A stretch of DNA of 64,000 nt, taken from the NCBI RefSeq assembly GCF_019683595.1, contig NZ_JADGHZ010000001.1, positions 7,314 through 71,313 on the forward strand, written 5' to 3'. The stretch's first letter is position 1; each line of letters opens with the position of its first letter. Below the pieces are notes generated by a model. The model was given only the letters and a program-made list of their open reading frames with translations, made no database searches and was not told the DNA's origin. Shown here piece by piece: positions 1 through 64,000 of this stretch. This DNA is from Sphaerobacter sp. (GTDB taxonomy: Bacteria > Chloroflexota > Chloroflexia > Thermomicrobiales > Thermomicrobiaceae). Position numbers and translations under genes: made by a program.

Positions 1-807
1 TTGCTCGACCCCGAGCAGCGGCGCAACCCCGACCCAGGTGCCGTGAGCCGCGCCGCGGCCGAAGCCACCTCGTTGATCCTCAGCGCCCTGGTCGACCAGC
101 TCGATCCCGAGATACCGGCCGTGCTCCTCGCGCACCTGAGTATCGAGGGTGCGCGCCTGGGGTCGGAGCAGTCGATCATGCTCGGTGAGGATCTGGTGCT
201 CGACACGGACGAGCTGCGCGTGCGCGCCTTCGACTACGTGGCGCTGGGCCATATCCACCAGCACCAGTTGATCACGGCGCGCCCGCCAACCGTCTACGCC
301 GGAAGCCTGGAGCGCATCGACTTCGGGGAAGAACGCGAGGACAAGGGGTTCGTCCTGGTCGACATCCAGCCCGGCCCCGCCGGGGAACGACGTGTCGAAT
401 GGACGTTCCAGCCGGTCCGGTCACGCCCCTTCGTGACCCTACGGATCAAGGCGGTGCATGAGGATCCGATGGTCGATGTCGAGCGCGAGATCGAGCAGCG
501 CGCCGCCGATCTAGACGGGGCGATCGTCCGCGCCTTCATCGCGGTGCCGCCCGAGCGGGAGGAGCTGCTGCGCATCGACGAGGTGCGCCGGATGCTCCTC
601 CAGAGCGGCGCCGCCTACGTCGCAAAGGTCGTGCGTGACGTCGACCTCCAGGTCCGTCCTCGCATCGAGTTGCGCGACCACGAGACCCTCGACCCCGTGG
701 CCGCGCTCGAAAAGTGGCTCTCCCTCCGCGACCTCACCGAGAACCAGCGCCGCCGCATCCTCGAAGCCGGCAAGGCCCTCATCCAGGCCGAGCGGGATGG
801 GGAGTGA
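1..807 (+). CDS. sbcD: SbcD/Mre11-family nuclease, C-terminal part (5' end cut by window edge)
   Basis: The ORF runs from the window edge. It has the metallophosphoesterase His motif ALGHIHQHQ followed by YAGSLERIDFGEE and an SbcD-type C-terminal domain. GC3 is high. Confidence 0.6.
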   Translation: MLDPEQRRNPDPGAVSRAAAEATSLILSALVDQLDPEIPAVLLAHLSIEGARLGSEQSIMLGEDLVLDTDELRVRAFDYVALGHIHQHQLITARPPTVYAGSLERIDFGEEREDKGFVLVDIQPGPAGERRVEWTFQPVRSRPFVTLRIKAVHEDPMVDVEREIEQRAADLDGAIVRAFIAVPPEREELLRIDEVRRMLLQSGAAYVAKVVRDVDLQVRPRIELRDHETLDPVAALEKWLSLRDLTENQRRRILEAGKALIQAERDGE

Positions 808-810
808 GGC

Positions 811-934
811 GTGATTCGTCATGCGTCATACGTCCCCCTCACCCCCGACCCCTTCTCACGAGGGAAGAGGGGAGAAGGGCTGAATACCGAACGCTGAAGA
901 CGTTTGACGCATGACGCATGACGTATTACGTCAC
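811..934. repeat. Intergenic palindromic repeat, family A, copy 1: (GCGTCAT)n arm, G/C-rich core, (ATGACGC)n arm
   Basis: The left arm is tcgtcat gcgtcat acgtc. The core is ccccctcacccccgaccccttctcacgagggaagaggggagaaggg. The right arm is tgacgc atgacgc atgacgt attacgt. It fills the gap between convergent sbcD and the peptidase gene, and is near-identical to the reverse complement of 13694-13828. Confidence 0.8.
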
Positions 935-2928
935 AGATACCGCTGGAACCACCCCAGGATGTACTGAAGGCGCTCCACCCGGTGCTTGGGTTTGCCGCTG
1001 CGCGAGAGGTTGTGGTTCTCGTTCGGGAAGCGGACGAACTCCACCTCCCGCCCCAGCTTCTTCAGGGAAATGAACAACTGCTCGGCCTGCGCGATCGGGC
1101 AGCGGTAGTCCTCCTCGCTGTGGATGATGAGCAGCGGCGTCTTCATGTTCTCGACGTAGGTGATCGGTGACAGGCGCACGTAGGTCTCCCGCGCCTCCCA
1201 CGGCACCCCGCCCCACTCGTACGCGCCGAAGTGGAACCCGATGTCGCTGGTGCCGAAGAAGCTGTAGAGGTCAGACACGCAGCGCTGTGTGACGGCCGCC
1301 TTGAAGCGGTCAGTGTGACCGATCACCCAGTTGGTCATGTAGCCGCCGTACGAGCCGCCGGTGACGCCCAAACGGTTGGGATCGACGTAGCCCTGCTCGA
1401 TGACGTAGTCGACGGCCGCCATGAGGTCCGGCATGTCCTTCTCACCCCAGGCGGCGCGGGTGTAGGAGGCGTACTCCGTGCCGTATCCCTGGCTGCCCCG
1501 CGGGTTGGTGTACACCACGACGTACCCCTGAGCCGCAAGGAGCTGGAACTCATGGAAGTAGTGGTTGGCGTACATCCCGTGCGGCCCGCCATGGATCTCC
1601 AGCACCATCGGGTATTTCCGGCCCGGCTCGAAGCCGATCGGCTTCATCACCCAGCCGTGAATCTCCGCCCGGTCTTCCGCGTGGCTCGGAACCCGGAACT
1701 CCTCCGGCTCGCTGAGCGCGACCGAGCTGAAGAACTCCTCATTGACCGCCGTCAGCCGCCGCTCGTCGGAGCCGTTCGCGCGGCAGACGTACACGTCGCA
1801 CGGGTTGAGCGGGTCGCCCGCCACAAAGGCGATACGGCTACCGTCCGGGCTCACGCTGAAGTCGAGCACCCGCCGCTGGCCGCCGACCACGAGGGACGGA
1901 TCGCCGCCCGCAGCCGGCACGCGGTACACGTGCGTGTTCCCGCTGTCGCTCACCTGGAAGTAGATCCAACCATCGGGAGTCCAGGCGAGGCCGGGGTTCG
2001 CCGGAGCGCACGTGTCGTTGATGCCGGCGTCGCCAACCGTGCGCCCGAGCCCCTCGGTGAGGCACCGGATCGTTCCACCGTCAGCGACCCACACCTGGGA
2101 GTCGATGGCGCCGCCCGACTCCGGCTGACGATGCCCCGCAAAGGCGATCGCCGCGCCGTCGACCGACCACACGGGCCGGCCGAAGTCGGCATCGTTACCC
2201 GTCGCGATCGGCCGCGCCTCGCCTCCACGGGCTGGGACCGCCCAGATCTCGCTCACCGTGTTGAACTCGCGGTCCTCCGTGCGGTTGGAGACGAAGGCGA
2301 TCTCGTGCCCACCGGGGGACCACACGGGCCAGGCGTCGTTGAAATCACCTGACGTCACCTGCCACGGGTCGCCGCCCGCCGCCGGGACGCACCAGATGTG
2401 CGTGTGCTTGTCGTCGAGGAAGCCCGAGACGCCGTCGGCGCGGAAGCGGATGCGGGTGATCCGCACTACGTCGCTTTTCTCCTCCTCGCCCTCATCCTCG
2501 TCACGCTTCTCGAGTTGGGCTGCCTCGGTCTTGCTCACCAGGGCCAGGGTCGAGCCGTCCGGCGACCAGGCAAAAAAGGTCACGCCCTCGGGAAGATCCG
2601 TGACCTGCGTCGCCTCGCCACCATCGACCGAGATGGTCCAGACCTGAGACTTGCCGGATCGGTTCGAGAGGAACGCGATCCGCGACCCATCGGGCGACCA
2701 GCGCGGGAAACTATCCCGCGCGTCGGCGGACGTGAACCGGCGCGGCGTGCCACCATCGACTGGCACCACGAAAATCGACGATCGGTAGTCGTTCTTCTCC
2801 TTGTCGAGGATCGTCTGTGTGTAGGCGACGTATCGGCCATCGGGGGAGATCTGTGCGTCGCTAACCAGCGTGATGTTGTAGATATCCTCCGGGGTCAGGC
2901 GACGCTTCGCACCCGTCGACGCACCCAC
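931..2928 (-). CDS. S9 family prolyl oligopeptidase / acylaminoacyl-peptidase with N-terminal TolB-like beta-propeller
   Basis: Repeated SPDG propeller motifs. Catalytic Ser motif GGSYGGYM, then C-terminal ...EEDYRCP... and NENH. A GTG at 2928 is preceded by GGAGGAGG. The track ORF extends to 2976. Confidence 0.9.
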   Translation of the reverse strand: MGASTGAKRRLTPEDIYNITLVSDAQISPDGRYVAYTQTILDKEKNDYRSSIFVVPVDGGTPRRFTSADARDSFPRWSPDGSRIAFLSNRSGKSQVWTISVDGGEATQVTDLPEGVTFFAWSPDGSTLALVSKTEAAQLEKRDEDEGEEEKSDVVRITRIRFRADGVSGFLDDKHTHIWCVPAAGGDPWQVTSGDFNDAWPVWSPGGHEIAFVSNRTEDREFNTVSEIWAVPARGGEARPIATGNDADFGRPVWSVDGAAIAFAGHRQPESGGAIDSQVWVADGGTIRCLTEGLGRTVGDAGINDTCAPANPGLAWTPDGWIYFQVSDSGNTHVYRVPAAGGDPSLVVGGQRRVLDFSVSPDGSRIAFVAGDPLNPCDVYVCRANGSDERRLTAVNEEFFSSVALSEPEEFRVPSHAEDRAEIHGWVMKPIGFEPGRKYPMVLEIHGGPHGMYANHYFHEFQLLAAQGYVVVYTNPRGSQGYGTEYASYTRAAWGEKDMPDLMAAVDYVIEQGYVDPNRLGVTGGSYGGYMTNWVIGHTDRFKAAVTQRCVSDLYSFFGTSDIGFHFGAYEWGGVPWEARETYVRLSPITYVENMKTPLLIIHSEEDYRCPIAQAEQLFISLKKLGREVEFVRFPNENHNLSRSGKPKHRVERLQYILGWFQRYL

Positions 2929-3049
2929 AATCGTCCTCCTCCCTCTCGACAAACAACCGCCTGCGCATAGTAGCACAGGCGGTTTCCCAGTGCTCGGCTG
3001 CCGAGCTCACACGATACGGCGAATTCCGTTCCTCGTCCCATTGAGGATC

Positions 3050-4327
3050 TCAGGCGCCGGAATCCTTCAGGCCGCGCATGCGGAGGGAGATGGCGCGCAG
3101 CTCCTCGACGATCTCGGCTCGCTCCTCCTGGTACGTTTCCTCGTCGATCTCGCCTCTCGCCCGCTCCTCGTCGAGCTTGTTCAGTTCCGCCGCGAGCGCC
3201 AGCCGCTCGGCTTCCAGGCTCTCGGGGTCGTCGGGCAGATCGTGTGCGGCGTCGCTCGCCGCCTCGGCCGGTTGGCGACGAGCCCGAACCGCCTGGAACG
3301 TGAGCACGCCTGCAACCGCCAGACCCACCACCGCGGCGATGCCCGCGTACAACGGACCGCGGTCGGTGTCCGTAGAGCCGGGCTTCGGCAGGCCGTCCAC
3401 GGTGACGGCGATGACGTCCCCGACCACCGGCTGCTGGGCTGAGATCACGTGGTACACGGTCCCGGCGATGTTGGCCGTCCCGGCATCCTGCATCGATGGC
3501 GAGGAGATGTTATAGGTGCCATCCTCAATCAGCACGCTGAGCGCGTCGGTCGGCTGGGCGGTCCCGATCTCCAGCGTCGCCTTCGTCCCCTGGTAAGGTA
3601 CGAGGTAGGAGAACATGGCATCGTGGCTGCCGGGGGTGATGAGGCCGGTGGTGATCAGGTAGCCATCCTCGTATCGGAGCTGGCCGAAGTTGAAGCCGGA
3701 CTGCGGCTGCTGGATGATCTGCGTCGCACCGGGCGGCAGCGGGATGCGGAGCACCGTGCCGTTCTGTCCCACGTACGCGCGGTCGCTGCTGTTGTCGAGC
3801 GAGACGATCTCGAATATTTCGAGGGCCCCCACTTCCGTGTTAGCCCCGGCGATGATCACGCCGCGTGAGGCGATTTCGATGACGCTCGGGTCATCCGTCG
3901 GCTCGTAGACGGTCAGGTCGGCAGTCGTCTGCGGCTGGTCGCTCAGCAGCAGCAGCGAACTGTAGTAGTCATAGCCCTGGTACCTGACGGTCGCGATATA
4001 GCCCTCGCCCTCGTTCACCGGTAGGTTCTCGAAGCGGTAGGAGCCGTCCTCACCGGTCGTCGTGGTGTACTCGTCGGTGGGCTGCATCTCCTGGTACCGG
4101 GTGAGCTTCACTTCCAGGCCGGCCACGCTGCCGCCGCCGGGCGTACCGTTCTTCACCGTGCCGGAGATGACCCCGTCCCCCGTCGCGGGGGGCGTGGCGC
4201 CAGGCGTGGCGGCGGGCGTGGCCGCCCCTTCGGATACACCTGGCGTGGCGTCTTCAGCGAGTGCTGTGAACGGGATCATCAAGGCGAGGGCGACGAGCAG
4301 AGCCACAAGTGACCGGCGCAGCGTCAT
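3050..4327 (-). CDS. Secreted/membrane-anchored protein with carboxypeptidase-regulatory-like domain, C-terminal TM helix and charged coiled tail
   Basis: An ATG at 4327 gives the signal peptide MTLRRSLVALLVALALMIPFTALA. GTVKNG...GSYRFENLP resembles a CarboxypepD_reg-type fold. The TM segment is LYAGIAAVVGLAVAGVLTF, followed by an E/R-rich tail. Confidence 0.65.
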   Translation of the reverse strand: MTLRRSLVALLVALALMIPFTALAEDATPGVSEGAATPAATPGATPPATGDGVISGTVKNGTPGGGSVAGLEVKLTRYQEMQPTDEYTTTTGEDGSYRFENLPVNEGEGYIATVRYQGYDYYSSLLLLSDQPQTTADLTVYEPTDDPSVIEIASRGVIIAGANTEVGALEIFEIVSLDNSSDRAYVGQNGTVLRIPLPPGATQIIQQPQSGFNFGQLRYEDGYLITTGLITPGSHDAMFSYLVPYQGTKATLEIGTAQPTDALSVLIEDGTYNISSPSMQDAGTANIAGTVYHVISAQQPVVGDVIAVTVDGLPKPGSTDTDRGPLYAGIAAVVGLAVAGVLTFQAVRARRQPAEAASDAAHDLPDDPESLEAERLALAAELNKLDEERARGEIDEETYQEERAEIVEELRAISLRMRGLKDSGA

Positions 4328-4518
4328 GGACGTGGGACTCCTCCTCCACGTGGGGCATCCCGCCCCGACCGACTCCGCGCCGAAGTGTAGCAGGTGATTT
4401 CGGGACCGTCCGACCGCACGCATCGATGGGCGTGGCTCAGCCACCCCGCTCCCAGGGGCGACTGGGCGAGCCAATAACCGGTTCGCACGTTCCACCGTTC
4501 GAAGCTGGTGCCGCCAAA

Positions 4519-5841
4519 TCAGGCGCGCGCCTCGGCCGCGGCGTAGGCCCGGTCGAGGACTTCGACCAGGTGCAACACCGGCCGATTGTCGCCGCGGGCG
4601 CGGAGCCCACTGGTGAGCTGGAGCATGCAGCCGGGGTTGGCCGACACGATCGCCTCAGCTCCGGTCGAGAGGGCGTTGTCGAGTTTCCGCGCGAGCAGCT
4701 TGCTCGACATGTCCGGCTGGAGCAAGTTGTAGATCCCGGCGCTGCCGCAGCAGAGGGACGACTCCGGCATCTCGACGACTTTCAGCTCCGGGATCGCCTT
4801 CAACAACTGCCGCGGCTGCTTGGCGATCCGCTGCGCGTGGGCCAGGTGACACGGCTCCTGGTAGGTGACGGTCATCGGGAGCGGCCCGGGCTCCGCGCTC
4901 AGCCCCTTCGCCGCCAGGAACTCGGTGACGTCTTGCACGCGTTCGGCGAAGCGCGCCGCGCGCTCGGCGTATTCCGGGTCGTCCTTGAGGAGGTGCCCAT
5001 ACTCCTTCATTGCCGCGCCGCAACCGGCGGCGTTGACGATGATCGCGTCGAGATACGGGCTGTCGAACGCGTCGATGTTCTTCCGCGCCAGTGCGCGACC
5101 GCCGTCGGGATCGCCTTGGTGGACGTGCAGAGCCCCGCAGCAGCCCTGCCCGTCGATCAGCGTCACCTCGAAGCCGTTGCGGGTCAGCACACGGATCGTC
5201 GCCTCGTGGATCTCGGCGTATGCCGTGCTCATAATGCAGCCGGTGAACAGGCCGACGCGCCCGCGCCACTGGCCTTGCGCGGGGATCGTCTCCCCCTTGG
5301 GCACGACGAAGCGGTCGCTCACTCGCGGCATCAGCTCGTGGGCCTGATCGAGGCCGAGCAGCTTGAGCACACCGCTGCGCTTGGCGATGCGGGGGAGCGG
5401 CGAGCGCTGGTACAGCCGCAGCCCGGTGCTGAGGGCGCGGAAGCGGCGCATGTCGGTGAAGACCCCGCCGAAGACGACTTTGCGGAGCACCCGTGCCTTG
5501 GGAGTGCTCTTGCGCGCCTGCTCGATCTGCGCCCGCGACGCCTCCAGGATCTCACCGTACTTCACGCCGGAGGGACAAACCGCCTCACAGGCCCGGCAGT
5601 TGAGGCAGAGATACATCTCTTCCTCGAAGAGCGGGTCGAGCAGGTCCAGCCGGCCTTCGCTGACCTCCTTCATCAGCCAGATTCGGCCCCGTGGGGACGA
5701 GCGCTCGCGCCGGGTGATCACATAGGTCGGGCACGAGGGGAGGCAGAGGCCGCAGTGGACGCACGAGCGAATAACCTCCGTACTGGGGACATCGTGCCCC
5801 GCGAATCCGCGCAACTCGCTCGCTGGTGCAGTGGTCGCCAT
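4519..5841 (-). CDS. glcF: Glycolate oxidase iron-sulfur subunit (Fe-S/CCG-domain protein)
   Basis: Two ferredoxin-type clusters, CVHCGLCLPSCP and CLNCRACEAVCP, plus two Cys-rich CCG repeats (CCG, CCGSAG). It lies downstream of glcD and glcE. Confidence 0.85.
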   Translation of the reverse strand: MATTAPASELRGFAGHDVPSTEVIRSCVHCGLCLPSCPTYVITRRERSSPRGRIWLMKEVSEGRLDLLDPLFEEEMYLCLNCRACEAVCPSGVKYGEILEASRAQIEQARKSTPKARVLRKVVFGGVFTDMRRFRALSTGLRLYQRSPLPRIAKRSGVLKLLGLDQAHELMPRVSDRFVVPKGETIPAQGQWRGRVGLFTGCIMSTAYAEIHEATIRVLTRNGFEVTLIDGQGCCGALHVHQGDPDGGRALARKNIDAFDSPYLDAIIVNAAGCGAAMKEYGHLLKDDPEYAERAARFAERVQDVTEFLAAKGLSAEPGPLPMTVTYQEPCHLAHAQRIAKQPRQLLKAIPELKVVEMPESSLCCGSAGIYNLLQPDMSSKLLARKLDNALSTGAEAIVSANPGCMLQLTSGLRARGDNRPVLHLVEVLDRAYAAAEARA

Positions 5842-5896
5842 CGTTCCGTTCCTTCGTCCCGTACGCCCGTTCGGCTGGTGTCGCTCGTGCTACGTG

Positions 5897-7198
5897 TTAG
5901 AGGTGGCCGATGAACCGCCCCCGATTTAGCGTGCCGCGCGGGTCAAATTCGGCCTTGAGGGCACGCATCGTGTCGAACCCGGCCGGCCGCCGGCCGAACA
6001 CGTCGGTGTCCGTCTTGACCCCGTGCGGAGCGGTCAGCAGCGTCGCGTGCAGGCCCAAGGGCGCCAGTTCCTCCCAGGCACGCCGCAGCACCGCAGGCTC
6101 GCCGGAGGCCCGCATGTAGCAGAGCCCGCTCCCCATGTCCAGCGTCATCTCCGTGGCGAGGTCGAGCGCCGCCAGCTCGTTCATCGCAGCCTCGGCAACG
6201 ACCGATACCTGGGACGGAGCCACGCCCACCCGCACGCCGATCGTGTCCGCGGCGGGCGCCGCGTCGAGCGCCAGCGCGATCCGCTGCCAGAGGCTGGTGG
6301 TCTCGTCGTTCTCCACGATGTCGGCCGCTTCCGCACCATGGCGGACCGCGGCCGCGATCCGCTCGGCCTGGCGGGCGACCGCCACCGGCGGCGCCTCGCA
6401 GCGCAGGCAGAGCGACCAGCGCGCATCCGGCAATTCCGCGCGACGCGTGGCCCCTTCGTCGAGTACCACGATCGCCGTCGGGGCGAGCTGCGATGTGCGC
6501 ACCGCCTCAGCCGCCTCAACCGCAGCCGCCAGCGTGGGGAAGCGGGCGACGACGCTTCGCTGCGCACGCGGCCTGGGGATCACCTTCATGTTCACCTGGG
6601 TGATCACGGCCAGCGATCCGAGCGAACCGTAGTAGAGGCGCATCATGTCGAAGCCGGACACGTTCTTCACCACCATGCCGCCGCCCTTGGCGATCCGGCC
6701 GGCCGGCAGCACGACGGTGATGCCGATCAGGAGGTCGCGAAGCGAGCCGTAGCCAAAGCGGCGCGGTCCGGCGAGCCCGGCAGCCACAACGCCGCCGATG
6801 GTCGCTCGATCCGGTCGTGCGACGTCAATCGGCAGCACCTGCCCGTGCTCGGCCAGGTGCCGGTCAAGCTCGGCGATCGTGCAGCCCGCCCGCACCGAGA
6901 TGGTCAGGTCGTCCGGCTCGTGGTGCGCCACCCCGTCCAGGGCACGCAGGTCGAGGGCCACGTCGTAGCCGGCCGGCAGGTTGCCCAGCCCCATGTGCGA
7001 GCCGCCGCCCCAGGGGATCACCGCCAGCCCCGCGTCGTTGGCGGCCGCCAGGCAGGCGCTCACCTCCTCGACCGTCGCCGGGGCAAGCGCTGCTGCCGGG
7101 ACCACGCCATCGACCGCATAGTCCTGAGGGTCACGGCGCGCTACCCCCGCGGGAAGCGCGTCGAGGTTCGGCACGTCACGCTCCTGCTCAGACGACAT
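5897..7198 (-). CDS. glcE: Glycolate oxidase FAD-binding subunit
   Basis: FAD_binding_4 (PCMH)-like N-terminus (IPWGGGSHMGLGN). It sits between glcD and glcF. The ATG at 7198 overlaps the glcD stop by 11 nt. Confidence 0.75.
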   Translation of the reverse strand: MSSEQERDVPNLDALPAGVARRDPQDYAVDGVVPAAALAPATVEEVSACLAAANDAGLAVIPWGGGSHMGLGNLPAGYDVALDLRALDGVAHHEPDDLTISVRAGCTIAELDRHLAEHGQVLPIDVARPDRATIGGVVAAGLAGPRRFGYGSLRDLLIGITVVLPAGRIAKGGGMVVKNVSGFDMMRLYYGSLGSLAVITQVNMKVIPRPRAQRSVVARFPTLAAAVEAAEAVRTSQLAPTAIVVLDEGATRRAELPDARWSLCLRCEAPPVAVARQAERIAAAVRHGAEAADIVENDETTSLWQRIALALDAAPAADTIGVRVGVAPSQVSVVAEAAMNELAALDLATEMTLDMGSGLCYMRASGEPAVLRRAWEELAPLGLHATLLTAPHGVKTDTDVFGRRPAGFDTMRALKAEFDPRGTLNRGRFIGHL

Positions 7199-8657
7199 CT
7201 TCCAGCCCCAGTCCACCGGCTACCGGGACGCCGGACTCCTTGATTGCCGCCACCTCGCCGCAGGAGAAGGAGGTCGGGAAGACCTTCTCCGGGTTGAAGT
7301 ACATAAGCGGATCGAAGCTGCGCTTCAGCCCTGCCATCGCTGCCAGGTCATCCGGAGAGAAGATCAGCGTCAGGTAATCCTTCTTCTCCAGCCCGATTCC
7401 GTGCTCGCCGGAGACGGTGCCGCCGCGCTCGACACAGTACTGCAAAAGATCCGTCCCGGCGTTGAGTACCCGCTCGATCGCACCCTTTTCGTAGCGGTCG
7501 AACAAGATGAGCGGGTGCAGGTTGCCGTCCCCCGCATGGAACACGTTAGCAATCCGCAGCCGGTACTCACGGCTCAGTTCACCGACGAAGCTCAGCGTCT
7601 CGGGCAGCTTGGTCCGGGGAACGGTCGCGTCCTGGAGGTAGTAGTTGGGGGTGAGCCGGCCCATCGCGCCGAAGGCGGCCTTGCGCGCGAACCACAGTGC
7701 CTCGCGCTCCTCGGCCGACTCCGCCACCCGCACCTCCATCGCGTCGTGCTGGCGACAGATGTCGGCAATGGCATCGGCGCTCTCGGCGACCGCCTCGGAG
7801 AGGCCGTCGATCTCAACGAGCAAGACCGCACCAGCATCGGTCGGGTAGCCGGCGTGGAACGCCGCCTCCACCGCCTGAATCGAAAGCTGGTCCATCATCT
7901 CCAGCGCCGCGGGCAGGACGCCCGCCGCGACGATGGCCGAGACCGCATTCGATGCCGTGTCGATGGTCGGGAACGGCGCCAGGAGCACGCTGACCGCCTC
8001 CGGGTTGCGGGTCAGGCGCACCATCACCTTGGTGACGATTCCCAGCGTCCCTTCCGAGCCGACGAGCGTCCCGGTCAGGTCAATCCCCGGCCACTCCGGC
8101 GCCGGGCCACCGGTCCAGATCACCTCTCCGCTCGGCAGCACAACCTCCAGGCCCAGGATGTGGTTCGAGGTCACTCCGTACTTCAGGCAATGCGGTCCGC
8201 CCGAGTTGTTGGCGACGTTGCCACCGATGGTGCAGGCGCGCTGCGATGAGGGGTCGGGTGCGAAGAAGTAGCCGCGCGGCGTCGTCGTGTTCGAGAGCTC
8301 GAGGTTGATGACGCCCGGCTCGACGATGGCGTAGCGGTCGCGTTCATTGATCTCGATGATCCGGTTCATCCGGGTCATGACCACCATGATCCCGCCGCGC
8401 GCGGCGATAGCTCCACCCGCCAGGCCGGTTCCGGCCCCGCGCGGCGTGACCGGGAGCCCATACTCCCGCGCCAGGCGGACGACTTCCGCAACCTGCGCCG
8501 TCGACTGCGGAAGCACCACGAAGTCCGGGCGGTGACGTCCGGCGATGGCCTCATCCGACGCATCGTATTCGTAGACGAGCAGGTCGGTCGGATCGGCGAT
8601 CACACCACTCGCGCCGACGACCGCTTCCAGTCGTTCGCGCAGAGCCGCCCTATCCAT
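7188..8657 (-). CDS. glcD: Glycolate oxidase subunit GlcD (FAD-linked oxidase)
   Basis: FAD-linked oxidase motifs PRGAGTGLAGG and GGNVANNSGG, and a C-terminal GEHGIG. The ATG at 8657 gives MDRAALRERLE. The longer ORF start at 8723 is unlikely. Confidence 0.85.
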   Translation of the reverse strand: MDRAALRERLEAVVGASGVIADPTDLLVYEYDASDEAIAGRHRPDFVVLPQSTAQVAEVVRLAREYGLPVTPRGAGTGLAGGAIAARGGIMVVMTRMNRIIEINERDRYAIVEPGVINLELSNTTTPRGYFFAPDPSSQRACTIGGNVANNSGGPHCLKYGVTSNHILGLEVVLPSGEVIWTGGPAPEWPGIDLTGTLVGSEGTLGIVTKVMVRLTRNPEAVSVLLAPFPTIDTASNAVSAIVAAGVLPAALEMMDQLSIQAVEAAFHAGYPTDAGAVLLVEIDGLSEAVAESADAIADICRQHDAMEVRVAESAEEREALWFARKAAFGAMGRLTPNYYLQDATVPRTKLPETLSFVGELSREYRLRIANVFHAGDGNLHPLILFDRYEKGAIERVLNAGTDLLQYCVERGGTVSGEHGIGLEKKDYLTLIFSPDDLAAMAGLKRSFDPLMYFNPEKVFPTSFSCGEVAAIKESGVPVAGGLGLEDVV

Positions 8658-8847
8658 AGCCCACACTCCTCTGGTGATGACACTCGCTAGTGTCAGTATG
8701 CAGGACACCGGGAGGCACCGCAACCGCCGTAGCGAAACGGCCCTGCCCGCACTGGACGCTGCCGCGGCTCACCGCATTCGTACGCACCCATTCATGGACA
8801 GCTATGGCATAATCCGGGGCAGGACGCAACGAGAGGAGAGATTCGTC

Positions 8848-9324
8848 ATGGCCGAACCGAACTACTGGATCATCGTCGGTTCCCCCGAAAACTTCGCCAC
8901 AACTAGGGCGCACGGGTTCACCATCCAGGGAATCAAGAGCCGCCACCGCAAGAAGGCCGAGCAAATGCGCCCGGGCGACAAGTTCATCTACTACGTTACC
9001 GGCGTAAAGGCGTTCGCCGCGATCGCCACCGTGACCTCGGAATACTTCGAGGACCACACCATCATCTGGAAGAGCAGCAACCCGAAGAAGAAGGACGAGG
9101 ACTACCCGTATCGCGTCAAAATCGAGCCGGACATCGTCCTCCCCGAGGATCAGTATCTCCCCGCCGAGGAGATTGCCCGCGGCATGGAGCATGTCCAGAA
9201 GTGGCCGGCCGAGAATTGGACGCTCGCCTTCCAGGGCAACGTCCACAAGATCAACCAGCACGACTACGAACTGGTCCGCGCCGCGCTGGCTGAGGCCGCC
9301 ACCGCCGCGGCCCCGGCGGACTGA
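8848..9324 (+). CDS. EVE (PUA-like) domain protein
   Basis: MAEPNYWIIVGSPENF...MRPGDKFIYYVTG...YPYRVKIEP resembles the EVE/UPF0310 family. The RBS gagaggagag lies 8 nt upstream of the ATG at 8848. Confidence 0.7.
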   Translation: MAEPNYWIIVGSPENFATTRAHGFTIQGIKSRHRKKAEQMRPGDKFIYYVTGVKAFAAIATVTSEYFEDHTIIWKSSNPKKKDEDYPYRVKIEPDIVLPEDQYLPAEEIARGMEHVQKWPAENWTLAFQGNVHKINQHDYELVRAALAEAATAAAPAD

Positions 9325-9349
9325 CGCATCCCCGCAATGCACGTAAACA

Positions 9350-9384
9350 CAGGGCGCGGTCGGGAGAAACCGCGCCCTGTCTTC
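9350..9384 (+). terminator. Hairpin terminator after the EVE gene
   Basis: A 10-bp stem (cagggcgcgg / ccgcgccctg) with a 10-nt loop, followed by tcttc (weak U tract). Confidence 0.5.
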
Positions 9385-9499
9385 ATCGACCCGATCCTTC
9401 CTCACCTGGGAACTATCCCACCTCGTCAGTCTCGGCTCTACGTACCCTGCGCCGACTTCGCCACCCACGTCACCGTGCTCGGCGCCGGGAAGTACGGCG

Positions 9500-9527
9500 T
9501 TGAGAACCTGGCCAACCTGGGTACAAT
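9500..9527 (+). promoter_or_regulatory. Putative promoter TTGAGA-N16-TACAAT
   Basis: The hexamers were read directly from the sequence. The site is about 135 nt upstream of the small CDS at 9663. Confidence 0.4.
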
Positions 9528-9662
9528 CCCGCCGAAGGGCGCGACGATCGTCGTTGGCGCGCCCAGCATGTCGGTGCCTCCGGCGGCCCCACCCGTGTCT
9601 TCGCCATTTTCCCAGGGCGGGATGAGGAACGGAGAGCAACGACCGGAGCGAGAGGAGATTCC

Positions 9663-9878
9663 ATGGGGTACTGCCCGCGTTGCGGCGAGAACTCGGCCTT
9701 CGGGGCTTCGGAACCGGGGAAGCGCGACCTGCGCCCCAGGGCGCTGCGGATCCCGGCCGGCTCGCGCATCGTCAACCTGCCGTCCGACGTGCAGGACGGC
9801 CAGGTCATTCAATACGGCGGCAGCCGCTTCCGCGTCCGCCGCGAAGGCAACGACTACCTCATGGAGATCGCGGAGTAG
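9663..9878 (+). CDS. Small protein (71 aa) with N-terminal CPRC motif, function unknown
   Basis: The RBS gagaggag lies 6 nt upstream of the ATG. Nearly every codon ends in G or C, as in the flanking real genes. I recognise no family. Confidence 0.6.
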   Translation: MGYCPRCGENSAFGASEPGKRDLRPRALRIPAGSRIVNLPSDVQDGQVIQYGGSRFRVRREGNDYLMEIAE

Positions 9879-10065
9879 CGACTGCCGCCGATCGCTCCGG
9901 CTCGCGAAGCGGTAAGCCGCGCGGACATCGACGCGCCCCGACAAGGAGTGCCGACCGATCGTTGGGGCAACCACCAGCGAGCGGTCCGTTGCCGCTCCGG
10001 GCGACGCGACAGTGGCAGCGTGGGGGCGGTGGATTCGCGCGGCTCACCGAGAGCTGAATATGACG

Positions 10066-10090
10066 AAGGCCGGGCGCGACGCCCGGCCTT
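10066..10090. terminator. 11-bp GC hairpin immediately 3' of tmRNA (possibly bidirectional)
   Basis: aaggccgggcg-cga-cgcccggcctt. It lies 6 nt beyond the tmRNA 3' end on the minus strand. On the plus strand it is followed by tcc. Confidence 0.5.
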
Positions 10091-10096
10091 TCCTCG

Positions 10097-10447
10097 GTGG
10101 AGATGGGGGGAATCGAACCCCCGTCCAGAACCTTCAGCCGAAGATCTACTACAAGCTTAGTCGGTGTTTTGGATCCCGCGCCGAACCCCCACCGACAGGG
10201 TTTCGTCGCGGTAGTCGGATGGTCTTAGGCTGATCCTATCCGACACTCGGACCAGCAGCACCCCGGCCTTGTGGCGCCCACTCCCAACCCGCCGGGGTGG
10301 GGTCGGGGTGGACGTCGCCGCTAGTTAATTACGCGGCGAGAGCGTAAGACTCGTTGCCGTTTATGGCTTTGCCCCTTTTTACGAGTCCCGGGGCGACCTC
10401 GGCTTGCAATCCTCGCGCCTACGGCCCTGTCGAAACCAGACATCCCC
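10097..10447 (-). ncRNA. ssrA: tmRNA (SsrA)
   Basis: On the minus strand the 5' end reads GGGGAUGUCUGGUUUCGAC. The 3' end reads GGGGGUUCGAUUCCCCCCAUCUCCACC, a tRNA-Ala-like acceptor stem and T-arm with a G3:U pair. The internal tag frame is GGC AAC GAG UCU UAC GCU CUC GCC GCG UAA, giving ...NESYALAA. It is adjacent to smpB. Confidence 0.95.
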
Positions 10448-10477
10448 GTCAGTGCGCAGAAAAGTATACCATGCGAG

Positions 10478-10960
10478 CTAACGCTGCCGCAACGCGCGCT
10501 CCATCTCGCGACGGGCATCCCGCTCGGCCATCGCCTCGCGCTTGTCGTACGTCTTCTTGCCGCGTGCCACGCCGATGTCCACCTTCGCCAGACCCTTGCG
10601 CAGCACCAGCCGCAGCGGCACCAGCGTGTACCCCTTCGCCTCGACGCGGTTCCTCAGGTAGTTGAGCTCGTTGCGGTGCACCAGCAGCTTGCGCGGGCGG
10701 TCCGGGTCGTGCTGGAAGTACCCGCCCGCATGCTCGTACGGCGAGATGTGCATCCCGATCAGCCACAGCTCGCCGTTCTCGATTCGCGCGTAGGCGTCGC
10801 GCAGGTTCACCCGCCCGGCACGGATTGACTTGATCTCCGTCCCGGTCAGGGCGATGCCCGCCTCGAGCTCCTCTTCGATGTGGTAGTCGTGGTACGCCTT
10901 CCGGTTCGTGGCGACGACCTTCTCGCCCCCACTCGCCGCCGGCGCCTTCGCCTTCGCCAT
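10478..10960 (-). CDS. smpB: SsrA-binding protein SmpB
   Basis: [12 protein letters not shown]...GTEIKSIR...LLVHRNE is a classic SmpB sequence. Confidence 0.95.
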
Positions 10961-11011
10961 AGCGTCTCAGTCTACCATCGCGGCGCCGATTCTCCCAGGT
11001 TTGAAGCCGGT

Positions 11012-11040
11012 TTGCCGCCCGCGTTGAGTGCTCCGTACAA
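11012..11040 (+). promoter_or_regulatory. Putative promoter TTGCCG-N17-TACAAT ending 8 nt before the ATG at 11049
   Basis: The hexamers were read directly from the sequence. They imply a leaderless or near-leaderless mRNA. Confidence 0.35.
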
Positions 11041-11048
11041 TCTCGGGC

Positions 11049-11816
11049 ATGGAAGACGCGTACGCGCTTATCGCGCCCTTCTATGACCTCGAGTTCGACG
11101 AGTTCGACGCCGACGTCGAACTCTACCTGGGCTACGCCGACTACGTCGGCTCCCCCGTGCTCGAACTCGGCTGCGGCACCGGTCGGCTCCTCTTGCCGCT
11201 CGCCAAAGCCGGTCTCCAGGTTCACGGCATCGACAATTCCCCCGCGATGATCGCCCGTGCCCGAGCGCGGCTGGAGGAGGCCGGGATCTCCGGCGTCGAG
11301 CTGCGCATCGACGACATGACCGACTTGAGCGCCTACCCCGCCGACCACTTCCGCATGGTCTTCGCCGCGATCAACTCGTTCCTCCACCTCGAAACCCGCG
11401 AGCGACAGTTGACCGCGCTCGCGGAGGTGCACCGGGTGCTTCACCCGGACGGCATCCTCATCCTCGACCTTTTCCATCCCACCCCCGCCCTCCTCCACGC
11501 CATGGAGGACGGCCTGCGGGTGGACGGCCAGTGGCCGCTCCCCGGCGGTGGGCGAGTCGACCGGTTCAGCACGCGCCGCGTCTACCCCGCCGAGCAGCGG
11601 ATCGAGACGACCCTCTACTACGACCACACCGAGCCCGGTGGCGCGGTCCGCCGGACGGTCACCAGCTACACGATGCGCTACATCCACCGCTTTGAGATGG
11701 AGGGACTGCTCGATCAGGCCGGCTTCGTGCTGGAAGGGGTCTACGGCTCGTACGAGCTCGACCCTTTCGACGACGACTCCGCCATCATGCTCTTCGTCGC
11801 CCACCGGCGGCCGTAA
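11049..11816 (+). CDS. Class I SAM-dependent methyltransferase
   Basis: Motif I is VLELGCGTGR, followed by GIDNSPAM and post-I/II motifs. The start could instead be the GTG at 11028. Confidence 0.8.
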   Translation: MEDAYALIAPFYDLEFDEFDADVELYLGYADYVGSPVLELGCGTGRLLLPLAKAGLQVHGIDNSPAMIARARARLEEAGISGVELRIDDMTDLSAYPADHFRMVFAAINSFLHLETRERQLTALAEVHRVLHPDGILILDLFHPTPALLHAMEDGLRVDGQWPLPGGGRVDRFSTRRVYPAEQRIETTLYYDHTEPGGAVRRTVTSYTMRYIHRFEMEGLLDQAGFVLEGVYGSYELDPFDDDSAIMLFVAHRRP

Positions 11817-11910
11817 GGCCACCCTTTGCTATAATCGGCGCGCCGCGCGCCGCTGCGAGTAATCCCCGCGCGGCATCGCTTGCGATACCTGAGGAGAGGG
11901 AGGACCGGTC

Positions 11911-12366
11911 GTGATCCACGGCGTCGAGGTCAAGCGGCTCATCACGCACGCGGACGAGCGCGGGGCGTTGACCGAGCTGATCCGCCGCGACGACCCGTTC
12001 TTCGAGCAGTTCGGACAGTGCTACGTCTCGGTGAGCTACCCGGGTGTGATCCGCGGCTGGCACTACCACAAGAAGCAGACCGACTACTTCACCTGCGTCA
12101 AGGGAATGATCAAGGTCCCGCTCTACGACATCCGGGAGGACTCGCCGACCTACGGTGAGCTGAACGAGTTCTTCATCGGCGACGACAACCGCATCGTCGT
12201 GAAGATCCCCGCCGGGGTGCTCCACGGCTTCAAGAACATCGGTCACGAGCCGTGCTATCTACTCAACTTCCCGACCGAGCCCTACAACCCGGACGATCCC
12301 GACGAATACCGGATTCCCTGGAACTCGCCCGACATCCCGTACAACTGGGATATCCAGTTCAAGTAG
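11911..12366 (+). CDS. dTDP-4-dehydrorhamnose 3,5-epimerase-like cupin (short form)
   Basis: HADERGALTE...IRGWHYHKKQTDYF...GVLHGFKN is an RmlC-family signature. The start is GTG, preceded by gaggagagggagg. Confidence 0.75.
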   Translation: MIHGVEVKRLITHADERGALTELIRRDDPFFEQFGQCYVSVSYPGVIRGWHYHKKQTDYFTCVKGMIKVPLYDIREDSPTYGELNEFFIGDDNRIVVKIPAGVLHGFKNIGHEPCYLLNFPTEPYNPDDPDEYRIPWNSPDIPYNWDIQFK

Positions 12367-12380
12367 ATCGGACCGCGAGC

Positions 12381-13688
12381 GTGGCGCAGTCGCCCCGGTA
12401 CCCCGACGAGATCGAGATCCAACCGGTGCGCGCACCGGTCGACGCCGAGGTCGCGGTGCCCGGGTCGAAGAGCGACACCAACCGTGCGCTTCCGATCGCT
12501 GCCCTCGCGGACGGCACCTCGGTCATCCGCGGTGCGCTCTTCAGCGACGACACGCACTACATGGCCGAGGCGCTCAACGCGCTTGGGATCCGGGTCTCCG
12601 CCTCGCCGGAGGACCGCACCTTCACGGTGGCCGGCGCCGGTGGCACGATCCCCGCGCCGTCGGCATCGCTCTTCATCGGCAACTCGGGGACGACCGCCCG
12701 CTTCCTGACCGCGCTCCTCGCGCTCGGCCGCGGAGAGTACGTCCTCGACGGCGTCGAACGGATGCGCCAGCGCCCCATCCAGCCGCTCCTCGACGCGCTT
12801 CGGCAGCTCGGCGTCGACGCCGTGTCGATCCACGGAACCGGCTGCCCGCCGGTCCGGGTCCGCGCGGATGGACTCCGCGGCGGGCACACGCGGCTCGATG
12901 GCCGCGAGAGCAGCCAGTTCCTCAGCGCGCTGCTCATGGTCGGTCCCTGCACGAGGGACGGCCTGACCATCGACATTGAGGGTGATCTCGTGTCGAAACC
13001 CTATGTCGACCTCACCGCGTCGACGATGGCCGCCTTCGGCGCGACGTTGACCAATGAGGGCTACCGCCGCTTTGTCGTGCCCGGCGGACAGGGTTACCGG
13101 GCCATCGAGTACCAGGTCGAACCGGACGCTTCGGCAGCCTCCTACTTCTTCGCCCTCGCGGCGGTCACGGGAGGACGCGTGCGCGTGCCCGGCCTCGGGA
13201 GCCGGTCACAGCAGGGTGACCTGCGCTTCGTCGGGGTCTTAGAGCGAATGGGCTGCACGGTCGAGATGACCGCCGACGCCACCGAGGTGCGCGGCCCGAA
13301 GCGCCTCGCGGGCATCGAGGTGGACATGAACGCCATCTCGGACACGGCGCAGACGCTCGCCGCGATCGCGCCGCTCGCGTCGGGGCCGGTCGCCATCCGC
13401 AACGTGGCTCACATCCGTGCCAAGGAGACGGACCGGATCGCCGCCGTCGTCGCGGAGTTGCGCCGCCTCGGCGTGCGCGTCGAGGAGATGCCGGACGGTC
13501 TCGTGGTCTACCCCGGCGCCGTCCGGCCCGGCCGGGTGGAGACGTACGACGACCACCGCATGGCGATGAGCTTCGCCATCCTGGGCTGCGCCACCCCGGG
13601 CATCCGCATCGCCGACCCCGGCTGCGTCGCCAAGACCTTCCCCGAATTCTGGGACACGCTCGCCGCCGCTACCGCGGGGGCGCGGTAG
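12381..13688 (+). CDS. aroA: 3-phosphoshikimate 1-carboxyvinyltransferase (EPSP synthase)
   Basis: VPGSKSDTNRAL, LFIGNSGTTARFL, and KETDRI...DDHRMAMSF. The GTG at 12381 is the first start after the upstream stop. Confidence 0.9.
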   Translation: MAQSPRYPDEIEIQPVRAPVDAEVAVPGSKSDTNRALPIAALADGTSVIRGALFSDDTHYMAEALNALGIRVSASPEDRTFTVAGAGGTIPAPSASLFIGNSGTTARFLTALLALGRGEYVLDGVERMRQRPIQPLLDALRQLGVDAVSIHGTGCPPVRVRADGLRGGHTRLDGRESSQFLSALLMVGPCTRDGLTIDIEGDLVSKPYVDLTASTMAAFGATLTNEGYRRFVVPGGQGYRAIEYQVEPDASAASYFFALAAVTGGRVRVPGLGSRSQQGDLRFVGVLERMGCTVEMTADATEVRGPKRLAGIEVDMNAISDTAQTLAAIAPLASGPVAIRNVAHIRAKETDRIAAVVAELRRLGVRVEEMPDGLVVYPGAVRPGRVETYDDHRMAMSFAILGCATPGIRIADPGCVAKTFPEFWDTLAAATAGAR

Positions 13689-13693
13689 GCAGT

Positions 13694-13828
13694 CACACGT
13701 CATATGTCATCCGTCATGCGACTTGCGTGTTGCGTGTTCCGTGATCCGTGCTGCTCCCCTCTCCCCTGGTGAGAGAGGGGCCGGGGGTGAGGGGGACGGA
13801 TGACGCATGACGCATGACGCATGACGCC
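13694..13828. repeat. Intergenic palindromic repeat, family A, copy 2 (inverted relative to copy 1)
   Basis: The left arm is acgtcat atgtcat ccgtcat. The core is ctcccctctcccctggtgagagaggggccgggggtgagggggacg. The right arm has four tandem atgacgc heptamers. It lies between convergent aroA and aroC. Confidence 0.8.
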
Positions 13829-14893
13829 TCACACCCGCGCCATTCGATTCCACAGATACAGGTCCGCCAAGACCAGGCACATCATCGCCTCGGCCACCGG
13901 CACGACACGCGGGCAGATCGACGGATCGTGCCGCCCCTCGACCAGGATCTCGCGCTCGTTGCCGTGGATGTCGACCGTGCGCTGCGGCTGAGACACCGAG
14001 GAAGTCGGCTTGACTGCGAGGCGCACGACGATCTGCTCACCGTTAGAGATCCCACCGAGCATGCCGCCAGCGTGGTTCGAGTAGGTGCGCACCCGGCCGT
14101 TCTCGATGTAGAACTCATCGTTGTGCTGCTTGCCGGTCATGAGGAAGGCGCCGAACCCCTCGCCGATCTCGACGCCCTTGACGGCCGGGATACTGAACAT
14201 CGCCTGCCCGAGCAGCGCGTCGAGCTTGTCAGCCGTCGGCTCGCCCAGTCCCGGCGGCACGTTATCCGCGCGCACCTCTACGAGCCCGCCGAGGCTGTCT
14301 TTCGCCTCTTTCGCCTCGAGGATGGCCTGCACCATCTTCTCCGCGGCGACCGGGTCGGGGCAGCGCACCGGGTTTCGGTCGATCTCATCCCGGTCGAACG
14401 TCTCCATCTTGATCGTGTGCAGTTGCCGCACGAAGCCGTACACCTCGACCCCGATGGTGCGCAGCAGTGCCCGCGCCACGGCACCGGCAGCGACGCGGCC
14501 CCACGTCTCCCGCGCGCTCGACCGCCCGCCGCCACGGTGGTCACGGTGGCCGTACTTGGCCCAATAGGTGTAGTCGGCGTGCCCCGGTCGGAAGAGATCC
14601 CGAATCGCCTCGTACTTGCTGGAGTCGACGTCGGCGTTGTAGGTGATGAGCGAGATCGGGGCCCCGGTCGTGCGGCCCTCGAAGACACCGGAGAGGATCT
14701 GCACCCGATCCTTCTCCTGCCGCGGCGAGGTGACCTGGCTCTGCCCCACTCGGCGGCGATCGAGATCGCGCTGGATGAGCTCCTCGCTGATCTCCAACCC
14801 CGCCGGGCAGCCGTCGATCACCGCGCCGAGCGCCGGTCCGTGCGACTCACCCCAGGTTGTGACCCGGAACATGCGGCCATATGTGCTCGCCAT
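13829..14893 (-). CDS. aroC: Chorismate synthase
   Basis: [34 protein letters not shown]. Confidence 0.95.
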
Positions 14894-14920
14894 TCTGCTC
14901 TCTCCCCCGCACCGGTGCCG

Positions 14921-15814
14921 TCACATGTCACCGCGTGGGCCGGTCCACCGGCCCCACAGGCGGTAGTCATGACTCATCGTACGCCGGAACCCGTAGCGCT
15001 CGTAGAGCCGTCGGCTCACTGAGTTTCGTGCCTGGGTGCTCAGGCCGATGCGGCGCGCGCCCTTCCCCGCCAGCACCGCAACGGCAAAGTCGAGCGAGCG
15101 CCACCCGTATCCCCGGCCCTGCCGGTCCGGCGCGACGGCGATCCGGTCCAAATGCCCCCAGTTCCCGCCGCGGAACCGGGTCACCCCGACATAGCTGACG
15201 ACCGCGCCGCTGGCGTCCCGGCCCAGGTAAATCTCGACCCCTGCTGAGTGCAGGTAGTTCTCGAACTCACCTTCGCTGTTCCACCATAGCCAGGGGAACG
15301 CAGCGTGGTCGAGCTCCAGCAAGGCGTCACGCCGCGCTCGATCCTCCGGCAAGACCCGCTCGAACCGCAAGTCCCCCAGCGCGGGCTCAATGCGGCGCAC
15401 CGGTGACAGCTCGTAGACGAGGATCTCTTCCAGCAGCTCGAACCCGGCGGAGTCGTAGAACGCCCGGTGGCGCGTCTCGAGATGCTCGCTCATCAGCACC
15501 AGCCGTTTGCCGGTCTCCGTCGCCACCTGCACCAGCGACTCCAGGAGGGGCACCGAGTTTGCCCCGCCCGCTAGCTCAAGGACGCCGACGATCTCGGGCC
15601 GGTGACGCCACGGCCCGCCGATGATGTACTCGCCCGTGCTGGGGATCCAGAGGCTCAGTCCCGGATACTCCCGCAGGTGCTCCTCAAGGTCGTGCACCTG
15701 GAATCGGCTCGACCACCCGAGCCGGAGCCGGCGCGACTCGTCGCTACTGAGCGGGACGATGCGCGGCGCCTCGATGCGGCCTCGCCGCGCGTCCGCTTGC
15801 CACGATTCGGTCAT
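14921..15814 (-). CDS. GNAT family N-acetyltransferase (two-lobed)
   Basis: The C-terminal half carries GNAT motif A, VAPDRQGRGYGWRSL, followed by YERYGF. Confidence 0.7.
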   Translation of the reverse strand: MTESWQADARRGRIEAPRIVPLSSDESRRLRLGWSSRFQVHDLEEHLREYPGLSLWIPSTGEYIIGGPWRHRPEIVGVLELAGGANSVPLLESLVQVATETGKRLVLMSEHLETRHRAFYDSAGFELLEEILVYELSPVRRIEPALGDLRFERVLPEDRARRDALLELDHAAFPWLWWNSEGEFENYLHSAGVEIYLGRDASGAVVSYVGVTRFRGGNWGHLDRIAVAPDRQGRGYGWRSLDFAVAVLAGKGARRIGLSTQARNSVSRRLYERYGFRRTMSHDYRLWGRWTGPRGDM

Positions 15815-15833
15815 TGACGTCTCGCGCCCCGCA

Positions 15834-17573
15834 CTACAACGTCATCCAGACGGTTTCCAGGCCAAGGATACCCAGTGGGGTAAGCGTCATGCCATGGACG
15901 TACGGCTTGATCAGGGTAAGAGACGCCTCGGCATACAACGGCACTACCACCGCGTCGTCAATGATCGTCTGCTGCACCTGCTGGAAGAGCGCAGCGCGTC
16001 GCTCCGGATCGGTCTCGCCGCGCGCTTCATCGAGCAGCCGGTCCACCTCCGGGTTGCGGTAGCCAATCGGATTGTCGGGACTGGTCGAGTAAAACAGCGC
16101 CCGCAAGAACGTGTCAGGGTCCGGAAAGTCAGCGACCCAGGTGAGCGACGTCGCCGGCATCTCGCGAGTCCCCAGTTCGTTGATGTAGTCCGTGAAGTCC
16201 AACTGGAGCACCTCCACCGGGAGCCCAAGATCCCGCTGGTACACCTGTTTCATCGCGACCGGCGCCTGGGCTCCCGTAGTGTAGATCGACACCGTCGGCC
16301 GCTCGCTACCGACGGCGCGATCAAGCAGCGCCCGCGCCGCCTCCGGGTCGTACGCCGGGACCTCCGCGGGCCAGTCACGCCCGAGCAGCCCGGGCGGCAG
16401 GATGCCGTCCACCGGTGTCACGTGCCCGTCGTAGGTGACGGTGGCGATCTTGTGGCGGTCGAATCCCTGGAGCAGCGCCCGCCGCAAGTCCGGGTTGTCC
16501 AACGGTGGCACATTCGGGTTGAACAACACGTAGCTCACCGCAAAAAGGGGCTGGACGTGCAACTCCTCACGGAGCGGGCTGTTCGGCGCCTGCAAGCGAT
16601 CGATCTCGAACAGGCCAACGTCGGCCACATCGACCTCGCCCTGCTCGTACATCGCGACCGGTTGCAGCGCCTCGGTCCCGATCAGGATGACCACCCGCTC
16701 CAGCGTGGGCGGGTTCGGCGTGTAGCCAGGGTGCGCCTCCAGCACGATGCGCTCCTGCTCCCGCCACTCGGCTAGGTTGAACGGCCCGCTCCCGTTCGGC
16801 TTCTTCCACCAGTTACCATCGTTGCGGGCGTTCTCGCGGTCCACAACGTAGCCCGGTGTCGCCGCCAGCTTCAGCAGGAAGTTCGTGGTCGGGTGCTCCA
16901 GCGTGATGCGCACCGTCCCCTGGTCCAGCACCTCCACGCCGCGGAGCGAGTCAGCGCGTCCGGCCAGCCGGTCGGCCGCGCCCGCGATGTCTGCCAGGTA
17001 CGTCCCCGCGGGCAGCGTCTCCCCGTGCCCCCCTGCCAGCGCGGGATCCGTCGCCCGTTCCAACGAGTAGCGCACGTCCTCGGCAGTGATCCGCCGGCCG
17101 TTTGCGAACGTGATGTCCTCCCAGAGGAAGAACGTGTAGGTGAGCCCATCCGGGCTGATTTCGATCCGCCGCGCGAGGTCCGGGACCGGCTGCAATTGTT
17201 CATCCAGCCGAACCAGCCCCCGAAAGATCTGCCGCGTCACGAAGGCCGACTCGGTGTCCCGGACGAGAGCCGGGTCGAGCGTTGCTGGCCCGTCCGGCGA
17301 TCCGATCATTGTCAGGGTCTGTTCCCCGCTCGGGTCGGCGACCGTCGCGGGCGGTGGCGCCTCCAGGACGGTTCCCACCTCGCCGCCACCGGTGCCCGGT
17401 GATTCCGTCCCCGCCCCAGCCGAACCCGGCTCAGTCGGCCGCACCGTAGGCGTCGCCTTGTCCCTCCCGAGGATCGATGCGCGACAACTCGCGAGCAGCA
17501 CCGAGAGCCCCAGCAGCAGGGCTCGCCGGCTCACTCGCACATGGCTGAGGGTTGTCGTGTCGTCGGACGGCAT
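15834..17573 (-). CDS. ABC transporter substrate-binding protein, family 5 (peptide/nickel type), lipoprotein/Tat-like signal
   Basis: The N-terminus is SRRALLLGLSVLLASC. The length and motifs fit an SBP_bac_5-type protein (e.g. YTFFLWEDITFANG). Confidence 0.8.
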   Translation of the reverse strand: MPSDDTTTLSHVRVSRRALLLGLSVLLASCRASILGRDKATPTVRPTEPGSAGAGTESPGTGGGEVGTVLEAPPPATVADPSGEQTLTMIGSPDGPATLDPALVRDTESAFVTRQIFRGLVRLDEQLQPVPDLARRIEISPDGLTYTFFLWEDITFANGRRITAEDVRYSLERATDPALAGGHGETLPAGTYLADIAGAADRLAGRADSLRGVEVLDQGTVRITLEHPTTNFLLKLAATPGYVVDRENARNDGNWWKKPNGSGPFNLAEWREQERIVLEAHPGYTPNPPTLERVVILIGTEALQPVAMYEQGEVDVADVGLFEIDRLQAPNSPLREELHVQPLFAVSYVLFNPNVPPLDNPDLRRALLQGFDRHKIATVTYDGHVTPVDGILPPGLLGRDWPAEVPAYDPEAARALLDRAVGSERPTVSIYTTGAQAPVAMKQVYQRDLGLPVEVLQLDFTDYINELGTREMPATSLTWVADFPDPDTFLRALFYSTSPDNPIGYRNPEVDRLLDEARGETDPERRAALFQQVQQTIIDDAVVVPLYAEASLTLIKPYVHGMTLTPLGILGLETVWMTL

Positions 17574-17700
17574 CCACGCTCCTCGCTACATCAGCGACAG
17601 TGTAGCAAGCGGCCACACCGCGGAACATCGAATCGTGCTACCATCGCGCCCATCCGACGGCACACGGGACGCGCTGAGAGGAGACGGTCCATTGAAGGGC

Positions 17701-19293
17701 ATGGTCGTCGCACCGCAACCGCTCGCGGTGGAAGAGGGTGTCAAGGTCCTTCGGCGTGGGGGCAACGCCTTCGATGCCGCCGTGACGGCGGCATTCGTCC
17801 AGATGGTGATCGATCCGCAGATGTGTGGCGTGGCCGGGTTCGGCGTCGCCAACCTCCGCGCGGCGGACGGGCGACACGAGGTGATCGACTTCAACGGCAC
17901 CGCCGGCTCACGGGTCACGCCCGAGATGTGGAAGGACATCGTCATCGAGCAGGACTGGACGGGCTACGGCTACCACGTCCAGGGAGCGGTCAACGATGTC
18001 GGCTACGGCTCGATCATGACGCCTGGCACGGTCGCGGGCATGGCCGAGACGTTGCGCCGCTTCGGCACGATCTCCTGGGCCGATGCGCTGGCACCGGCGA
18101 TCCGCATCGCTGAGGAGGGGTTCCCCGTCACCCCCGAACTGTGGCGGCTCTGGAACCAGCCGGCACCTCCAGGTCGGATCGCGATGCGGGAGCGCCTCAA
18201 AGCGACCGAGGCGAGCCGGAGGATCTACTTCCGCGACGACACCGAGACGCTGCGACCCGGTGAGTTGCTGCGCAACCCGGACTACGCCCAGGTACTGCGC
18301 CGCCTGGCGGAGGCCGGGCCGGAGGACTTCTACACCGGCGAGATCGCCGCTCGCATGGCCGAAGATCTTGAGCGGAACGGCGCGTTCGTCACGGCCGACG
18401 ATCTTGCCAGCTACCGGGTGCAGGTTCAGGCGCCGCTGACCACGACCTACCGCGGCTACACGGTCCACACCAACAACCTGGCCGGCGGCGGCCTGTGTCT
18501 GGTGCAGATCCTCCACATCCTGGAGCACCGCGACATCGTGTCACTGGGTCTAAACAGTGTGGAGTACATCGACTTCGTCGCGCGGGCGATGCAGGCCGGA
18601 TTCCACGACTGGTACACCTACGGCGCCGATCCCCGGTTCGTCGACGTGCCGGTCGACTGGCTCCTGTCCCGGGAGCGCGCGGCGGAGTGGTTCGCCCGCA
18701 TCCGTGACCGGGAGCCGATCACCGTCCCGCTCTATCCGGAGCCAGCGTCGACAACGCACATCACGGTGGTCGACGCCGACGGCAACTGCGCGGCGATCAC
18801 CCATTCCCTCGGGAACTCCAGCGGCGTCGTGACGCCCGGCCTGGGCTTCACGTACAACAACATCATGAACGCGGCGAACCCCATCCCCGGCCGGCCGAAC
18901 TCGATCGCGCCGGGGAAGGCGCGGCTCACCGGGATGTGCCCCACCATCGTCCTCCAAGGAGACGAGCCCGTGCTCGTCCTCGGCGCCCCAGGCGGGACGC
19001 GAATCATCACCGGCGTGCTTCAGGTGCTGCTCAACGTGATCGACCACGGGCTCGGACCGGTGGAGGCGGTTTCCGCCCCGCGGTTCGACGCCCAGAGCCA
19101 CCGGCTCGACTGTGAGACGCGCATTCCGTCCTGGGTCAAGGAGGAGTTGGGCCGACGCGGGTTCCAGATCGTGCCGAACCCGGCAGCGTACTGGACCTTC
19201 CCGCTGGTCCAGGCCGTAACCCGCGACCCGGTGACCGGCGCGCTCCAGGGCGGCGCCGATCCACGACTCGGTGGGGCGGCGATGAGCGCCTGA
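17701..19293 (+). CDS. ggt: Gamma-glutamyltransferase family protein
   Basis: MVVAPQPLAVEEG...GGNAFDAAV. The autoprocessing Thr region is STTHITVVDADGN, followed by GAPGGTRI. The 5' part of the track ORF (17140-17700) is antisense to the SBP gene. Confidence 0.85.
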   Translation: MVVAPQPLAVEEGVKVLRRGGNAFDAAVTAAFVQMVIDPQMCGVAGFGVANLRAADGRHEVIDFNGTAGSRVTPEMWKDIVIEQDWTGYGYHVQGAVNDVGYGSIMTPGTVAGMAETLRRFGTISWADALAPAIRIAEEGFPVTPELWRLWNQPAPPGRIAMRERLKATEASRRIYFRDDTETLRPGELLRNPDYAQVLRRLAEAGPEDFYTGEIAARMAEDLERNGAFVTADDLASYRVQVQAPLTTTYRGYTVHTNNLAGGGLCLVQILHILEHRDIVSLGLNSVEYIDFVARAMQAGFHDWYTYGADPRFVDVPVDWLLSRERAAEWFARIRDREPITVPLYPEPASTTHITVVDADGNCAAITHSLGNSSGVVTPGLGFTYNNIMNAANPIPGRPNSIAPGKARLTGMCPTIVLQGDEPVLVLGAPGGTRIITGVLQVLLNVIDHGLGPVEAVSAPRFDAQSHRLDCETRIPSWVKEELGRRGFQIVPNPAAYWTFPLVQAVTRDPVTGALQGGADPRLGGAAMSA

Positions 19294-19432
19294 GAGGTGG
19301 TCGTTTCCGCGCCCTGGCAGCCATCTTGCGTACTCTTGCGGTGCTCAGTGGGTTGGCACGCGCGATCAACCACACCCACTGCCAACCCACACCATCCAAC
19401 CGCTCTGACCCCAAGACGGGGGAGTACGCAGG

Positions 19433-20773
19433 ATGCGTCGGCCCTGGCGGGATGATCCCGGCAATCTCGCTGCTCCGTCGTTGGTGCGCCCCGAGCCGGA
19501 GCGCACGCCGGCCCATCCCCGCTTCCTGCGTCCACCCCGCTACGCTCGGGCTGCCACGACCGGCTGGGAGGGTTCCGCGGCGGCGCGCGCCATCGTCGCG
19601 CTGGTCGTCACCTTCGTCCTGGTTCTCCTGGTCTACCTCCTCAGCCTGTCGTCACGGCCCGTCATCTCCAACCTCGCCCCGCGGCCCAACTCGGAGACAC
19701 CCCCGGGCCCGGTCACGATCAAGGCAACGGTCAATTCCAACGCCCAGCCGATCCAAAGGGTGGTCATGACGATCGACGGCTCCCTCGTGGAGCCGGCCGT
19801 CATCGTCCAGAACGACCACGTCTGGGTCGTCACCTTCACCGCCGTGCTGCGGCGCGGGAAGCACGAGGTGCGGGTCGAGATGATCGACGAGGCCGGCAAG
19901 CGCAACGGCCACGCCTGGTCCTTTACCGCGGCAGGCCCACGGCTCGCACCAACCGTGACCTTCGCCGGTCCAGCCCCCGGAGACAGCCTTCCCGACGGCC
20001 TCATCCGCATCGCAGCCGAAGTCATCAGCGAGGGTGACGTTGTGCGCGCCGAGCTGCGCCTCAACGACGAAACCATTCCCACGTTCCTGACGCCGGACCC
20101 AGAATCAGCGACGCGTGCCCAGGGAGCACGCGCCGCAAAGACCTGGACGCTCTTCGCCGAGCCGACGCTCGCGCCCGGCTCGTATACAGCGCGCATCATC
20201 GTGGAAGACGTCTACGGCTCCACCACAGAAGAGGTCATGAAGTTCGCCGTGGTGGACGATCCGGCCGAGGCGTCGGCGCGCTTCGTCGCCGAGACGGGGC
20301 AGTACATGCGCAACCCGTTCAAAGCCTTCTGGGAAGCGCACGACGGCGCCACCATTTTCGGCCGCCCTCTCAGTCCGGAGTTCGTCGACGATCGCGGCAT
20401 CACCGTTCAGTATTACGAGCGCGCGCGCCTCGAGCAGGCACCCGATGGCACGGTCATCTTGGGACTGCTCGGCCGGGAGGCACTGCCGGCCGACACCGAG
20501 CCGGTCGAGGCCCCAAACAACCCCGCCGTCCGCTATTTTCCTGAGACCGGCCACACGCTTGCTGGAAAGTTCCGAGAGTTCTGGGAGCAGCACGGAGGGA
20601 TCCCGATCTTCGGATTCCCGATCACGGAGGAGATGGACGAGGCCGGTGTTCGGGTGCAGTACTTCGAGCGGGCGCGGTTGGAGTTGCGCCCGAACAGCGA
20701 CGGCACCGGCATGGAGGTCAAGATCACCCCACTGGGTGAGCAAATGTGGCGACAGCGACGCGGTGGCCAGTGA
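19433..20773 (+). CDS. Membrane-anchored protein with Ig-like middle region and two C-terminal ~75-aa repeats, function unknown
   Basis: The TM helix is AIVALVVTFVLVLLVYLLSL. The C-terminal tandem repeats are F(K/R)xFWExHxGxxIFGxP...VQY(Y/F)ERARLE. Confidence 0.7.
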   Translation: MRRPWRDDPGNLAAPSLVRPEPERTPAHPRFLRPPRYARAATTGWEGSAAARAIVALVVTFVLVLLVYLLSLSSRPVISNLAPRPNSETPPGPVTIKATVNSNAQPIQRVVMTIDGSLVEPAVIVQNDHVWVVTFTAVLRRGKHEVRVEMIDEAGKRNGHAWSFTAAGPRLAPTVTFAGPAPGDSLPDGLIRIAAEVISEGDVVRAELRLNDETIPTFLTPDPESATRAQGARAAKTWTLFAEPTLAPGSYTARIIVEDVYGSTTEEVMKFAVVDDPAEASARFVAETGQYMRNPFKAFWEAHDGATIFGRPLSPEFVDDRGITVQYYERARLEQAPDGTVILGLLGREALPADTEPVEAPNNPAVRYFPETGHTLAGKFREFWEQHGGIPIFGFPITEEMDEAGVRVQYFERARLELRPNSDGTGMEVKITPLGEQMWRQRRGGQ

Positions 20774-20781
20774 GTGAGGGG

Positions 20782-21120
20782 TCACGCTCGCGACTGAATC
20801 GCCGCAAGGATGGTGCGCACGGTGTCGTCTACCGTGAGCGCTCCCGTGTCGACCGTCACAGTGGCGTGGGCACGGGCATCCGCCAGCCGATCGCGCTGCG
20901 TGCGGTACAGCCACTCGGGCCACGCCGGACCACGGCGCCGGCGTATCGTCTCCAGGTCCGCCTCCAGCACCACCAGATGGTCAGGGCGCGACCGTCTCCA
21001 CAGGTCCGGAATAATCGAGTGCTCCTGCGCGACGACGTACGCGTCGTACCCCGCCTGGCGCAATGCATCGACGATCGTTGTCTTTCCCGATGCGCAGACG
21101 CCGACCACCGCAATCCGCAT
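20782..21120 (-). CDS. Small P-loop NTPase/kinase-like protein (113 aa)
   Basis: MRIAVVGVCASGKTT (Walker A at the N-terminus). Alternative starts are at 21138 (ATG) and 21189 (TTG). Confidence 0.6.
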   Translation of the reverse strand: MRIAVVGVCASGKTTIVDALRQAGYDAYVVAQEHSIIPDLWRRSRPDHLVVLEADLETIRRRRGPAWPEWLYRTQRDRLADARAHATVTVDTGALTVDDTVRTILAAIQSRA

Positions 21121-21181
21121 CGCGATCCCTCGATCCATCGTGGCCGCCGGGCACCGGGCCACGGCGACGAGCGGTAGCGGC

Positions 21182-21892
21182 TCAGCCAAGCGGCACCGTC
21201 AAGGCCATGCGGCGGATCGGTTCAGCCCGCTCGACCTGGCGTAGTCGCAATACCACCACGGTCATGTCGTCCCCGGCCCGGCCCTGGTCTGCCCCCAATG
21301 CAGCTTCGAGGAACTGGTCGGCGACTACCTGAGCAGGCGTCTCCGGACCGACCACCCGGACGCCGGTCGCAAGGAAATCCAGCGGCTGGCCCCGCCGCCC
21401 ACCGGCGCCGATGATGCCATCACTGACCACGATCACCGTCAGGCCCGGCTCCGCCGGATACTCAAGTACGCGGGGACGGGTGTGCCGGTAGATCCCGATC
21501 CGGCCGCCGGACTCCGAGATCTGCGCGAACTCGCCGTTCCGCCCGAGCAGCATCGGCACCTCACTGTTGCGGGTGACTAGCACCGAGCGCGAGGCGAGGT
21601 CGACCGAAAGGATGTCCAGCGCAGCCGACACCTTGCCGTCTCGCATCGCATAGAGGAAGTCATGCGCAGCCCGAGCAGCCGCACCGTCCCGCACGCCCTC
21701 ATTGAGCAGCCGCACCGCCGCCCCGGCGACGAGCAGGCTCAGCCGCTTGGCACCGGCGCCGCTCCCCTGCCCATCGACCAGCACGGCTGAGAATCCGCCG
21801 CCCGGTCGCTCGACCAGCTCAACGGTGTCGCCGCTCTCACGGGTGCCGAACTTGTGCGTCTTGGCAACTGCCAGCTCGATCGCGACCGGCAT
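21182..21892 (-). CDS. Stand-alone SpoIIE/PP2C-like serine phosphatase domain protein
   Basis: GDTVELVERP...VLVDGQGSGAGA...VSDGI...DDMTVVVL is a SpoIIE-family pattern. The ATG at 21892 lies 6 nt after the rmlB stop. Confidence 0.7.
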   Translation of the reverse strand: MPVAIELAVAKTHKFGTRESGDTVELVERPGGGFSAVLVDGQGSGAGAKRLSLLVAGAAVRLLNEGVRDGAAARAAHDFLYAMRDGKVSAALDILSVDLASRSVLVTRNSEVPMLLGRNGEFAQISESGGRIGIYRHTRPRVLEYPAEPGLTVIVVSDGIIGAGGRRGQPLDFLATGVRVVGPETPAQVVADQFLEAALGADQGRAGDDMTVVVLRLRQVERAEPIRRMALTVPLG

Positions 21893-21897
21893 GGGCG

Positions 21898-22959
21898 TCA
21901 CCGGTTGTCTGGCGTCTTGAGGACGGCGCGTGAGCCGTAGTTCCGCCCGTAGTACTCGGCGAAGGCCGCGTCGCGTAGCGGCTCCCACCAATCCCGGCGC
22001 TGCCGGTACCACTCGACAGTGTCGCGCAGGCCCTGCTCGAAGGGCACCTGCGGCCGCCAGCCGAGCGCGCGCAACTTCCCGGTTGCCAGGGCGTAGCGCC
22101 GGTCATGGCCCAGGCGATCCTCGACGTGCTGGATCAAGTCGTGCGGCTGCCCGAGGAGATCGAGGATCTGCCGCGCGACGTCGAGGTTCCGTCGAGGATT
22201 GCCCCCTCCGATGTTGTACGCCTCGCCTGGCTTCCCGCGGAGCAGCACCGTCTCGATCCCCGCGCAGTGGTCAAGGACGTGGATCCAGTCGCGCACCTGG
22301 AGTCCGTCGCCGTAAATCGGCAATGGCCGGCCCTCCATCGCGTTGGTGATCATCAGGGGGATGAACTTTTCAGGGTACTGGTAGGGTCCATACGTGTTCG
22401 ACCCGCGGGTGATGGTCGCCGGAACCCCGTGAGTCGCCACGGCCGCGAGAACCATCATCTCCCCCCCGGCCTTGCTCGCCGAGTAGGGGCTCCGCGGCCG
22501 GAGCGGATCCTCCTCGCGGGACTCCCCGACCGGGACGTCCCCGTAGACCTCGTCCGTGCTGACGTGGACGAAGTGGCGCACCCCGTGTTCGCGCGCCGCC
22601 TCAAGCAGGACATGCGTCCCGACCACGTTCGTGCGTAGGAAGTCGTCTGCATCCAGCAGCGAGCGGTCGACGTGGGTCTCCGCGGCGAAGTTCACCACGG
22701 CGTCGCAGTCGCGCATCGCCGCCGCGACATCGGCACGGTCGCAGATATCGGCGTGAACGAAGCGGAAACCGGGATGTCCCTCGACGTCGGCCAGGTTCGC
22801 CCGGTTCCCGGCGTAGGTCAACTTGTCGTACACCGTGACCCGCGGCACGCCGCGCTCCAGGAGGTAGCGGACAAAGTTGCTGCCGATGAACCCCGCGCCG
22901 CCGGTGACGAGCACATGCCGCAGATCGTGTCGCACGTTCCTTCTCCCCACCCAATACAT
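21898..22959 (-). CDS. rfbB: dTDP-glucose 4,6-dehydratase
   Basis: VTGGAGFIGSNF (Rossmann), the YSASKAG catalytic YxxxK, and RmlB-type length. The exact start is uncertain. Confidence 0.9.
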   Translation of the reverse strand: MYWVGRRNVRHDLRHVLVTGGAGFIGSNFVRYLLERGVPRVTVYDKLTYAGNRANLADVEGHPGFRFVHADICDRADVAAAMRDCDAVVNFAAETHVDRSLLDADDFLRTNVVGTHVLLEAAREHGVRHFVHVSTDEVYGDVPVGESREEDPLRPRSPYSASKAGGEMMVLAAVATHGVPATITRGSNTYGPYQYPEKFIPLMITNAMEGRPLPIYGDGLQVRDWIHVLDHCAGIETVLLRGKPGEAYNIGGGNPRRNLDVARQILDLLGQPHDLIQHVEDRLGHDRRYALATGKLRALGWRPQVPFEQGLRDTVEWYRQRRDWWEPLRDAAFAEYYGRNYGSRAVLKTPDNR

Positions 22960-23062
22960 AGCTGGAGCGTGTCGCTGCGCGAGAGCCTAGCAAACCCGCC
23001 GCCCGCGGGCAACGCACCGGTACGGCATAGTCCATTGGTACCGGAGTGTCGGGAGACAAGTA

Positions 23063-23091
23063 TTGACAGGGGAGTGCGAGAGTCCTATACT
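23063..23091 (+). promoter_or_regulatory. Near-consensus sigma70-type promoter TTGACA-N17-TATACT
   Basis: TTGACA at 23063-23068, an exact 17-nt spacer, and TATACT at 23086-23091. The local GC content drops here. Confidence 0.7.
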
Positions 23092-23214
23092 CGGACCAGG
23101 ACGAAAGTAATACCTGTAGGCGCCAGCGTTCAGAAACGGAACGGAATGACTGGATGTCAACTCTAGTCATCGGCGCCGGCGGGTGGAGGCCCGAGTCACG
23201 GAAGGAGCTCACCC

Positions 23215-23244
23215 GTGAAGTGGAAGAACTTCCGCTGGAAGTAG
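23215..23244 (+). CDS. Mini-ORF 1: (M)KWKNFRWK, 9 codons, double stop TAGTAG
   Basis: GAAGGAG (23201-23207) lies 7 nt upstream of the GTG. All third codon positions are G or C. Confidence 0.4.
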   Translation: MKWKNFRWK

Positions 23245-23297
23245 TAGTCGCGAACTCTCCAGGTGTGCCGTCATCAGCGAAGAAGGAGACAAGGGCC

Positions 23298-23321
23298 ATG
23301 AAGAATTTCCGCTGGAAGTAG
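23298..23321 (+). CDS. Mini-ORF 2: MKNFRWK, 7 codons
   Basis: GAAGGAG (23282-23288) lies 9 nt upstream of the ATG. The core AAG AAT TTC CGC TGG AAG TAG differs from mini-ORF 1 by one synonymous change (AAC to AAT). Confidence 0.4.
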   Translation: MKNFRWK

Positions 23322-23372
23322 CAATCAAGGACTCCACATCTGTGAGGGCGTCCAAGGAAGACCGACGCACTC

Positions 23373-23510
23373 ATGGAGTGGAAGAACTCTCGCTGGAAGT
23401 CGAGACACCGTTTCGCGGGGTCTGCCGCGCGGGCAGCCAAGGCTGGTCGGACGACCGATTCGAGTCTGGTTGCCCGCGCGTCTTTTTCGACACAGGAATG
23501 CCGGTGGTGA
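23373..23510 (+). CDS. Mini-ORF 3: MEWKNSRWK followed by a 36-codon read-through extension (TCG replaces TAG) that crosses the terminator
   Basis: AAGGAAG lies 12 nt upstream of the ATG. The extension has much more A/T at third positions than real genes here, so only the first 9 codons look selected. Confidence 0.3.
   Translation: MEWKNSRWKSRHRFAGSAARAAKAGRTTDSSLVARASFSTQECRW
23427..23487 (+). terminator. Intrinsic terminator of the mini-ORF transcript
   Basis: A 12-bp stem, gcgcgggcagcc / ggttgcccgcgc (one G-U pair), with a 29-nt loop, followed by gtcttttt. Confidence 0.6.
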
Positions 23511-23692
23511 CCAGGTGACCCAGCAGCGAGACAGTGCGACGGGGCCTCACTGGCTATCCCGCAGGCTGGCCCTCCCCGCCCGACAACCGGTAGCAACGAA
23601 TCAGTACGAACACAGTACTTTCAGACCCCGCAGGGTCGGTACTCTTGCGCCGACATGTGACCCTCTCGGTGCCCGAGACAGCGAGAATCGAC

Positions 23693-23701
23693 TGTTATAA
23701 T
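23693..23701 (+). promoter_or_regulatory. Extended -10 promoter TGtTATAAT upstream of the HD-GYP gene
   Basis: tgttataat was read directly from the sequence. I see no good -35 element. Confidence 0.45.
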
Positions 23702-23737
23702 GCCAGAGACCGTGGAGGGAACCGCCCGGTTTGGCGC

Positions 23738-25093
23738 GTGGGGAGTGAACGTGCGCCACCAGCGGGCGGCCGAGAGGGATCGGGCTTCGGGACCGTGCAA
23801 CCAGTCGATCGGGTTCGCAACGCTGTCATCGGGCTCGTCGCCGTCACCGTGACGGTGCTCCTCGTCCTGGGCCCGCTCGCCCAGCGGCCACCGCTGACCT
23901 TGGAGACGTTCTTCGTCGCTGTCGTCCTCGTCGGCCTCATCATCTTCGCTGACTTCTTCGACATCGAACTGCCGCTCTCGTCCGTTCGCATCACCGTCTC
24001 GGTTTCATCTGCCCTCTGCTTCGCGGCCGCGCTGTCGCTCGGCCCCATCGTCGGCGCGCTGATCGCTGGCGGGGCGGGGCTCTTCGTGGAGCTGGTGGAC
24101 CGGCGGCCGACCATCAAGCTGCTCACCAACGTCAGCAACTACACACTCGCCACCTTCGTCGCCGGTTGGGCCTACAGCGCGCTGGCCGACCCCACCCGCT
24201 CACCGATCGGCACCTGGAGCAATGTGACCGTGACGATCGGCGCGGCCGCCGTCTACACGACGATCGAGTCCGGGGTCATGGCGGTCATCCTCTCGCGCGC
24301 CGTCGGCACTTCACCCTGGCAGATGTGGCGCGCCAGCGCCTACGGGGTCATCCTGGAGTGGATCACGCTGCCGACGCTCGGCAGCTTGATCCCGGTCCTC
24401 GAGCGCGAGAGCCCGCTCGCCCTCATCGTCGCCGCCGTTCCCCTCGTCGGGCCGTACCTGGCCTTCCGCAGCTATCGGCAGATCCACGAGGAGACGCAGA
24501 AGACGATCGAGATGCTGGCCGATACGCTGGATCGGCGCGATCCCTATACCTCCGAGCACTCCAAGCGGGTCGCCGCCTACGTCGAAGCGATCCTGGAGCA
24601 CATGGATAACGTCCCCCTCGAAGAGGCCGAGCGCATCATCGCCGCCGCCCGGATTCACGACCTGGGCAAGGTCAGCACGCCGGACGCGACCTTGATGAAG
24701 CCGGACAAGCTCACCCCGGAGGAACGCCGGGCGATCGAGAAGCACGCCGCCGAAGGCGCGGCGATCCTGAGCAACCTGACCATGTACCGCACGGTCGCCC
24801 ACATCGTCCGGCACCACCACGAGCGCTGGGACGGCACGGGGTACCCCGACGGCCTGGCAGGAGAGGAAATCCCCTTCGGCTCGCGGGTCATCGCCGTGGC
24901 CGACACCTACGACGCCATGACCTCAGATCGAACGTACCGCCGCGCGCTTCCTCACCATGTCGCGATGGCCGAGCTACGTCGCTGCGCCGGGACCCAGTTC
25001 GACCCTGAGGTGGTCCGCGCCTTCGAGCGCGCCATGAGCGCCGCGCCTGCTGTCCGCCAGTGCCCGACGCTGGCGCCCGAAGCGAACCACTGA
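23738..25093 (+). CDS. Multi-pass membrane HD-GYP domain protein (putative c-di-GMP phosphodiesterase)
   Basis: The N-terminal half has about 7 hydrophobic helices. The C-terminal half has HDLGK and HHERWDGTGYPDGL. The start is uncertain (GTG at 23738 or GTG at 23795). The track start at 23645 lies upstream of the predicted promoter. Confidence 0.8.
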   Translation: MGSERAPPAGGREGSGFGTVQPVDRVRNAVIGLVAVTVTVLLVLGPLAQRPPLTLETFFVAVVLVGLIIFADFFDIELPLSSVRITVSVSSALCFAAALSLGPIVGALIAGGAGLFVELVDRRPTIKLLTNVSNYTLATFVAGWAYSALADPTRSPIGTWSNVTVTIGAAAVYTTIESGVMAVILSRAVGTSPWQMWRASAYGVILEWITLPTLGSLIPVLERESPLALIVAAVPLVGPYLAFRSYRQIHEETQKTIEMLADTLDRRDPYTSEHSKRVAAYVEAILEHMDNVPLEEAERIIAAARIHDLGKVSTPDATLMKPDKLTPEERRAIEKHAAEGAAILSNLTMYRTVAHIVRHHHERWDGTGYPDGLAGEEIPFGSRVIAVADTYDAMTSDRTYRRALPHHVAMAELRRCAGTQFDPEVVRAFERAMSAAPAVRQCPTLAPEANH

Positions 25094-25198
25094 CGGTGCC
25101 CGGAGCGGCACAACTCACCCGCCTTCCGGCATAATCAAGGACGGCACGGCCGCGGCCGGCGACGACGGTACTCGCCTCATCGGCACGAAGGACGCAGG

Positions 25199-25930
25199 GT
25201 GCGCTTCGACGTCTTCACCATCTTTCCCGGGATCTTTGATGGCCCGCTCGACGAGAGCATCCTGAAGCGTGCGCGCGAGCGCGGGCTGATCTCCGTCCAC
25301 CTCCACGACATCCGGGACTGGGCCACCGATCGCCACCGCTCGGTCGACGACTACCCCTACGGCGGAGGCCCGGGGATGGTCATGATGGCACCTCCCATCG
25401 TGAGCGCCGTCGAGACCGTGCTCGGCGACGAGATCGACACGACCCCGATCATCGCGCTCTCAGCGTCCGGCGAGCCCTTCAACCAGGCTGTCGCCGCGGA
25501 GCTGGCGCAGCACCCGCGCCTCGCCCTCATCTGCGGTCGGTACGAGGGGATTGACGAACGTGTCCATCTCATCCTCCGAACGCGCCAGCTCTCGATCGGC
25601 GACTACGTGCTGACCGGCGGCGAGCTCGCCGCTGCGGTCATGATCGACGTCATCGCCCGGCTCGTCCCCGGCGTGATCGACCCGGAGTCGCTGCAGGAGG
25701 AGTCCTTCACCAGCGGCTTGCTCGAGTACCCGCAATACACCAGACCGCCCGAATACCGCGGGCTCACCGTCCCGGAGATCCTCCTGAGCGGGCATCACGC
25801 GCGCATCGCGGAATGGCGCCGCCAGCAGTCCCTCTGCCGGACCCGCGCGCTGCGCCCTGATCTTCTGGAACGGGCCAACCTCACCCCGGCCGACCTGCGC
25901 CTGCTCGAACAGTGCCCGGACGAGAGCTAG
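25199..25930 (+). CDS. trmD: tRNA (guanine37-N1)-methyltransferase
   Basis: FDVFTIFPGIF...DDYPYGGGPGMVM...GRYEGIDERV...GDYVLTGGE. Confidence 0.95.
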   Translation: MRFDVFTIFPGIFDGPLDESILKRARERGLISVHLHDIRDWATDRHRSVDDYPYGGGPGMVMMAPPIVSAVETVLGDEIDTTPIIALSASGEPFNQAVAAELAQHPRLALICGRYEGIDERVHLILRTRQLSIGDYVLTGGELAAAVMIDVIARLVPGVIDPESLQEESFTSGLLEYPQYTRPPEYRGLTVPEILLSGHHARIAEWRRQQSLCRTRALRPDLLERANLTPADLRLLEQCPDES

Positions 25931-26023
25931 CGGATCGGGCACCCTCACGGACTCCGCGCCCCAACGGCTGAGCCAAACCCGCTGCTCTAGCCTGCTGCCG
26001 CACGAGCGGGCACAATTGCAGGC

Positions 26024-26758
<735 letters not shown>

Positions 26759-26852
26759 CCACCACCGCAGCGATCCGGCCGGAACCCTGGTAAGCTACCG
26801 TCGGCGCGGCCGCGCGCCGCCGGTGGTGATGGTGGCCTCGGGAAGCGAGTCG

Positions 26853-29195
26853 ATGCGACTCCTGTTGACCAAGGCACTCCGCGATATCCAGCGGCGTCCC
26901 CTCCGGACGCTCCTGACGACGCTCGGCGTGCTCCTGGGCGTCGCCGGGGTCGTCGCCATCTCCTACACCGGGCGCAGCCTGGCCGACGCCCAGCGTGAGA
27001 CGTACGCCAACACCCGCCAGCCGGACATCACCGCCTTCGCGGCGCAGCTCTCACCGACGCTGGTCGACCTAATCGGGCGCCGGGACAACGTCGTCGCCGT
27101 TGATACGCAGGCGGTCCAGATCACCCGCGCCAGCACCGGCGACCGCTGGGTCAACACCCGCCTGGTCGGGGTGGCAGATTTCACCAACATGCGGCTCGAC
27201 GCGGTGCAACTCGTCTCCGGCCGCTTCCCCGGTCCCGGCGAGATCGCCTTCGACGCCAGCGCCACCAAGCTGATCGATGTGGAGGTCGGTGACCTCGTCG
27301 CGCTCCAGCCGACGCCGGCCTCCCCGATCAACTACGCCCGCGTCAGCGGCTTCGTGCGCGCCCCGGCCACCATCGACGCCTCGATTCTCAACCAGGCCAC
27401 GGCCTACATGCCGGCTCGCGACGTGCGCCAGATCCTGGGGCGACGTTACGACAACTACCTGCTGGTCCGCGTGGCCGAACCCCAGCGCGCCTCGGAGACC
27501 GCCGACCAGATCCGCGCCTTTCTCGACAAGCGTGGCGTCACGTCGAGCAATTTCACCGTTCGCGACCCGAACGTGTTCACCGGAAGTCGCGAGCTGGGCA
27601 CGCTGCTCCTCCTGCTGGAAGTGTTCTCGGTCGTCGGGGCCCTGCTCAGCACGTTCCTGGTGGCCAACACCATCGCCGCCATCATGGTCGAGGAGACCCG
27701 GCAGGTCGGCATCATCAAAGCGCTCGGCGGCACACGCTGGGCGGCGATGCGCCCGTACCTCTTCTTCGCCCTCACCATCGGCATCACGGGCGCCGTTCTC
27801 GGCTGGGTCATCGGCTTGGTCGGTGGGCAGTTATTGACGGGCTATCTCGCCGGGCTGGCGGGCCTGGTGTTGCCAGGCTTCAGCCCGGCGTTGCGCGAGC
27901 TGGTCCTGGCGCTCCTGGTCGGGATCGGCGTCACGCTCGGCGCAGCCGTCCTCCCGGCCGCCCTGGCGACTCGTCAGGCGGTCGCGGAACTCCTGGCGCA
28001 GCGCGGCGTCGTCGCCGACTTCCACCGCGGCATCACCCAGAGTCTGACCGGCTCCCTCGCCCGCGTCGGCATCGTGGCGACCATGGGCCTGCGCAACCTC
28101 GCACGCCGACCGGCGCGGGCCTGGGTGACCCTCACCGTCGTGGCGGTGGCCGTGGCCGCCTTCCTCGGCACCCAGGCAGTGAGCCGCTCCGTGACCCTGA
28201 CGGTCGACCACCTCTACGACCTCTACGGCGCCGACGGCTGGATCTTCTTCAACCGCCCGGTGCGCCCGGAGTTCGCGACCACCCTTGAGCAACACCCGGA
28301 CGTGCGGCAAGCCGAGCCCTGGGCGAACGCCACCGCGTCCATTGGGTCGGTACGAACCGACGTCTGGGGCATGCCGCGCAACACCGACATCTACACCCCG
28401 CGTGTCATCGCGGGAACCTGGCTGCGCCCGGCCAACCCAACCGGCGCGGTGCTGACGAGCAACCTCGCCCGCGCCATCGGCGCATCAGTCGGCGACGTCC
28501 TCACCCTGGATATCGGGGATCGATCCAGCCTCGTTCAGGTGCTCGGTATCGTGGACGACGAGAGCACCTACCTGGGAGCGGCGACGACCGGGAAAGTCTT
28601 CCTCGACGTCGCGGATGCTCAGCGCATCATCGGCTCAGGCGGCCGGGCCACGGTCTTCGCCCTCACACTCCAGTCCTCCCAACCCGCCGCCGTCGATGCG
28701 AGCCTGACCCGGCTGGAGGAGAGGTTCCGCCAGTACGCCCCAGTGACGCTGGCGATGTATCAAGATCAGGCTAGCTCGCGGCGGGCCATTGACATCCTGA
28801 CGGTGATGCTGAACGCCATGGTGATCATCGTCAGCGCGGTCGGGCTGGCGGGGATTGTCAACACCCTGCTCATCAACCTCACCGAGCGGCGCCGGGAGTA
28901 CGGCATCCTCCGCGCGATCGGCGCCACCGGGCGTCACCTCGTGCGTCTGGTCATGTCGGAGGCGCTCGGGCTGACGGCTGCCGGCTGCGCGGTCGGCGTT
29001 GCGGTGGGATACCCGCTGGCGCGCTATCTGGTGCATCTGACCGGTACCCAGCTCTTCGGGCTGGAGTTCCACCTGGGCCCGGTCACCATCGCCGCCACCA
29101 TCCTGGTCGCGCTCATCGCCACGGCCGCGGTGAGCACCGCGCCCGGGTTGTTGGCTTCTCGCATTCGACCGATACAGGTGCTGCGCTATGAATAG
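26853..29195 (+). CDS. ABC transporter permease, double FtsX/MacB-type (two 4-TM FtsX modules with large extracytoplasmic domains)
   Basis: MRLLLTKALRDIQRRPLRTLLTTLGV is a typical FtsX-family N-terminus. A second FtsX module lies near the C-terminus (GILRAIGATGRHL). An alternative ATG is at 26829. Confidence 0.85.
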   Translation: MRLLLTKALRDIQRRPLRTLLTTLGVLLGVAGVVAISYTGRSLADAQRETYANTRQPDITAFAAQLSPTLVDLIGRRDNVVAVDTQAVQITRASTGDRWVNTRLVGVADFTNMRLDAVQLVSGRFPGPGEIAFDASATKLIDVEVGDLVALQPTPASPINYARVSGFVRAPATIDASILNQATAYMPARDVRQILGRRYDNYLLVRVAEPQRASETADQIRAFLDKRGVTSSNFTVRDPNVFTGSRELGTLLLLLEVFSVVGALLSTFLVANTIAAIMVEETRQVGIIKALGGTRWAAMRPYLFFALTIGITGAVLGWVIGLVGGQLLTGYLAGLAGLVLPGFSPALRELVLALLVGIGVTLGAAVLPAALATRQAVAELLAQRGVVADFHRGITQSLTGSLARVGIVATMGLRNLARRPARAWVTLTVVAVAVAAFLGTQAVSRSVTLTVDHLYDLYGADGWIFFNRPVRPEFATTLEQHPDVRQAEPWANATASIGSVRTDVWGMPRNTDIYTPRVIAGTWLRPANPTGAVLTSNLARAIGASVGDVLTLDIGDRSSLVQVLGIVDDESTYLGAATTGKVFLDVADAQRIIGSGGRATVFALTLQSSQPAAVDASLTRLEERFRQYAPVTLAMYQDQASSRRAIDILTVMLNAMVIIVSAVGLAGIVNTLLINLTERRREYGILRAIGATGRHLVRLVMSEALGLTAAGCAVGVAVGYPLARYLVHLTGTQLFGLEFHLGPVTIAATILVALIATAAVSTAPGLLASRIRPIQVLRYE

Positions 29196-30183
29196 ACGAC
29201 CGGTTCGACGGCTCATCCTCGTTGTGGTGGGGGTGCTGGTGGTTGCCGCGGTGGTCGCCGGGTTCCTGCTGGCAACCCGCCCCGAGCCACAAACCGCCGT
29301 CGTCGAGCGAGGCAGCCTGGAGGCGACGATTGAGACCGTCGGCCGCCTCGTGCCGCGCAATTCGATCACGGTCCGCAGCCCGGTCAGCGGCAAGGTCCAA
29401 ATCGTTGCCGTCTCCCCCGGCGACGCGGTGGAAGAAGGCGACGTTCTCGTCCAGCTCGACCCCAAGCCGTTCGAGGAGGCGATCCGCCGCGCCGAGGAAC
29501 AGGTGGACGCCGCCGAGGCCGCGCTGAACCTCGCCGAGCAGCGAGCCGGCGACAACCCGTCCCCCGAGCAGCTCGCGGCCCGGCTCACGGCCGAGCAGCA
29601 GCTTCGCGACGCTCAGCGTGCCCTCGACGACGCCCGCGCGGCGCGCGACGCAGCGATGATCCTGGCCCCACGCGCCGGGACGGTGCTCCAGGTGCAGACG
29701 GCCGAAGGTGCCCCGTTGGGGACAGGCGCCGAAGTGGCCCAGATCGCCGACCTGAACGACCTCGAACTCCAGGTCGACCTCGACGAAATCGACCTGCCGC
29801 ACGTCCCACCCGACGCGCCGGTGACCTTCACTCTGGACGCCTACCCCAGCGACGAGATCGAGGGACGCCTGGAACGGATCTCGCCCACGGCCGAGACGAG
29901 CGGCGGAACTACGACGTTCCGCGCTACCGTGCGCTTCACCCTCCCCGAGGGGCTGGTAGCCCGTCCGGGCATGAACGCTGATGTCTCGATCAAGACCGCC
30001 GTCCGCTCCGACGTGCTCCTGATCCCCGAGAGCGCGCTTCGCACCGTGGGACGCCGCACCTTCGTGACCGTCCTCGTGGACGGCCAGGAGCAGGAGCGAG
30101 AGATCCGGATCGGCCTCCGAAGCGGCGGCATGGTCGAGGTCGCGTCCGGGTTGACCGAGGGCGAGCGGGTGGTCATTCCCTAG
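29188..30183 (+). CDS. HlyD/MacA-type periplasmic adaptor (membrane fusion) protein
   Basis: N-terminal TM helix, a lipoyl-like motif (VSGKVQIVAVSPGDAVEEGDVLVQLD), a coiled-coil region and beta-barrel domains. It overlaps the permease stop by 8 nt. Confidence 0.85.
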   Translation: MNRRPVRRLILVVVGVLVVAAVVAGFLLATRPEPQTAVVERGSLEATIETVGRLVPRNSITVRSPVSGKVQIVAVSPGDAVEEGDVLVQLDPKPFEEAIRRAEEQVDAAEAALNLAEQRAGDNPSPEQLAARLTAEQQLRDAQRALDDARAARDAAMILAPRAGTVLQVQTAEGAPLGTGAEVAQIADLNDLELQVDLDEIDLPHVPPDAPVTFTLDAYPSDEIEGRLERISPTAETSGGTTTFRATVRFTLPEGLVARPGMNADVSIKTAVRSDVLLIPESALRTVGRRTFVTVLVDGQEQEREIRIGLRSGGMVEVASGLTEGERVVIP

Positions 30184-30188
30184 CAGCG

Positions 30189-30210
30189 GCCTGACGCACC
30201 CGCGTCAGGC
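30189..30210 (+). terminator. Hairpin after the adaptor gene (no clear U tract)
   Basis: gcctgacgc-accc-gcgtcaggc, a 9-bp stem. Confidence 0.35.
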
Positions 30211-30272
30211 GACAACCGGGAGCGCCCACCGCGTCCCCGGTGATGACCGGTGTCCTGAACCCTCGCGACGGT

Positions 30273-30320
30273 GTCATCCTTCGACTCCCGCCGCGGACGG
30301 CGGAGTCGAAGCATCTCGCT
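30273..30320 (+). repeat. Intergenic repeat, family B (GTCATCCTT...hairpin...CATCTCGC), copy 1
   Basis: gtcatccttcgactcccgccgcggacggcggagtcgaagcatctcgc contains an internal hairpin, cttcgactcc(c)gccg / cggcggagtcgaag. It is related to the units at 34989-35111. Confidence 0.6.
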
Positions 30321-30353
30321 CTCGAACCGCCGCCCGCCTCTGTCCGCGATCAA

Positions 30354-31499
30354 TCACCGTAACCCGCGGAAAAAGCCACGGATGTCCTCGACCATTAGAT
30401 CGGGTGCCAGATACGCGGCGTAGTGGCCGCCGGGTACGTCGTAGGTGTGCCACTGCACCAGATTGGCGTGGTCGCGCTCGGCGAACCGCCGGATCGACTT
30501 GAAGTCGCCCTCGAAGGCTGCCAGGCCGATCGGCACGGTGGTCGGCCCGCTCGCGGACCTGCCTTTGGCGTCCTCGTAGTACAGGCGGATCGACGACCCG
30601 CCGGTGTTCGTGAACCAGTAGATGGCAACGTTCGTGAGGACGAAGTCGTCGTCGAGGTTCTGCAACACGTCCGTGCCCAGCAGTTGCCCGTTCCAGCCCA
30701 GCAACCCGGTCGGCGAATCCGCCAGCGCGTGCGCGAGCGTCTGCGGCTGCTGCGAGTGCAACTGGTTGAACGCGAACTTGTTCTCGAAGAACCACTGGAG
30801 GACCTGCATCGCGGCCACGTCCTCCTCCGACAGATCCTCGAACTCGGCCGGTTCGCCCATCGGGAGCGCGAAGATCTGCGTCACGTGAACACCGGCGACG
30901 AGGTCCCCGTCGACCCGCCCCAGCTCGGGCGAGATGATGGAGCCGGCGTCGTTGCCATGGGCGCCGTAGCGGGTATAGCCGAGGCGCTTCATCAGCTCCG
31001 CCCAGGCCCTGGAGATGCGCACCGAGGTCCATCCCGTGTCCCTGGTCGGACCCGAGAAGCCGAAACCGGGCAGCGATGGGATGACCACGTCGAACGCGTC
31101 GCGCGGGTCACCGCCGTGCGCGCGGGGATTGATGAGCGGGTCGATGATTCGGATGAACTCCACCACAGAGCCGGGCCAGCCGTGCGTGAGGATCAACGGG
31201 AACGCGTCCGGCTCGGGCGAGCGAACGTGCAGGAAGTGAATACGCTGCCCGTCGATCTCCGTCACAAACTGCGGATACCGGTTGAGTCGCTCCTCCCACG
31301 CCCGCCAGTCGTACCCGTCCAACCAGTACTCAACCAGCCGTTGCACGTGGCTGCGAGGCACGCCATACCCCCACCCCACACCAGGCAGCTCGTCGGTCCA
31401 ACGGGAACGCCTCAGGCGTGTCTTGAGGTCGTCCAGATCTTCCTCGGGAATCGCGATCGTGAAGGGCCGGAGAGCGGTGTCGTCGGTCGCGCGAGCCAT
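30354..31499 (-). CDS. Epoxide hydrolase (alpha/beta hydrolase with EH N-terminal domain)
   Basis: PFTIAIPEEDLDDLKTRL...RWTDE...THGWPGSVVEF is an epoxide-hydrolase N-terminal signature. The ATG at 31499 is preferred over 31574. Confidence 0.8.
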   Translation of the reverse strand: MARATDDTALRPFTIAIPEEDLDDLKTRLRRSRWTDELPGVGWGYGVPRSHVQRLVEYWLDGYDWRAWEERLNRYPQFVTEIDGQRIHFLHVRSPEPDAFPLILTHGWPGSVVEFIRIIDPLINPRAHGGDPRDAFDVVIPSLPGFGFSGPTRDTGWTSVRISRAWAELMKRLGYTRYGAHGNDAGSIISPELGRVDGDLVAGVHVTQIFALPMGEPAEFEDLSEEDVAAMQVLQWFFENKFAFNQLHSQQPQTLAHALADSPTGLLGWNGQLLGTDVLQNLDDDFVLTNVAIYWFTNTGGSSIRLYYEDAKGRSASGPTTVPIGLAAFEGDFKSIRRFAERDHANLVQWHTYDVPGGHYAAYLAPDLMVEDIRGFFRGLR

Positions 31500-32022
31500 C
31501 GGAGTCTCCTTCCGCCACCCGGCACGCGCCCTCCGCACCGGCTGGATGATGCCGATCCACTCGATCACGGACACCGAGCGACCAGCGGTGGATTGCGGTC
31601 CCGCATTGGACGCGACCGCGCGAATTCGCGGTCATTCCACGGTTGGCCGACAATGACGATGCTCAGCAGGTACCCTGCCATACTCGGACATTAGACAGCC
31701 TCTCAATTTAGAGACGCGCAAGGATAGCAGCCTGATGTCGGGGACGCAACCGTGAGCCGGCGCCATCAGGCACAGCCCGTGCACCACGCAGGTCACCCCA
31801 CTGGACCGAACGAGCCCGCGTGCCGTCCGGACGATCGCGTATGCGTGCGCTTGTTCGGGCCAAACGGCCAGACGGAGCAGGTACGGGCGTACCGAGTGCG
31901 AGACGGACGGGCACTAGCCAACGTGACCATTGCCCTAGTGCCTCCGCGCCACGCCGTCCGTACCCTACAGGCGGGGAGCGCCCCCGCATGGGGCACAGCG
32001 ATAGGGAGTGGTAGCAGGCCAC

Positions 32023-33309
32023 ATGCAGACGCTGACGTCGCCAGGTCCCACAACCCGAATCCTTAGTACGCGCGAGCCGTCGGCCATCGAGCAGACCGGG
32101 CTGGACCTCTCGTTCATCAGCGATCTCGCACTCAAGGCCATCTACTACCAGAACGCCATCACCGCGCAGGCCCTGAGCGACCTCTTGTGCCTCCCCTACT
32201 TCAACGTGGTGGAGCGAGCTCTCGCGCAGCTCAAGCGCGACGAGATGATCGAAGTCACGGGCTCTCAAGGGTTTGGGGAACTCGCCTACCAGTTCCAAAC
32301 GACACCGAAGGGCAGCGCCCGTGCGCAGGAACTGGTAGAGCGCAACTCGTATGTCGGCCCGGCGCCGGTGCCGCTGCAGGCCTTCAAGGAGATGGTCGAG
32401 CGGCAGTCGATCCGCACGACACGGGTGACACCGGCACAGGTGCGTCGCGCCACGGCCGATCTCATCTTCGATGACGCCGTGCTCGATGCCATCGGGCAGG
32501 CGATCAACACCGGGCGGTCGATGTTCCTCTTCGGCGAGTCCGGGAACGGGAAGACGGCGTTGGCCGAGCGCGTGGCGCAGATGCTGGGCGGCCACGTGCT
32601 CATCCCCCACGCCATCCTCGTGGACGGTCACATCATCAAAATGCTCGACCTGCAGCACCACGAGCCGATCCCGGCCGCCAACGGCCGCACCGACTACGAC
32701 CGCCGCTGGGTCCTCTGCAAGCGCCCAACGGTCATGGTCGGCGGCGAGCTGACCCTGGCCAGCCTCGACCTGGTCTACGACCCGGTCTCCAAAATCTACG
32801 AGGCGCCGCTGCAGATGAAGGCGATCAATGGGATGTTCCTCATCGACGACTTCGGCCGCCAGCAGATCCGCCCGGCGGACCTCTTGAACCGCTGGATCGT
32901 GCCGCTGGAGAAGAGCGTCGACTTCTTGACGCTACACACCGGCAAGAAGATCGAGATCCCGTTCGACGAGTTGATCGTTTTCTCGACGAACCTGGAGCCA
33001 AAGGACCTGGTGGACGAGGCGTTTCTGCGCCGCATCCAGAACAAGGTCCGGATCGGCAACCCGACGGTAAACCAGTTCCGCGAAATCTTCCGCCGGCAGT
33101 GCGAGGACCTCGGGGTGCCGTTCGATCAGCAGGGGCTCGTCTACCTGCTCCGTGAGTACTACGTCAAGCCGAAGCGACCGTTGCGCTCCTGCCACCCCCG
33201 CGACATCTTGCGCACGCTCGTCGGCATCGCCCGATACCTGGATCAGCCCCCGACCCTGAGCCAGGAACTGATCGACCGGGCATGCAACACCTACTTCGTC
33301 GACTTCTAA
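32023..33309 (+). CDS. Divergent AAA+ ATPase with N-terminal winged-helix-like domain, function unknown
   Basis: Walker A is FGESGNGKT. Walker B is MFLIDDFG. The classic-AAA-like DEAFLRRIQNKVRIGNP is also present. An alternative GTG is at 32008. Confidence 0.75.
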   Translation: MQTLTSPGPTTRILSTREPSAIEQTGLDLSFISDLALKAIYYQNAITAQALSDLLCLPYFNVVERALAQLKRDEMIEVTGSQGFGELAYQFQTTPKGSARAQELVERNSYVGPAPVPLQAFKEMVERQSIRTTRVTPAQVRRATADLIFDDAVLDAIGQAINTGRSMFLFGESGNGKTALAERVAQMLGGHVLIPHAILVDGHIIKMLDLQHHEPIPAANGRTDYDRRWVLCKRPTVMVGGELTLASLDLVYDPVSKIYEAPLQMKAINGMFLIDDFGRQQIRPADLLNRWIVPLEKSVDFLTLHTGKKIEIPFDELIVFSTNLEPKDLVDEAFLRRIQNKVRIGNPTVNQFREIFRRQCEDLGVPFDQQGLVYLLREYYVKPKRPLRSCHPRDILRTLVGIARYLDQPPTLSQELIDRACNTYFVDF

Positions 33310-33338
33310 CCGGGATCGCTTCTCGGAGAACCAGTCCC

Positions 33339-33998
33339 TCACCCCGCCGGTAGGAGAGCCTGATCCAGATCCCACGCGAGGGCGCGGACCGGAGCGCCGT
33401 CCACATCACCCAGCGCCAGGGGAACGAAGCCGAAACCGTACGTGCGGCCGGCTTCCAACGCATCCAGTCCGCGGAGGTTCTCGACGATGAGCACGTCGCC
33501 CCGCAGCAGCGTGTCGTGGACCGTGTTCCCACTGTCGGCGGTCGAATCGACATTCAACGCGTCGATTCCGAAGAGCGACGCCCCCATCGCGACGACCGCG
33601 GCGGCCAGCGCGTCGCTGAGGTACGGGTGTCGATAATACGACTCGTCATCCCAGTGCCGGTCCCATCCCGTGCGCAGGATCAGACACCAGCCGGGCTTGA
33701 ACGCCTCCCGGTAGGGTGCCAGGACGTCCTCCGGGATCGCCTCATTCATCCCGAAGCCCGTCGCATCGACCACCATCCCCGGCAAGATGAATCGCTCGAG
33801 TGGGTACTCGCCGATGGGACGCCCGTCAGGGAGAAAGTGGCTCGGCGCATCCACGTGCGTGCCGGTGTGGCTCCCGATCGCGAGCGAACTGACCCGCCAA
33901 GGCGGCTCCATCGTCGCGGGCGCGACTTGCGGTACCGGGTCACCCGGGAAGTGCGGCATGCCCGATACGATCCGGTGGCTCAGATCGTAGAGTGCCAC
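33339..33998 (-). CDS. Cyclase family protein (kynurenine formamidase-like)
   Basis: The metal-binding motif GSHTGTHVDAPSHF is followed by ...ENL. Confidence 0.8.
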   Translation of the reverse strand: MALYDLSHRIVSGMPHFPGDPVPQVAPATMEPPWRVSSLAIGSHTGTHVDAPSHFLPDGRPIGEYPLERFILPGMVVDATGFGMNEAIPEDVLAPYREAFKPGWCLILRTGWDRHWDDESYYRHPYLSDALAAAVVAMGASLFGIDALNVDSTADSGNTVHDTLLRGDVLIVENLRGLDALEAGRTYGFGFVPLALGDVDGAPVRALAWDLDQALLPAG

Positions 33999-34019
33999 CC
34001 TCGACTCCTCCCTCCGGTG

Positions 34020-34814
34020 TCAGTCGCGCCGCACCTCTTCGGGCAACTCGTACCACGGCTTGCGGTCGCCAATCAGCGCACGGAGCTTCCACGCGCGCGT
34101 CTTCGGAGCGGCTTCGATGGCTCGCTCCAGCTCGTCCAGCCGACTCGCGATGTCCGCATCATCCGCAAGGCCGTTCGCGCTGAGCGCCTCACGCACGACC
34201 GCGATGTTCTTGACCGTGGTGCGGTAGAAGCCCCAGTCGGCCGTCAGAATGGCCAGGAGTCGATCGAGGTTGAACATCTCCTCGTCGCCGGACCCGAGCG
34301 GATGATCCCGTAGCAGTGCGATGATGTCCCGGACATCCTTGTCATTGATCTCGTAGATCTGGAGCTTCGTGAGCAGCAGGTCGGCCAGCGGGATCGTCCG
34401 GCGCTCCAGGTGCAGCCGCTGCCGCAGGTCGAGCGTATGGCTCATCCGCAGGGTGTCGACGAAGACATCGACCTGTCGCTGGTTCGCGCTATCCCAGAAG
34501 TACAGCCGCTGGTGCCCGTGCAGCGTGTTGAACTCGGCGTCCGGCGTGTATCCGAGTTCGACGAAGAGCGAGGGCAGCTCCGCGCGATCACTCCCGAGGG
34601 TGATGAAGTCCAGGTCGCCATAGGCGCGCTGGAGCGCGCGGTGCTCGGCACTCGGGCTGTGCATCAGGACGGCCACACCCCCGAGGATGCGCAGGACGAT
34701 GCCCCGTTCCTCGGCAGACACCAGAATGCGCTCAGCTTCCTGCCGCACATCCTCGAGTGGCTGCTGCACCACGCCGGTCGAACCTTCCACGCCTGCGGTC
34801 GCTTGATCACGCAT
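34020..34814 (-). CDS. Nucleotidyltransferase-fold protein (uncharacterised NTP_transf family)
   Basis: ILGGVAVLMH...YGDLDFI fits the GG...DxD nucleotidyltransferase pattern. The ATG at 34814 is preceded by GGAG/GGGGG. The upstream 113 codons of the track ORF run through repeat DNA. Confidence 0.65.
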   Translation of the reverse strand: MRDQATAGVEGSTGVVQQPLEDVRQEAERILVSAEERGIVLRILGGVAVLMHSPSAEHRALQRAYGDLDFITLGSDRAELPSLFVELGYTPDAEFNTLHGHQRLYFWDSANQRQVDVFVDTLRMSHTLDLRQRLHLERRTIPLADLLLTKLQIYEINDKDVRDIIALLRDHPLGSGDEEMFNLDRLLAILTADWGFYRTTVKNIAVVREALSANGLADDADIASRLDELERAIEAAPKTRAWKLRALIGDRKPWYELPEEVRRD

Positions 34815-34988
34815 CCCCCACGCTCCGGAGCGCGGCATCTCCTGACTGTCCACGCGGCGCCAGTCTAGGTAGCGTTGCGAGCCGGTGTCAATCCCGCCCG
34901 CTCGGGGCAGCAGCCGGGACGCCTGCGCCCAGCATGAGCTTTGACGAATTGACCTGGTATTCCCGCCTGCAGCTCGCTCCGCGCGCAT

Positions 34989-35111
34989 GTCATCTTGAAC
35001 GGAGCCGGGCGGCGGAGCGACGGATCTCGCGTCGGAGCGGCCACGTGCCGGAGAGATCCTTCGCTGCGCCGGGGGCGGCTGGCCGCCGCCCTCGGCTCCG
35101 CTGAGGATGAC
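34989..35111. repeat. Two family-B repeat units in head-to-head (palindromic) arrangement
   Basis: The unit at 34989-35030 (gtcatcttgaacggagccgggcggcggagcgacggatctcgc) faces the inverted unit at 35051-35111. The reverse complement of the second unit reads gtcatcctcagcggagccgagggcggcgg...gcgaaggatctctc. Confidence 0.6.
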
Positions 35112-35168
35112 AGCGAACCGGCGCCGGAGTCGGCTCCGGTGGGTCACGGTCATTCGTCAAACGCCGTG

Positions 35169-36746
35169 CTACTCCACCGGAATCTCGGCGAAGCGCTTGG
35201 CGATATCGACCCCGCGCCGGCGCTGCAGCCCACGCGCCACGGCGTAGATCACCAGGCCACTGAGCAGGATCAGCACGTTCATCAGAATCAGCCCCGGATG
35301 CCCGTTCAACCCCGCACTGGGGTCGGTCAGGAACGCCCAGGCCATGATCGCGAGTGCCACGAGCGACAGCGCGCCGACCACGCTCATCACCGGGATCCCG
35401 GCCACCCGGGTGTTGACCGGGGACGATTCGAACACGTCGGGGAGCCGGTAGGGAAAGGCGATCGCGGCGATGGAGACGATCATGAACCCGAGGATGAAGC
35501 CGAAGATGCCGACCAGGGTCGCAAAGACCGGGATCCAGACGTAGCCCGCCAGCGCCAGGATCGAGCCGGCCCCGACCAAGACGAGCGCGGGCACCGGGGT
35601 GTGGTACCGCGGATGCACCCGGCCCAGCGCTGACGGCATCAGACCGTCCAGCGCATAGGCGAGGAGGTTGCGCGACGCATTGGTGATCTGGCCCGGCAGC
35701 CAGGTGTACGACTGGAAGATGAACGGCACGAGGATGAAGAATGCGACGAGCGTGCTGCCCGAGCCAAAGGCCGCAATCTGGGTATAGGTGAGTCCCTGCG
35801 ACGCAGCGAGCTGCCCGATCGTGTCCAGCCCAACCGCGCGATCACCGAGCACCAGCAGCACCAGCAGCACCGCCACGGTCAAGGCAGCGGCGGTCGGCAT
35901 CGACCAGAGTTGTAGCCGCGATGCACGCTTCACCTCCCCGCCGATGTAGGCCGACGACTGGTTGAAGACGAGATTGATGTAGACCCAGGTGCCCGCCAGC
36001 AGTGTCCACTTGATGCTGAAGGGTCCGGTGGCGTACCCGGCTTCGACCGCTGCCTGGCCAAGCCCGCGGAGGGTCGCCTCCCCCAGCCCCTGGCCGAGGC
36101 GGTCGATGATCGTGGCGCTGGAGGTTGTCAGCCAGACGATCGCCACGAGCACAAGCGATACGAGCGAGATGATGAAGAGCGTATTCTGGATCCGGAAGTA
36201 GAGCCGGAGGCTGCGGGAGAAGACGGCCACCAGTGCCGCGATCAAGACCGCGCCGGTGAGGAACGTGCCCCAGTCGGACGCGAACCACGCGCCGAGATCC
36301 TGCATCCAGGCAATCCCGGCCATCTGCCCCAGCGTCGAGAAGCACGGCGCGAGGCCGAACTGCGCGAAGAACGCCGACGGCACCCCGCCGTAGAGGAACC
36401 ACCAGACGGTGTTGTTCCAGCTCGACATCATGCCCAGCGCCGGGTGCAGAACCCGGCTCACATAGACGTAGTCTCCCCCGGAGCGGGGCATCGCACTGGC
36501 GAAGAACGCGAAGACCAGACTGGTTGGGATAACGAGGAGGAACATCAGCAGCGCCGTGAGGTAGAGGTTGGCACCCGGATAGAACGCGGTCGAGAACAGA
36601 AACACCAGCATCGTCATCAGGCCAAGCGAGACGAAGTTGATGTTGTAAATCAGGACGTCGAGCGTGCCGGCCTCTCGTACCAGGCCGGTCGCCTTCCGCT
36701 GGAAGATTCCGGGACCGCCCATGACAAAGTCGCTCTGCCCCTGCAT
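35169..36746 (-). CDS. APC-superfamily amino acid/polyamine permease
   Basis: About 12 TM helices. The N-terminal GLVREAGTLDVLIYNINFVSLG and the overall composition are typical of APC permeases. Confidence 0.8.
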   Translation of the reverse strand: MQGQSDFVMGGPGIFQRKATGLVREAGTLDVLIYNINFVSLGLMTMLVFLFSTAFYPGANLYLTALLMFLLVIPTSLVFAFFASAMPRSGGDYVYVSRVLHPALGMMSSWNNTVWWFLYGGVPSAFFAQFGLAPCFSTLGQMAGIAWMQDLGAWFASDWGTFLTGAVLIAALVAVFSRSLRLYFRIQNTLFIISLVSLVLVAIVWLTTSSATIIDRLGQGLGEATLRGLGQAAVEAGYATGPFSIKWTLLAGTWVYINLVFNQSSAYIGGEVKRASRLQLWSMPTAAALTVAVLLVLLVLGDRAVGLDTIGQLAASQGLTYTQIAAFGSGSTLVAFFILVPFIFQSYTWLPGQITNASRNLLAYALDGLMPSALGRVHPRYHTPVPALVLVGAGSILALAGYVWIPVFATLVGIFGFILGFMIVSIAAIAFPYRLPDVFESSPVNTRVAGIPVMSVVGALSLVALAIMAWAFLTDPSAGLNGHPGLILMNVLILLSGLVIYAVARGLQRRRGVDIAKRFAEIPVE

Positions 36747-36772
36747 GTCCGCACCCCTTTCCCCGGTCGAGG

Positions 36773-37717
36773 CTACCCACTCACCAGTTGATAGGCGGTG
36801 ACCCGACCGCCCTCGATGTCGATCACGACGCCGTCGAGCACGCCCTCGCTGTACGCGCTCCCCGGGTTGATGCAGAGCGTGCTGCCGATCCGAGCCGCGG
36901 CACGCGACTCATGGATGTGACCATGCAAGCTCACGAGCGGTTGATGACGCTCGATAAACGTCCGCACCGCCTGCGACCCAACCGGCACCAGCTTCGGCTC
37001 ACCCCCCTCGGTCACGACACGCAGGTCGTCGGTGAGTTGCGGCGCGAGGTCCAGCCCGGAGTCGTACGGCGGGCAGTGGAGGTTGAAGATGGCCGGCTTT
37101 CCCGGCTCCAGTTCCGTAGCCAGATCCTCCAGCTTCTGGAGCAGGTCCGGCTCGGGCAACTCTCGCGGCGAGTCCCACGGTGTCGGATTCGTCCAGGCAC
37201 AGGAGAGGATCTGAAACCCATCGTCGTGAACCACGCGCTCCCCGCAGCTCACGACCGGCGGTGCGGCCTCACCGAGCACATCGTCGATGTCCCACTCGTC
37301 ATCATTGCCAGGCATCACGTAGCAGCGGACGCCGGTCCCGGCGAGCTTCTCGTGGGCCAGGGCGAGCCAGCGCCGCAATTCCTCCCGCATGAGGCATCGG
37401 AAGACCTCGTCGCGGTAGCCGTCGTCGACGCGCAGCCGCTCGTACTCGTCGAAGGTGCAGCGCAGCGGGTAAAAGCCGTTGAGCCGCACGCGCCGCTCCA
37501 GCTCCTCCAGCTTCGCCTCGCCCTTCGCCTTCTCGTCCTTGCCGAACACGCGGGCGACCCACTCGCCCGGTTTGCGCTCGACGAACGGGACCATGACCTT
37601 CCCCGTCAGGTCGCCGCCCATGATCAGGACGTCGGCGCCGTAGAAGGCTGCGGCGTTGAGGAACTTGCGCCATAACCGCTCGGATCCGTGCACGTCACTC
37701 GCGTAGAAGAGGCGCAC
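36773..37717 (-). CDS. Metallophosphoesterase
   Basis: Motifs SDVHG, GGDLTGK, PGNDD and HGHIHE appear in the canonical order. Confidence 0.8.
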   Translation of the reverse strand: MRLFYASDVHGSERLWRKFLNAAAFYGADVLIMGGDLTGKVMVPFVERKPGEWVARVFGKDEKAKGEAKLEELERRVRLNGFYPLRCTFDEYERLRVDDGYRDEVFRCLMREELRRWLALAHEKLAGTGVRCYVMPGNDDEWDIDDVLGEAAPPVVSCGERVVHDDGFQILSCAWTNPTPWDSPRELPEPDLLQKLEDLATELEPGKPAIFNLHCPPYDSGLDLAPQLTDDLRVVTEGGEPKLVPVGSQAVRTFIERHQPLVSLHGHIHESRAAARIGSTLCINPGSAYSEGVLDGVVIDIEGGRVTAYQLVSG

Positions 37718-37797
37718 GAGTCACCCTCCTCTGGGGCCGCACGGGTGCGCGCTCTCGGCACTGGCCGCGTGTCAGCGCGACATCGCGGAGCACTCTG

Positions 37798-37827
37798 TTG
37801 ACGGTCCTGGTAAACGTTGTTTACGAT
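37798..37827 (+). promoter_or_regulatory. Promoter TTGACG-N18-TACGAT with embedded perfect palindrome GTAAAC-GTT-GTTTAC (putative operator)
   Basis: The palindrome at 37810-37824 lies between the -35 and -10 elements, 40 nt upstream of the XRE/cupin regulator gene. The region is a low-GC island. Confidence 0.5.
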
Positions 37828-37862
37828 CATAAAACACCGGTAGTGATTGTCAAGGGGCGACG

Positions 37863-38501
37863 ATGAAGCGCGACTCGGGAGTCGACAGGCCGGCGCCAAA
37901 CCGTAGCGCAGGCGAAGGGTCTCCACGGGAAGTGAGAGCCGCAGGTCCGAACGGAGGAGGGATCCGCATCGGACAGCGGCTGCGGGCAGCCCGTCAGCAG
38001 CGATCCCTCTCGCTGGAACAGGTGGCTCGCCTCACCGGGCTGACCAAGGGCTTCCTCAGCCAGGTCGAGCGGGATCTGGCTTCCCCTTCGGTCGCCTCTT
38101 TGCTCGCCATCTGCGACGCCGTGGGCCTCCCGATCGGAGCCCTGTTCCAGCCGGCACAGACCGACCTCGTCACTGCAGAGAACCGGGCGCCGATCAACTT
38201 CGGAGGCGACCGCGTCACCGAGTTCCTGCTCACCCCGAGCGGCGAGCGACGGCTCCAGGTGATCGAATCGCATATCGAACCGGGTGGCGGGAGCGGCGAC
38301 GGGTTGTATTCGCTGCCGGCGGATGCCGAATTCGTGCACGTCCTCGCCGGTCGCCTCGAAATCGAGGTCGATGGAACCCATTACCGGCTCACGGCGGGCG
38401 ACTCCCTTACATTCTCCGCCCGCGCGCCTCACTGTTGGCGCAATCCATCCCCCCACGAAGTTGCGCATGTCATCTGGGTATTGGTTCCCTCACCGTGGTA
38501 G
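37863..38501 (+). CDS. XRE-family HTH transcriptional regulator with C-terminal cupin domain
   Basis: The HTH_3 region is IGQRLRAARQQRSLSLEQVARLTGLTKGFLSQVERD. The cupin region is ...EFVHVLAGRLEIEVDG..Y.L.AGDSL.F. Confidence 0.85.
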   Translation: MKRDSGVDRPAPNRSAGEGSPREVRAAGPNGGGIRIGQRLRAARQQRSLSLEQVARLTGLTKGFLSQVERDLASPSVASLLAICDAVGLPIGALFQPAQTDLVTAENRAPINFGGDRVTEFLLTPSGERRLQVIESHIEPGGGSGDGLYSLPADAEFVHVLAGRLEIEVDGTHYRLTAGDSLTFSARAPHCWRNPSPHEVAHVIWVLVPSPW

Positions 38502-38913
38502 CCGGATCCCGGTGACGTGCCGGCGAACGACGCGCCACGGCGCGTCATATCGGGAAGCCCCCTCCCCTTTTTCCCGGTCCCAACCGGTTGACACATCGCG
38601 GTTCACCCGGGCGATACTTATGTTGCCTTGGAGCGGCGCAGACGGCAGCGAACGAGCGGCCCGTCGCGTGCCGGTAAATCACGCGCACTTACGTGATGCG
38701 TAAGCTCATCCACTCTCTCGCCGCACATCGCGTGAATCGAGACGGTCAGAAACTCGGTTGGCATTCGATTGTGAATCTGTGTACTATGGGGGCCGGAACG
38801 GCCGTGGGCAGGGATTGGGCCGGATTTCGCCAGAACGGGGCAAGCGCGATTTCCACCGCCACTCCTGACCACTTTCGCCAAGCTGAGGCAGGAAGCCTGA
38901 GGGACAGATAGGC

Positions 38914-40872
38914 GTGAACAAGTATCGACGGGGGTTGGCACTTGGCGCCCTGGCGCTGGTCGTGCTCGTTTTCATCGGCGTGGGCATCAGCATGCGCACC
39001 ACGCCGCAGCCGGTGAACCTCACGCAGGTCTTGACGGACATCCGCAACGGTCGCGTTACGGAGATCCACCTCACCAACGACGGCCAACAGGCCGAGGTTA
39101 CCTACGCAGACGACAGCAAGACCCGCGTGGCACTGCCAGCGGGGGAGTCCCTGACGACGCTCCTCACGAATGCGGGGATCCCGGTGGAGCGCTGGCCGGA
39201 GATCTATCCGGCGGGGAACAGCCTCATCTCCGCCGATCTCATGATCCTGCTCCGCATACTGACTCTGATCGCCGCGGGTGTGGTGATCTTCTTCCTGTTC
39301 CGCCGCTTCGGGCCGAGCAGCATCGGCAGCACCACGACCCGCCGCGGCAGCTTCGAGCCGATTCGGCCGGGTGAGCGGGTTATCACCTTCGACGACGTCG
39401 CCGGCGCGGAGGAGGTCAAGGAAGAAGTCGCGGATATCGTCGACTACCTCCGCGATCCGGAGCGTTTCCGCCGGCTCGGTGCCCGCATCCCGCGCGGCGT
39501 CCTGCTCACCGGACCGCCAGGCACCGGTAAGACGCTCTTGACCCGTGCGCTGGCGGGCGAGGCGCGGGCCTCCTTCTTCTCGGTCAGCGGCTCGGAGTTC
39601 GTCGAGTTGTACGTCGGTGTCGGCGCCTCGCGGGTGCGTGAGCTGTTCCGCAAGGCGAAGGAGAACGCCCCGGCGATCATCTTCATCGACGAGATCGACG
39701 CCATCGGTCGCCGCCGCGGCCGCATGGAACAGAGCTCGGAATACGACCAGACGCTGAACCAGATCTTGGTCGAAATGGACGGCTTCGAGGAGCGGACCAC
39801 GGTCGTCGTCGTCGCCGCGACCAACCGCGTCGATATCCTCGACCCGGCGCTGCTCCGTCCCGGGCGGTTCGACCGCAAGGTGGTCGTGGACCTGCCCGAC
39901 CGGAAGGCCCGCCGCGCCATCCTTGAAGTCCATGCGCGCGGCAAGCCGCTGGCCGAAGATGTCAATCTGGACGAGCTCGCGGCACGAACCACCGGCATGA
40001 CCGGGGCCGACCTCGCGAACGTCATCAACGAGGCGGCGATCCTGGCTGCCCGCGACCACCGTGAGACGATCACCAAGGAAGACCTGCTCGAAGCGCTCGA
40101 CCGCACGCTGGCCGGTCCCGCGCGCAACGCGCGTCGCTTCAGCGAGCGCGAGCGGCGTGTGGTTGCCTACCACGAAGCCGGCCACGCGGTGGTGGCTCAC
40201 CTGCTGCCGCACGCCGACCCGGTGCGCAAGGTCTCGATCGTCTCGCGCGGCCGCGCCGGGGGCTACACCATGATCGTGCCGGACGAGGATCGCGGCCTCT
40301 GGACCCGCGCTCAGCTCAGCGACCGGTTGGCGGCGCTGCTGGGCGGGCTGGCAGCCGAGGAGCTGATCTTCGGCGACATCACCACCGGGTCGTCCAACGA
40401 CCTGGAGCAGACGACGACAATCGCGACGTCGATGGTCCAGCGGTACGGCATGGGCAAGCGCTTCGGCCTGCTCTCGACCGGTGCCGCCAGCGACTTGCAG
40501 CAGCTTTCGCCGCAGTCGGCCTACACCGCCGAGCAGGAAGCGCTGGAGCTGGTGCAGCAGGCGCACCAGGTTGCGCTCGAAGTACTGCGCGCCCACGCCG
40601 ACGACCTGGAGCGCGTCGCGCAGCGGCTGCTGGAAGTCGAGACGATCGACGGGGAGGAGCTGGAGTCTCTCATCAGCCCGCCACGCCAGCTTCCGGTGCG
40701 CCCGACCCCGGAGCAGGCACTGCCGACCCCGCTGCACCGGCCGTCGGTCCGCGAAGGCCGGCGCAAGGGACCGGCGCGTCGCGTCGGCCGGGCGATCGGG
40801 CTCGTCGCGACCATCACGCGCGACGCGGTCGAATCCCTGCGGGCGGCCAAGCCGCAGATCGACCGCACCTGA
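38914..40872 (+). CDS. ftsH: ATP-dependent zinc metalloprotease FtsH
   Basis: GPPGTGKTLL, DEIDA, SRH region, zinc motif HEAGHAV. The start is a GTG preceded by gaggga. Confidence 0.95.
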   Translation: MNKYRRGLALGALALVVLVFIGVGISMRTTPQPVNLTQVLTDIRNGRVTEIHLTNDGQQAEVTYADDSKTRVALPAGESLTTLLTNAGIPVERWPEIYPAGNSLISADLMILLRILTLIAAGVVIFFLFRRFGPSSIGSTTTRRGSFEPIRPGERVITFDDVAGAEEVKEEVADIVDYLRDPERFRRLGARIPRGVLLTGPPGTGKTLLTRALAGEARASFFSVSGSEFVELYVGVGASRVRELFRKAKENAPAIIFIDEIDAIGRRRGRMEQSSEYDQTLNQILVEMDGFEERTTVVVVAATNRVDILDPALLRPGRFDRKVVVDLPDRKARRAILEVHARGKPLAEDVNLDELAARTTGMTGADLANVINEAAILAARDHRETITKEDLLEALDRTLAGPARNARRFSERERRVVAYHEAGHAVVAHLLPHADPVRKVSIVSRGRAGGYTMIVPDEDRGLWTRAQLSDRLAALLGGLAAEELIFGDITTGSSNDLEQTTTIATSMVQRYGMGKRFGLLSTGAASDLQQLSPQSAYTAEQEALELVQQAHQVALEVLRAHADDLERVAQRLLEVETIDGEELESLISPPRQLPVRPTPEQALPTPLHRPSVREGRRKGPARRVGRAIGLVATITRDAVESLRAAKPQIDRT

Positions 40873-40900
40873 TCCGCCCCACCATGTTCACGACACGCAC

Positions 40901-40928
40901 AACCGGGCCTCGTTCGAGGCCCGGTTTT
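40901..40928. terminator. Bidirectional intrinsic terminator between ftsH and the PNP gene
   Basis: aaccgggcctc-gttc-gaggcccggtt followed by tt. The A-run/T-run symmetry allows function on both strands. Confidence 0.65.
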
Positions 40929-40948
40929 CATGTTCGGCGTATCCGCCG

Positions 40949-41764
40949 CTACTCGCCGCCGAGGCGGGGCAACAGCGCACCCAGGACCGCGCTCAGGCGC
41001 TCTGCCGCGCGCGCACCCTCGCGCACGACCTCCTCGTGGCTCGGCGTGGCCGGCTCGTCGGCGACGGCGCGGTTGGTGATCGTCGAGATCGCCAGGACGT
41101 CCAGCGCGATCGCGCGTGCCATGACGACCTCCGGCACCGTCGACATCCCGACCGCGTCTGCCCCGATGGCCCGCAAGAAGCGGAGTTCCGCGGCCGTCTC
41201 GTAGCTCGGCCCGGCGACCATGGCGTAGACCCCCTCCCGAAACGAGACGCCAACCGCGCGGGCCGCCGAGTGTGCCAGCTCGCGCAGCTCCGGAGCGTAG
41301 GCATCCCGCATCGGGATAAAGTCCACCTCCGCGCCGCGCGGCGGAATCAGCGGGCTCTGCCCGGCCAATCCCGGGAGGTACAGGTGGTCGCGGATCAGCA
41401 TCAGGTCGCCGACCGCGAAGGCGGGATCAAGCCCGCCCGCCGCGTTGGTCAGCACCAGATAGCGCACCGGCGTTCCCTCCAGCGCGCGGATCGGTGCCGC
41501 CACCTCGGCGGCCGTAAGCCCCTGGTAGAGGTGGTAACGGCCGAGGTAGACCAGGATCGGCACCCCGGCGAAGCGCCCGACGACCACCTCCCGCGCATGC
41601 CCGGCCACGCCAGGCACCCGGAGGCCGAAAAGCTCGTCCATCCCCGCGCGGGCAGCCACGTCCAGTTCCGCGACCACCGGCGCGAGCCCCGACCCGATCA
41701 CCAGCGCCACTCGCGGCGCAAGGCCACTGGCAGCGAGCAGCGCATGCAGATCAGCGTGGGTCAC
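40949..41764 (-). CDS. Purine nucleoside phosphorylase (PNP/MTAP family)
   Basis: VIGSGL...GRYHLYQG...VLTNAAGG...GPSYETAAELR...GADAVGMSTVPE. Confidence 0.9.
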   Translation of the reverse strand: MTHADLHALLAASGLAPRVALVIGSGLAPVVAELDVAARAGMDELFGLRVPGVAGHAREVVVGRFAGVPILVYLGRYHLYQGLTAAEVAAPIRALEGTPVRYLVLTNAAGGLDPAFAVGDLMLIRDHLYLPGLAGQSPLIPPRGAEVDFIPMRDAYAPELRELAHSAARAVGVSFREGVYAMVAGPSYETAAELRFLRAIGADAVGMSTVPEVVMARAIALDVLAISTITNRAVADEPATPSHEEVVREGARAAERLSAVLGALLPRLGGE

Positions 41765-41776
41765 ATCGCACTCCGC

Positions 41777-42400
41777 TCACCGCGCGCCCGGCCCGAGCAA
41801 GGCGGCGCGCTTCTCCAGGTACTCGGACTCCGACAAGACGCCCGCGTTGCGCAGCTCGTTCAACGCGACGAGCAGGCGCGTCACATCCTCGGGCGGAGCA
41901 ACGCGGCGGTCGTCGTCCCACCCCATCCGGCTGCGCGCATCGAGGATCGCCCGCTTGAAGCGGAACGGGTCCGCGAGCGCGTCGAGCCGGTTGACCCCGA
42001 TCTCACTCCCGGTCACGATCTCGAGCGTGCCGTAGTTGAACACGCGCCCCATGGCGCTCTGGGTCAGGAGGATGTCGTTCACCTTGTCCAACGAGGAATC
42101 CATCACCCGCTTCGTGATGATGCCCTCCACCTGGACGATGCGGGCGGTGGTGACGATGTACTGCTCGCGGTGCCAGGCCAGGAAGCGCCACAGCGCCACG
42201 GCGAGTGGGATGATCGCCAGCGCCCCGACGATGATCCCGGCCAGGTTCGATACGGCGCTCCCAAGCCAGACGCCGAGCGCGACCAGCACGGCCGCGGCCA
42301 GGATGAAGAGCGCCAGCCGCCCGGCGATGAAGATCGGATGCCGTCGCTCGACGATCAGGATGCGTTCCCCCTCGCCCAGGAGTCCGTCAATGTATGCCAC
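41777..42400 (-). CDS. Membrane protein with bacterial PH (bPH_2/YdbT-like) domain and C-terminal SHOCT motif
   Basis: Two TM helices, then a PH-like region (RIVQVEGIITKRVMDSSLDKVNDI). The C-terminal SHOCT-like motif is LRNAGVLSESEYLEKRAALLG. The GTG at 42400 is preceded by GAGGAGGG. Confidence 0.7.
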   Translation of the reverse strand: MAYIDGLLGEGERILIVERRHPIFIAGRLALFILAAAVLVALGVWLGSAVSNLAGIIVGALAIIPLAVALWRFLAWHREQYIVTTARIVQVEGIITKRVMDSSLDKVNDILLTQSAMGRVFNYGTLEIVTGSEIGVNRLDALADPFRFKRAILDARSRMGWDDDRRVAPPEDVTRLLVALNELRNAGVLSESEYLEKRAALLGPGAR

Positions 42401-42494
42401 GGTGCCCTCCTCGCGCTGACAGCCTTTCCCGATGCGTCGGATTGCCCTCCGGGGCGATCGGTGCCGGTATGGTAGCGGGCAGCACGGGCTGGGA

Positions 42495-43325
42495 TCAATG
42501 GGTGAGCAGGCGCAGGACAGCGAGTGAGCCGAGGTCGCGCTCCACCACCTGACGGATTTGCGCCCGAAGCGCATCCTCGACCTCGCTTCGCAGGGAATCG
42601 CTCAGGCGCAGCCGGAACGCTGCCGACGGGTCGCGGTCGATCAGGCGGAGGAACTTGAGCGCATTCACCGAGAGCGGCAACGCCTGCGGCTGCGCCTGCC
42701 GGCACGCGGGGCAGAGCACGCCGCCTGCCTCGGCGCTGAAGGCATTCACGACCGGCTGAAGCGTTTCACCGCACCCGGCACAGCGGTAGAGTTCCGGGCG
42801 GAACCCGGTCACCGTGAGGAGGCGCAATTCGAAGATCCGGGCAGTCACAAACGGGTCGAGGCCGCGGTCCAGCATCTCGAACGCCGACACCAGGGCATCG
42901 TAGGCCGCCGGATTCGGCTGTGCTTCGACCGTCAGCGCATCGAGGAGATCGGCGAAGTATCCCGCGTAGGCGATGGAGATCTCATTCTCGCGCAGCGCGC
43001 GGTAGGGCTTCACGAGCTGCGCCTGGGTGATGATATCGAGGTTGCGGCCCTGAGCCAGCAGCAGCGAGGTTCGCGCGCACGGCTCCAGATGGCCGGCCAG
43101 CTTACTCTGCGTGCGACGCACACCTTTGGCGACGACCCGCAGCTTGCCATGACGTGCGGTGAAGAGCGTCAGGATGCGATCGGCCTCGCCGAGATCGCGG
43201 CGGCGCAGCACCACGGCCTCGGTGCGGTAGAGCCGGACCCGCTCCCGGCGCGGCGCCGTCTCGGATTGGTCGGCGCTGGACGGGCCCGCCGGCGCGTCCG
43301 CCACCCGCTCCTCGCTAGGTTCCAT
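42495..43325 (-). CDS. recO: DNA repair protein RecO
   Basis: LYRTEAVVLRRRDLGEADRILTLFT (OB-fold N-terminus) and a zinc motif CAGC...CPAC. The start is uncertain (43325, or 43400 in the track). Confidence 0.85.
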   Translation of the reverse strand: MEPSEERVADAPAGPSSADQSETAPRRERVRLYRTEAVVLRRRDLGEADRILTLFTARHGKLRVVAKGVRRTQSKLAGHLEPCARTSLLLAQGRNLDIITQAQLVKPYRALRENEISIAYAGYFADLLDALTVEAQPNPAAYDALVSAFEMLDRGLDPFVTARIFELRLLTVTGFRPELYRCAGCGETLQPVVNAFSAEAGGVLCPACRQAQPQALPLSVNALKFLRLIDRDPSAAFRLRLSDSLRSEVEDALRAQIRQVVERDLGSLAVLRLLTH

Positions 43326-43959
43326 GACCGTGCTCCGCTCGGGCACGCGCCACCATCTCCACCCACTGCCGCGCACGCGCCGCCACGGCCGCCCAGTCAC
43401 CGGCGGCCACCGCGCGCTTGTCGACCAGCTCGCCCCCTACCGCCAGGGCCACGGCGCCGTTAGCCAGGAAGCGCGGCCCCGTTTCCAGCGTGACCCCACC
43501 CGACGGGATCAGCTTCACCTGGGGCAGCGGCCCGAGGATGTCCTTGAAGTACTCGGGACCGGCCGCGCGGGCAGGGTTGACCTTGATGTAGTCGGCGCCC
43601 TGCTCCCATGCCGTCAGGATCTCCGTCGCCGTGAAGGCGCCGATGACGGAGGGGATGGAGTAGCGGCGGCAGATCTCGATGGTTTCGGCACGCAGGGTCG
43701 GCGTGACGATGAACTCGGCCCCCGCTAGCATGGCCGCGCGCGCCGTCTCCGCATCGAGCACGCTTCCCGCACCGACGCGGCAGACATCTCCCAGCGCCGC
43801 ACGCACCTGCTCGATCGCGCTCCCCGCCTGGCGGTTGGTGTAGGTGAACTCCAACACCCGAATCCCGCCCTCGACGAGCGCCGTCGCCAGCTCAACCGCG
43901 CGGCTCAGGTCGTCGAGCCGAATCACTGCAATCAGGCCCGACTCTTCGATCCAGTGCAT
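43315..43959 (-). CDS. eda: KDPG / KHG aldolase
   Basis: IAVIRLDD...GGIRVLEFTYTN...GAGSVLD...FIVTP...KVNPA (Schiff-base Lys context). The rest of the track ORF (to 44691) is antisense to nadK. Confidence 0.85.
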   Translation of the reverse strand: MHWIEESGLIAVIRLDDLSRAVELATALVEGGIRVLEFTYTNRQAGSAIEQVRAALGDVCRVGAGSVLDAETARAAMLAGAEFIVTPTLRAETIEICRRYSIPSVIGAFTATEILTAWEQGADYIKVNPARAAGPEYFKDILGPLPQVKLIPSGGVTLETGPRFLANGAVALAVGGELVDKRAVAAGDWAAVAARARQWVEMVARARAEHGHGT

Positions 43960-44118
43960 CCCCGGCACCCCTTCGTTCTCACCAGTTCCCCTCCAAGTGT
44001 ACCGCGGCGTCGTACCCGGCGCCGCGGTGAAGCGGCACGGGTTCTTGCGGTACCATGGGCAGTGCGACCCACTGTGGAGGTCGCGCGGGATGACTGACTG
44101 ATGAGAGAGGGGCGACGC

Positions 44119-44964
44119 ATGGCCCGGATCGGCCTGATCGCCGCGCACGGAAAGTCGGAGGCCGAGCGTCTGGCCGCCGAGGTGATCCCGTGGCTGGAGC
44201 AGCGCGGGTGCGAAGTGTTGAGCGAGGATGAACTGCGGAGCGGTACCCGGCCGGACGTGATCGTCGCCCTGGGTGGTGACGGTCTGATCATGCGCGTCGC
44301 CCACGACCTGCCCGACATCCCGATCCTTGGAATCAACGTCGGCAAGGTGGGATTCCTGGCGATGACCGAGCGGCAGAACTGGCAGGCCGCCCTGCAGGAG
44401 GTCGTCGACGGTCGCTACGAGGTGCAGGAGGGGCCGACGCTGGCGGCGACGGTCTACCGAGACGGGCAGGCCATCGTCGACGCCTGGGCCATCAACGACG
44501 TGGTTATCCGCTCCGGCATGCAGATGATCGACGTCGAGGTCTACATTGACGAACGTTACGTGAACACCTACCCCGGTGACGGCATGATCGTCGCCACGCC
44601 GCAGGGCAGCACGGCCTACTGTATGGCCGCGGGTGGCCCGGTCCTGGCAGCCGGCGTCGGCGGCTTCGCAGTCACGCCAATCTGCGCCCACTCACCGATC
44701 CGCACGACCCTGGTCGTCCCCAAGACGACCCTGATCGAACTGGTCCTGGCGAGCGAGCGCGAGGCGCACCTCATCCTTGACGGTGTGCCCGAACTGGACT
44801 TGCAGCAGGGCGATGTCGTGACCGTCCGCGACGGGACGCACCGTTTCCGGCTGGCAGTCCTGGAGGGGATGAACTTCTACGACGCGTTCCGGAGCAAGTT
44901 CAACTTCATGATCCGGCCGGATGCCGTCCCGACCCTCGGACGACGGGGACGTGAGCGAGCATAA
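44119..44964 (+). CDS. nadK: NAD kinase
   Basis: VALGGDGLIM (GGDG motif), NDVVI, and TPQGSTAYCMAAGGP. An alternative ATG is at 44101. Confidence 0.9.
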   Translation: MARIGLIAAHGKSEAERLAAEVIPWLEQRGCEVLSEDELRSGTRPDVIVALGGDGLIMRVAHDLPDIPILGINVGKVGFLAMTERQNWQAALQEVVDGRYEVQEGPTLAATVYRDGQAIVDAWAINDVVIRSGMQMIDVEVYIDERYVNTYPGDGMIVATPQGSTAYCMAAGGPVLAAGVGGFAVTPICAHSPIRTTLVVPKTTLIELVLASEREAHLILDGVPELDLQQGDVVTVRDGTHRFRLAVLEGMNFYDAFRSKFNFMIRPDAVPTLGRRGRERA

Positions 44965-45010
44965 ACCCCGTCCGCTTCTCACCCCGCCGTGCCGGTGACG
45001 GTCTGCGGGC

Positions 45011-45796
45011 CTAGCTGCGCGGCCCAGGCTGGGAGACCCCGGCCGGCAACTCGTCGGTCTGCTCCAGAGGGTCCACCGCCGGGGCTTCAGGCTCACCCCA
45101 GCGCGCGTCGAACGCGTCGCTGCCGTTATCGTCCGCGGCCGACCGGCTCTGTCCTCGCCAGACCGGCGCTTCCGGCACGTTCGCCATCTCCGAAGTGGCC
45201 CGCGCGCGCTCGCCCGTGCCACCGACTGGAGGATCGATCGCGATCGTCGCCTCATCGGGCAGCCGCGACCATCGGCCGGAGAAGCGCTCCCGCGCCCCCT
45301 GCACGAGCCGGTTCACCCCGGCCGGTTCCGGCCGCTCCCACGCTGCGGCCTGGCCATGCTCCTCGCTTGGGTACTGCTCCACGCCGCAATAGGGGCAGAT
45401 TTCCCAGCGAAGATCGATCAAGCGCTCGCAACCGGGGCAGGGCTGGCGGAGTTCCGTCCGGCAGTACGGGCAGTAGACGAAGTCCTCGTTGACGTAGCGC
45501 TGGCAGGACGGGCAGAGCGGTAGCTCCTCCAGATCCTGCAGCAGGTACTCCTCCTCCAGCGAACGCTGGAAGGTGTCATCGAGCGTCTCCCGCGGGCGCA
45601 GAATGAGGTAGATGAGGATACCGGGAACGAAGAAGAGCACGACGACCAGCGTCGAAAAGATTTGCGCGATCACGCTGCGGCTGCGGCGCTGGATGTCCTG
45701 GAACGTCCAGACCACCAGGGCAAACCAGAGCGCGAGCAGGTAGGCACCGCCGAGGGCGACGATGACCTGGACAGCTCGGGCGATGATAGCTTCCAT
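45011..45796 (-). CDS. Membrane protein with double zinc-ribbon domain
   Basis: Two N-terminal TM helices, then CPSCQ...CPYCR and CPGCE...CPYCG. Confidence 0.7.
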   Translation of the reverse strand: MEAIIARAVQVIVALGGAYLLALWFALVVWTFQDIQRRSRSVIAQIFSTLVVVLFFVPGILIYLILRPRETLDDTFQRSLEEEYLLQDLEELPLCPSCQRYVNEDFVYCPYCRTELRQPCPGCERLIDLRWEICPYCGVEQYPSEEHGQAAAWERPEPAGVNRLVQGARERFSGRWSRLPDEATIAIDPPVGGTGERARATSEMANVPEAPVWRGQSRSAADDNGSDAFDARWGEPEAPAVDPLEQTDELPAGVSQPGPRS

Positions 45797-45867
45797 CGAA
45801 ACTCTCTCCCTCCGTCGGTCGGGAGTGTCACGCGCGGCCGGCTCCGCACCAGCCGGTCGCTCCCCGC

Positions 45868-46206
45868 CTAGGGGATACGCTCGACGCGCTCGACGTCCAA
45901 CACGAAGACGGTCGCGCCGCCCACCTGCACCTCGACGGGGTTCGGCACGTAGAACTCTCCGGGCTCCATGATCGGCAGCAGTGGGTTCACATACTGCGTC
46001 CGCGTATAGCAGTTCTGCTCAATAAGGCGCAACACATCGGGCACGTACGGATCCTCCACGCCGATCAGGACCGTCACATTGTTCTCTCGCAAGAATCCGC
46101 CCGCGCTGTTGATCTGGGTCGAGCGATAGCCGTTTTCCCGGAGCGCCGTCAGCAGGTTGTCGGCATCCTTCCCCTGAATCACCGCGAAAATCAGTTTCAT
46201 CTGCAT
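45868..46206 (-). CDS. darA: PII-like cyclic-di-AMP receptor DarA (YaaQ/PstA family)
   Basis: MKLIFAVIQGKDADNL...AGGFLRENNVTVLIGVED...VEVQVGGATVFVL closely parallels B. subtilis YaaQ as I remember it. It sits immediately downstream of tmk, as in Bacillus. Confidence 0.85.
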   Translation of the reverse strand: MQMKLIFAVIQGKDADNLLTALRENGYRSTQINSAGGFLRENNVTVLIGVEDPYVPDVLRLIEQNCYTRTQYVNPLLPIMEPGEFYVPNPVEVQVGGATVFVLDVERVERIP

Positions 46207-46209
46207 CCC

Positions 46210-46848
46210 CTACTGGCGCCCCGGCGCCGGCGACAATCGCTCAAGCACAACCGCCAGCACCTCCCGCGCCACCGCCTCCTCAGACTGGGCCGCATCGATA
46301 ATGCGCCACCGCGCCGGCTCGTCGCGCGCCAACGCGAGGAACCCCGTGCGCACCCGCTCGTGAAATCCTAGCGCATCCGCGTCGAGCCGGCTCAGGGGCT
46401 CGCCCGAGGCCCGCCGGCGGGCCTGCCCAACCGCAACCGGCAGATCCAACAGCAGCGTCAGGTCGGGCCACAGCCCGCGCGTCGCCCAGCGTTGCAGTGA
46501 CAGCAACTCATTCGCCGGCAGGCCGCGCCCCGCACCCTGGTAGACCAGCGTCGAGTCGACGAAGCGGTCGCAGAGCACGACCTTGCCCGCCGCGAGGGCG
46601 GGCTGAATCACTTCAGCGACATGCTGAGCACGTGCGGCCGTGTTCAGCAAGGCTTCCGTCTCCGGCAGCATAGCAGCGTGTTCGGGCGCGAGCAAAATCT
46701 GCCGGATGGCCTCGCCGATCGCGGTCCCCCCAGGCTCGCGCGTGGTGACGACCGAATAGCCGCGCGCCTCCAGTTCACTCGCCAGCCGTCGGATCTGGGT
46801 CGACTTGCCCGCCCCCTCCGGCCCCTCGAACGTCACGAACAGGCTCAC
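46210..46848 (-). CDS. tmk: Thymidylate kinase
   Basis: [14 protein letters not shown]...TREPGGT...[12 protein letters not shown]. Confidence 0.95.
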
Positions 46849-48584
46849 GGAAGACCGTCCCGGCGGAAGATCTCGACGTAGCGCTGGGGCTCGCGCCCGC
46901 GGCTGCGCGAGGCGAGGTTGTAGCGTTCAGCAAGCTGGTGCTGCAGCCGTCGGACGTGGGAAGCCTGCGGCCGCAGGTCGACGCTGGAGACCTCGCCGCT
47001 CAACACGTCGTGGATCGCGGACTCGGCCTCGAACATGGCTGCCGCCAGCCGATCCTCAGGCACCTCCGCCTCCTCGTCATCCCACCGGTCCGAGCCACGC
47101 TCAGCGTCCTGGCGCATCACACTGCTCTGCAGTTGCTCGGCGAAGAGGGATCGGAGCAGATTCGCCATCTGGACGATGGTGTTGTTCCGCAGCACGTAGA
47201 TCGGGATACCTCGCGCTTCCGCCTCCCGCAGCGGCTGCGGCCGCCGCCGGTAGTAGTTCTTGAGCGTGACCACTACGTCCGCGTCGCGCAGGTCACGAAC
47301 GACCGTCGCCGGCGCGGCCATCTGGTGGATCGCCTGCTCCAGACGGTTGCGGCTCACGCCGAACGGAAACACGCGCGCGGGGCGGTCCGGGGTTCCCCGG
47401 CCCGCACGCAGGACGTCGCGCACCACCGGTGCGGGCTCTTCGCCCGCCTGAGGTATCGGCTCCGGTCCCCGCCGACGGGTCGGCCGCCGTTCCGTGTCCG
47501 CGGCGTGTTCCGCCTGGTACGGCTGCTCGTAGGTGACCGTTACCGTGCCGTCCGGCGCGCGCTGCCGAACCTCGACGCGCAGCGGCTGTCCGCGCAGGAT
47601 CGCGTCGACTGCGCTGGCCACGTCGCGGTACACTGCCACCCGGTCCCGAGCCTGAATCTCGACCATCATGGTGAAGGTCGGCGGCGCCTTGCGCTCCAGG
47701 ATCGACTTCTGCGTCCCGCGGCGACGCGCCTCCTCGTCGCTCAGCGTCACCGACTGGATCCCGCCGATCAGATCGGACAGCGTCGGGTTCATCATCAAGT
47801 TCTCGAGGGTGTTCCCGTGCGCCGTCCCGACGAGCTGCACACCGCGCTCGGCGATCGTCCGCGCCGCGGCCGCCTCCAGCTCGGTGCCGATCTCGTCGAT
47901 GACGATGACCTCGGGCATGTGGTTCTCCACGGCCTCGATCATCACCGCGTGCTGCAAGGCCGGCGTCGGCACCTGCATGCGGCGCGCGCGGCCGATCGAC
48001 GGGTGGGGAATGTCCCCATCGCCCGCGATCTCATTGCTCGTGTCGACGATGATCACCCGCTTGCCCAGGTCGTCGGCCAGCACCCGAGCCGTCTCGCGCA
48101 GCATCGTCGTCTTGCCGACGCCGGGCCGACCGAGCAGGAGCAGGCTCTCGCCCGACTCCACTAGATCGCGCACGATCCCGATCGTCCCGTAGACCGCCCG
48201 CCCGATCCGGCAGGTCAGCCCGACGATCTGCCCGGAGCGGCTCCGGATGGCGGAGATGCGATGCAGGGTCCGCTCGATCCCGGCCCGGTTGTCGTCGCCG
48301 AAGCGGCCGATGCGCTCCGCGACGTAGGCGATGTCCTCGCGCGTGACCTCGCGGTCCGACAGGTACACCTCACGGTCCGGATAACGCGCCTCAGGGGGCC
48401 GTCCGAGGTCCAGGACGATCTCGATGAGCTCCTTGCGTTCCTCAGGCGTACTCTCCGCCTCGAGCGCCTCCACCACGTGGGGCGGTAAGACCGCGAGCAA
48501 GTCCTCCAGGTTGTCGGTGATCTCCTCGCCGAACGGCGCCGGCGATTTCGTCGCGGATGTGGTCCTCCAGGTTGTCAAGTGCAA
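46845..48584 (-). CDS. AAA ATPase with C-terminal R3H-type nucleic-acid-binding region (SpoIIIAA/Ycf45-like)
   Basis: Walker A is GRPGVGKTT. Walker B is VIVIDEIG. The C-terminal segment ...[16 protein letters not shown]... is R3H-like. It overlaps the tmk start by 4 nt. Confidence 0.75.
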
Positions 48585-48596
48585 TCCACTCCGTCG

Positions 48597-49634
48597 CTAT
48601 ACCATCAACGTCCCTGATGTGACGCCATCAGCCGGCGGCGTCGTGCCTGTGCTGGAATACGAAGGCAGCCGCGCCGAAAGCCGCTCCCCGACTTCCGGCA
48701 CCAGATGCAGCGGCCGGGCCTGACTCGTGCGCACCGGCACCGCCGTGTACCGCACCATCCGCGCCTGGCGCCCGTCGACGGAGAATCCCACCGCCTCCAA
48801 GTGCGAAATGTACTCGCTATGATAGTCGGGCACGCCCACCCAAACCTCGTCGTGTTCCCCGGCGCCGGACCGCGCCAGCGCCCGCGGCACCAGATCCCGC
48901 AAGAGCTCCGCCTCACCCGGCTGCGCCAGCACGTCGACAACATGCTGGTGCCCGCGAGACGTCACCCGGCAGTACGCCACCGCCTGGTGATCGCGTTCGA
49001 CCAGGAAGCCACGCACGCGCCAGGCCGCACGCCGGCCCACGTCCCAATGGTTGGTCGTAAACGCCTCGGCGAACTGGACCGGCTGCGGGGTCGCCCGCTG
49101 GTACAACTGCTGCAGGGCCCAGGCATCACTCGGTTCCTGCTCTCGAATCGCCGTCCCATTCAACGCACCTGGGCCGACACCCGGTGCCACCAGCGTGGTC
49201 TGGTACGCGTAGATGGTGAAGTTCGCGCGCAGCAACGCCTCCAGGGCCGGGCCATCCAACGGCGCGCATGCGTGTAGCCGCTTGGCGCCGGATGCCCCGG
49301 CCGCGCGTATCGCCGCGATCAGCAGCGCCTCCCACACGTCGACCAGCAACTCGGTCTGCTCCGGGACGGAGTCCGGCCCTGCCGCGAGCGCGGCGATCAC
49401 CCAGCGATAGTCCCGCGGCTCCGGCTGAATCTCGACCGCGGCGCGGAGGCCCTCGCTGGCCGTGGCGATGTACCCGCGCCAGAAGCGGCGCGTCACGGGC
49501 AGGCTCGCCAGCACCCCAGCCCCCATCGGGCCTACCGGCGCACCGCCGTCGCCGAGACCCAGCGGGATTCGCTGTAGCGCACGGAAACCGGTCAAATCGC
49601 GGATGCCGATGGGGCGAACGGTCAACGTGGCCAT
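48597..49634 (-). CDS. Hypothetical protein, possibly a degenerate double GNAT fold
   Basis: A long high-GC3 ORF lying in an operon between recR and the R3H ATPase. I recognise no catalytic motif. Confidence 0.55.
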   Translation of the reverse strand: MATLTVRPIGIRDLTGFRALQRIPLGLGDGGAPVGPMGAGVLASLPVTRRFWRGYIATASEGLRAAVEIQPEPRDYRWVIAALAAGPDSVPEQTELLVDVWEALLIAAIRAAGASGAKRLHACAPLDGPALEALLRANFTIYAYQTTLVAPGVGPGALNGTAIREQEPSDAWALQQLYQRATPQPVQFAEAFTTNHWDVGRRAAWRVRGFLVERDHQAVAYCRVTSRGHQHVVDVLAQPGEAELLRDLVPRALARSGAGEHDEVWVGVPDYHSEYISHLEAVGFSVDGRQARMVRYTAVPVRTSQARPLHLVPEVGERLSARLPSYSSTGTTPPADGVTSGTLMV

Positions 49635-49696
49635 GATGCGTCTACCCCCGTGCAGTTCGGCTCCTGCCGGAGCCCGGCACCCCGCGCCGGGAGGGC

Positions 49697-50332
49697 TCAG
49701 AGCGCGCGACGCCCGGCAAGCGCTCGCCCGAGCGTCACTTCGTCGGCGTACTCGAGGTCGCCCCCTACCGGCAGCCCACTGGCCGGGCGGGTGACAGTGA
49801 CGCCGAGCGGGAGCAACTGCCGCGCAATGTACATGGCGGTGGCATCCCCTTCAATATTCGGGTTCAGCGCCAGAATCACCTCGTCGGGCGGGTCCGCCTG
49901 TACACGCGCGACCAACTCACGAATTCGCAATCGGTCCGGGCCAATTCCATCGACCGGCGACAGGACGCCGTGCAAGACGTGATACAGCCCGTTGTACTCG
50001 CCGGTCCGGTCGAGCGCTACCACATCCAGCGGCTCCTCGACCACGCAGATCGTGCGGCGGTCTCGCTGTTCGTCGGAGCAGATCGGACATGGGTCGTGCT
50101 CTGTGATGTTGAAACAGATCGAGCAGAGCACGATCCGCTCCTTGACCTCGAGGATCGCCTCCGCCAAGGCTACGGCTTCCTCGCGGTCGCTCCGCAGGAT
50201 GTGGTAGGCCAGGCGCGATGCCGTCTTCGGGCCTACCCCGGGCAACTTGCCGAATTCGTCAATCAGTTTGGCAACCGGTTCTGCTGTAACCCGAGATCGC
50301 ACCCGTTCCTCACGATCCGTATGGCGTCGCAC
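49697..50332 (-). CDS. recR: Recombination protein RecR
   Basis: GKLPGVGPKTASRLAYH (HhH), a zinc finger CSICFNITEHDPCPIC, and a Toprim region VVEEP.D...E. A likely GTG start is at 50302. Confidence 0.95.
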   Translation of the reverse strand: MRRHTDREERVRSRVTAEPVAKLIDEFGKLPGVGPKTASRLAYHILRSDREEAVALAEAILEVKERIVLCSICFNITEHDPCPICSDEQRDRRTICVVEEPLDVVALDRTGEYNGLYHVLHGVLSPVDGIGPDRLRIRELVARVQADPPDEVILALNPNIEGDATAMYIARQLLPLGVTVTRPASGLPVGGDLEYADEVTLGRALAGRRAL

Positions 50333-50401
50333 CGGCTATGAGTATACCAAACGGCTCATTTCCCCCGCCGCGCCGCCGCCAGCGGACCATCGGCGCGCAT
50401 C

Positions 50402-52633
50402 TTACTCCTCGTCCGTGATGTAGACCGGTCGCCCGCGGGAGCCGTCCGCCGGGCCGACGTAGCCGAGTTCTTCCATCTGCTCGATCAGACGCGCTGCGCG
50501 GTTGTAGCCGATGCGCAAGCGCCGCTGGAGCATCGAGGCCGATGCCGTCCCCTGCTGGCGCACGATCTGAAGCGCCTGCTCGAGCAGCGGGTCTTCCCCC
50601 ATTTCGGCCGGCTCCTCGGTCTCCACGTTCACCCAGTTCGGGTCGTACTGGTGGTTGGGAGCCACCTTCCGCCAGTGACGAACCACGTACTGCAGATCGC
50701 GATCCTCGATGAACGACCCCTGGACGCGGTGCGGCTTGGCGGCATCGGGAGGCAGGAAGAGCATGTCACCCTTCCCGAGCAGCCGCTCCGCCCCCGGCAG
50801 GTCGAGGATGACCCGGCTGTCCGTCACCGAGGTCACCGCGAAGGCAATACGTGCTGGAACGTTGGCCTTGATGAGCCCGGTCAACACATCGACCGAGGGG
50901 CGCTGCGTAGCGATGAGGAGATGGATCCCGGTCGCGCGCGCCATCTGCGCCAGGCGCACCAGCAGCGTCTCGACCTCCTCCGGCGTGGTCATCATCAAGT
51001 CGGCCAACTCGTCGATGATGACTACCAGGTAGGGCATGATCTCAAGGCCGGGGTCCTCCTGGCGCCGGAGGTTGTAGCCGTCGATGTTCCGCACACCCAG
51101 CGCGGCGAACTGCTGGTAGCGGCGCTCCATCTCCTCCAACACCTTGCGGAGCGTGCCGACCACCTTGTCCATGTCGGTCACCACCGGGCACTTCAGGTGC
51201 GGCACGCCGTTGAACCCGACCAGCTCCACCTTCTTCGGGTCGATGAGCACCATCTGGAGTTCGGTCGGGCGGCGCGTGAGCAAGAAGGTGGCGATAATGC
51301 CGTTGATGCAGACCGACTTCCCGGAGCCGGTCGAGCCGGCGATCAAGAGGTGCGGCATCTTGGCCAGGTCGCCGATGACGTAGCGCCCGTTGACGTCACG
51401 CCCGAGCGCCAGCGGCAGCTTCGCCTTGGAGCGCTGGAAGGCCGCCGACTCCAACGTCTCGCGCAGGCCGACGGTCAGGACGCTGGAATTGGGCACCTCG
51501 ATACCGACGCGGGCCATCCCGGGGACGGGTGCCTCGATACGGATCGACGGTGCGGCCAGCGCTAGAGCCAGATCGTTCTGCAGTTCCGTGATGCGCCGCA
51601 CCTTGACACCCGGCCCCGGCTCAAGGGTGAACATGGTGACGGCCGGACCGGGAAAGATTTCCCGCACGTGGGCGTCGACCTTGAAGTTCTTCAGCGACTC
51701 CTGGATCAGAGCCGCCTTGCTCTCCAGCTCGCCGGGATCCGGCGTCCCGCCGTCGTACAACGCGAGGCGCTTGATGTCCGGCAACGGTAACGGCGCGAGC
51801 CGCGTAGGCTCCCCCTCCTGCTTACCTGACGCCGGGGTGGCCGCCGCGGACGCGGGCTCTTCGGCCTTCGCATCGGCTGGCTCCGTCTTGGGCAGGTTGA
51901 TCACCGGGCGCGGCGGCGGGGCGGACTCCGCTGGCTCCTCCGCCACCGGTTGTGCGGCCCGGCGTTTCGGTGCTGCGGGCGCGGCGGGTGGCGACGCTGC
52001 GCGCACGGCCGCGCGGGACGCCCGCAGGCTGCGCCATGCCTGCACCGCGCTCAGGAGATCCATCCCCGTGAGGAGGTAGACGCCCACGATGCCGACGGTG
52101 AAGGCGATGATAGAGGCTCCGGCGTGGCCGGCCGCCGCGCGCGCCAGCTCGCCCAGGCCGCTGCCCAGGTGGCCACCGGCCTGCTCCACCGTCGGCGCCC
52201 CGATCAGGTGGAGGAAGGTGACGACGGCCGCGGTGAACAGCAGGTATCCGGTTATCCGGCGGCGGCGCGCGCCGTCACCACCCGGCACGAACAGCTCGAT
52301 CGCCAGGCCCGCCAGTCCCACCGGCACCAGGAATGCTCCCCGGCCGAGCAGGGCACGCAGCCAGTCACCCAGCACGCCGATCAGTCCCTGTTGGTCTGCC
52401 GGCAACACCAGCGGGAGGGTGAGGAGCACCGCCATGGCGAGGGAGAGAACGCCCAGGACTTCCCGTTGCAGGCGGCTCGGCACCTCCCAACTCGCGAACC
52501 AGGCGCCGACAGCCCGGAAGCCACGCCAGACCAGCATGAGGGCGGCGGGCGGCGTCGACCGACTGCTTCCCTTCCGGCGTGCCGTGCTCTTCGCCTGCGG
52601 CTTCTTCCGGCGCCCCTTTGCCTGCGCTGCCAT
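50402..52633 (-). CDS. ftsK: DNA translocase FtsK/SpoIIIE
   Basis: N-terminal TM helices, an Ala/Pro-rich linker, Walker A GSTGSGKS, Walker B VVIIDELAD, and a C-terminal gamma winged-helix (MLQRRLRIGYNRAARLIEQME). Confidence 0.95.
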   Translation of the reverse strand: MAAQAKGRRKKPQAKSTARRKGSSRSTPPAALMLVWRGFRAVGAWFASWEVPSRLQREVLGVLSLAMAVLLTLPLVLPADQQGLIGVLGDWLRALLGRGAFLVPVGLAGLAIELFVPGGDGARRRRITGYLLFTAAVVTFLHLIGAPTVEQAGGHLGSGLGELARAAAGHAGASIIAFTVGIVGVYLLTGMDLLSAVQAWRSLRASRAAVRAASPPAAPAAPKRRAAQPVAEEPAESAPPPRPVINLPKTEPADAKAEEPASAAATPASGKQEGEPTRLAPLPLPDIKRLALYDGGTPDPGELESKAALIQESLKNFKVDAHVREIFPGPAVTMFTLEPGPGVKVRRITELQNDLALALAAPSIRIEAPVPGMARVGIEVPNSSVLTVGLRETLESAAFQRSKAKLPLALGRDVNGRYVIGDLAKMPHLLIAGSTGSGKSVCINGIIATFLLTRRPTELQMVLIDPKKVELVGFNGVPHLKCPVVTDMDKVVGTLRKVLEEMERRYQQFAALGVRNIDGYNLRRQEDPGLEIMPYLVVIIDELADLMMTTPEEVETLLVRLAQMARATGIHLLIATQRPSVDVLTGLIKANVPARIAFAVTSVTDSRVILDLPGAERLLGKGDMLFLPPDAAKPHRVQGSFIEDRDLQYVVRHWRKVAPNHQYDPNWVNVETEEPAEMGEDPLLEQALQIVRQQGTASASMLQRRLRIGYNRAARLIEQMEELGYVGPADGSRGRPVYITDEE

Positions 52634-52698
52634 CGCCCCCTCCGTGTACGTGCGTCGTGTTCGTACGCATTATAGCACCGAGGGGCGGATATTCAGCC

Positions 52699-54378
52699 CT
52701 AGACCTCGAGCACGACGGGGAGAATCACCGGGCGGCGTCGCGTCTGTTGGTAGACGAACGACTGCACCGTCTCGTGGATCGCACGCGTCGCCGCGAGCCG
52801 GCCGTGGCTGGTATGCCCGTTCTGACCCAGCACCTGGCTGAGGTGGTCGCGCGCGGCCGTCAGGAAGGCGGTGCCCACGCCATCGGGAAGGAAACCACGC
52901 CCGACAATCTCCGGCCCGGCCACCACCTGGCCCGATTCCCGGTCGATCGTGACGACGATCAGGAGCACGCCGTCCCGCGCCAGGAGCCGCCGATCGACGA
53001 TCGTCCTGTCTCCCGCCTCGCCGACCGACAGCCCGTCGACGTAGACCGTCCCGCTCGGCACACTGCCGGCGATCTGGGCCGTCTCCCCGTCGAAGCGGAA
53101 CACCGTGCCGACATCGCCGATCACGATGCACTCGTCCGGAATGCCGACGCTGCGGGCCAGATCGGCGTAGAGATACAGGTGGCGCGGCTCACCGTGGAAC
53201 GGAAGGACGAAGCGCGGCCGCACGAGGTTGAGCATCATGCGCAGCTCATCCTGGCTGGCATGCCCCGACACGTGGACCGGCGCGTGGGCGGCGTAGATCA
53301 CCTCCGCCCCCTGCTTGAAGAGCTGATTGATGAGCCGGTAGACCGACGATTCGTTGCCGGGGATGGGCGTCGCCGAGATCACCACCGTGTCGCCCGGCTG
53401 GATGCGGATCTCCTTGTGGTCGCCCCGCGCGATGCGGCTGAGCACCGCCATCGGCTCCCCCTGGCTCCCGGTGCAGACGTAGACGACTTGCTCCGGCGGC
53501 AGCTTCGCCGCCTGCGACACGCGGATCAGCGTGTCGGGCGGCGGTGTAAGGTAACCCAGCTCCAGCGCCACGCGGACGTTGTTCTGCAGCGACCGGCCGA
53601 CGCAGGCCACCCGCCGCCCATGCCGGTGTGCGGTCGTCAGCACCTGCTGCACGCGTGAGATGTTCGAGGCGAAGGTGGCCACGATCACTCGCCCCGGTGC
53701 GCGGCGCAGCACGTCGTCGAACGTCTGCTCGACGACCCGCTCCGAAGGCGTGGTCCCGGGGGACTCAACGTGAACACAGTCGCTGATGAGGAGCAGCGGC
53801 TCACGGCGCCCAAGCTCGCCGAGCTTCGCCATGTCCGTCAGCCGGCCGTCGACCGGCGTCTGATCGAACTTGAAATCGCCGGTATGCACTACCAGGCCGA
53901 CCGGCGTCTCGATCGCGAACCCCACCGCGTCCGGAATGCTGTGGCTCACGCGAAAGCACTCGACCGTGAAACACCCTGCGGGGATGCGTGGGTCCTCTTC
54001 AGGGACGATCAGGCGCAGGTCCGCCCGGTCGAGCATCTTGCGCTCCCGGAGGCGATTCCGCAGCAATCCCTGGGTCAGCCGCGTGCTGTAGACCGGAGCA
54101 TTGACCGCTTCGAGCAGGTAGGCGAGCGCGCCGATGTGATCTTCGTGGCCGTGGGTGATGAAGATCCCGCGGACACGGTCCGCGTTTTCGCGGAGGTACG
54201 TGATGTCGGGCAGGAGGAGGTCCACGCCGAACATGTCCTCCTCCGGGAACCCGACGCCGGCATCGATGACGATCATATCGTCACCCGACGCCAGCACGAG
54301 CATGTTTTTTCCGACCTCACCGAGCCCGCCGAGGAACGTGACGTCGAGGTGGTGGGCGTTGTTCAACCGGGAATGCAC
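52699..54378 (-). CDS. rnj: Ribonuclease J (beta-CASP metallo-beta-lactamase)
   Basis: The HxHxDH motif is THGHEDHIG. The beta-CASP region is present. The GTG at 54378 gives 559 aa, a typical RNase J length. The longer track ORF overlaps the UDG gene. Confidence 0.9.
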   Translation of the reverse strand: MHSRLNNAHHLDVTFLGGLGEVGKNMLVLASGDDMIVIDAGVGFPEEDMFGVDLLLPDITYLRENADRVRGIFITHGHEDHIGALAYLLEAVNAPVYSTRLTQGLLRNRLRERKMLDRADLRLIVPEEDPRIPAGCFTVECFRVSHSIPDAVGFAIETPVGLVVHTGDFKFDQTPVDGRLTDMAKLGELGRREPLLLISDCVHVESPGTTPSERVVEQTFDDVLRRAPGRVIVATFASNISRVQQVLTTAHRHGRRVACVGRSLQNNVRVALELGYLTPPPDTLIRVSQAAKLPPEQVVYVCTGSQGEPMAVLSRIARGDHKEIRIQPGDTVVISATPIPGNESSVYRLINQLFKQGAEVIYAAHAPVHVSGHASQDELRMMLNLVRPRFVLPFHGEPRHLYLYADLARSVGIPDECIVIGDVGTVFRFDGETAQIAGSVPSGTVYVDGLSVGEAGDRTIVDRRLLARDGVLLIVVTIDRESGQVVAGPEIVGRGFLPDGVGTAFLTAARDHLSQVLGQNGHTSHGRLAATRAIHETVQSFVYQQTRRRPVILPVVLEV

Positions 54379-54436
54379 TCCTTCTCCGTCGATCCCGCGC
54401 CGGGAGGCAACCGGACCGAACCCCGCGGCCGACGTG

Positions 54437-55045
54437 TTAGAAGAGCCGCATCTGCTGTGGGGGCGGGGGCGCGTCCTCCGCCGCCGTCTCGCGACGGACC
54501 TCCTCCAGGATCTGCGGCAGCTTCGCCATGTCGGCCTCGATGGTCGCGCGCAACGAGGACTGGTGCAGCGCTGCCGCAGGATGGTACATCGGCACCACCA
54601 CCACATCGCCAAAGCGGCGCGGCTGGCCGTGGATGCGTGAGATACGCTCGTTCGGGAACCAGCGGGCCATCGAGAAGCGGCCGAGCGTCACGATCACCTT
54701 AGGCTTGATCGCGGCGATCTGCGCATCGAGGTAGGCAGAGCAGGCGGCGATCTCATCCGGCAGTGGATCGCGGTTGCCGGGCGGACGGCACTTGACAACG
54801 TTGGTGACGAAGACCTCGTCCCGAGACAGCCCGATGCTTTGCAGCATTTCGTTCAGGAACTGCCCGGCGGCGCCGACGAACGGGAGCCCCTGGCGGTCTT
54901 CGTGCCAGCCCGGCCCTTCGCCGATGAACATGATCTCGGCGTTGGGGTTCCCGTGTCCCGGGACCGCGTTGGTCCGCATGCGATGCAATTCACACTGCGT
55001 GCAGACACGTACTTGCGCCGCGATCGTGTCCAGACTCGCTGTCAA
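54437..55045 (-). CDS. Uracil-DNA glycosylase, family 4
   Basis: C.C.L...R...V.G.G.....IMFIGEGPG..ED..G.PFVG.AG and HPAA are family-4 UDG motifs. Confidence 0.85.
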   Translation of the reverse strand: MTASLDTIAAQVRVCTQCELHRMRTNAVPGHGNPNAEIMFIGEGPGWHEDRQGLPFVGAAGQFLNEMLQSIGLSRDEVFVTNVVKCRPPGNRDPLPDEIAACSAYLDAQIAAIKPKVIVTLGRFSMARWFPNERISRIHGQPRRFGDVVVVPMYHPAAALHQSSLRATIEADMAKLPQILEEVRRETAAEDAPPPPQQMRLF

Positions 55046-55113
55046 GCTCGCCTCCTCACAGCGTCCGTCTCACCGGGATAACAGTATACGTCCACCTGCG
55101 GGCCTACGGCGAT

Positions 55114-56547
55114 TCAGATCCCGAGGAATTCCCGGCCCGCTGCCAGCAACGCATCGACGTCGTCCGGGGAGCGCGCTTCGGCATAGAGGCGCAGGAGCGG
55201 CTCGGTCCCGGAGGGCCGCAGCAGGAGCCAGCTCCCGTCCTCGAATTCCAGCTTCACGCCGTCGATATCGCGCACCCCGGCCAGCGGCAGCCCAGCCACC
55301 CGGGAAGGCCACTCGCTGCGCTGGACCTGGGCCACGATCTTCGCGGCAACGTCCGGCGCCAGCGGTACATCCACCCGGCGGTAATGCCACGGCCCGATGG
55401 CCGCCTCCAGGTCAGCCAGCAGCGCCGACAGCGGCTTCCCGGATTGCACCACGTAATCGAGCAAGAGCAGCGCTGCGAGGAGACCGTCGCGCTCCGGGAG
55501 GTGGAACCCGAAGGCATACCCACCGCTCTCTTCCCCGCCCAGGACCGCTCCCTCGTCCTGCATCGCTTCGGCGATCCGGCTGAACCCGGTCGCGGTTTCA
55601 ACCACGGGCACCCCGGCCCGTTCGGCCAGGCGGTCGACCATGGCGCTCCCCGTCACCGACTTGACAATCGGCCCGCGCGCCTTTCGCACCTCCAGCACGT
55701 AGCGCGCGAGCAGGCCGAAGACGTGCTGCGTCGAGACGTACTCGCCCCGCTCATCGACGACCCCGACACGGTCACCGTCCCCGTCGAAGGCAACCCCGAG
55801 GGTCGCCCCGCCGTCTGCCACGACCTTCTTGAGACGCGCCAGGTTGCGCTCGACCGGCTCCGGGCCCTTCAGGCCCGGGAAGAGCGGATTGTGCGCGGCG
55901 TTGATCTCGATCGTCTCCGTGGCGTCCCCGTTGAGGAGCATCGGCAGGAGGCCGGCCGCCGCTCCGAACATCGCGTCAGCGACCACCGTCAGACCCGCCG
56001 ACAGGATACGGGGAAGGTTCACCGCCGCTCGTAACCCCGCCAGATAGTCATCCGTCGGGTCGATTTCGACGACCTGCGCGGCGGTTCCGCCTGACTCCCG
56101 ATCCGCGCCGAGCAGCGCCTCCACCCGGCGCACCAGCGCCGGAGGCGCCGACGCCCCGGCTGCGGTCTTCAGCTTGATCCCGTTGTAGAGCGGAGGATTG
56201 TGGGACGCGGTGATGACCAGGGCTCCGTCAGCGCCGCGCGCCGCCGTGGCCCAGCTAATCGCCGGCGTCGGCAGCGGTCGCCGAGCGAGCTGCACCGACA
56301 CGCCCGCGGCAGCCAGCGTCTCGGCAGCCGCCCGCGCAAAGGCGTCCGAGGCGAAGCGCCGGTCGTACCCGACCACGACCTGCGGCCGGCGATCCGCAAT
56401 CTGCTCGTACAGCACAAGGGCATAGGCACGCGCGACCGCGCGTACCGAGGCAAAGGTGAACTCATCGGCGATGACGGCTCGCCAGCCGTCCGTACCAAAC
56501 TGTATCGCCACCCCGCATCCGTTCGCTGTGCCTGACGCCGCCAGCAC
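55114..56547 (-). CDS. Phosphoglucomutase/phosphomannomutase family protein
   Basis: FGTDGWRA, the active-site TASHNP, the metal loop FDGDGDR, and GGEESGG. The start is uncertain. Confidence 0.9.
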   Translation of the reverse strand: MLAASGTANGCGVAIQFGTDGWRAVIADEFTFASVRAVARAYALVLYEQIADRRPQVVVGYDRRFASDAFARAAAETLAAAGVSVQLARRPLPTPAISWATAARGADGALVITASHNPPLYNGIKLKTAAGASAPPALVRRVEALLGADRESGGTAAQVVEIDPTDDYLAGLRAAVNLPRILSAGLTVVADAMFGAAAGLLPMLLNGDATETIEINAAHNPLFPGLKGPEPVERNLARLKKVVADGGATLGVAFDGDGDRVGVVDERGEYVSTQHVFGLLARYVLEVRKARGPIVKSVTGSAMVDRLAERAGVPVVETATGFSRIAEAMQDEGAVLGGEESGGYAFGFHLPERDGLLAALLLLDYVVQSGKPLSALLADLEAAIGPWHYRRVDVPLAPDVAAKIVAQVQRSEWPSRVAGLPLAGVRDIDGVKLEFEDGSWLLLRPSGTEPLLRLYAEARSPDDVDALLAAGREFLGI

Positions 56548-56595
56548 AACGAGTCAGGCTAGCACACGCCCTGCCGGTTCGCAAAGCCCAGGCCC

Positions 56596-60768
<4,173 letters not shown>

Positions 60769-60793
60769 CGCCGACACCTGGCAAGGAGCAACG

Positions 60794-61021
60794 ATGTCCG
60801 GCTTCAGCGCCCCGACCCGCGAGGACGATCCGGTCCATCTCGTCCGGACGATCGGCCGGCTTGCGTACATGGTTATCGAACTCCGTGACGAGTACGTCCG
60901 GGAGCCACGCAGCGACACCCTCGACCAGATCGAGCGCCGCCTCACCGAACTAGCGGCCCTCCACGAGCAGCTCCGCGCCCTCCGCCACGCCCAGGCCGAA
61001 GGTCACGAGCAAGACGGATAG
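60794..61021 (+). CDS. Small hypothetical protein (75 aa, helical/coiled C-terminus)
   Basis: AAGGAG lies 5 nt upstream of the ATG. GC3 is high. I recognise no family. Confidence 0.5.
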   Translation: MSGFSAPTREDDPVHLVRTIGRLAYMVIELRDEYVREPRSDTLDQIERRLTELAALHEQLRALRHAQAEGHEQDG

Positions 61022-61045
61022 TCGAAGGTACTGACCGGCACCGCC

Positions 61046-62530
61046 CTAGTGCCGAGATTTGACGGCCGACCAGTACTCCTGCGTCGCGCGGCTGATCGGT
61101 GCCGGGCCGACGGTGGCTCGGATCTGGATGGGCTCGTGGGACTCGACCCACGGTCCGCTCCGTGCGCCGCCTCCGGCGTCTCCCCACACCAGCACCACGT
61201 CGGTACCGGGTTGACTGTAGGCTTCGTCAACGACGGCGAGGGACAGCATCGCACGTTCGTTTGCGCTGTATCCGGCGTATACCGATAGCCCGACGAGGTC
61301 GCCTTTCGTGTTGAGCACCTGGTCATATTGCCAGGTGGCGTAGTGGAGCCACGGTAGATCCATGTAGCGGGCCATCGGGCCGTCATCGAAAAGGGAGCGG
61401 AAGCCGCGCGCGGTATCGTCCGGGTTCCATACGAGCGTGACCTTCTTGCGATGCGGCTCCTTCGCCTTCTCCATGAGCGCGTCACGACCGATGAAATCGT
61501 GGTCAAACTTCAGGATGTGACTCATCCCGAGGTCCCATGGAGTGAAGTAATAGTCCTCGATGTTCGGCGAGTAGAAGCTTCCTCCCAGCGCGGACCTGCC
61601 CTCGAGACCGTTGGCCGGCAGCCATTCCCGGTAGGACCGGAGCGCCGGGCTGGTGTAAATCGCCGGCAACGGGCGGGGGATCCACCCGGATTCAAGCCCA
61701 CCGGATGACAGATACGCGAACGACCCACATAGTCGCAGGCCGAACTCTTCCCCCGCCTCAATAATGGCGGCTCGCACGGCCTCCCGATCCTCCCAGGGAC
61801 CGGAGATCTCCATCCCGGGAACACCGGCCATGCTGTGGCGCAGTGCGCGTACCGGCCGGCCGGCGATCGAGATGTACCCGGTATGGAAGAACTTGAGGTC
61901 CGGAAGCGGACCGTGATTCAGCTTTTCGAGCAGGAGGAATGCGTTCGGCCCTTCCACCTGGAACCGATAGACCGTGCGTCGCCCGGTCTGGTTGAGCGAC
62001 CAGAGCGGATCGCGTTCAACCGTGACGTCGTAGTCACCGCTTGCCGCGTGGAACGCGACCCAGTTCAGGACGACCTCGCCCCCGACGAGGACGAAGGACT
62101 CTTCGTCGAGGTAGTACAGGATGTTGTCCCCAATGACGTACCCTTCGGGGTTGCACACGGCGAAGTTCTTGGCGCGCCCGGGAACGAACTTGTTGAAGCT
62201 GTTGATGGCGAGATGCTCGAGCATCCGGAAGGCATCGGGGCCGCGCACGTACAGATTCGTCATGTGGAACGACTGGTCGAGCAGCGCCACCGTCTCGCGC
62301 CTCGCCCGCTGCTCATCGCGCCAGTTGGTGAACTCCGGCGGCAGCTCTGATGGCGGAAAGCTGTGGAAGATGGCACGCAGCACGCCCTTTGGGTTCTGGT
62401 AGAGGTGGTCCACGATGTTCGGCACGCTGTCAATGAGGCCCTGTAGGCTTTGCACGGGTTGTCCCGTAGCGTTCACAACTCGTCCTCCTTCGTCGACTCG
62501 TGCCGGCCGAATGGACGCGCGTCCTGCCAC
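61046..62530 (-). CDS. Aminomethyltransferase (GcvT)-family protein, folate-dependent demethylase-like
   Basis: The length and layout resemble GcvT/LigM-type proteins. The assignment is by overall resemblance only. Confidence 0.6.
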   Translation of the reverse strand: MAGRASIRPARVDEGGRVVNATGQPVQSLQGLIDSVPNIVDHLYQNPKGVLRAIFHSFPPSELPPEFTNWRDEQRARRETVALLDQSFHMTNLYVRGPDAFRMLEHLAINSFNKFVPGRAKNFAVCNPEGYVIGDNILYYLDEESFVLVGGEVVLNWVAFHAASGDYDVTVERDPLWSLNQTGRRTVYRFQVEGPNAFLLLEKLNHGPLPDLKFFHTGYISIAGRPVRALRHSMAGVPGMEISGPWEDREAVRAAIIEAGEEFGLRLCGSFAYLSSGGLESGWIPRPLPAIYTSPALRSYREWLPANGLEGRSALGGSFYSPNIEDYYFTPWDLGMSHILKFDHDFIGRDALMEKAKEPHRKKVTLVWNPDDTARGFRSLFDDGPMARYMDLPWLHYATWQYDQVLNTKGDLVGLSVYAGYSANERAMLSLAVVDEAYSQPGTDVVLVWGDAGGGARSGPWVESHEPIQIRATVGPAPISRATQEYWSAVKSRH

Positions 62531-62596
62531 GTCCCCGTCAGTTCGGTCGGACGCGCGCAGACGGAGTGAGGGTGGTGCACGACAGCGCTTCTCACC

Positions 62597-63958
62597 CTAA
62601 CGATGCTCATTCGGGTCGCCTCCAGGAACCTCGTCCCTCGGCGGCCAGTAGGTGGTCCCTTCCAGGTTCGGCCTGATGCGTTCCTGCACGAGTGCAGCGT
62701 CCACCTCGTGCAGCGAAGGCACCCCATCCAGGAAGAGGTCGACGGTCTCGGCGGCAGCGACCGCCATCGCGATGCACGGCCCCATCACGCGGATGCTCGA
62801 AAGCGCGAATGGGTCCGCATCGATGCATCGGCCTGCCGCGATGAGGTTGTCCGCTTCGGCGTGGATCAACGAGCGGAGGGGGATATAGTGCAGGTGTCCA
62901 TCGGGGAACCGCTCCCAGCGGAACCCTGCCGCTGTGTCGTGCAACTCAATCGGCCAGGCAACACGGGCGATCGCGTCCGGGAACTGGCGGCCCTCGGTGA
63001 CGTCGTCAACGGTGAGCATGTACGCGCCGACGATCGAGCGCGTTTGCCGGATGCCCGGATGCCCCATGCTGCGCACATGGGAACGGCCGAATACTTCGGG
63101 ATACTCGGTCTGCAGGAGTGCGACCGCACGCTCGGCTTCCTCACGCCCGACTCCGGCTTCCTCCCAGAATTGCAACGGATCGAGCGGCGTCGCGACGTGT
63201 GTCACGTTCAAGACGGCCATGCCACGGCTCGGGAGTGGGAAGATCACGCCCTCATGCCGGGTCAAGCCGTATTGCGGTCCCTTCTCTCGGAACAGCCGCT
63301 CGGCTTCGTACCCGATCTCCCGCGCGCGCGATGCGTCCCCGTATTCGACCCCTTCGAGGATGCACATCTGCGTGCCATAAATCGGGAACGTTGCCGTCCG
63401 GCACGCCAGACCTGCGACCCAGGTGAGCGCGGCGTCACCGGATGCATCGACAAAGGCGTCCGCCCGCACCTCGCACGGGCCGAAGCGCGTGTCGACGCGG
63501 ACCGAGCGGAGGCGTCGCCCCTCCACCTCTGCAGCGGAGGCAACGCCGCCGAGGAGGAACTGCACACCCGCTTGCCGCGCCATCCGTTCGAAGAGCCGCA
63601 TCAACACCACGTCGTCGTACACGACGTTGATCGTACGCGCACGCCGGGAACGCTGTAAGTAGTACGCATCTGCCTCGCGAAGACCTTCCAGCAGTTCCCG
63701 AGCAAAGATCGGGGTAAGCAGGTACGGATCGTCTCCACACGAAAATAGGCCGCCAATGGTCCCGATCGGCACCCCGATCGCCTGTCCACCGATCCATGGG
63801 CAGGCGTCGACCAACATGACCTTTCGACCGCGCCGGGCGAGCATGATCGCAGCAGTCGTCCCGCTCATCCCGGCCCCGACCACACAGACGTCGGCCGTGA
63901 CACTGGTCAACTCGGGCTCGCTCCGGCGCACGACCGTGTGGAGCGTCGCGTCATTCAC
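62597..63958 (-). CDS. FAD-dependent oxidoreductase
   Basis: The N-terminal dinucleotide-binding motif is DVCVVGAGMSGTTAA. Confidence 0.75.
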   Translation of the reverse strand: MNDATLHTVVRRSEPELTSVTADVCVVGAGMSGTTAAIMLARRGRKVMLVDACPWIGGQAIGVPIGTIGGLFSCGDDPYLLTPIFARELLEGLREADAYYLQRSRRARTINVVYDDVVLMRLFERMARQAGVQFLLGGVASAAEVEGRRLRSVRVDTRFGPCEVRADAFVDASGDAALTWVAGLACRTATFPIYGTQMCILEGVEYGDASRAREIGYEAERLFREKGPQYGLTRHEGVIFPLPSRGMAVLNVTHVATPLDPLQFWEEAGVGREEAERAVALLQTEYPEVFGRSHVRSMGHPGIRQTRSIVGAYMLTVDDVTEGRQFPDAIARVAWPIELHDTAAGFRWERFPDGHLHYIPLRSLIHAEADNLIAAGRCIDADPFALSSIRVMGPCIAMAVAAAETVDLFLDGVPSLHEVDAALVQERIRPNLEGTTYWPPRDEVPGGDPNEHR

Positions 63959-64000
63959 TGCGGTCTCCTCTCACCTCGTCGAGCACTCGCGGCCTGCCAG

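Follow-up and report, generated by a model that had tools for sequence, protein, structure and literature searches.

In insects, the tal/pri gene carries tandem ORFs of the same 10- to 12-aa motif on one transcript, and the encoded peptide is active. Among bacteria, staphylococcal PSM-alpha and the leaderless multi-peptide bacteriocin operons encode amphipathic helices of 20 to 45 aa that have dedicated ABC exporters, and the pheromones of the RRNPP, Agr, and ComCDE systems are cut from longer precursors with export signals and perceived by TPR regulators or histidine kinases. The leader ORFs trpL, tnaC, and ermDL are single ORFs placed in terminator/antiterminator or Shine-Dalgarno (SD)-sequestering structures, and they regulate Trp-metabolism or resistance genes. 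We know of no peptide pheromone that is encoded as a 4- to 9-codon ORF or paired with an HD-GYP protein. Very few genes this small are known to function, among them mccA and bytA. The former is a 7-codon gene with its own terminator, giving rise to an abundant, ribosome-bound short transcript and to minor read-through (PMC4231749), and its peptide is constrained in length and used in the formylated form (PMC6495379). The latter is a 5-codon gene that is translated into product (PMC12002111); bytA/biarylitide genes fall under gene-caller size, encode an aromatic-rich peptide, and were recognized only via their conserved neighbor (PMC12002111, PMC13417212).

Here, we analyzed a 64-kb stretch of Sphaerobacter DNA (the window, by which we mean the whole stretch), in which three micro-ORFs lie upstream of a gene for a membrane HD-GYP protein. 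This array belongs to a previously undescribed Thermomicrobiales family of tandem Trp-Lys micro-genes. The best model, to which we assign a probability of roughly 0.55, is that the locus would supply abundant micropeptides working together with the adjacent HD-GYP protein.

Architecture of the micro-ORF transcript

The region comprises the following features, listed by coordinates in the window:

23020 to 23041, no strand assigned: inverted GTAC-containing repeat (ACCGGTAC...GTACCGG) directly 5' of the cassette promoter, found by inverted-repeat search; a possible operator
23063 to 23091, + strand: sigma-70-type promoter TTGACA-N17-TATACT of the micro-ORF transcript, 11/12 matches
23098 to 23199, + strand: structured 5' leader, a GGCGCC/GGCGCC helix around two hairpins (RNA folds)
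23200 to 23207, + strand: SD 1 (GGAAGGAG), shown in a hairpin loop (ORF list, fold)
23215 to 23247, + strand: micro-ORF 1, GTG AAG TGG AAG AAC TTC CGC TGG AAG TAG TAG, (M)KWKNFRWK
23267 to 23278, + strand: conserved spacer block GCCGTCATCAGC, an identity island amid an otherwise scrambled spacer
23282 to 23288, + strand: SD 2 (GAAGGAG)
23298 to 23321, + strand: micro-ORF 2, ATG AAG AAT TTC CGC TGG AAG TAG, MKNFRWK
23354 to 23360, + strand: SD 3 (AAGGAAG), 12 nt before the start codon, a weak spacing
23373 to 23510, + strand: micro-ORF 3, a degenerating copy, MEWKNSRWK followed by a run-on to TGA, 45 aa
23426 to 23488, + strand: intrinsic terminator, a 14-bp outer stem plus inner hairpin, then UCUUUUUC (fold)
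23604 to 23642, no strand assigned: three GTAC motifs (23604, 23615, 23639) 5' of the HD-GYP promoter; possibly an operator in common with the cassette promoter
23693 to 23701, + strand: extended -10 promoter TGTTATAAT of the HD-GYP gene (conservation in relatives)
23795 to 25093, + strand: membrane HD-GYP c-di-GMP phosphodiesterase, 432 aa, with a homologue-supported GTG start at 23795

An initial annotation of this DNA had described a stand-alone transcript with a near-perfect promoter, a foldable leader, three SD-led mini-ORFs, and an intrinsic terminator, and all four elements held up. More specifically, the promoter is the sole match within 3 kb (0.3 in shuffles), and a 17-nt-spaced, TTGACA-like -35 element is seen again in 15 related loci. 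In the leader, the arms of the GGCGCC helix (23119 to 23124 and 23172 to 23177) enclose an ATGACT/AGTCAT hairpin; RNAalifold on four species recovers both helix and hairpin, with covariation that is weak, almost none. The leader has 56% invariant columns among four Sphaerobacter-type species, and it shares a UGUCAA loop and a GAGUCAC block with the Nitrolancea-type clade. As to the idea that the leader is a riboswitch, it has a fold conserved in four species, with almost no covariation. The terminator arms are 14 nt each (23426 to 23439 and 23467 to 23480), with UCUUUUUC directly after them, and the structure has a ΔG of -50.4 kcal/mol (z = -5.2); it was overlooked by a simple terminator scan because its loop is long. 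An equivalent hairpin with a U-tract occurs in three related loci (L130, L134, and L141). These signals point to an independently transcribed, high-output short mRNA with a predicted length of ~390 nt, a reading that we regard as somewhat favored.

GTAC clusters occupy equivalent positions in relatives, and a conserved GTAC triplet with 8/15-nt spacing is found in Nitrolancea-type loci. The clusters at both the cassette and the HD-GYP promoters hint at co-regulation. The extended -10 element of the HD-GYP gene, TG(C/T)TATAAT, is kept in four aligned Sphaerobacter-type loci and seen in most other gaps of the lineage designated A below. The gap between rmlB and the HD-GYP gene, given previously as 780 nt, measures 835 nt up to the homologue-supported start, or 685 nt when counted to the long ORF's TTG.

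The three micro-ORFs start 83 and 75 nt apart. Micro-ORFs 1 and 2 are intact (MKWKNFRWK and MKNFRWK); the first runs from GTG to its first stop at 23215 to 23244, with a second TAG at 23245 to 23247. Micro-ORF 3 lacks its stop: from the ATG at 23373, it carries TCG where relatives stop, and it passes through the terminator to a TGA at 23508 to 23510. At this position, relatives encode MKWKNFRWK, MMRKNVRWK, or MKNFRWK, each closed by a stop. We counted five Trp codons in the cores rather than the six claimed earlier, the sixth sitting at the end of the micro-ORF 3 run-on. Within the window, the 18-nt core is confined to its three copies here, compared with 0.02 in shuffles.

Other coding candidates in the gap were rejected. 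The JGI-called 55-aa ORF (23154 to 23321) is treated as spurious because it has no Pfam match and is interrupted by an in-frame TAG in the L130 species. Similarly, a 331-aa minus-strand ORF (22601 to 23596) and the other long ORFs of the gap have no Pfam match, and their frames are broken in relatives.

A family of micro-ORF arrays in Thermomicrobiales

All 15 distinct loci that we recovered carry 1 to 10 tandem SD-led micro-ORFs of 4 to 18 codons. They span Sphaerobacter, Nitrolancea, Thermorudis, Thermomicrobium, and uncultured lineages; these 15 observations are phylogenetically linked, as all loci come from one order, Thermomicrobiales. The peptides (e.g., MKWK, MFKWK, MIGWR, three copies of MKWKYWKWR, and six copies of MTWDSATWK) follow the general form M-x-W ... 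W-[K/R]-(x)-stop. The sole universal trait is a Trp followed by Lys or Arg beside the stop, the Trp lying 1 to 4 codons ahead of the stop in all arrays. SD-led micro-ORFs ending in W-[K/R]-(x)-stop have a background of 2 per 112 kb, and there is no other one in the remainder of the 64-kb window. The micro-ORFs end in TAG (21) or TAA (16) and never in TGA, a codon that terminates 17 of the 33 long genes of the window.

Among the matches listed in a two-copy DNA pattern scan of genome contigs, most were chance matches and only L077 (Sphaerobacter sp. Bu17) was informative. A codon-degenerate scan of metagenomes gave eight matches, of which four were genuine, representing two new species (one of them present on two contigs) and the window's own species; the other four were chance matches in AT-rich coding DNA. 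Plasmid searches with the array DNA and with the HD-GYP protein returned no match. Rfam at the gathering threshold found only tmRNA in the whole window, elsewhere than at this locus, and a permissive Rfam scan of 22900 to 23800 gave only chance-level scores (E values of 0.19 to 3.8, far under the gathering scores). Likewise, our literature search found no described family matching Trp-Lys micro-ORF arrays beside HD-GYP genes, in line with the earlier statement that no described bacterial family was known to resemble the locus.

To assess which part of the sequence is conserved, we aligned the relatives. In four Sphaerobacter-type species, micro-ORFs 1 and 2 have 97% and 92% invariant columns, respectively, and micro-ORF 3 has 57%, compared with 18 to 33% for the spacers. 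Starts interchange among GTG, ATG, and TTG (micro-ORF 1 swaps GTG and ATG), and stops between TAG and TAA, as seen for micro-ORF 2, where AAT/AAC is also swapped. Inside the micro-ORFs, the silent changes are AAC/AAT, TTC/TTT, AAG/AAA, and CGC/CGT, and indels comprise whole codons only. The same holds in arrays of different sequence: the six MTWDSATWK copies of locus L146 are 91% identical in nucleotides (flanks, 31 to 35%) and all of their differences are silent, those between the Ser codons TCC and AGC included, and the five 18-codon copies of locus L144 differ mostly at third codon positions. Near-invariant ORFs, silent variation within them, and scrambled spacers thus show that selection targets the micro-ORF reading frames and the peptide or its translation, not the RNA fold. 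The proposal that the mini-ORFs rather than the spacers are selected is therefore borne out by the alignment, in which frames are kept, variation is synonymous, and substitutions are not compensatory.

The HD-GYP partner and competing explanations

In 15/15 loci, a membrane HD-GYP gene lies directly 3' of the array and in the same orientation. Two gene contexts were found: lineage A has the order SpoIIE-rmlB / array / HD-GYP-TrmD-ABC, and lineage B has GGDEF-EAL or radical SAM / array / HD-GYP / MFS. The pairing of micro-ORFs and HD-GYP thus persists through complete turnover of the flanking genes, and HD-GYP is the only conserved neighbor of the arrays. In lineage B, the stretch between array and HD-GYP gene showed neither a terminator nor a promoter of sigma-70 type. 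The HD-GYP association is the decisive feature overlooked in the earlier sequence-only reading.

The N-terminal domain of the HD-GYP protein has 6 to 7 transmembrane segments and is S-component/MASE9-like. Its fold matches RibU, FolT, BioY, and ThiT (target TM-scores of 0.65 to 0.73), membrane-located S-components with small ligands, and Pfam gives borderline matches to ECF-ribofla_trS and MASE9. A canonical HD...HHExxDGxGYP domain makes up the C-terminal part (PDB 4r8z; E = 2.5e-10). For MASE9, no ligand has been identified to date (bioRxiv 10.1101/2021.11.05.467447).

According to the best model, a consensus promoter would drive a short mRNA that opens with a stem-loop leader, carries the three SD-led micro-ORFs, and ends in a strong terminator. 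The micro-ORFs would be bulk-translated into free, probably N-formylated Trp-Lys peptides, their copy number would serve as a dosage device, and the terminator would keep the peptide mRNA high relative to the partner mRNA, in the manner of mccA. We consider this part of the model (bulk translation, copy-number dosage, and a terminator-set mRNA ratio) marginally favored. The dosage argument is soft, given the missing stop of micro-ORF 3 in the window and the single micro-ORF copy of some species. The earlier hypothesis of a polycistronic micropeptide RNA is the best supported of those put forward, except that the cationic RW composition, of antimicrobial or nucleic-acid-binding type, is confined to the Sphaerobacter lineage; MTWDSATWK of the sister lineage is net neutral.

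A further step of the model concerns the target. Because the sensor domain is ECF S-component-like (MASE9-like), the peptides may be its ligand; the membrane domain would then sense the peptides and couple a self-made signal to c-di-GMP hydrolysis. This step draws on gene adjacency and fold analogy only, and that the peptides are the cognate ligand or a regulator of the adjacent HD-GYP protein is, in our estimation, doubtful. The more specific proposal that ribosomally made peptides of 4 to 9 residues are native ligands of a MASE9-type HD-GYP sensor is more doubtful still.

Some observations serve as counterpoints. To the peptide model as such: the 4- to 9-residue peptides have no export signal, and no exporter is conserved beside the module. 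To the ligand proposal: MKWK, a 4-residue product, is very small for a specific ligand. To the pairing of a product with a partner: the HD-GYP association could also stem from cis-regulation.

The last point leads to the explanation that survives best among the rivals, namely that the micro-ORFs are cis sensors of translation that set read-through or stability into the HD-GYP mRNA. How ribosomes pass the Trp codon beside the stop would report on the supply of Trp-tRNA, on free Trp, on the activity of RF1, or on a compound that targets the ribosome, leaving the peptide as a by-product or an arrest peptide. Several features fit such a leader: the array is always directly 5' of, and co-oriented with, the HD-GYP gene; Trp is the sole universal residue and lies 1 to 4 codons before the stop, owing to which sensing of Trp-tRNA supply is still conceivable; the stops are only TAG and TAA, both of which RF1 reads; a strong terminator separates array and gene in lineage A, whereas lineage B has neither a detected terminator nor a detected promoter in between; and micro-ORF 3 of the window reads through the terminator. 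However, a sensor needs no 10 copies, each with its own SD, and purifying selection also acts on non-Trp residues, for example in MTWDSATWK (Ser TCC/AGC) and KNF[R/K]WK. Moreover, the Trp codons are single, form no runs, and are spread over up to 10 ORFs; the genes downstream are those for HD-GYP, TrmD, and an ABC transporter, with no Trp biosynthesis or catabolism gene; no antiterminator alternative overlapping an ORF is evident in the folds; and in lineage A, the HD-GYP gene has its separate conserved extended -10 element ~200 nt past the terminator. We regard a translation-sensing leader as unlikely, if well short of negligible.

Less probable is that the micro-ORFs are minimal, leaderless RiPP or antimicrobial precursors of the mccA/bytA kind, modified by an enzyme encoded elsewhere, with Lys-Trp crosslinking and nucleotidylation among the candidate modifications, or else cationic Trp-rich peptides acting directly as antimicrobials after export through the nearby MacB-type pump. 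Tiny precursor genes do exist (PMC4231749, PMC12002111), and the succession of precursor gene, terminator, and partner gene is the mcc layout. In addition, the Sphaerobacter peptides are Trp-rich with a charge of +4, a radical SAM gene divergently adjoins the array of L146, and the window contains a MacB/FtsX/HlyD system at 26024 to 30183. Against this, a scan of ten ORFs from 19.4 to 31.0 kb found none of maturase type (P450, ThiF/MccB-like, radical SAM/SPASM, ATP-grasp, or protease), which agrees with the initial annotation. The radical SAM gene, found beside the array only in L146, and the MacB permease are not conserved across loci: in the two Thermomicrobium/Thermorudis loci, L139 and L142, the gene after that for the ABC ATPase is a convergent one for a solute-binding protein, and no FtsX-type permease gene is called beyond it; the sister lineage has an MFS gene instead. 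The lineage B peptide is net neutral, the family as a whole lacks K-x3-W spacing and a C-terminal Asn, and the sole conserved neighbor is a canonical HD-GYP gene. In particular, the K-x3-W spacing on which a proposed crosslink substrate depended is lacking in MKWK, MFKWK, and MTWDSATWK.

Very improbable is a macrolide-type arrest leader, in which the +x+ motifs KWK, RWK, and KLK would stall drug-bound ribosomes in the ErmDL manner and induce downstream genes, MacB-type efflux included. The window peptides (KWK, RWK) and those throughout lineage A do contain K/R-x-K/R, MKWK presumably resembles the minimal MRLR form of ErmDL, and the window has a MacB-type pump further downstream. Yet the motif is missing from MTWDSATWK, MLGWR, and MIGWR, and its middle residue is nearly always Trp, a constraint that the +x+ rule does not impose. 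Furthermore, the next gene is that for HD-GYP with its own promoter and no resistance gene, TrmD separates HD-GYP from the pump, downstream conservation does not extend to the FtsX permease, and what separates the ORFs from the next gene is a terminator, ~200 nt, and a separate promoter. The +x+, K-x3-W, and RW-antimicrobial readings are thus rejected family-wide, since the lineage B and Nitrolancea-type peptides lack those features.

Equally improbable is a non-coding RNA whose repeats are RNA motifs (a GGA-rich CsrA-type sponge or ACUUCC-GCU-GGAAGU hairpins) with incidental frames: 13 GGA triplets in ~230 nt (counted by eye), small hairpins drawable within micro-ORFs 1 and 2, and conserved non-coding blocks in the leader and the 3' hairpin speak for it, but the hairpins inside the ORFs lack significance (z = -2.0 and -0.7) and are broken by silent changes (AAG to AAA, copies with Ser as AGC), start, stop, and SD persist although their sequences vary, indels come in threes, substitutions follow codons without being compensatory, and Rfam has no match, for which reasons we rejected it.

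Significance and comparison with known systems

Genes of 4 to 9 codons escape annotation, and the only call at this locus is the spurious 55-aa ORF. With purifying selection, variable copy number, and a fixed partner, the arrays are among the cleanest comparative cases for functional bacterial micro-genes, and the fixed pairing offers an experimental handle on MASE9/S-component-like c-di-GMP sensors. If the peptides are ligands, they would represent a new type of peptide signaling, with a self-produced signal wired to c-di-GMP turnover, and would provide the first ligand for this sensor class from among the smallest functional bacterial genes known. If the array is instead a translational sensor, it would be a new type of leader. 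The two readings are separable by simple genetics, and Sphaerobacter thermophilus is cultivable.

Leader ORFs such as trpL, tnaC, and ermDL share with the arrays a very short SD-led ORF, co-orientation 5' of a regulated gene, and Trp or +x+ features, but they are not known to be arrayed. The insect tal/pri gene is eukaryotic, and its translation mechanism and target (Ubr3/Shavenbaby processing) are unrelated. The pheromone cassettes (RRNPP, Agr, ComCDE) are alike in that a small peptide gene adjoins a possible sensor gene and the peptide varies by lineage; here, the peptide gene adjoins the sensor gene in 15/15 loci and two gene contexts, adjacency alone being no proof of a ligand-receptor relation. 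The PSM-alpha and leaderless bacteriocin operons resemble the arrays in their short polycistronic mRNA with several SD-led small ORFs for near-identical, leaderless, formylated peptides, whereas the arrays encode 4 to 18 aa, have no conserved exporter, and are linked to a c-di-GMP enzyme. Like the arrays, bytA is a caller-invisible gene for an aromatic-rich peptide with a conserved neighbor; however, biarylitide genes are partnered with a cytochrome P450 acting as crosslinker of aromatic side chains, a gene type not found among the ten ORFs scanned here, and bytA forms no tandem array. Finally, mccA is likewise an SD-led ORF of ~7 codons with its own promoter and an intrinsic terminator before the partner gene, but it is single-copy, and the adjacent MccB adenylates its Asn-terminated peptide. 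No MccB (ThiF-like) domain turned up in the ten ORFs scanned (19.4 to 31.0 kb), and the array peptides end in Lys or Arg. In contrast to mccA, the Thermomicrobiales arrays thus combine 1 to 10 copies and a C-terminal Trp-Lys/Arg with a membrane HD-GYP protein, rather than an MccB-like enzyme, as partner.

Micro-ORF cassette between rmlB and the HD-GYP gene

The gap between rmlB and the gene for a membrane c-di-GMP phosphodiesterase (the HD-GYP gene) holds a tandem array of tiny genes (micro-ORFs), each led by a Shine-Dalgarno (SD) sequence. The promoter, hairpin leader, three modules starting 83 and 75 nt apart and terminator described in the initial annotation were all located in this gap.

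Features of the cassette in the window
21898-22959, minus strand: rmlB (dTDP-glucose-dehydratase-like), divergent, bordering the gap opposite the HD-GYP gene
23063-23091, plus strand: promoter TTGACA-N17-TATACT, 11/12 positions matching, sole match in 3 kb
3' of the promoter, plus strand: leader of ~115 nt, GGCGCC/GGCGCC helix around two hairpins
23215-23244, then a second TAG, plus strand: ORF1, (M)KWKNFRWK, GTG start, SD GGAAGGAG
23298-23321, plus strand: ORF2, MKNFRWK, ATG start, SD GAAGGAG
23373 (ATG) to 23508-23510 (TGA), plus strand: ORF3, MEWKNSRWK, 45 aa
23426-23488, plus strand: terminator, highly stable hairpin plus UCUUUUUC, dG -50.4 kcal/mol, z = -5.2

ORF3 carries TCG at the expected stop position and thus runs on to the TGA at 23508-23510. 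An 18-nt core occurs three times in the cassette and nowhere else in the 64 kb (shuffles, 0.02 occurrences), and Rfam gave no family for the cassette region.

Spacer 1 contains a block, GCCGTCATCAGC (23267-23278), that resembles GTCATCGGC of the leader, does not vary among four Sphaerobacter-type species and has a similar counterpart in the more distant locus L134. A 3' terminator hairpin, CCCGAAUUUCGAC...GUCGAAGUUCGGG, in most cases with a U-tract, lies at 2203-2258 of L134 and ~60-170 nt past the last micro-ORF in the Nitrolancea-type loci L138 and L141 and their clade members L140 and L143. Its sequence is kept across clades with otherwise scrambled spacers, exceeding what a terminator requires; the window's terminator differs from it in sequence.

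Conservation of reading frames and peptides

Six metagenome contigs were counted as the window's own species because their locus is identical, and three further Sphaerobacter-type species (Sphaerobacter sp. Bu17 [L077], L130/L126, and L128) completed a four-species alignment. Invariant columns made up 97% of ORF1 and 92% of ORF2, versus 33% and 18% of the two inter-ORF spacers, 56% of the leader and 72% of the promoter, bearing out the initial proposal that the micro-ORFs, not the spacers, are the conserved units. More specifically, the ORF1 start codon varied between GTG and ATG, micro-ORF stops varied between TAG and TAA, and all within-ORF swaps (AAC/AAT, TTC/TTT, AAG/AAA, CGC/CGT) were silent; as read from this alignment, substitutions inside the micro-ORFs obey coding logic. 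Exactly two codons separate the 9-residue from the 7-residue form, an in-frame ATG standing in place of TGG. The unstable copy is ORF3, which appears as MKWKNFRWK, MMRKNVRWK, MKNFRWK, or the window's stop-less version.

Using the HD-GYP protein as query, we extracted the genomic context of a limited set of graded homologues, and SD-led micro-ORFs were present at the same intergenic position in every context examined.

Micro-ORF products at more distant loci
L134 (HD-GYP 70% identical to the window's): MKWKNFKWK, MSKNFKWK (TTG start), MSSKNFKWK
L136 (Thermomicrobiaceae MAG): MKLKNFKWK
L138, L141 (Nitrolancea-type): MKWK and MFKWK
L140, L143 (L138/L141 clade): MLGWR or MIGWR
L139 (Thermomicrobium sp. 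4228-Ro): MKWKSWKLR
L142 (Thermorudis peleae): MKWKSWKWG
L145 (JGI metagenome): MKWKYWKWR, three copies
L144 (lineage B): five 18-codon ORFs of type MTWDARSENRFDGATWKS
L146/L149 (lineage B): ten ORFs, six of them MTWDSATWK

All three copies in L134 carry Lys for Arg (CGC -> AAG), and L138 and L141 differ by the swaps AAA/AAG, ATG/GTG and TAG/TAA. In lineage B (uncultured Thermomicrobiales), the HD-GYP proteins are 45-51% identical to the window's and the arrays are longer; variable nucleotide sites in L144 fall mostly at third codon positions, and the six MTWDSATWK copies of L146/L149 are 91% identical in nucleotides (flanks, 31-35%), all differences being silent, including Ser TCC versus AGC.

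Across the family, SD-to-start spacing is the usual one and an N-terminal M-x-W is frequent; the constant is Trp followed by Lys/Arg, at the stop or no more than three codons before it. Such a micro-ORF was found at 15 of 15 distinct loci, all from one order, against a background for the same search of 2 per 112 kb of flanking DNA and 0 in the remaining window. The micro-ORF stops (n = 37; window, L077, L128-L146) comprised 21 TAG, 16 TAA and no TGA, the commonest stop of the window's long genes (17/33); a sequence constraint might explain this absence, as might selection for termination that is efficient or specific to RF1. Comparison of the loci shows the reading frames and encoded peptide to be under purifying selection, and the arrays to form one family. 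The +x+ arrest motif, K-x3-W crosslink spacing and cationic RW composition highlighted initially hold in Sphaerobacter and are missing from MKWK/MFKWK, M[IL]GWR or MTWDSATWK.

The HD-GYP partner and shared promoter motifs

Gene order is SpoIIE-rmlB / array / HD-GYP-(HAD)-TrmD-(Transgly_assoc)-ABC in lineage A (Sphaerobacter-, Nitrolancea- and Thermomicrobium/Thermorudis-type loci) and GGDEF-EAL or radical SAM / array / HD-GYP / convergent MFS in lineage B. The array-HD-GYP pair is retained in both although the flanking genes differ, and locus comparison shows the arrays to be genetically coupled to one HD-GYP subfamily. The MacB exporter noted earlier is a real MacB/FtsX/HlyD system (26024-30183), but is not conserved with this module.

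In every lineage A locus, TrmD (tRNA m1G37 methyltransferase; 25199-25930) lies 3' of the HD-GYP gene and not within a ribosomal-protein operon, several loci having a HAD hydrolase before it or Transgly_assoc after it. In one lineage B locus only, a divergent 301-aa radical SAM gene (L146, 37-942, minus strand) adjoins the ten-ORF array; it may encode a maturase particular to that lineage, or its presence may be coincidental. The window also carries a tmRNA gene (10095-10447, minus strand; Rfam RF00023, 194 bits).

GTG 23795 is the most likely start of the HD-GYP protein (432 aa), leaving a ~95-nt 5' UTR after the TGTTATAAT promoter; a 482-aa ORF from TTG 23645 overextends the gene (23645-23794), as homologues of 429-437 aa favour GTG 23795. 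The protein's HD and HHExxDGxGYP motifs are canonical. In its AlphaFold model (mean pLDDT 81), the predicted C-terminal half matches solved HD-GYP phosphodiesterases (top match 4r8z, E 2.5e-10), and the predicted N-terminal half, with 6-7 TM segments, matches the ECF-transporter S-components RibU, FolT, BioY and ThiT (target TM-scores 0.65-0.73). Pfam matches were borderline (ECF-ribofla_trS, 26.9 bits; MASE9, 23.7 bits); MASE9 has been described in HD-GYP proteins as a membrane sensor domain with no identified ligand (bioRxiv 10.1101/2021.11.05.467447).

The gene has its own extended -10 element, TGnTATAAT (23693-23701), conserved in lineage A. GTAC/AGTACT clusters occur at both the micro-ORF and HD-GYP promoters (23020-23041 and 23604-23642; L138, 1753-1798 and 2294-2317; equivalent positions in L141, L140 and L143), with conserved spacing (~15 and 30 nt for the micro-ORF promoter, 8 and 15 nt for the HD-GYP promoter). 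GTAC density is 6-12 per kb in 9/10 lineage A gaps and 3.9 in L142, versus 1.5-2.8 outside; the clusters are absent from lineage B gaps. Because they mark both promoters, these motifs hint at a common regulator, for which they may be an operator.

Proposed function, alternatives and known analogues

We infer that the cassette resembles a high-output peptide expression unit, with its consensus promoter, 5' stem-loop, strong SDs, TAA/TAG stops, strong terminator and variable copy number. This appearance and the mccA precedent lead us to favour, as the product, free Trp-Lys micropeptides that are probably formylated (probability about 0.5-0.6). More tentatively, the HD-GYP protein might be their target or receptor, because of the fixed adjacency and its S-component-like sensor; the S-component fold is built for binding small ligands.

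The main rival, to which we give a lower probability, is that the array senses Trp-tRNA, free Trp, RF1 activity or a drug through its translation and would act in cis to control HD-GYP expression. In its favour, Trp beside the stop is universal, stops are biased to TAG/TAA and the array is co-oriented with the HD-GYP gene; against it, copies number as many as ten, residues besides Trp are also selected, the folds showed no evident antiterminator and the HD-GYP gene has a separate promoter. A pure RNA function is improbable, since ORF-internal hairpins were not significant and substitutions are silent, not compensatory. Long ORFs overlapping the gap were rejected, having no Pfam match and frames not kept open in relatives. 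Likewise, the JGI-called 55-aa gene ending in ...MKNFRWK (23154-23321, plus strand; contigs L001-L006) is an artefact without Pfam match, interrupted by an in-frame TAG in a sister species; its frame reads through from the conserved ATGTCAA element of the leader, and the call illustrates how real micro-genes are mis-annotated.

Our literature search returned no relevant paper with these peptide sequences and none connecting small ORFs with HD-GYP. From comparison of loci from a single order, the basis of all our conclusions, we rate the arrays as genuine elements of a kind not described before, with a putative biochemical role. mccA, bytA (PMC12002111), PSM-alpha operons, tal/pri and pheromone cassettes each share only single features with them. 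The closest mechanistic precedent is mccA, in which a 7-codon ORF and a terminator yield an abundant, ribosome-bound short mRNA, with a minor share of read-through that reaches the partner gene (PMC4231749, PMC6495379).
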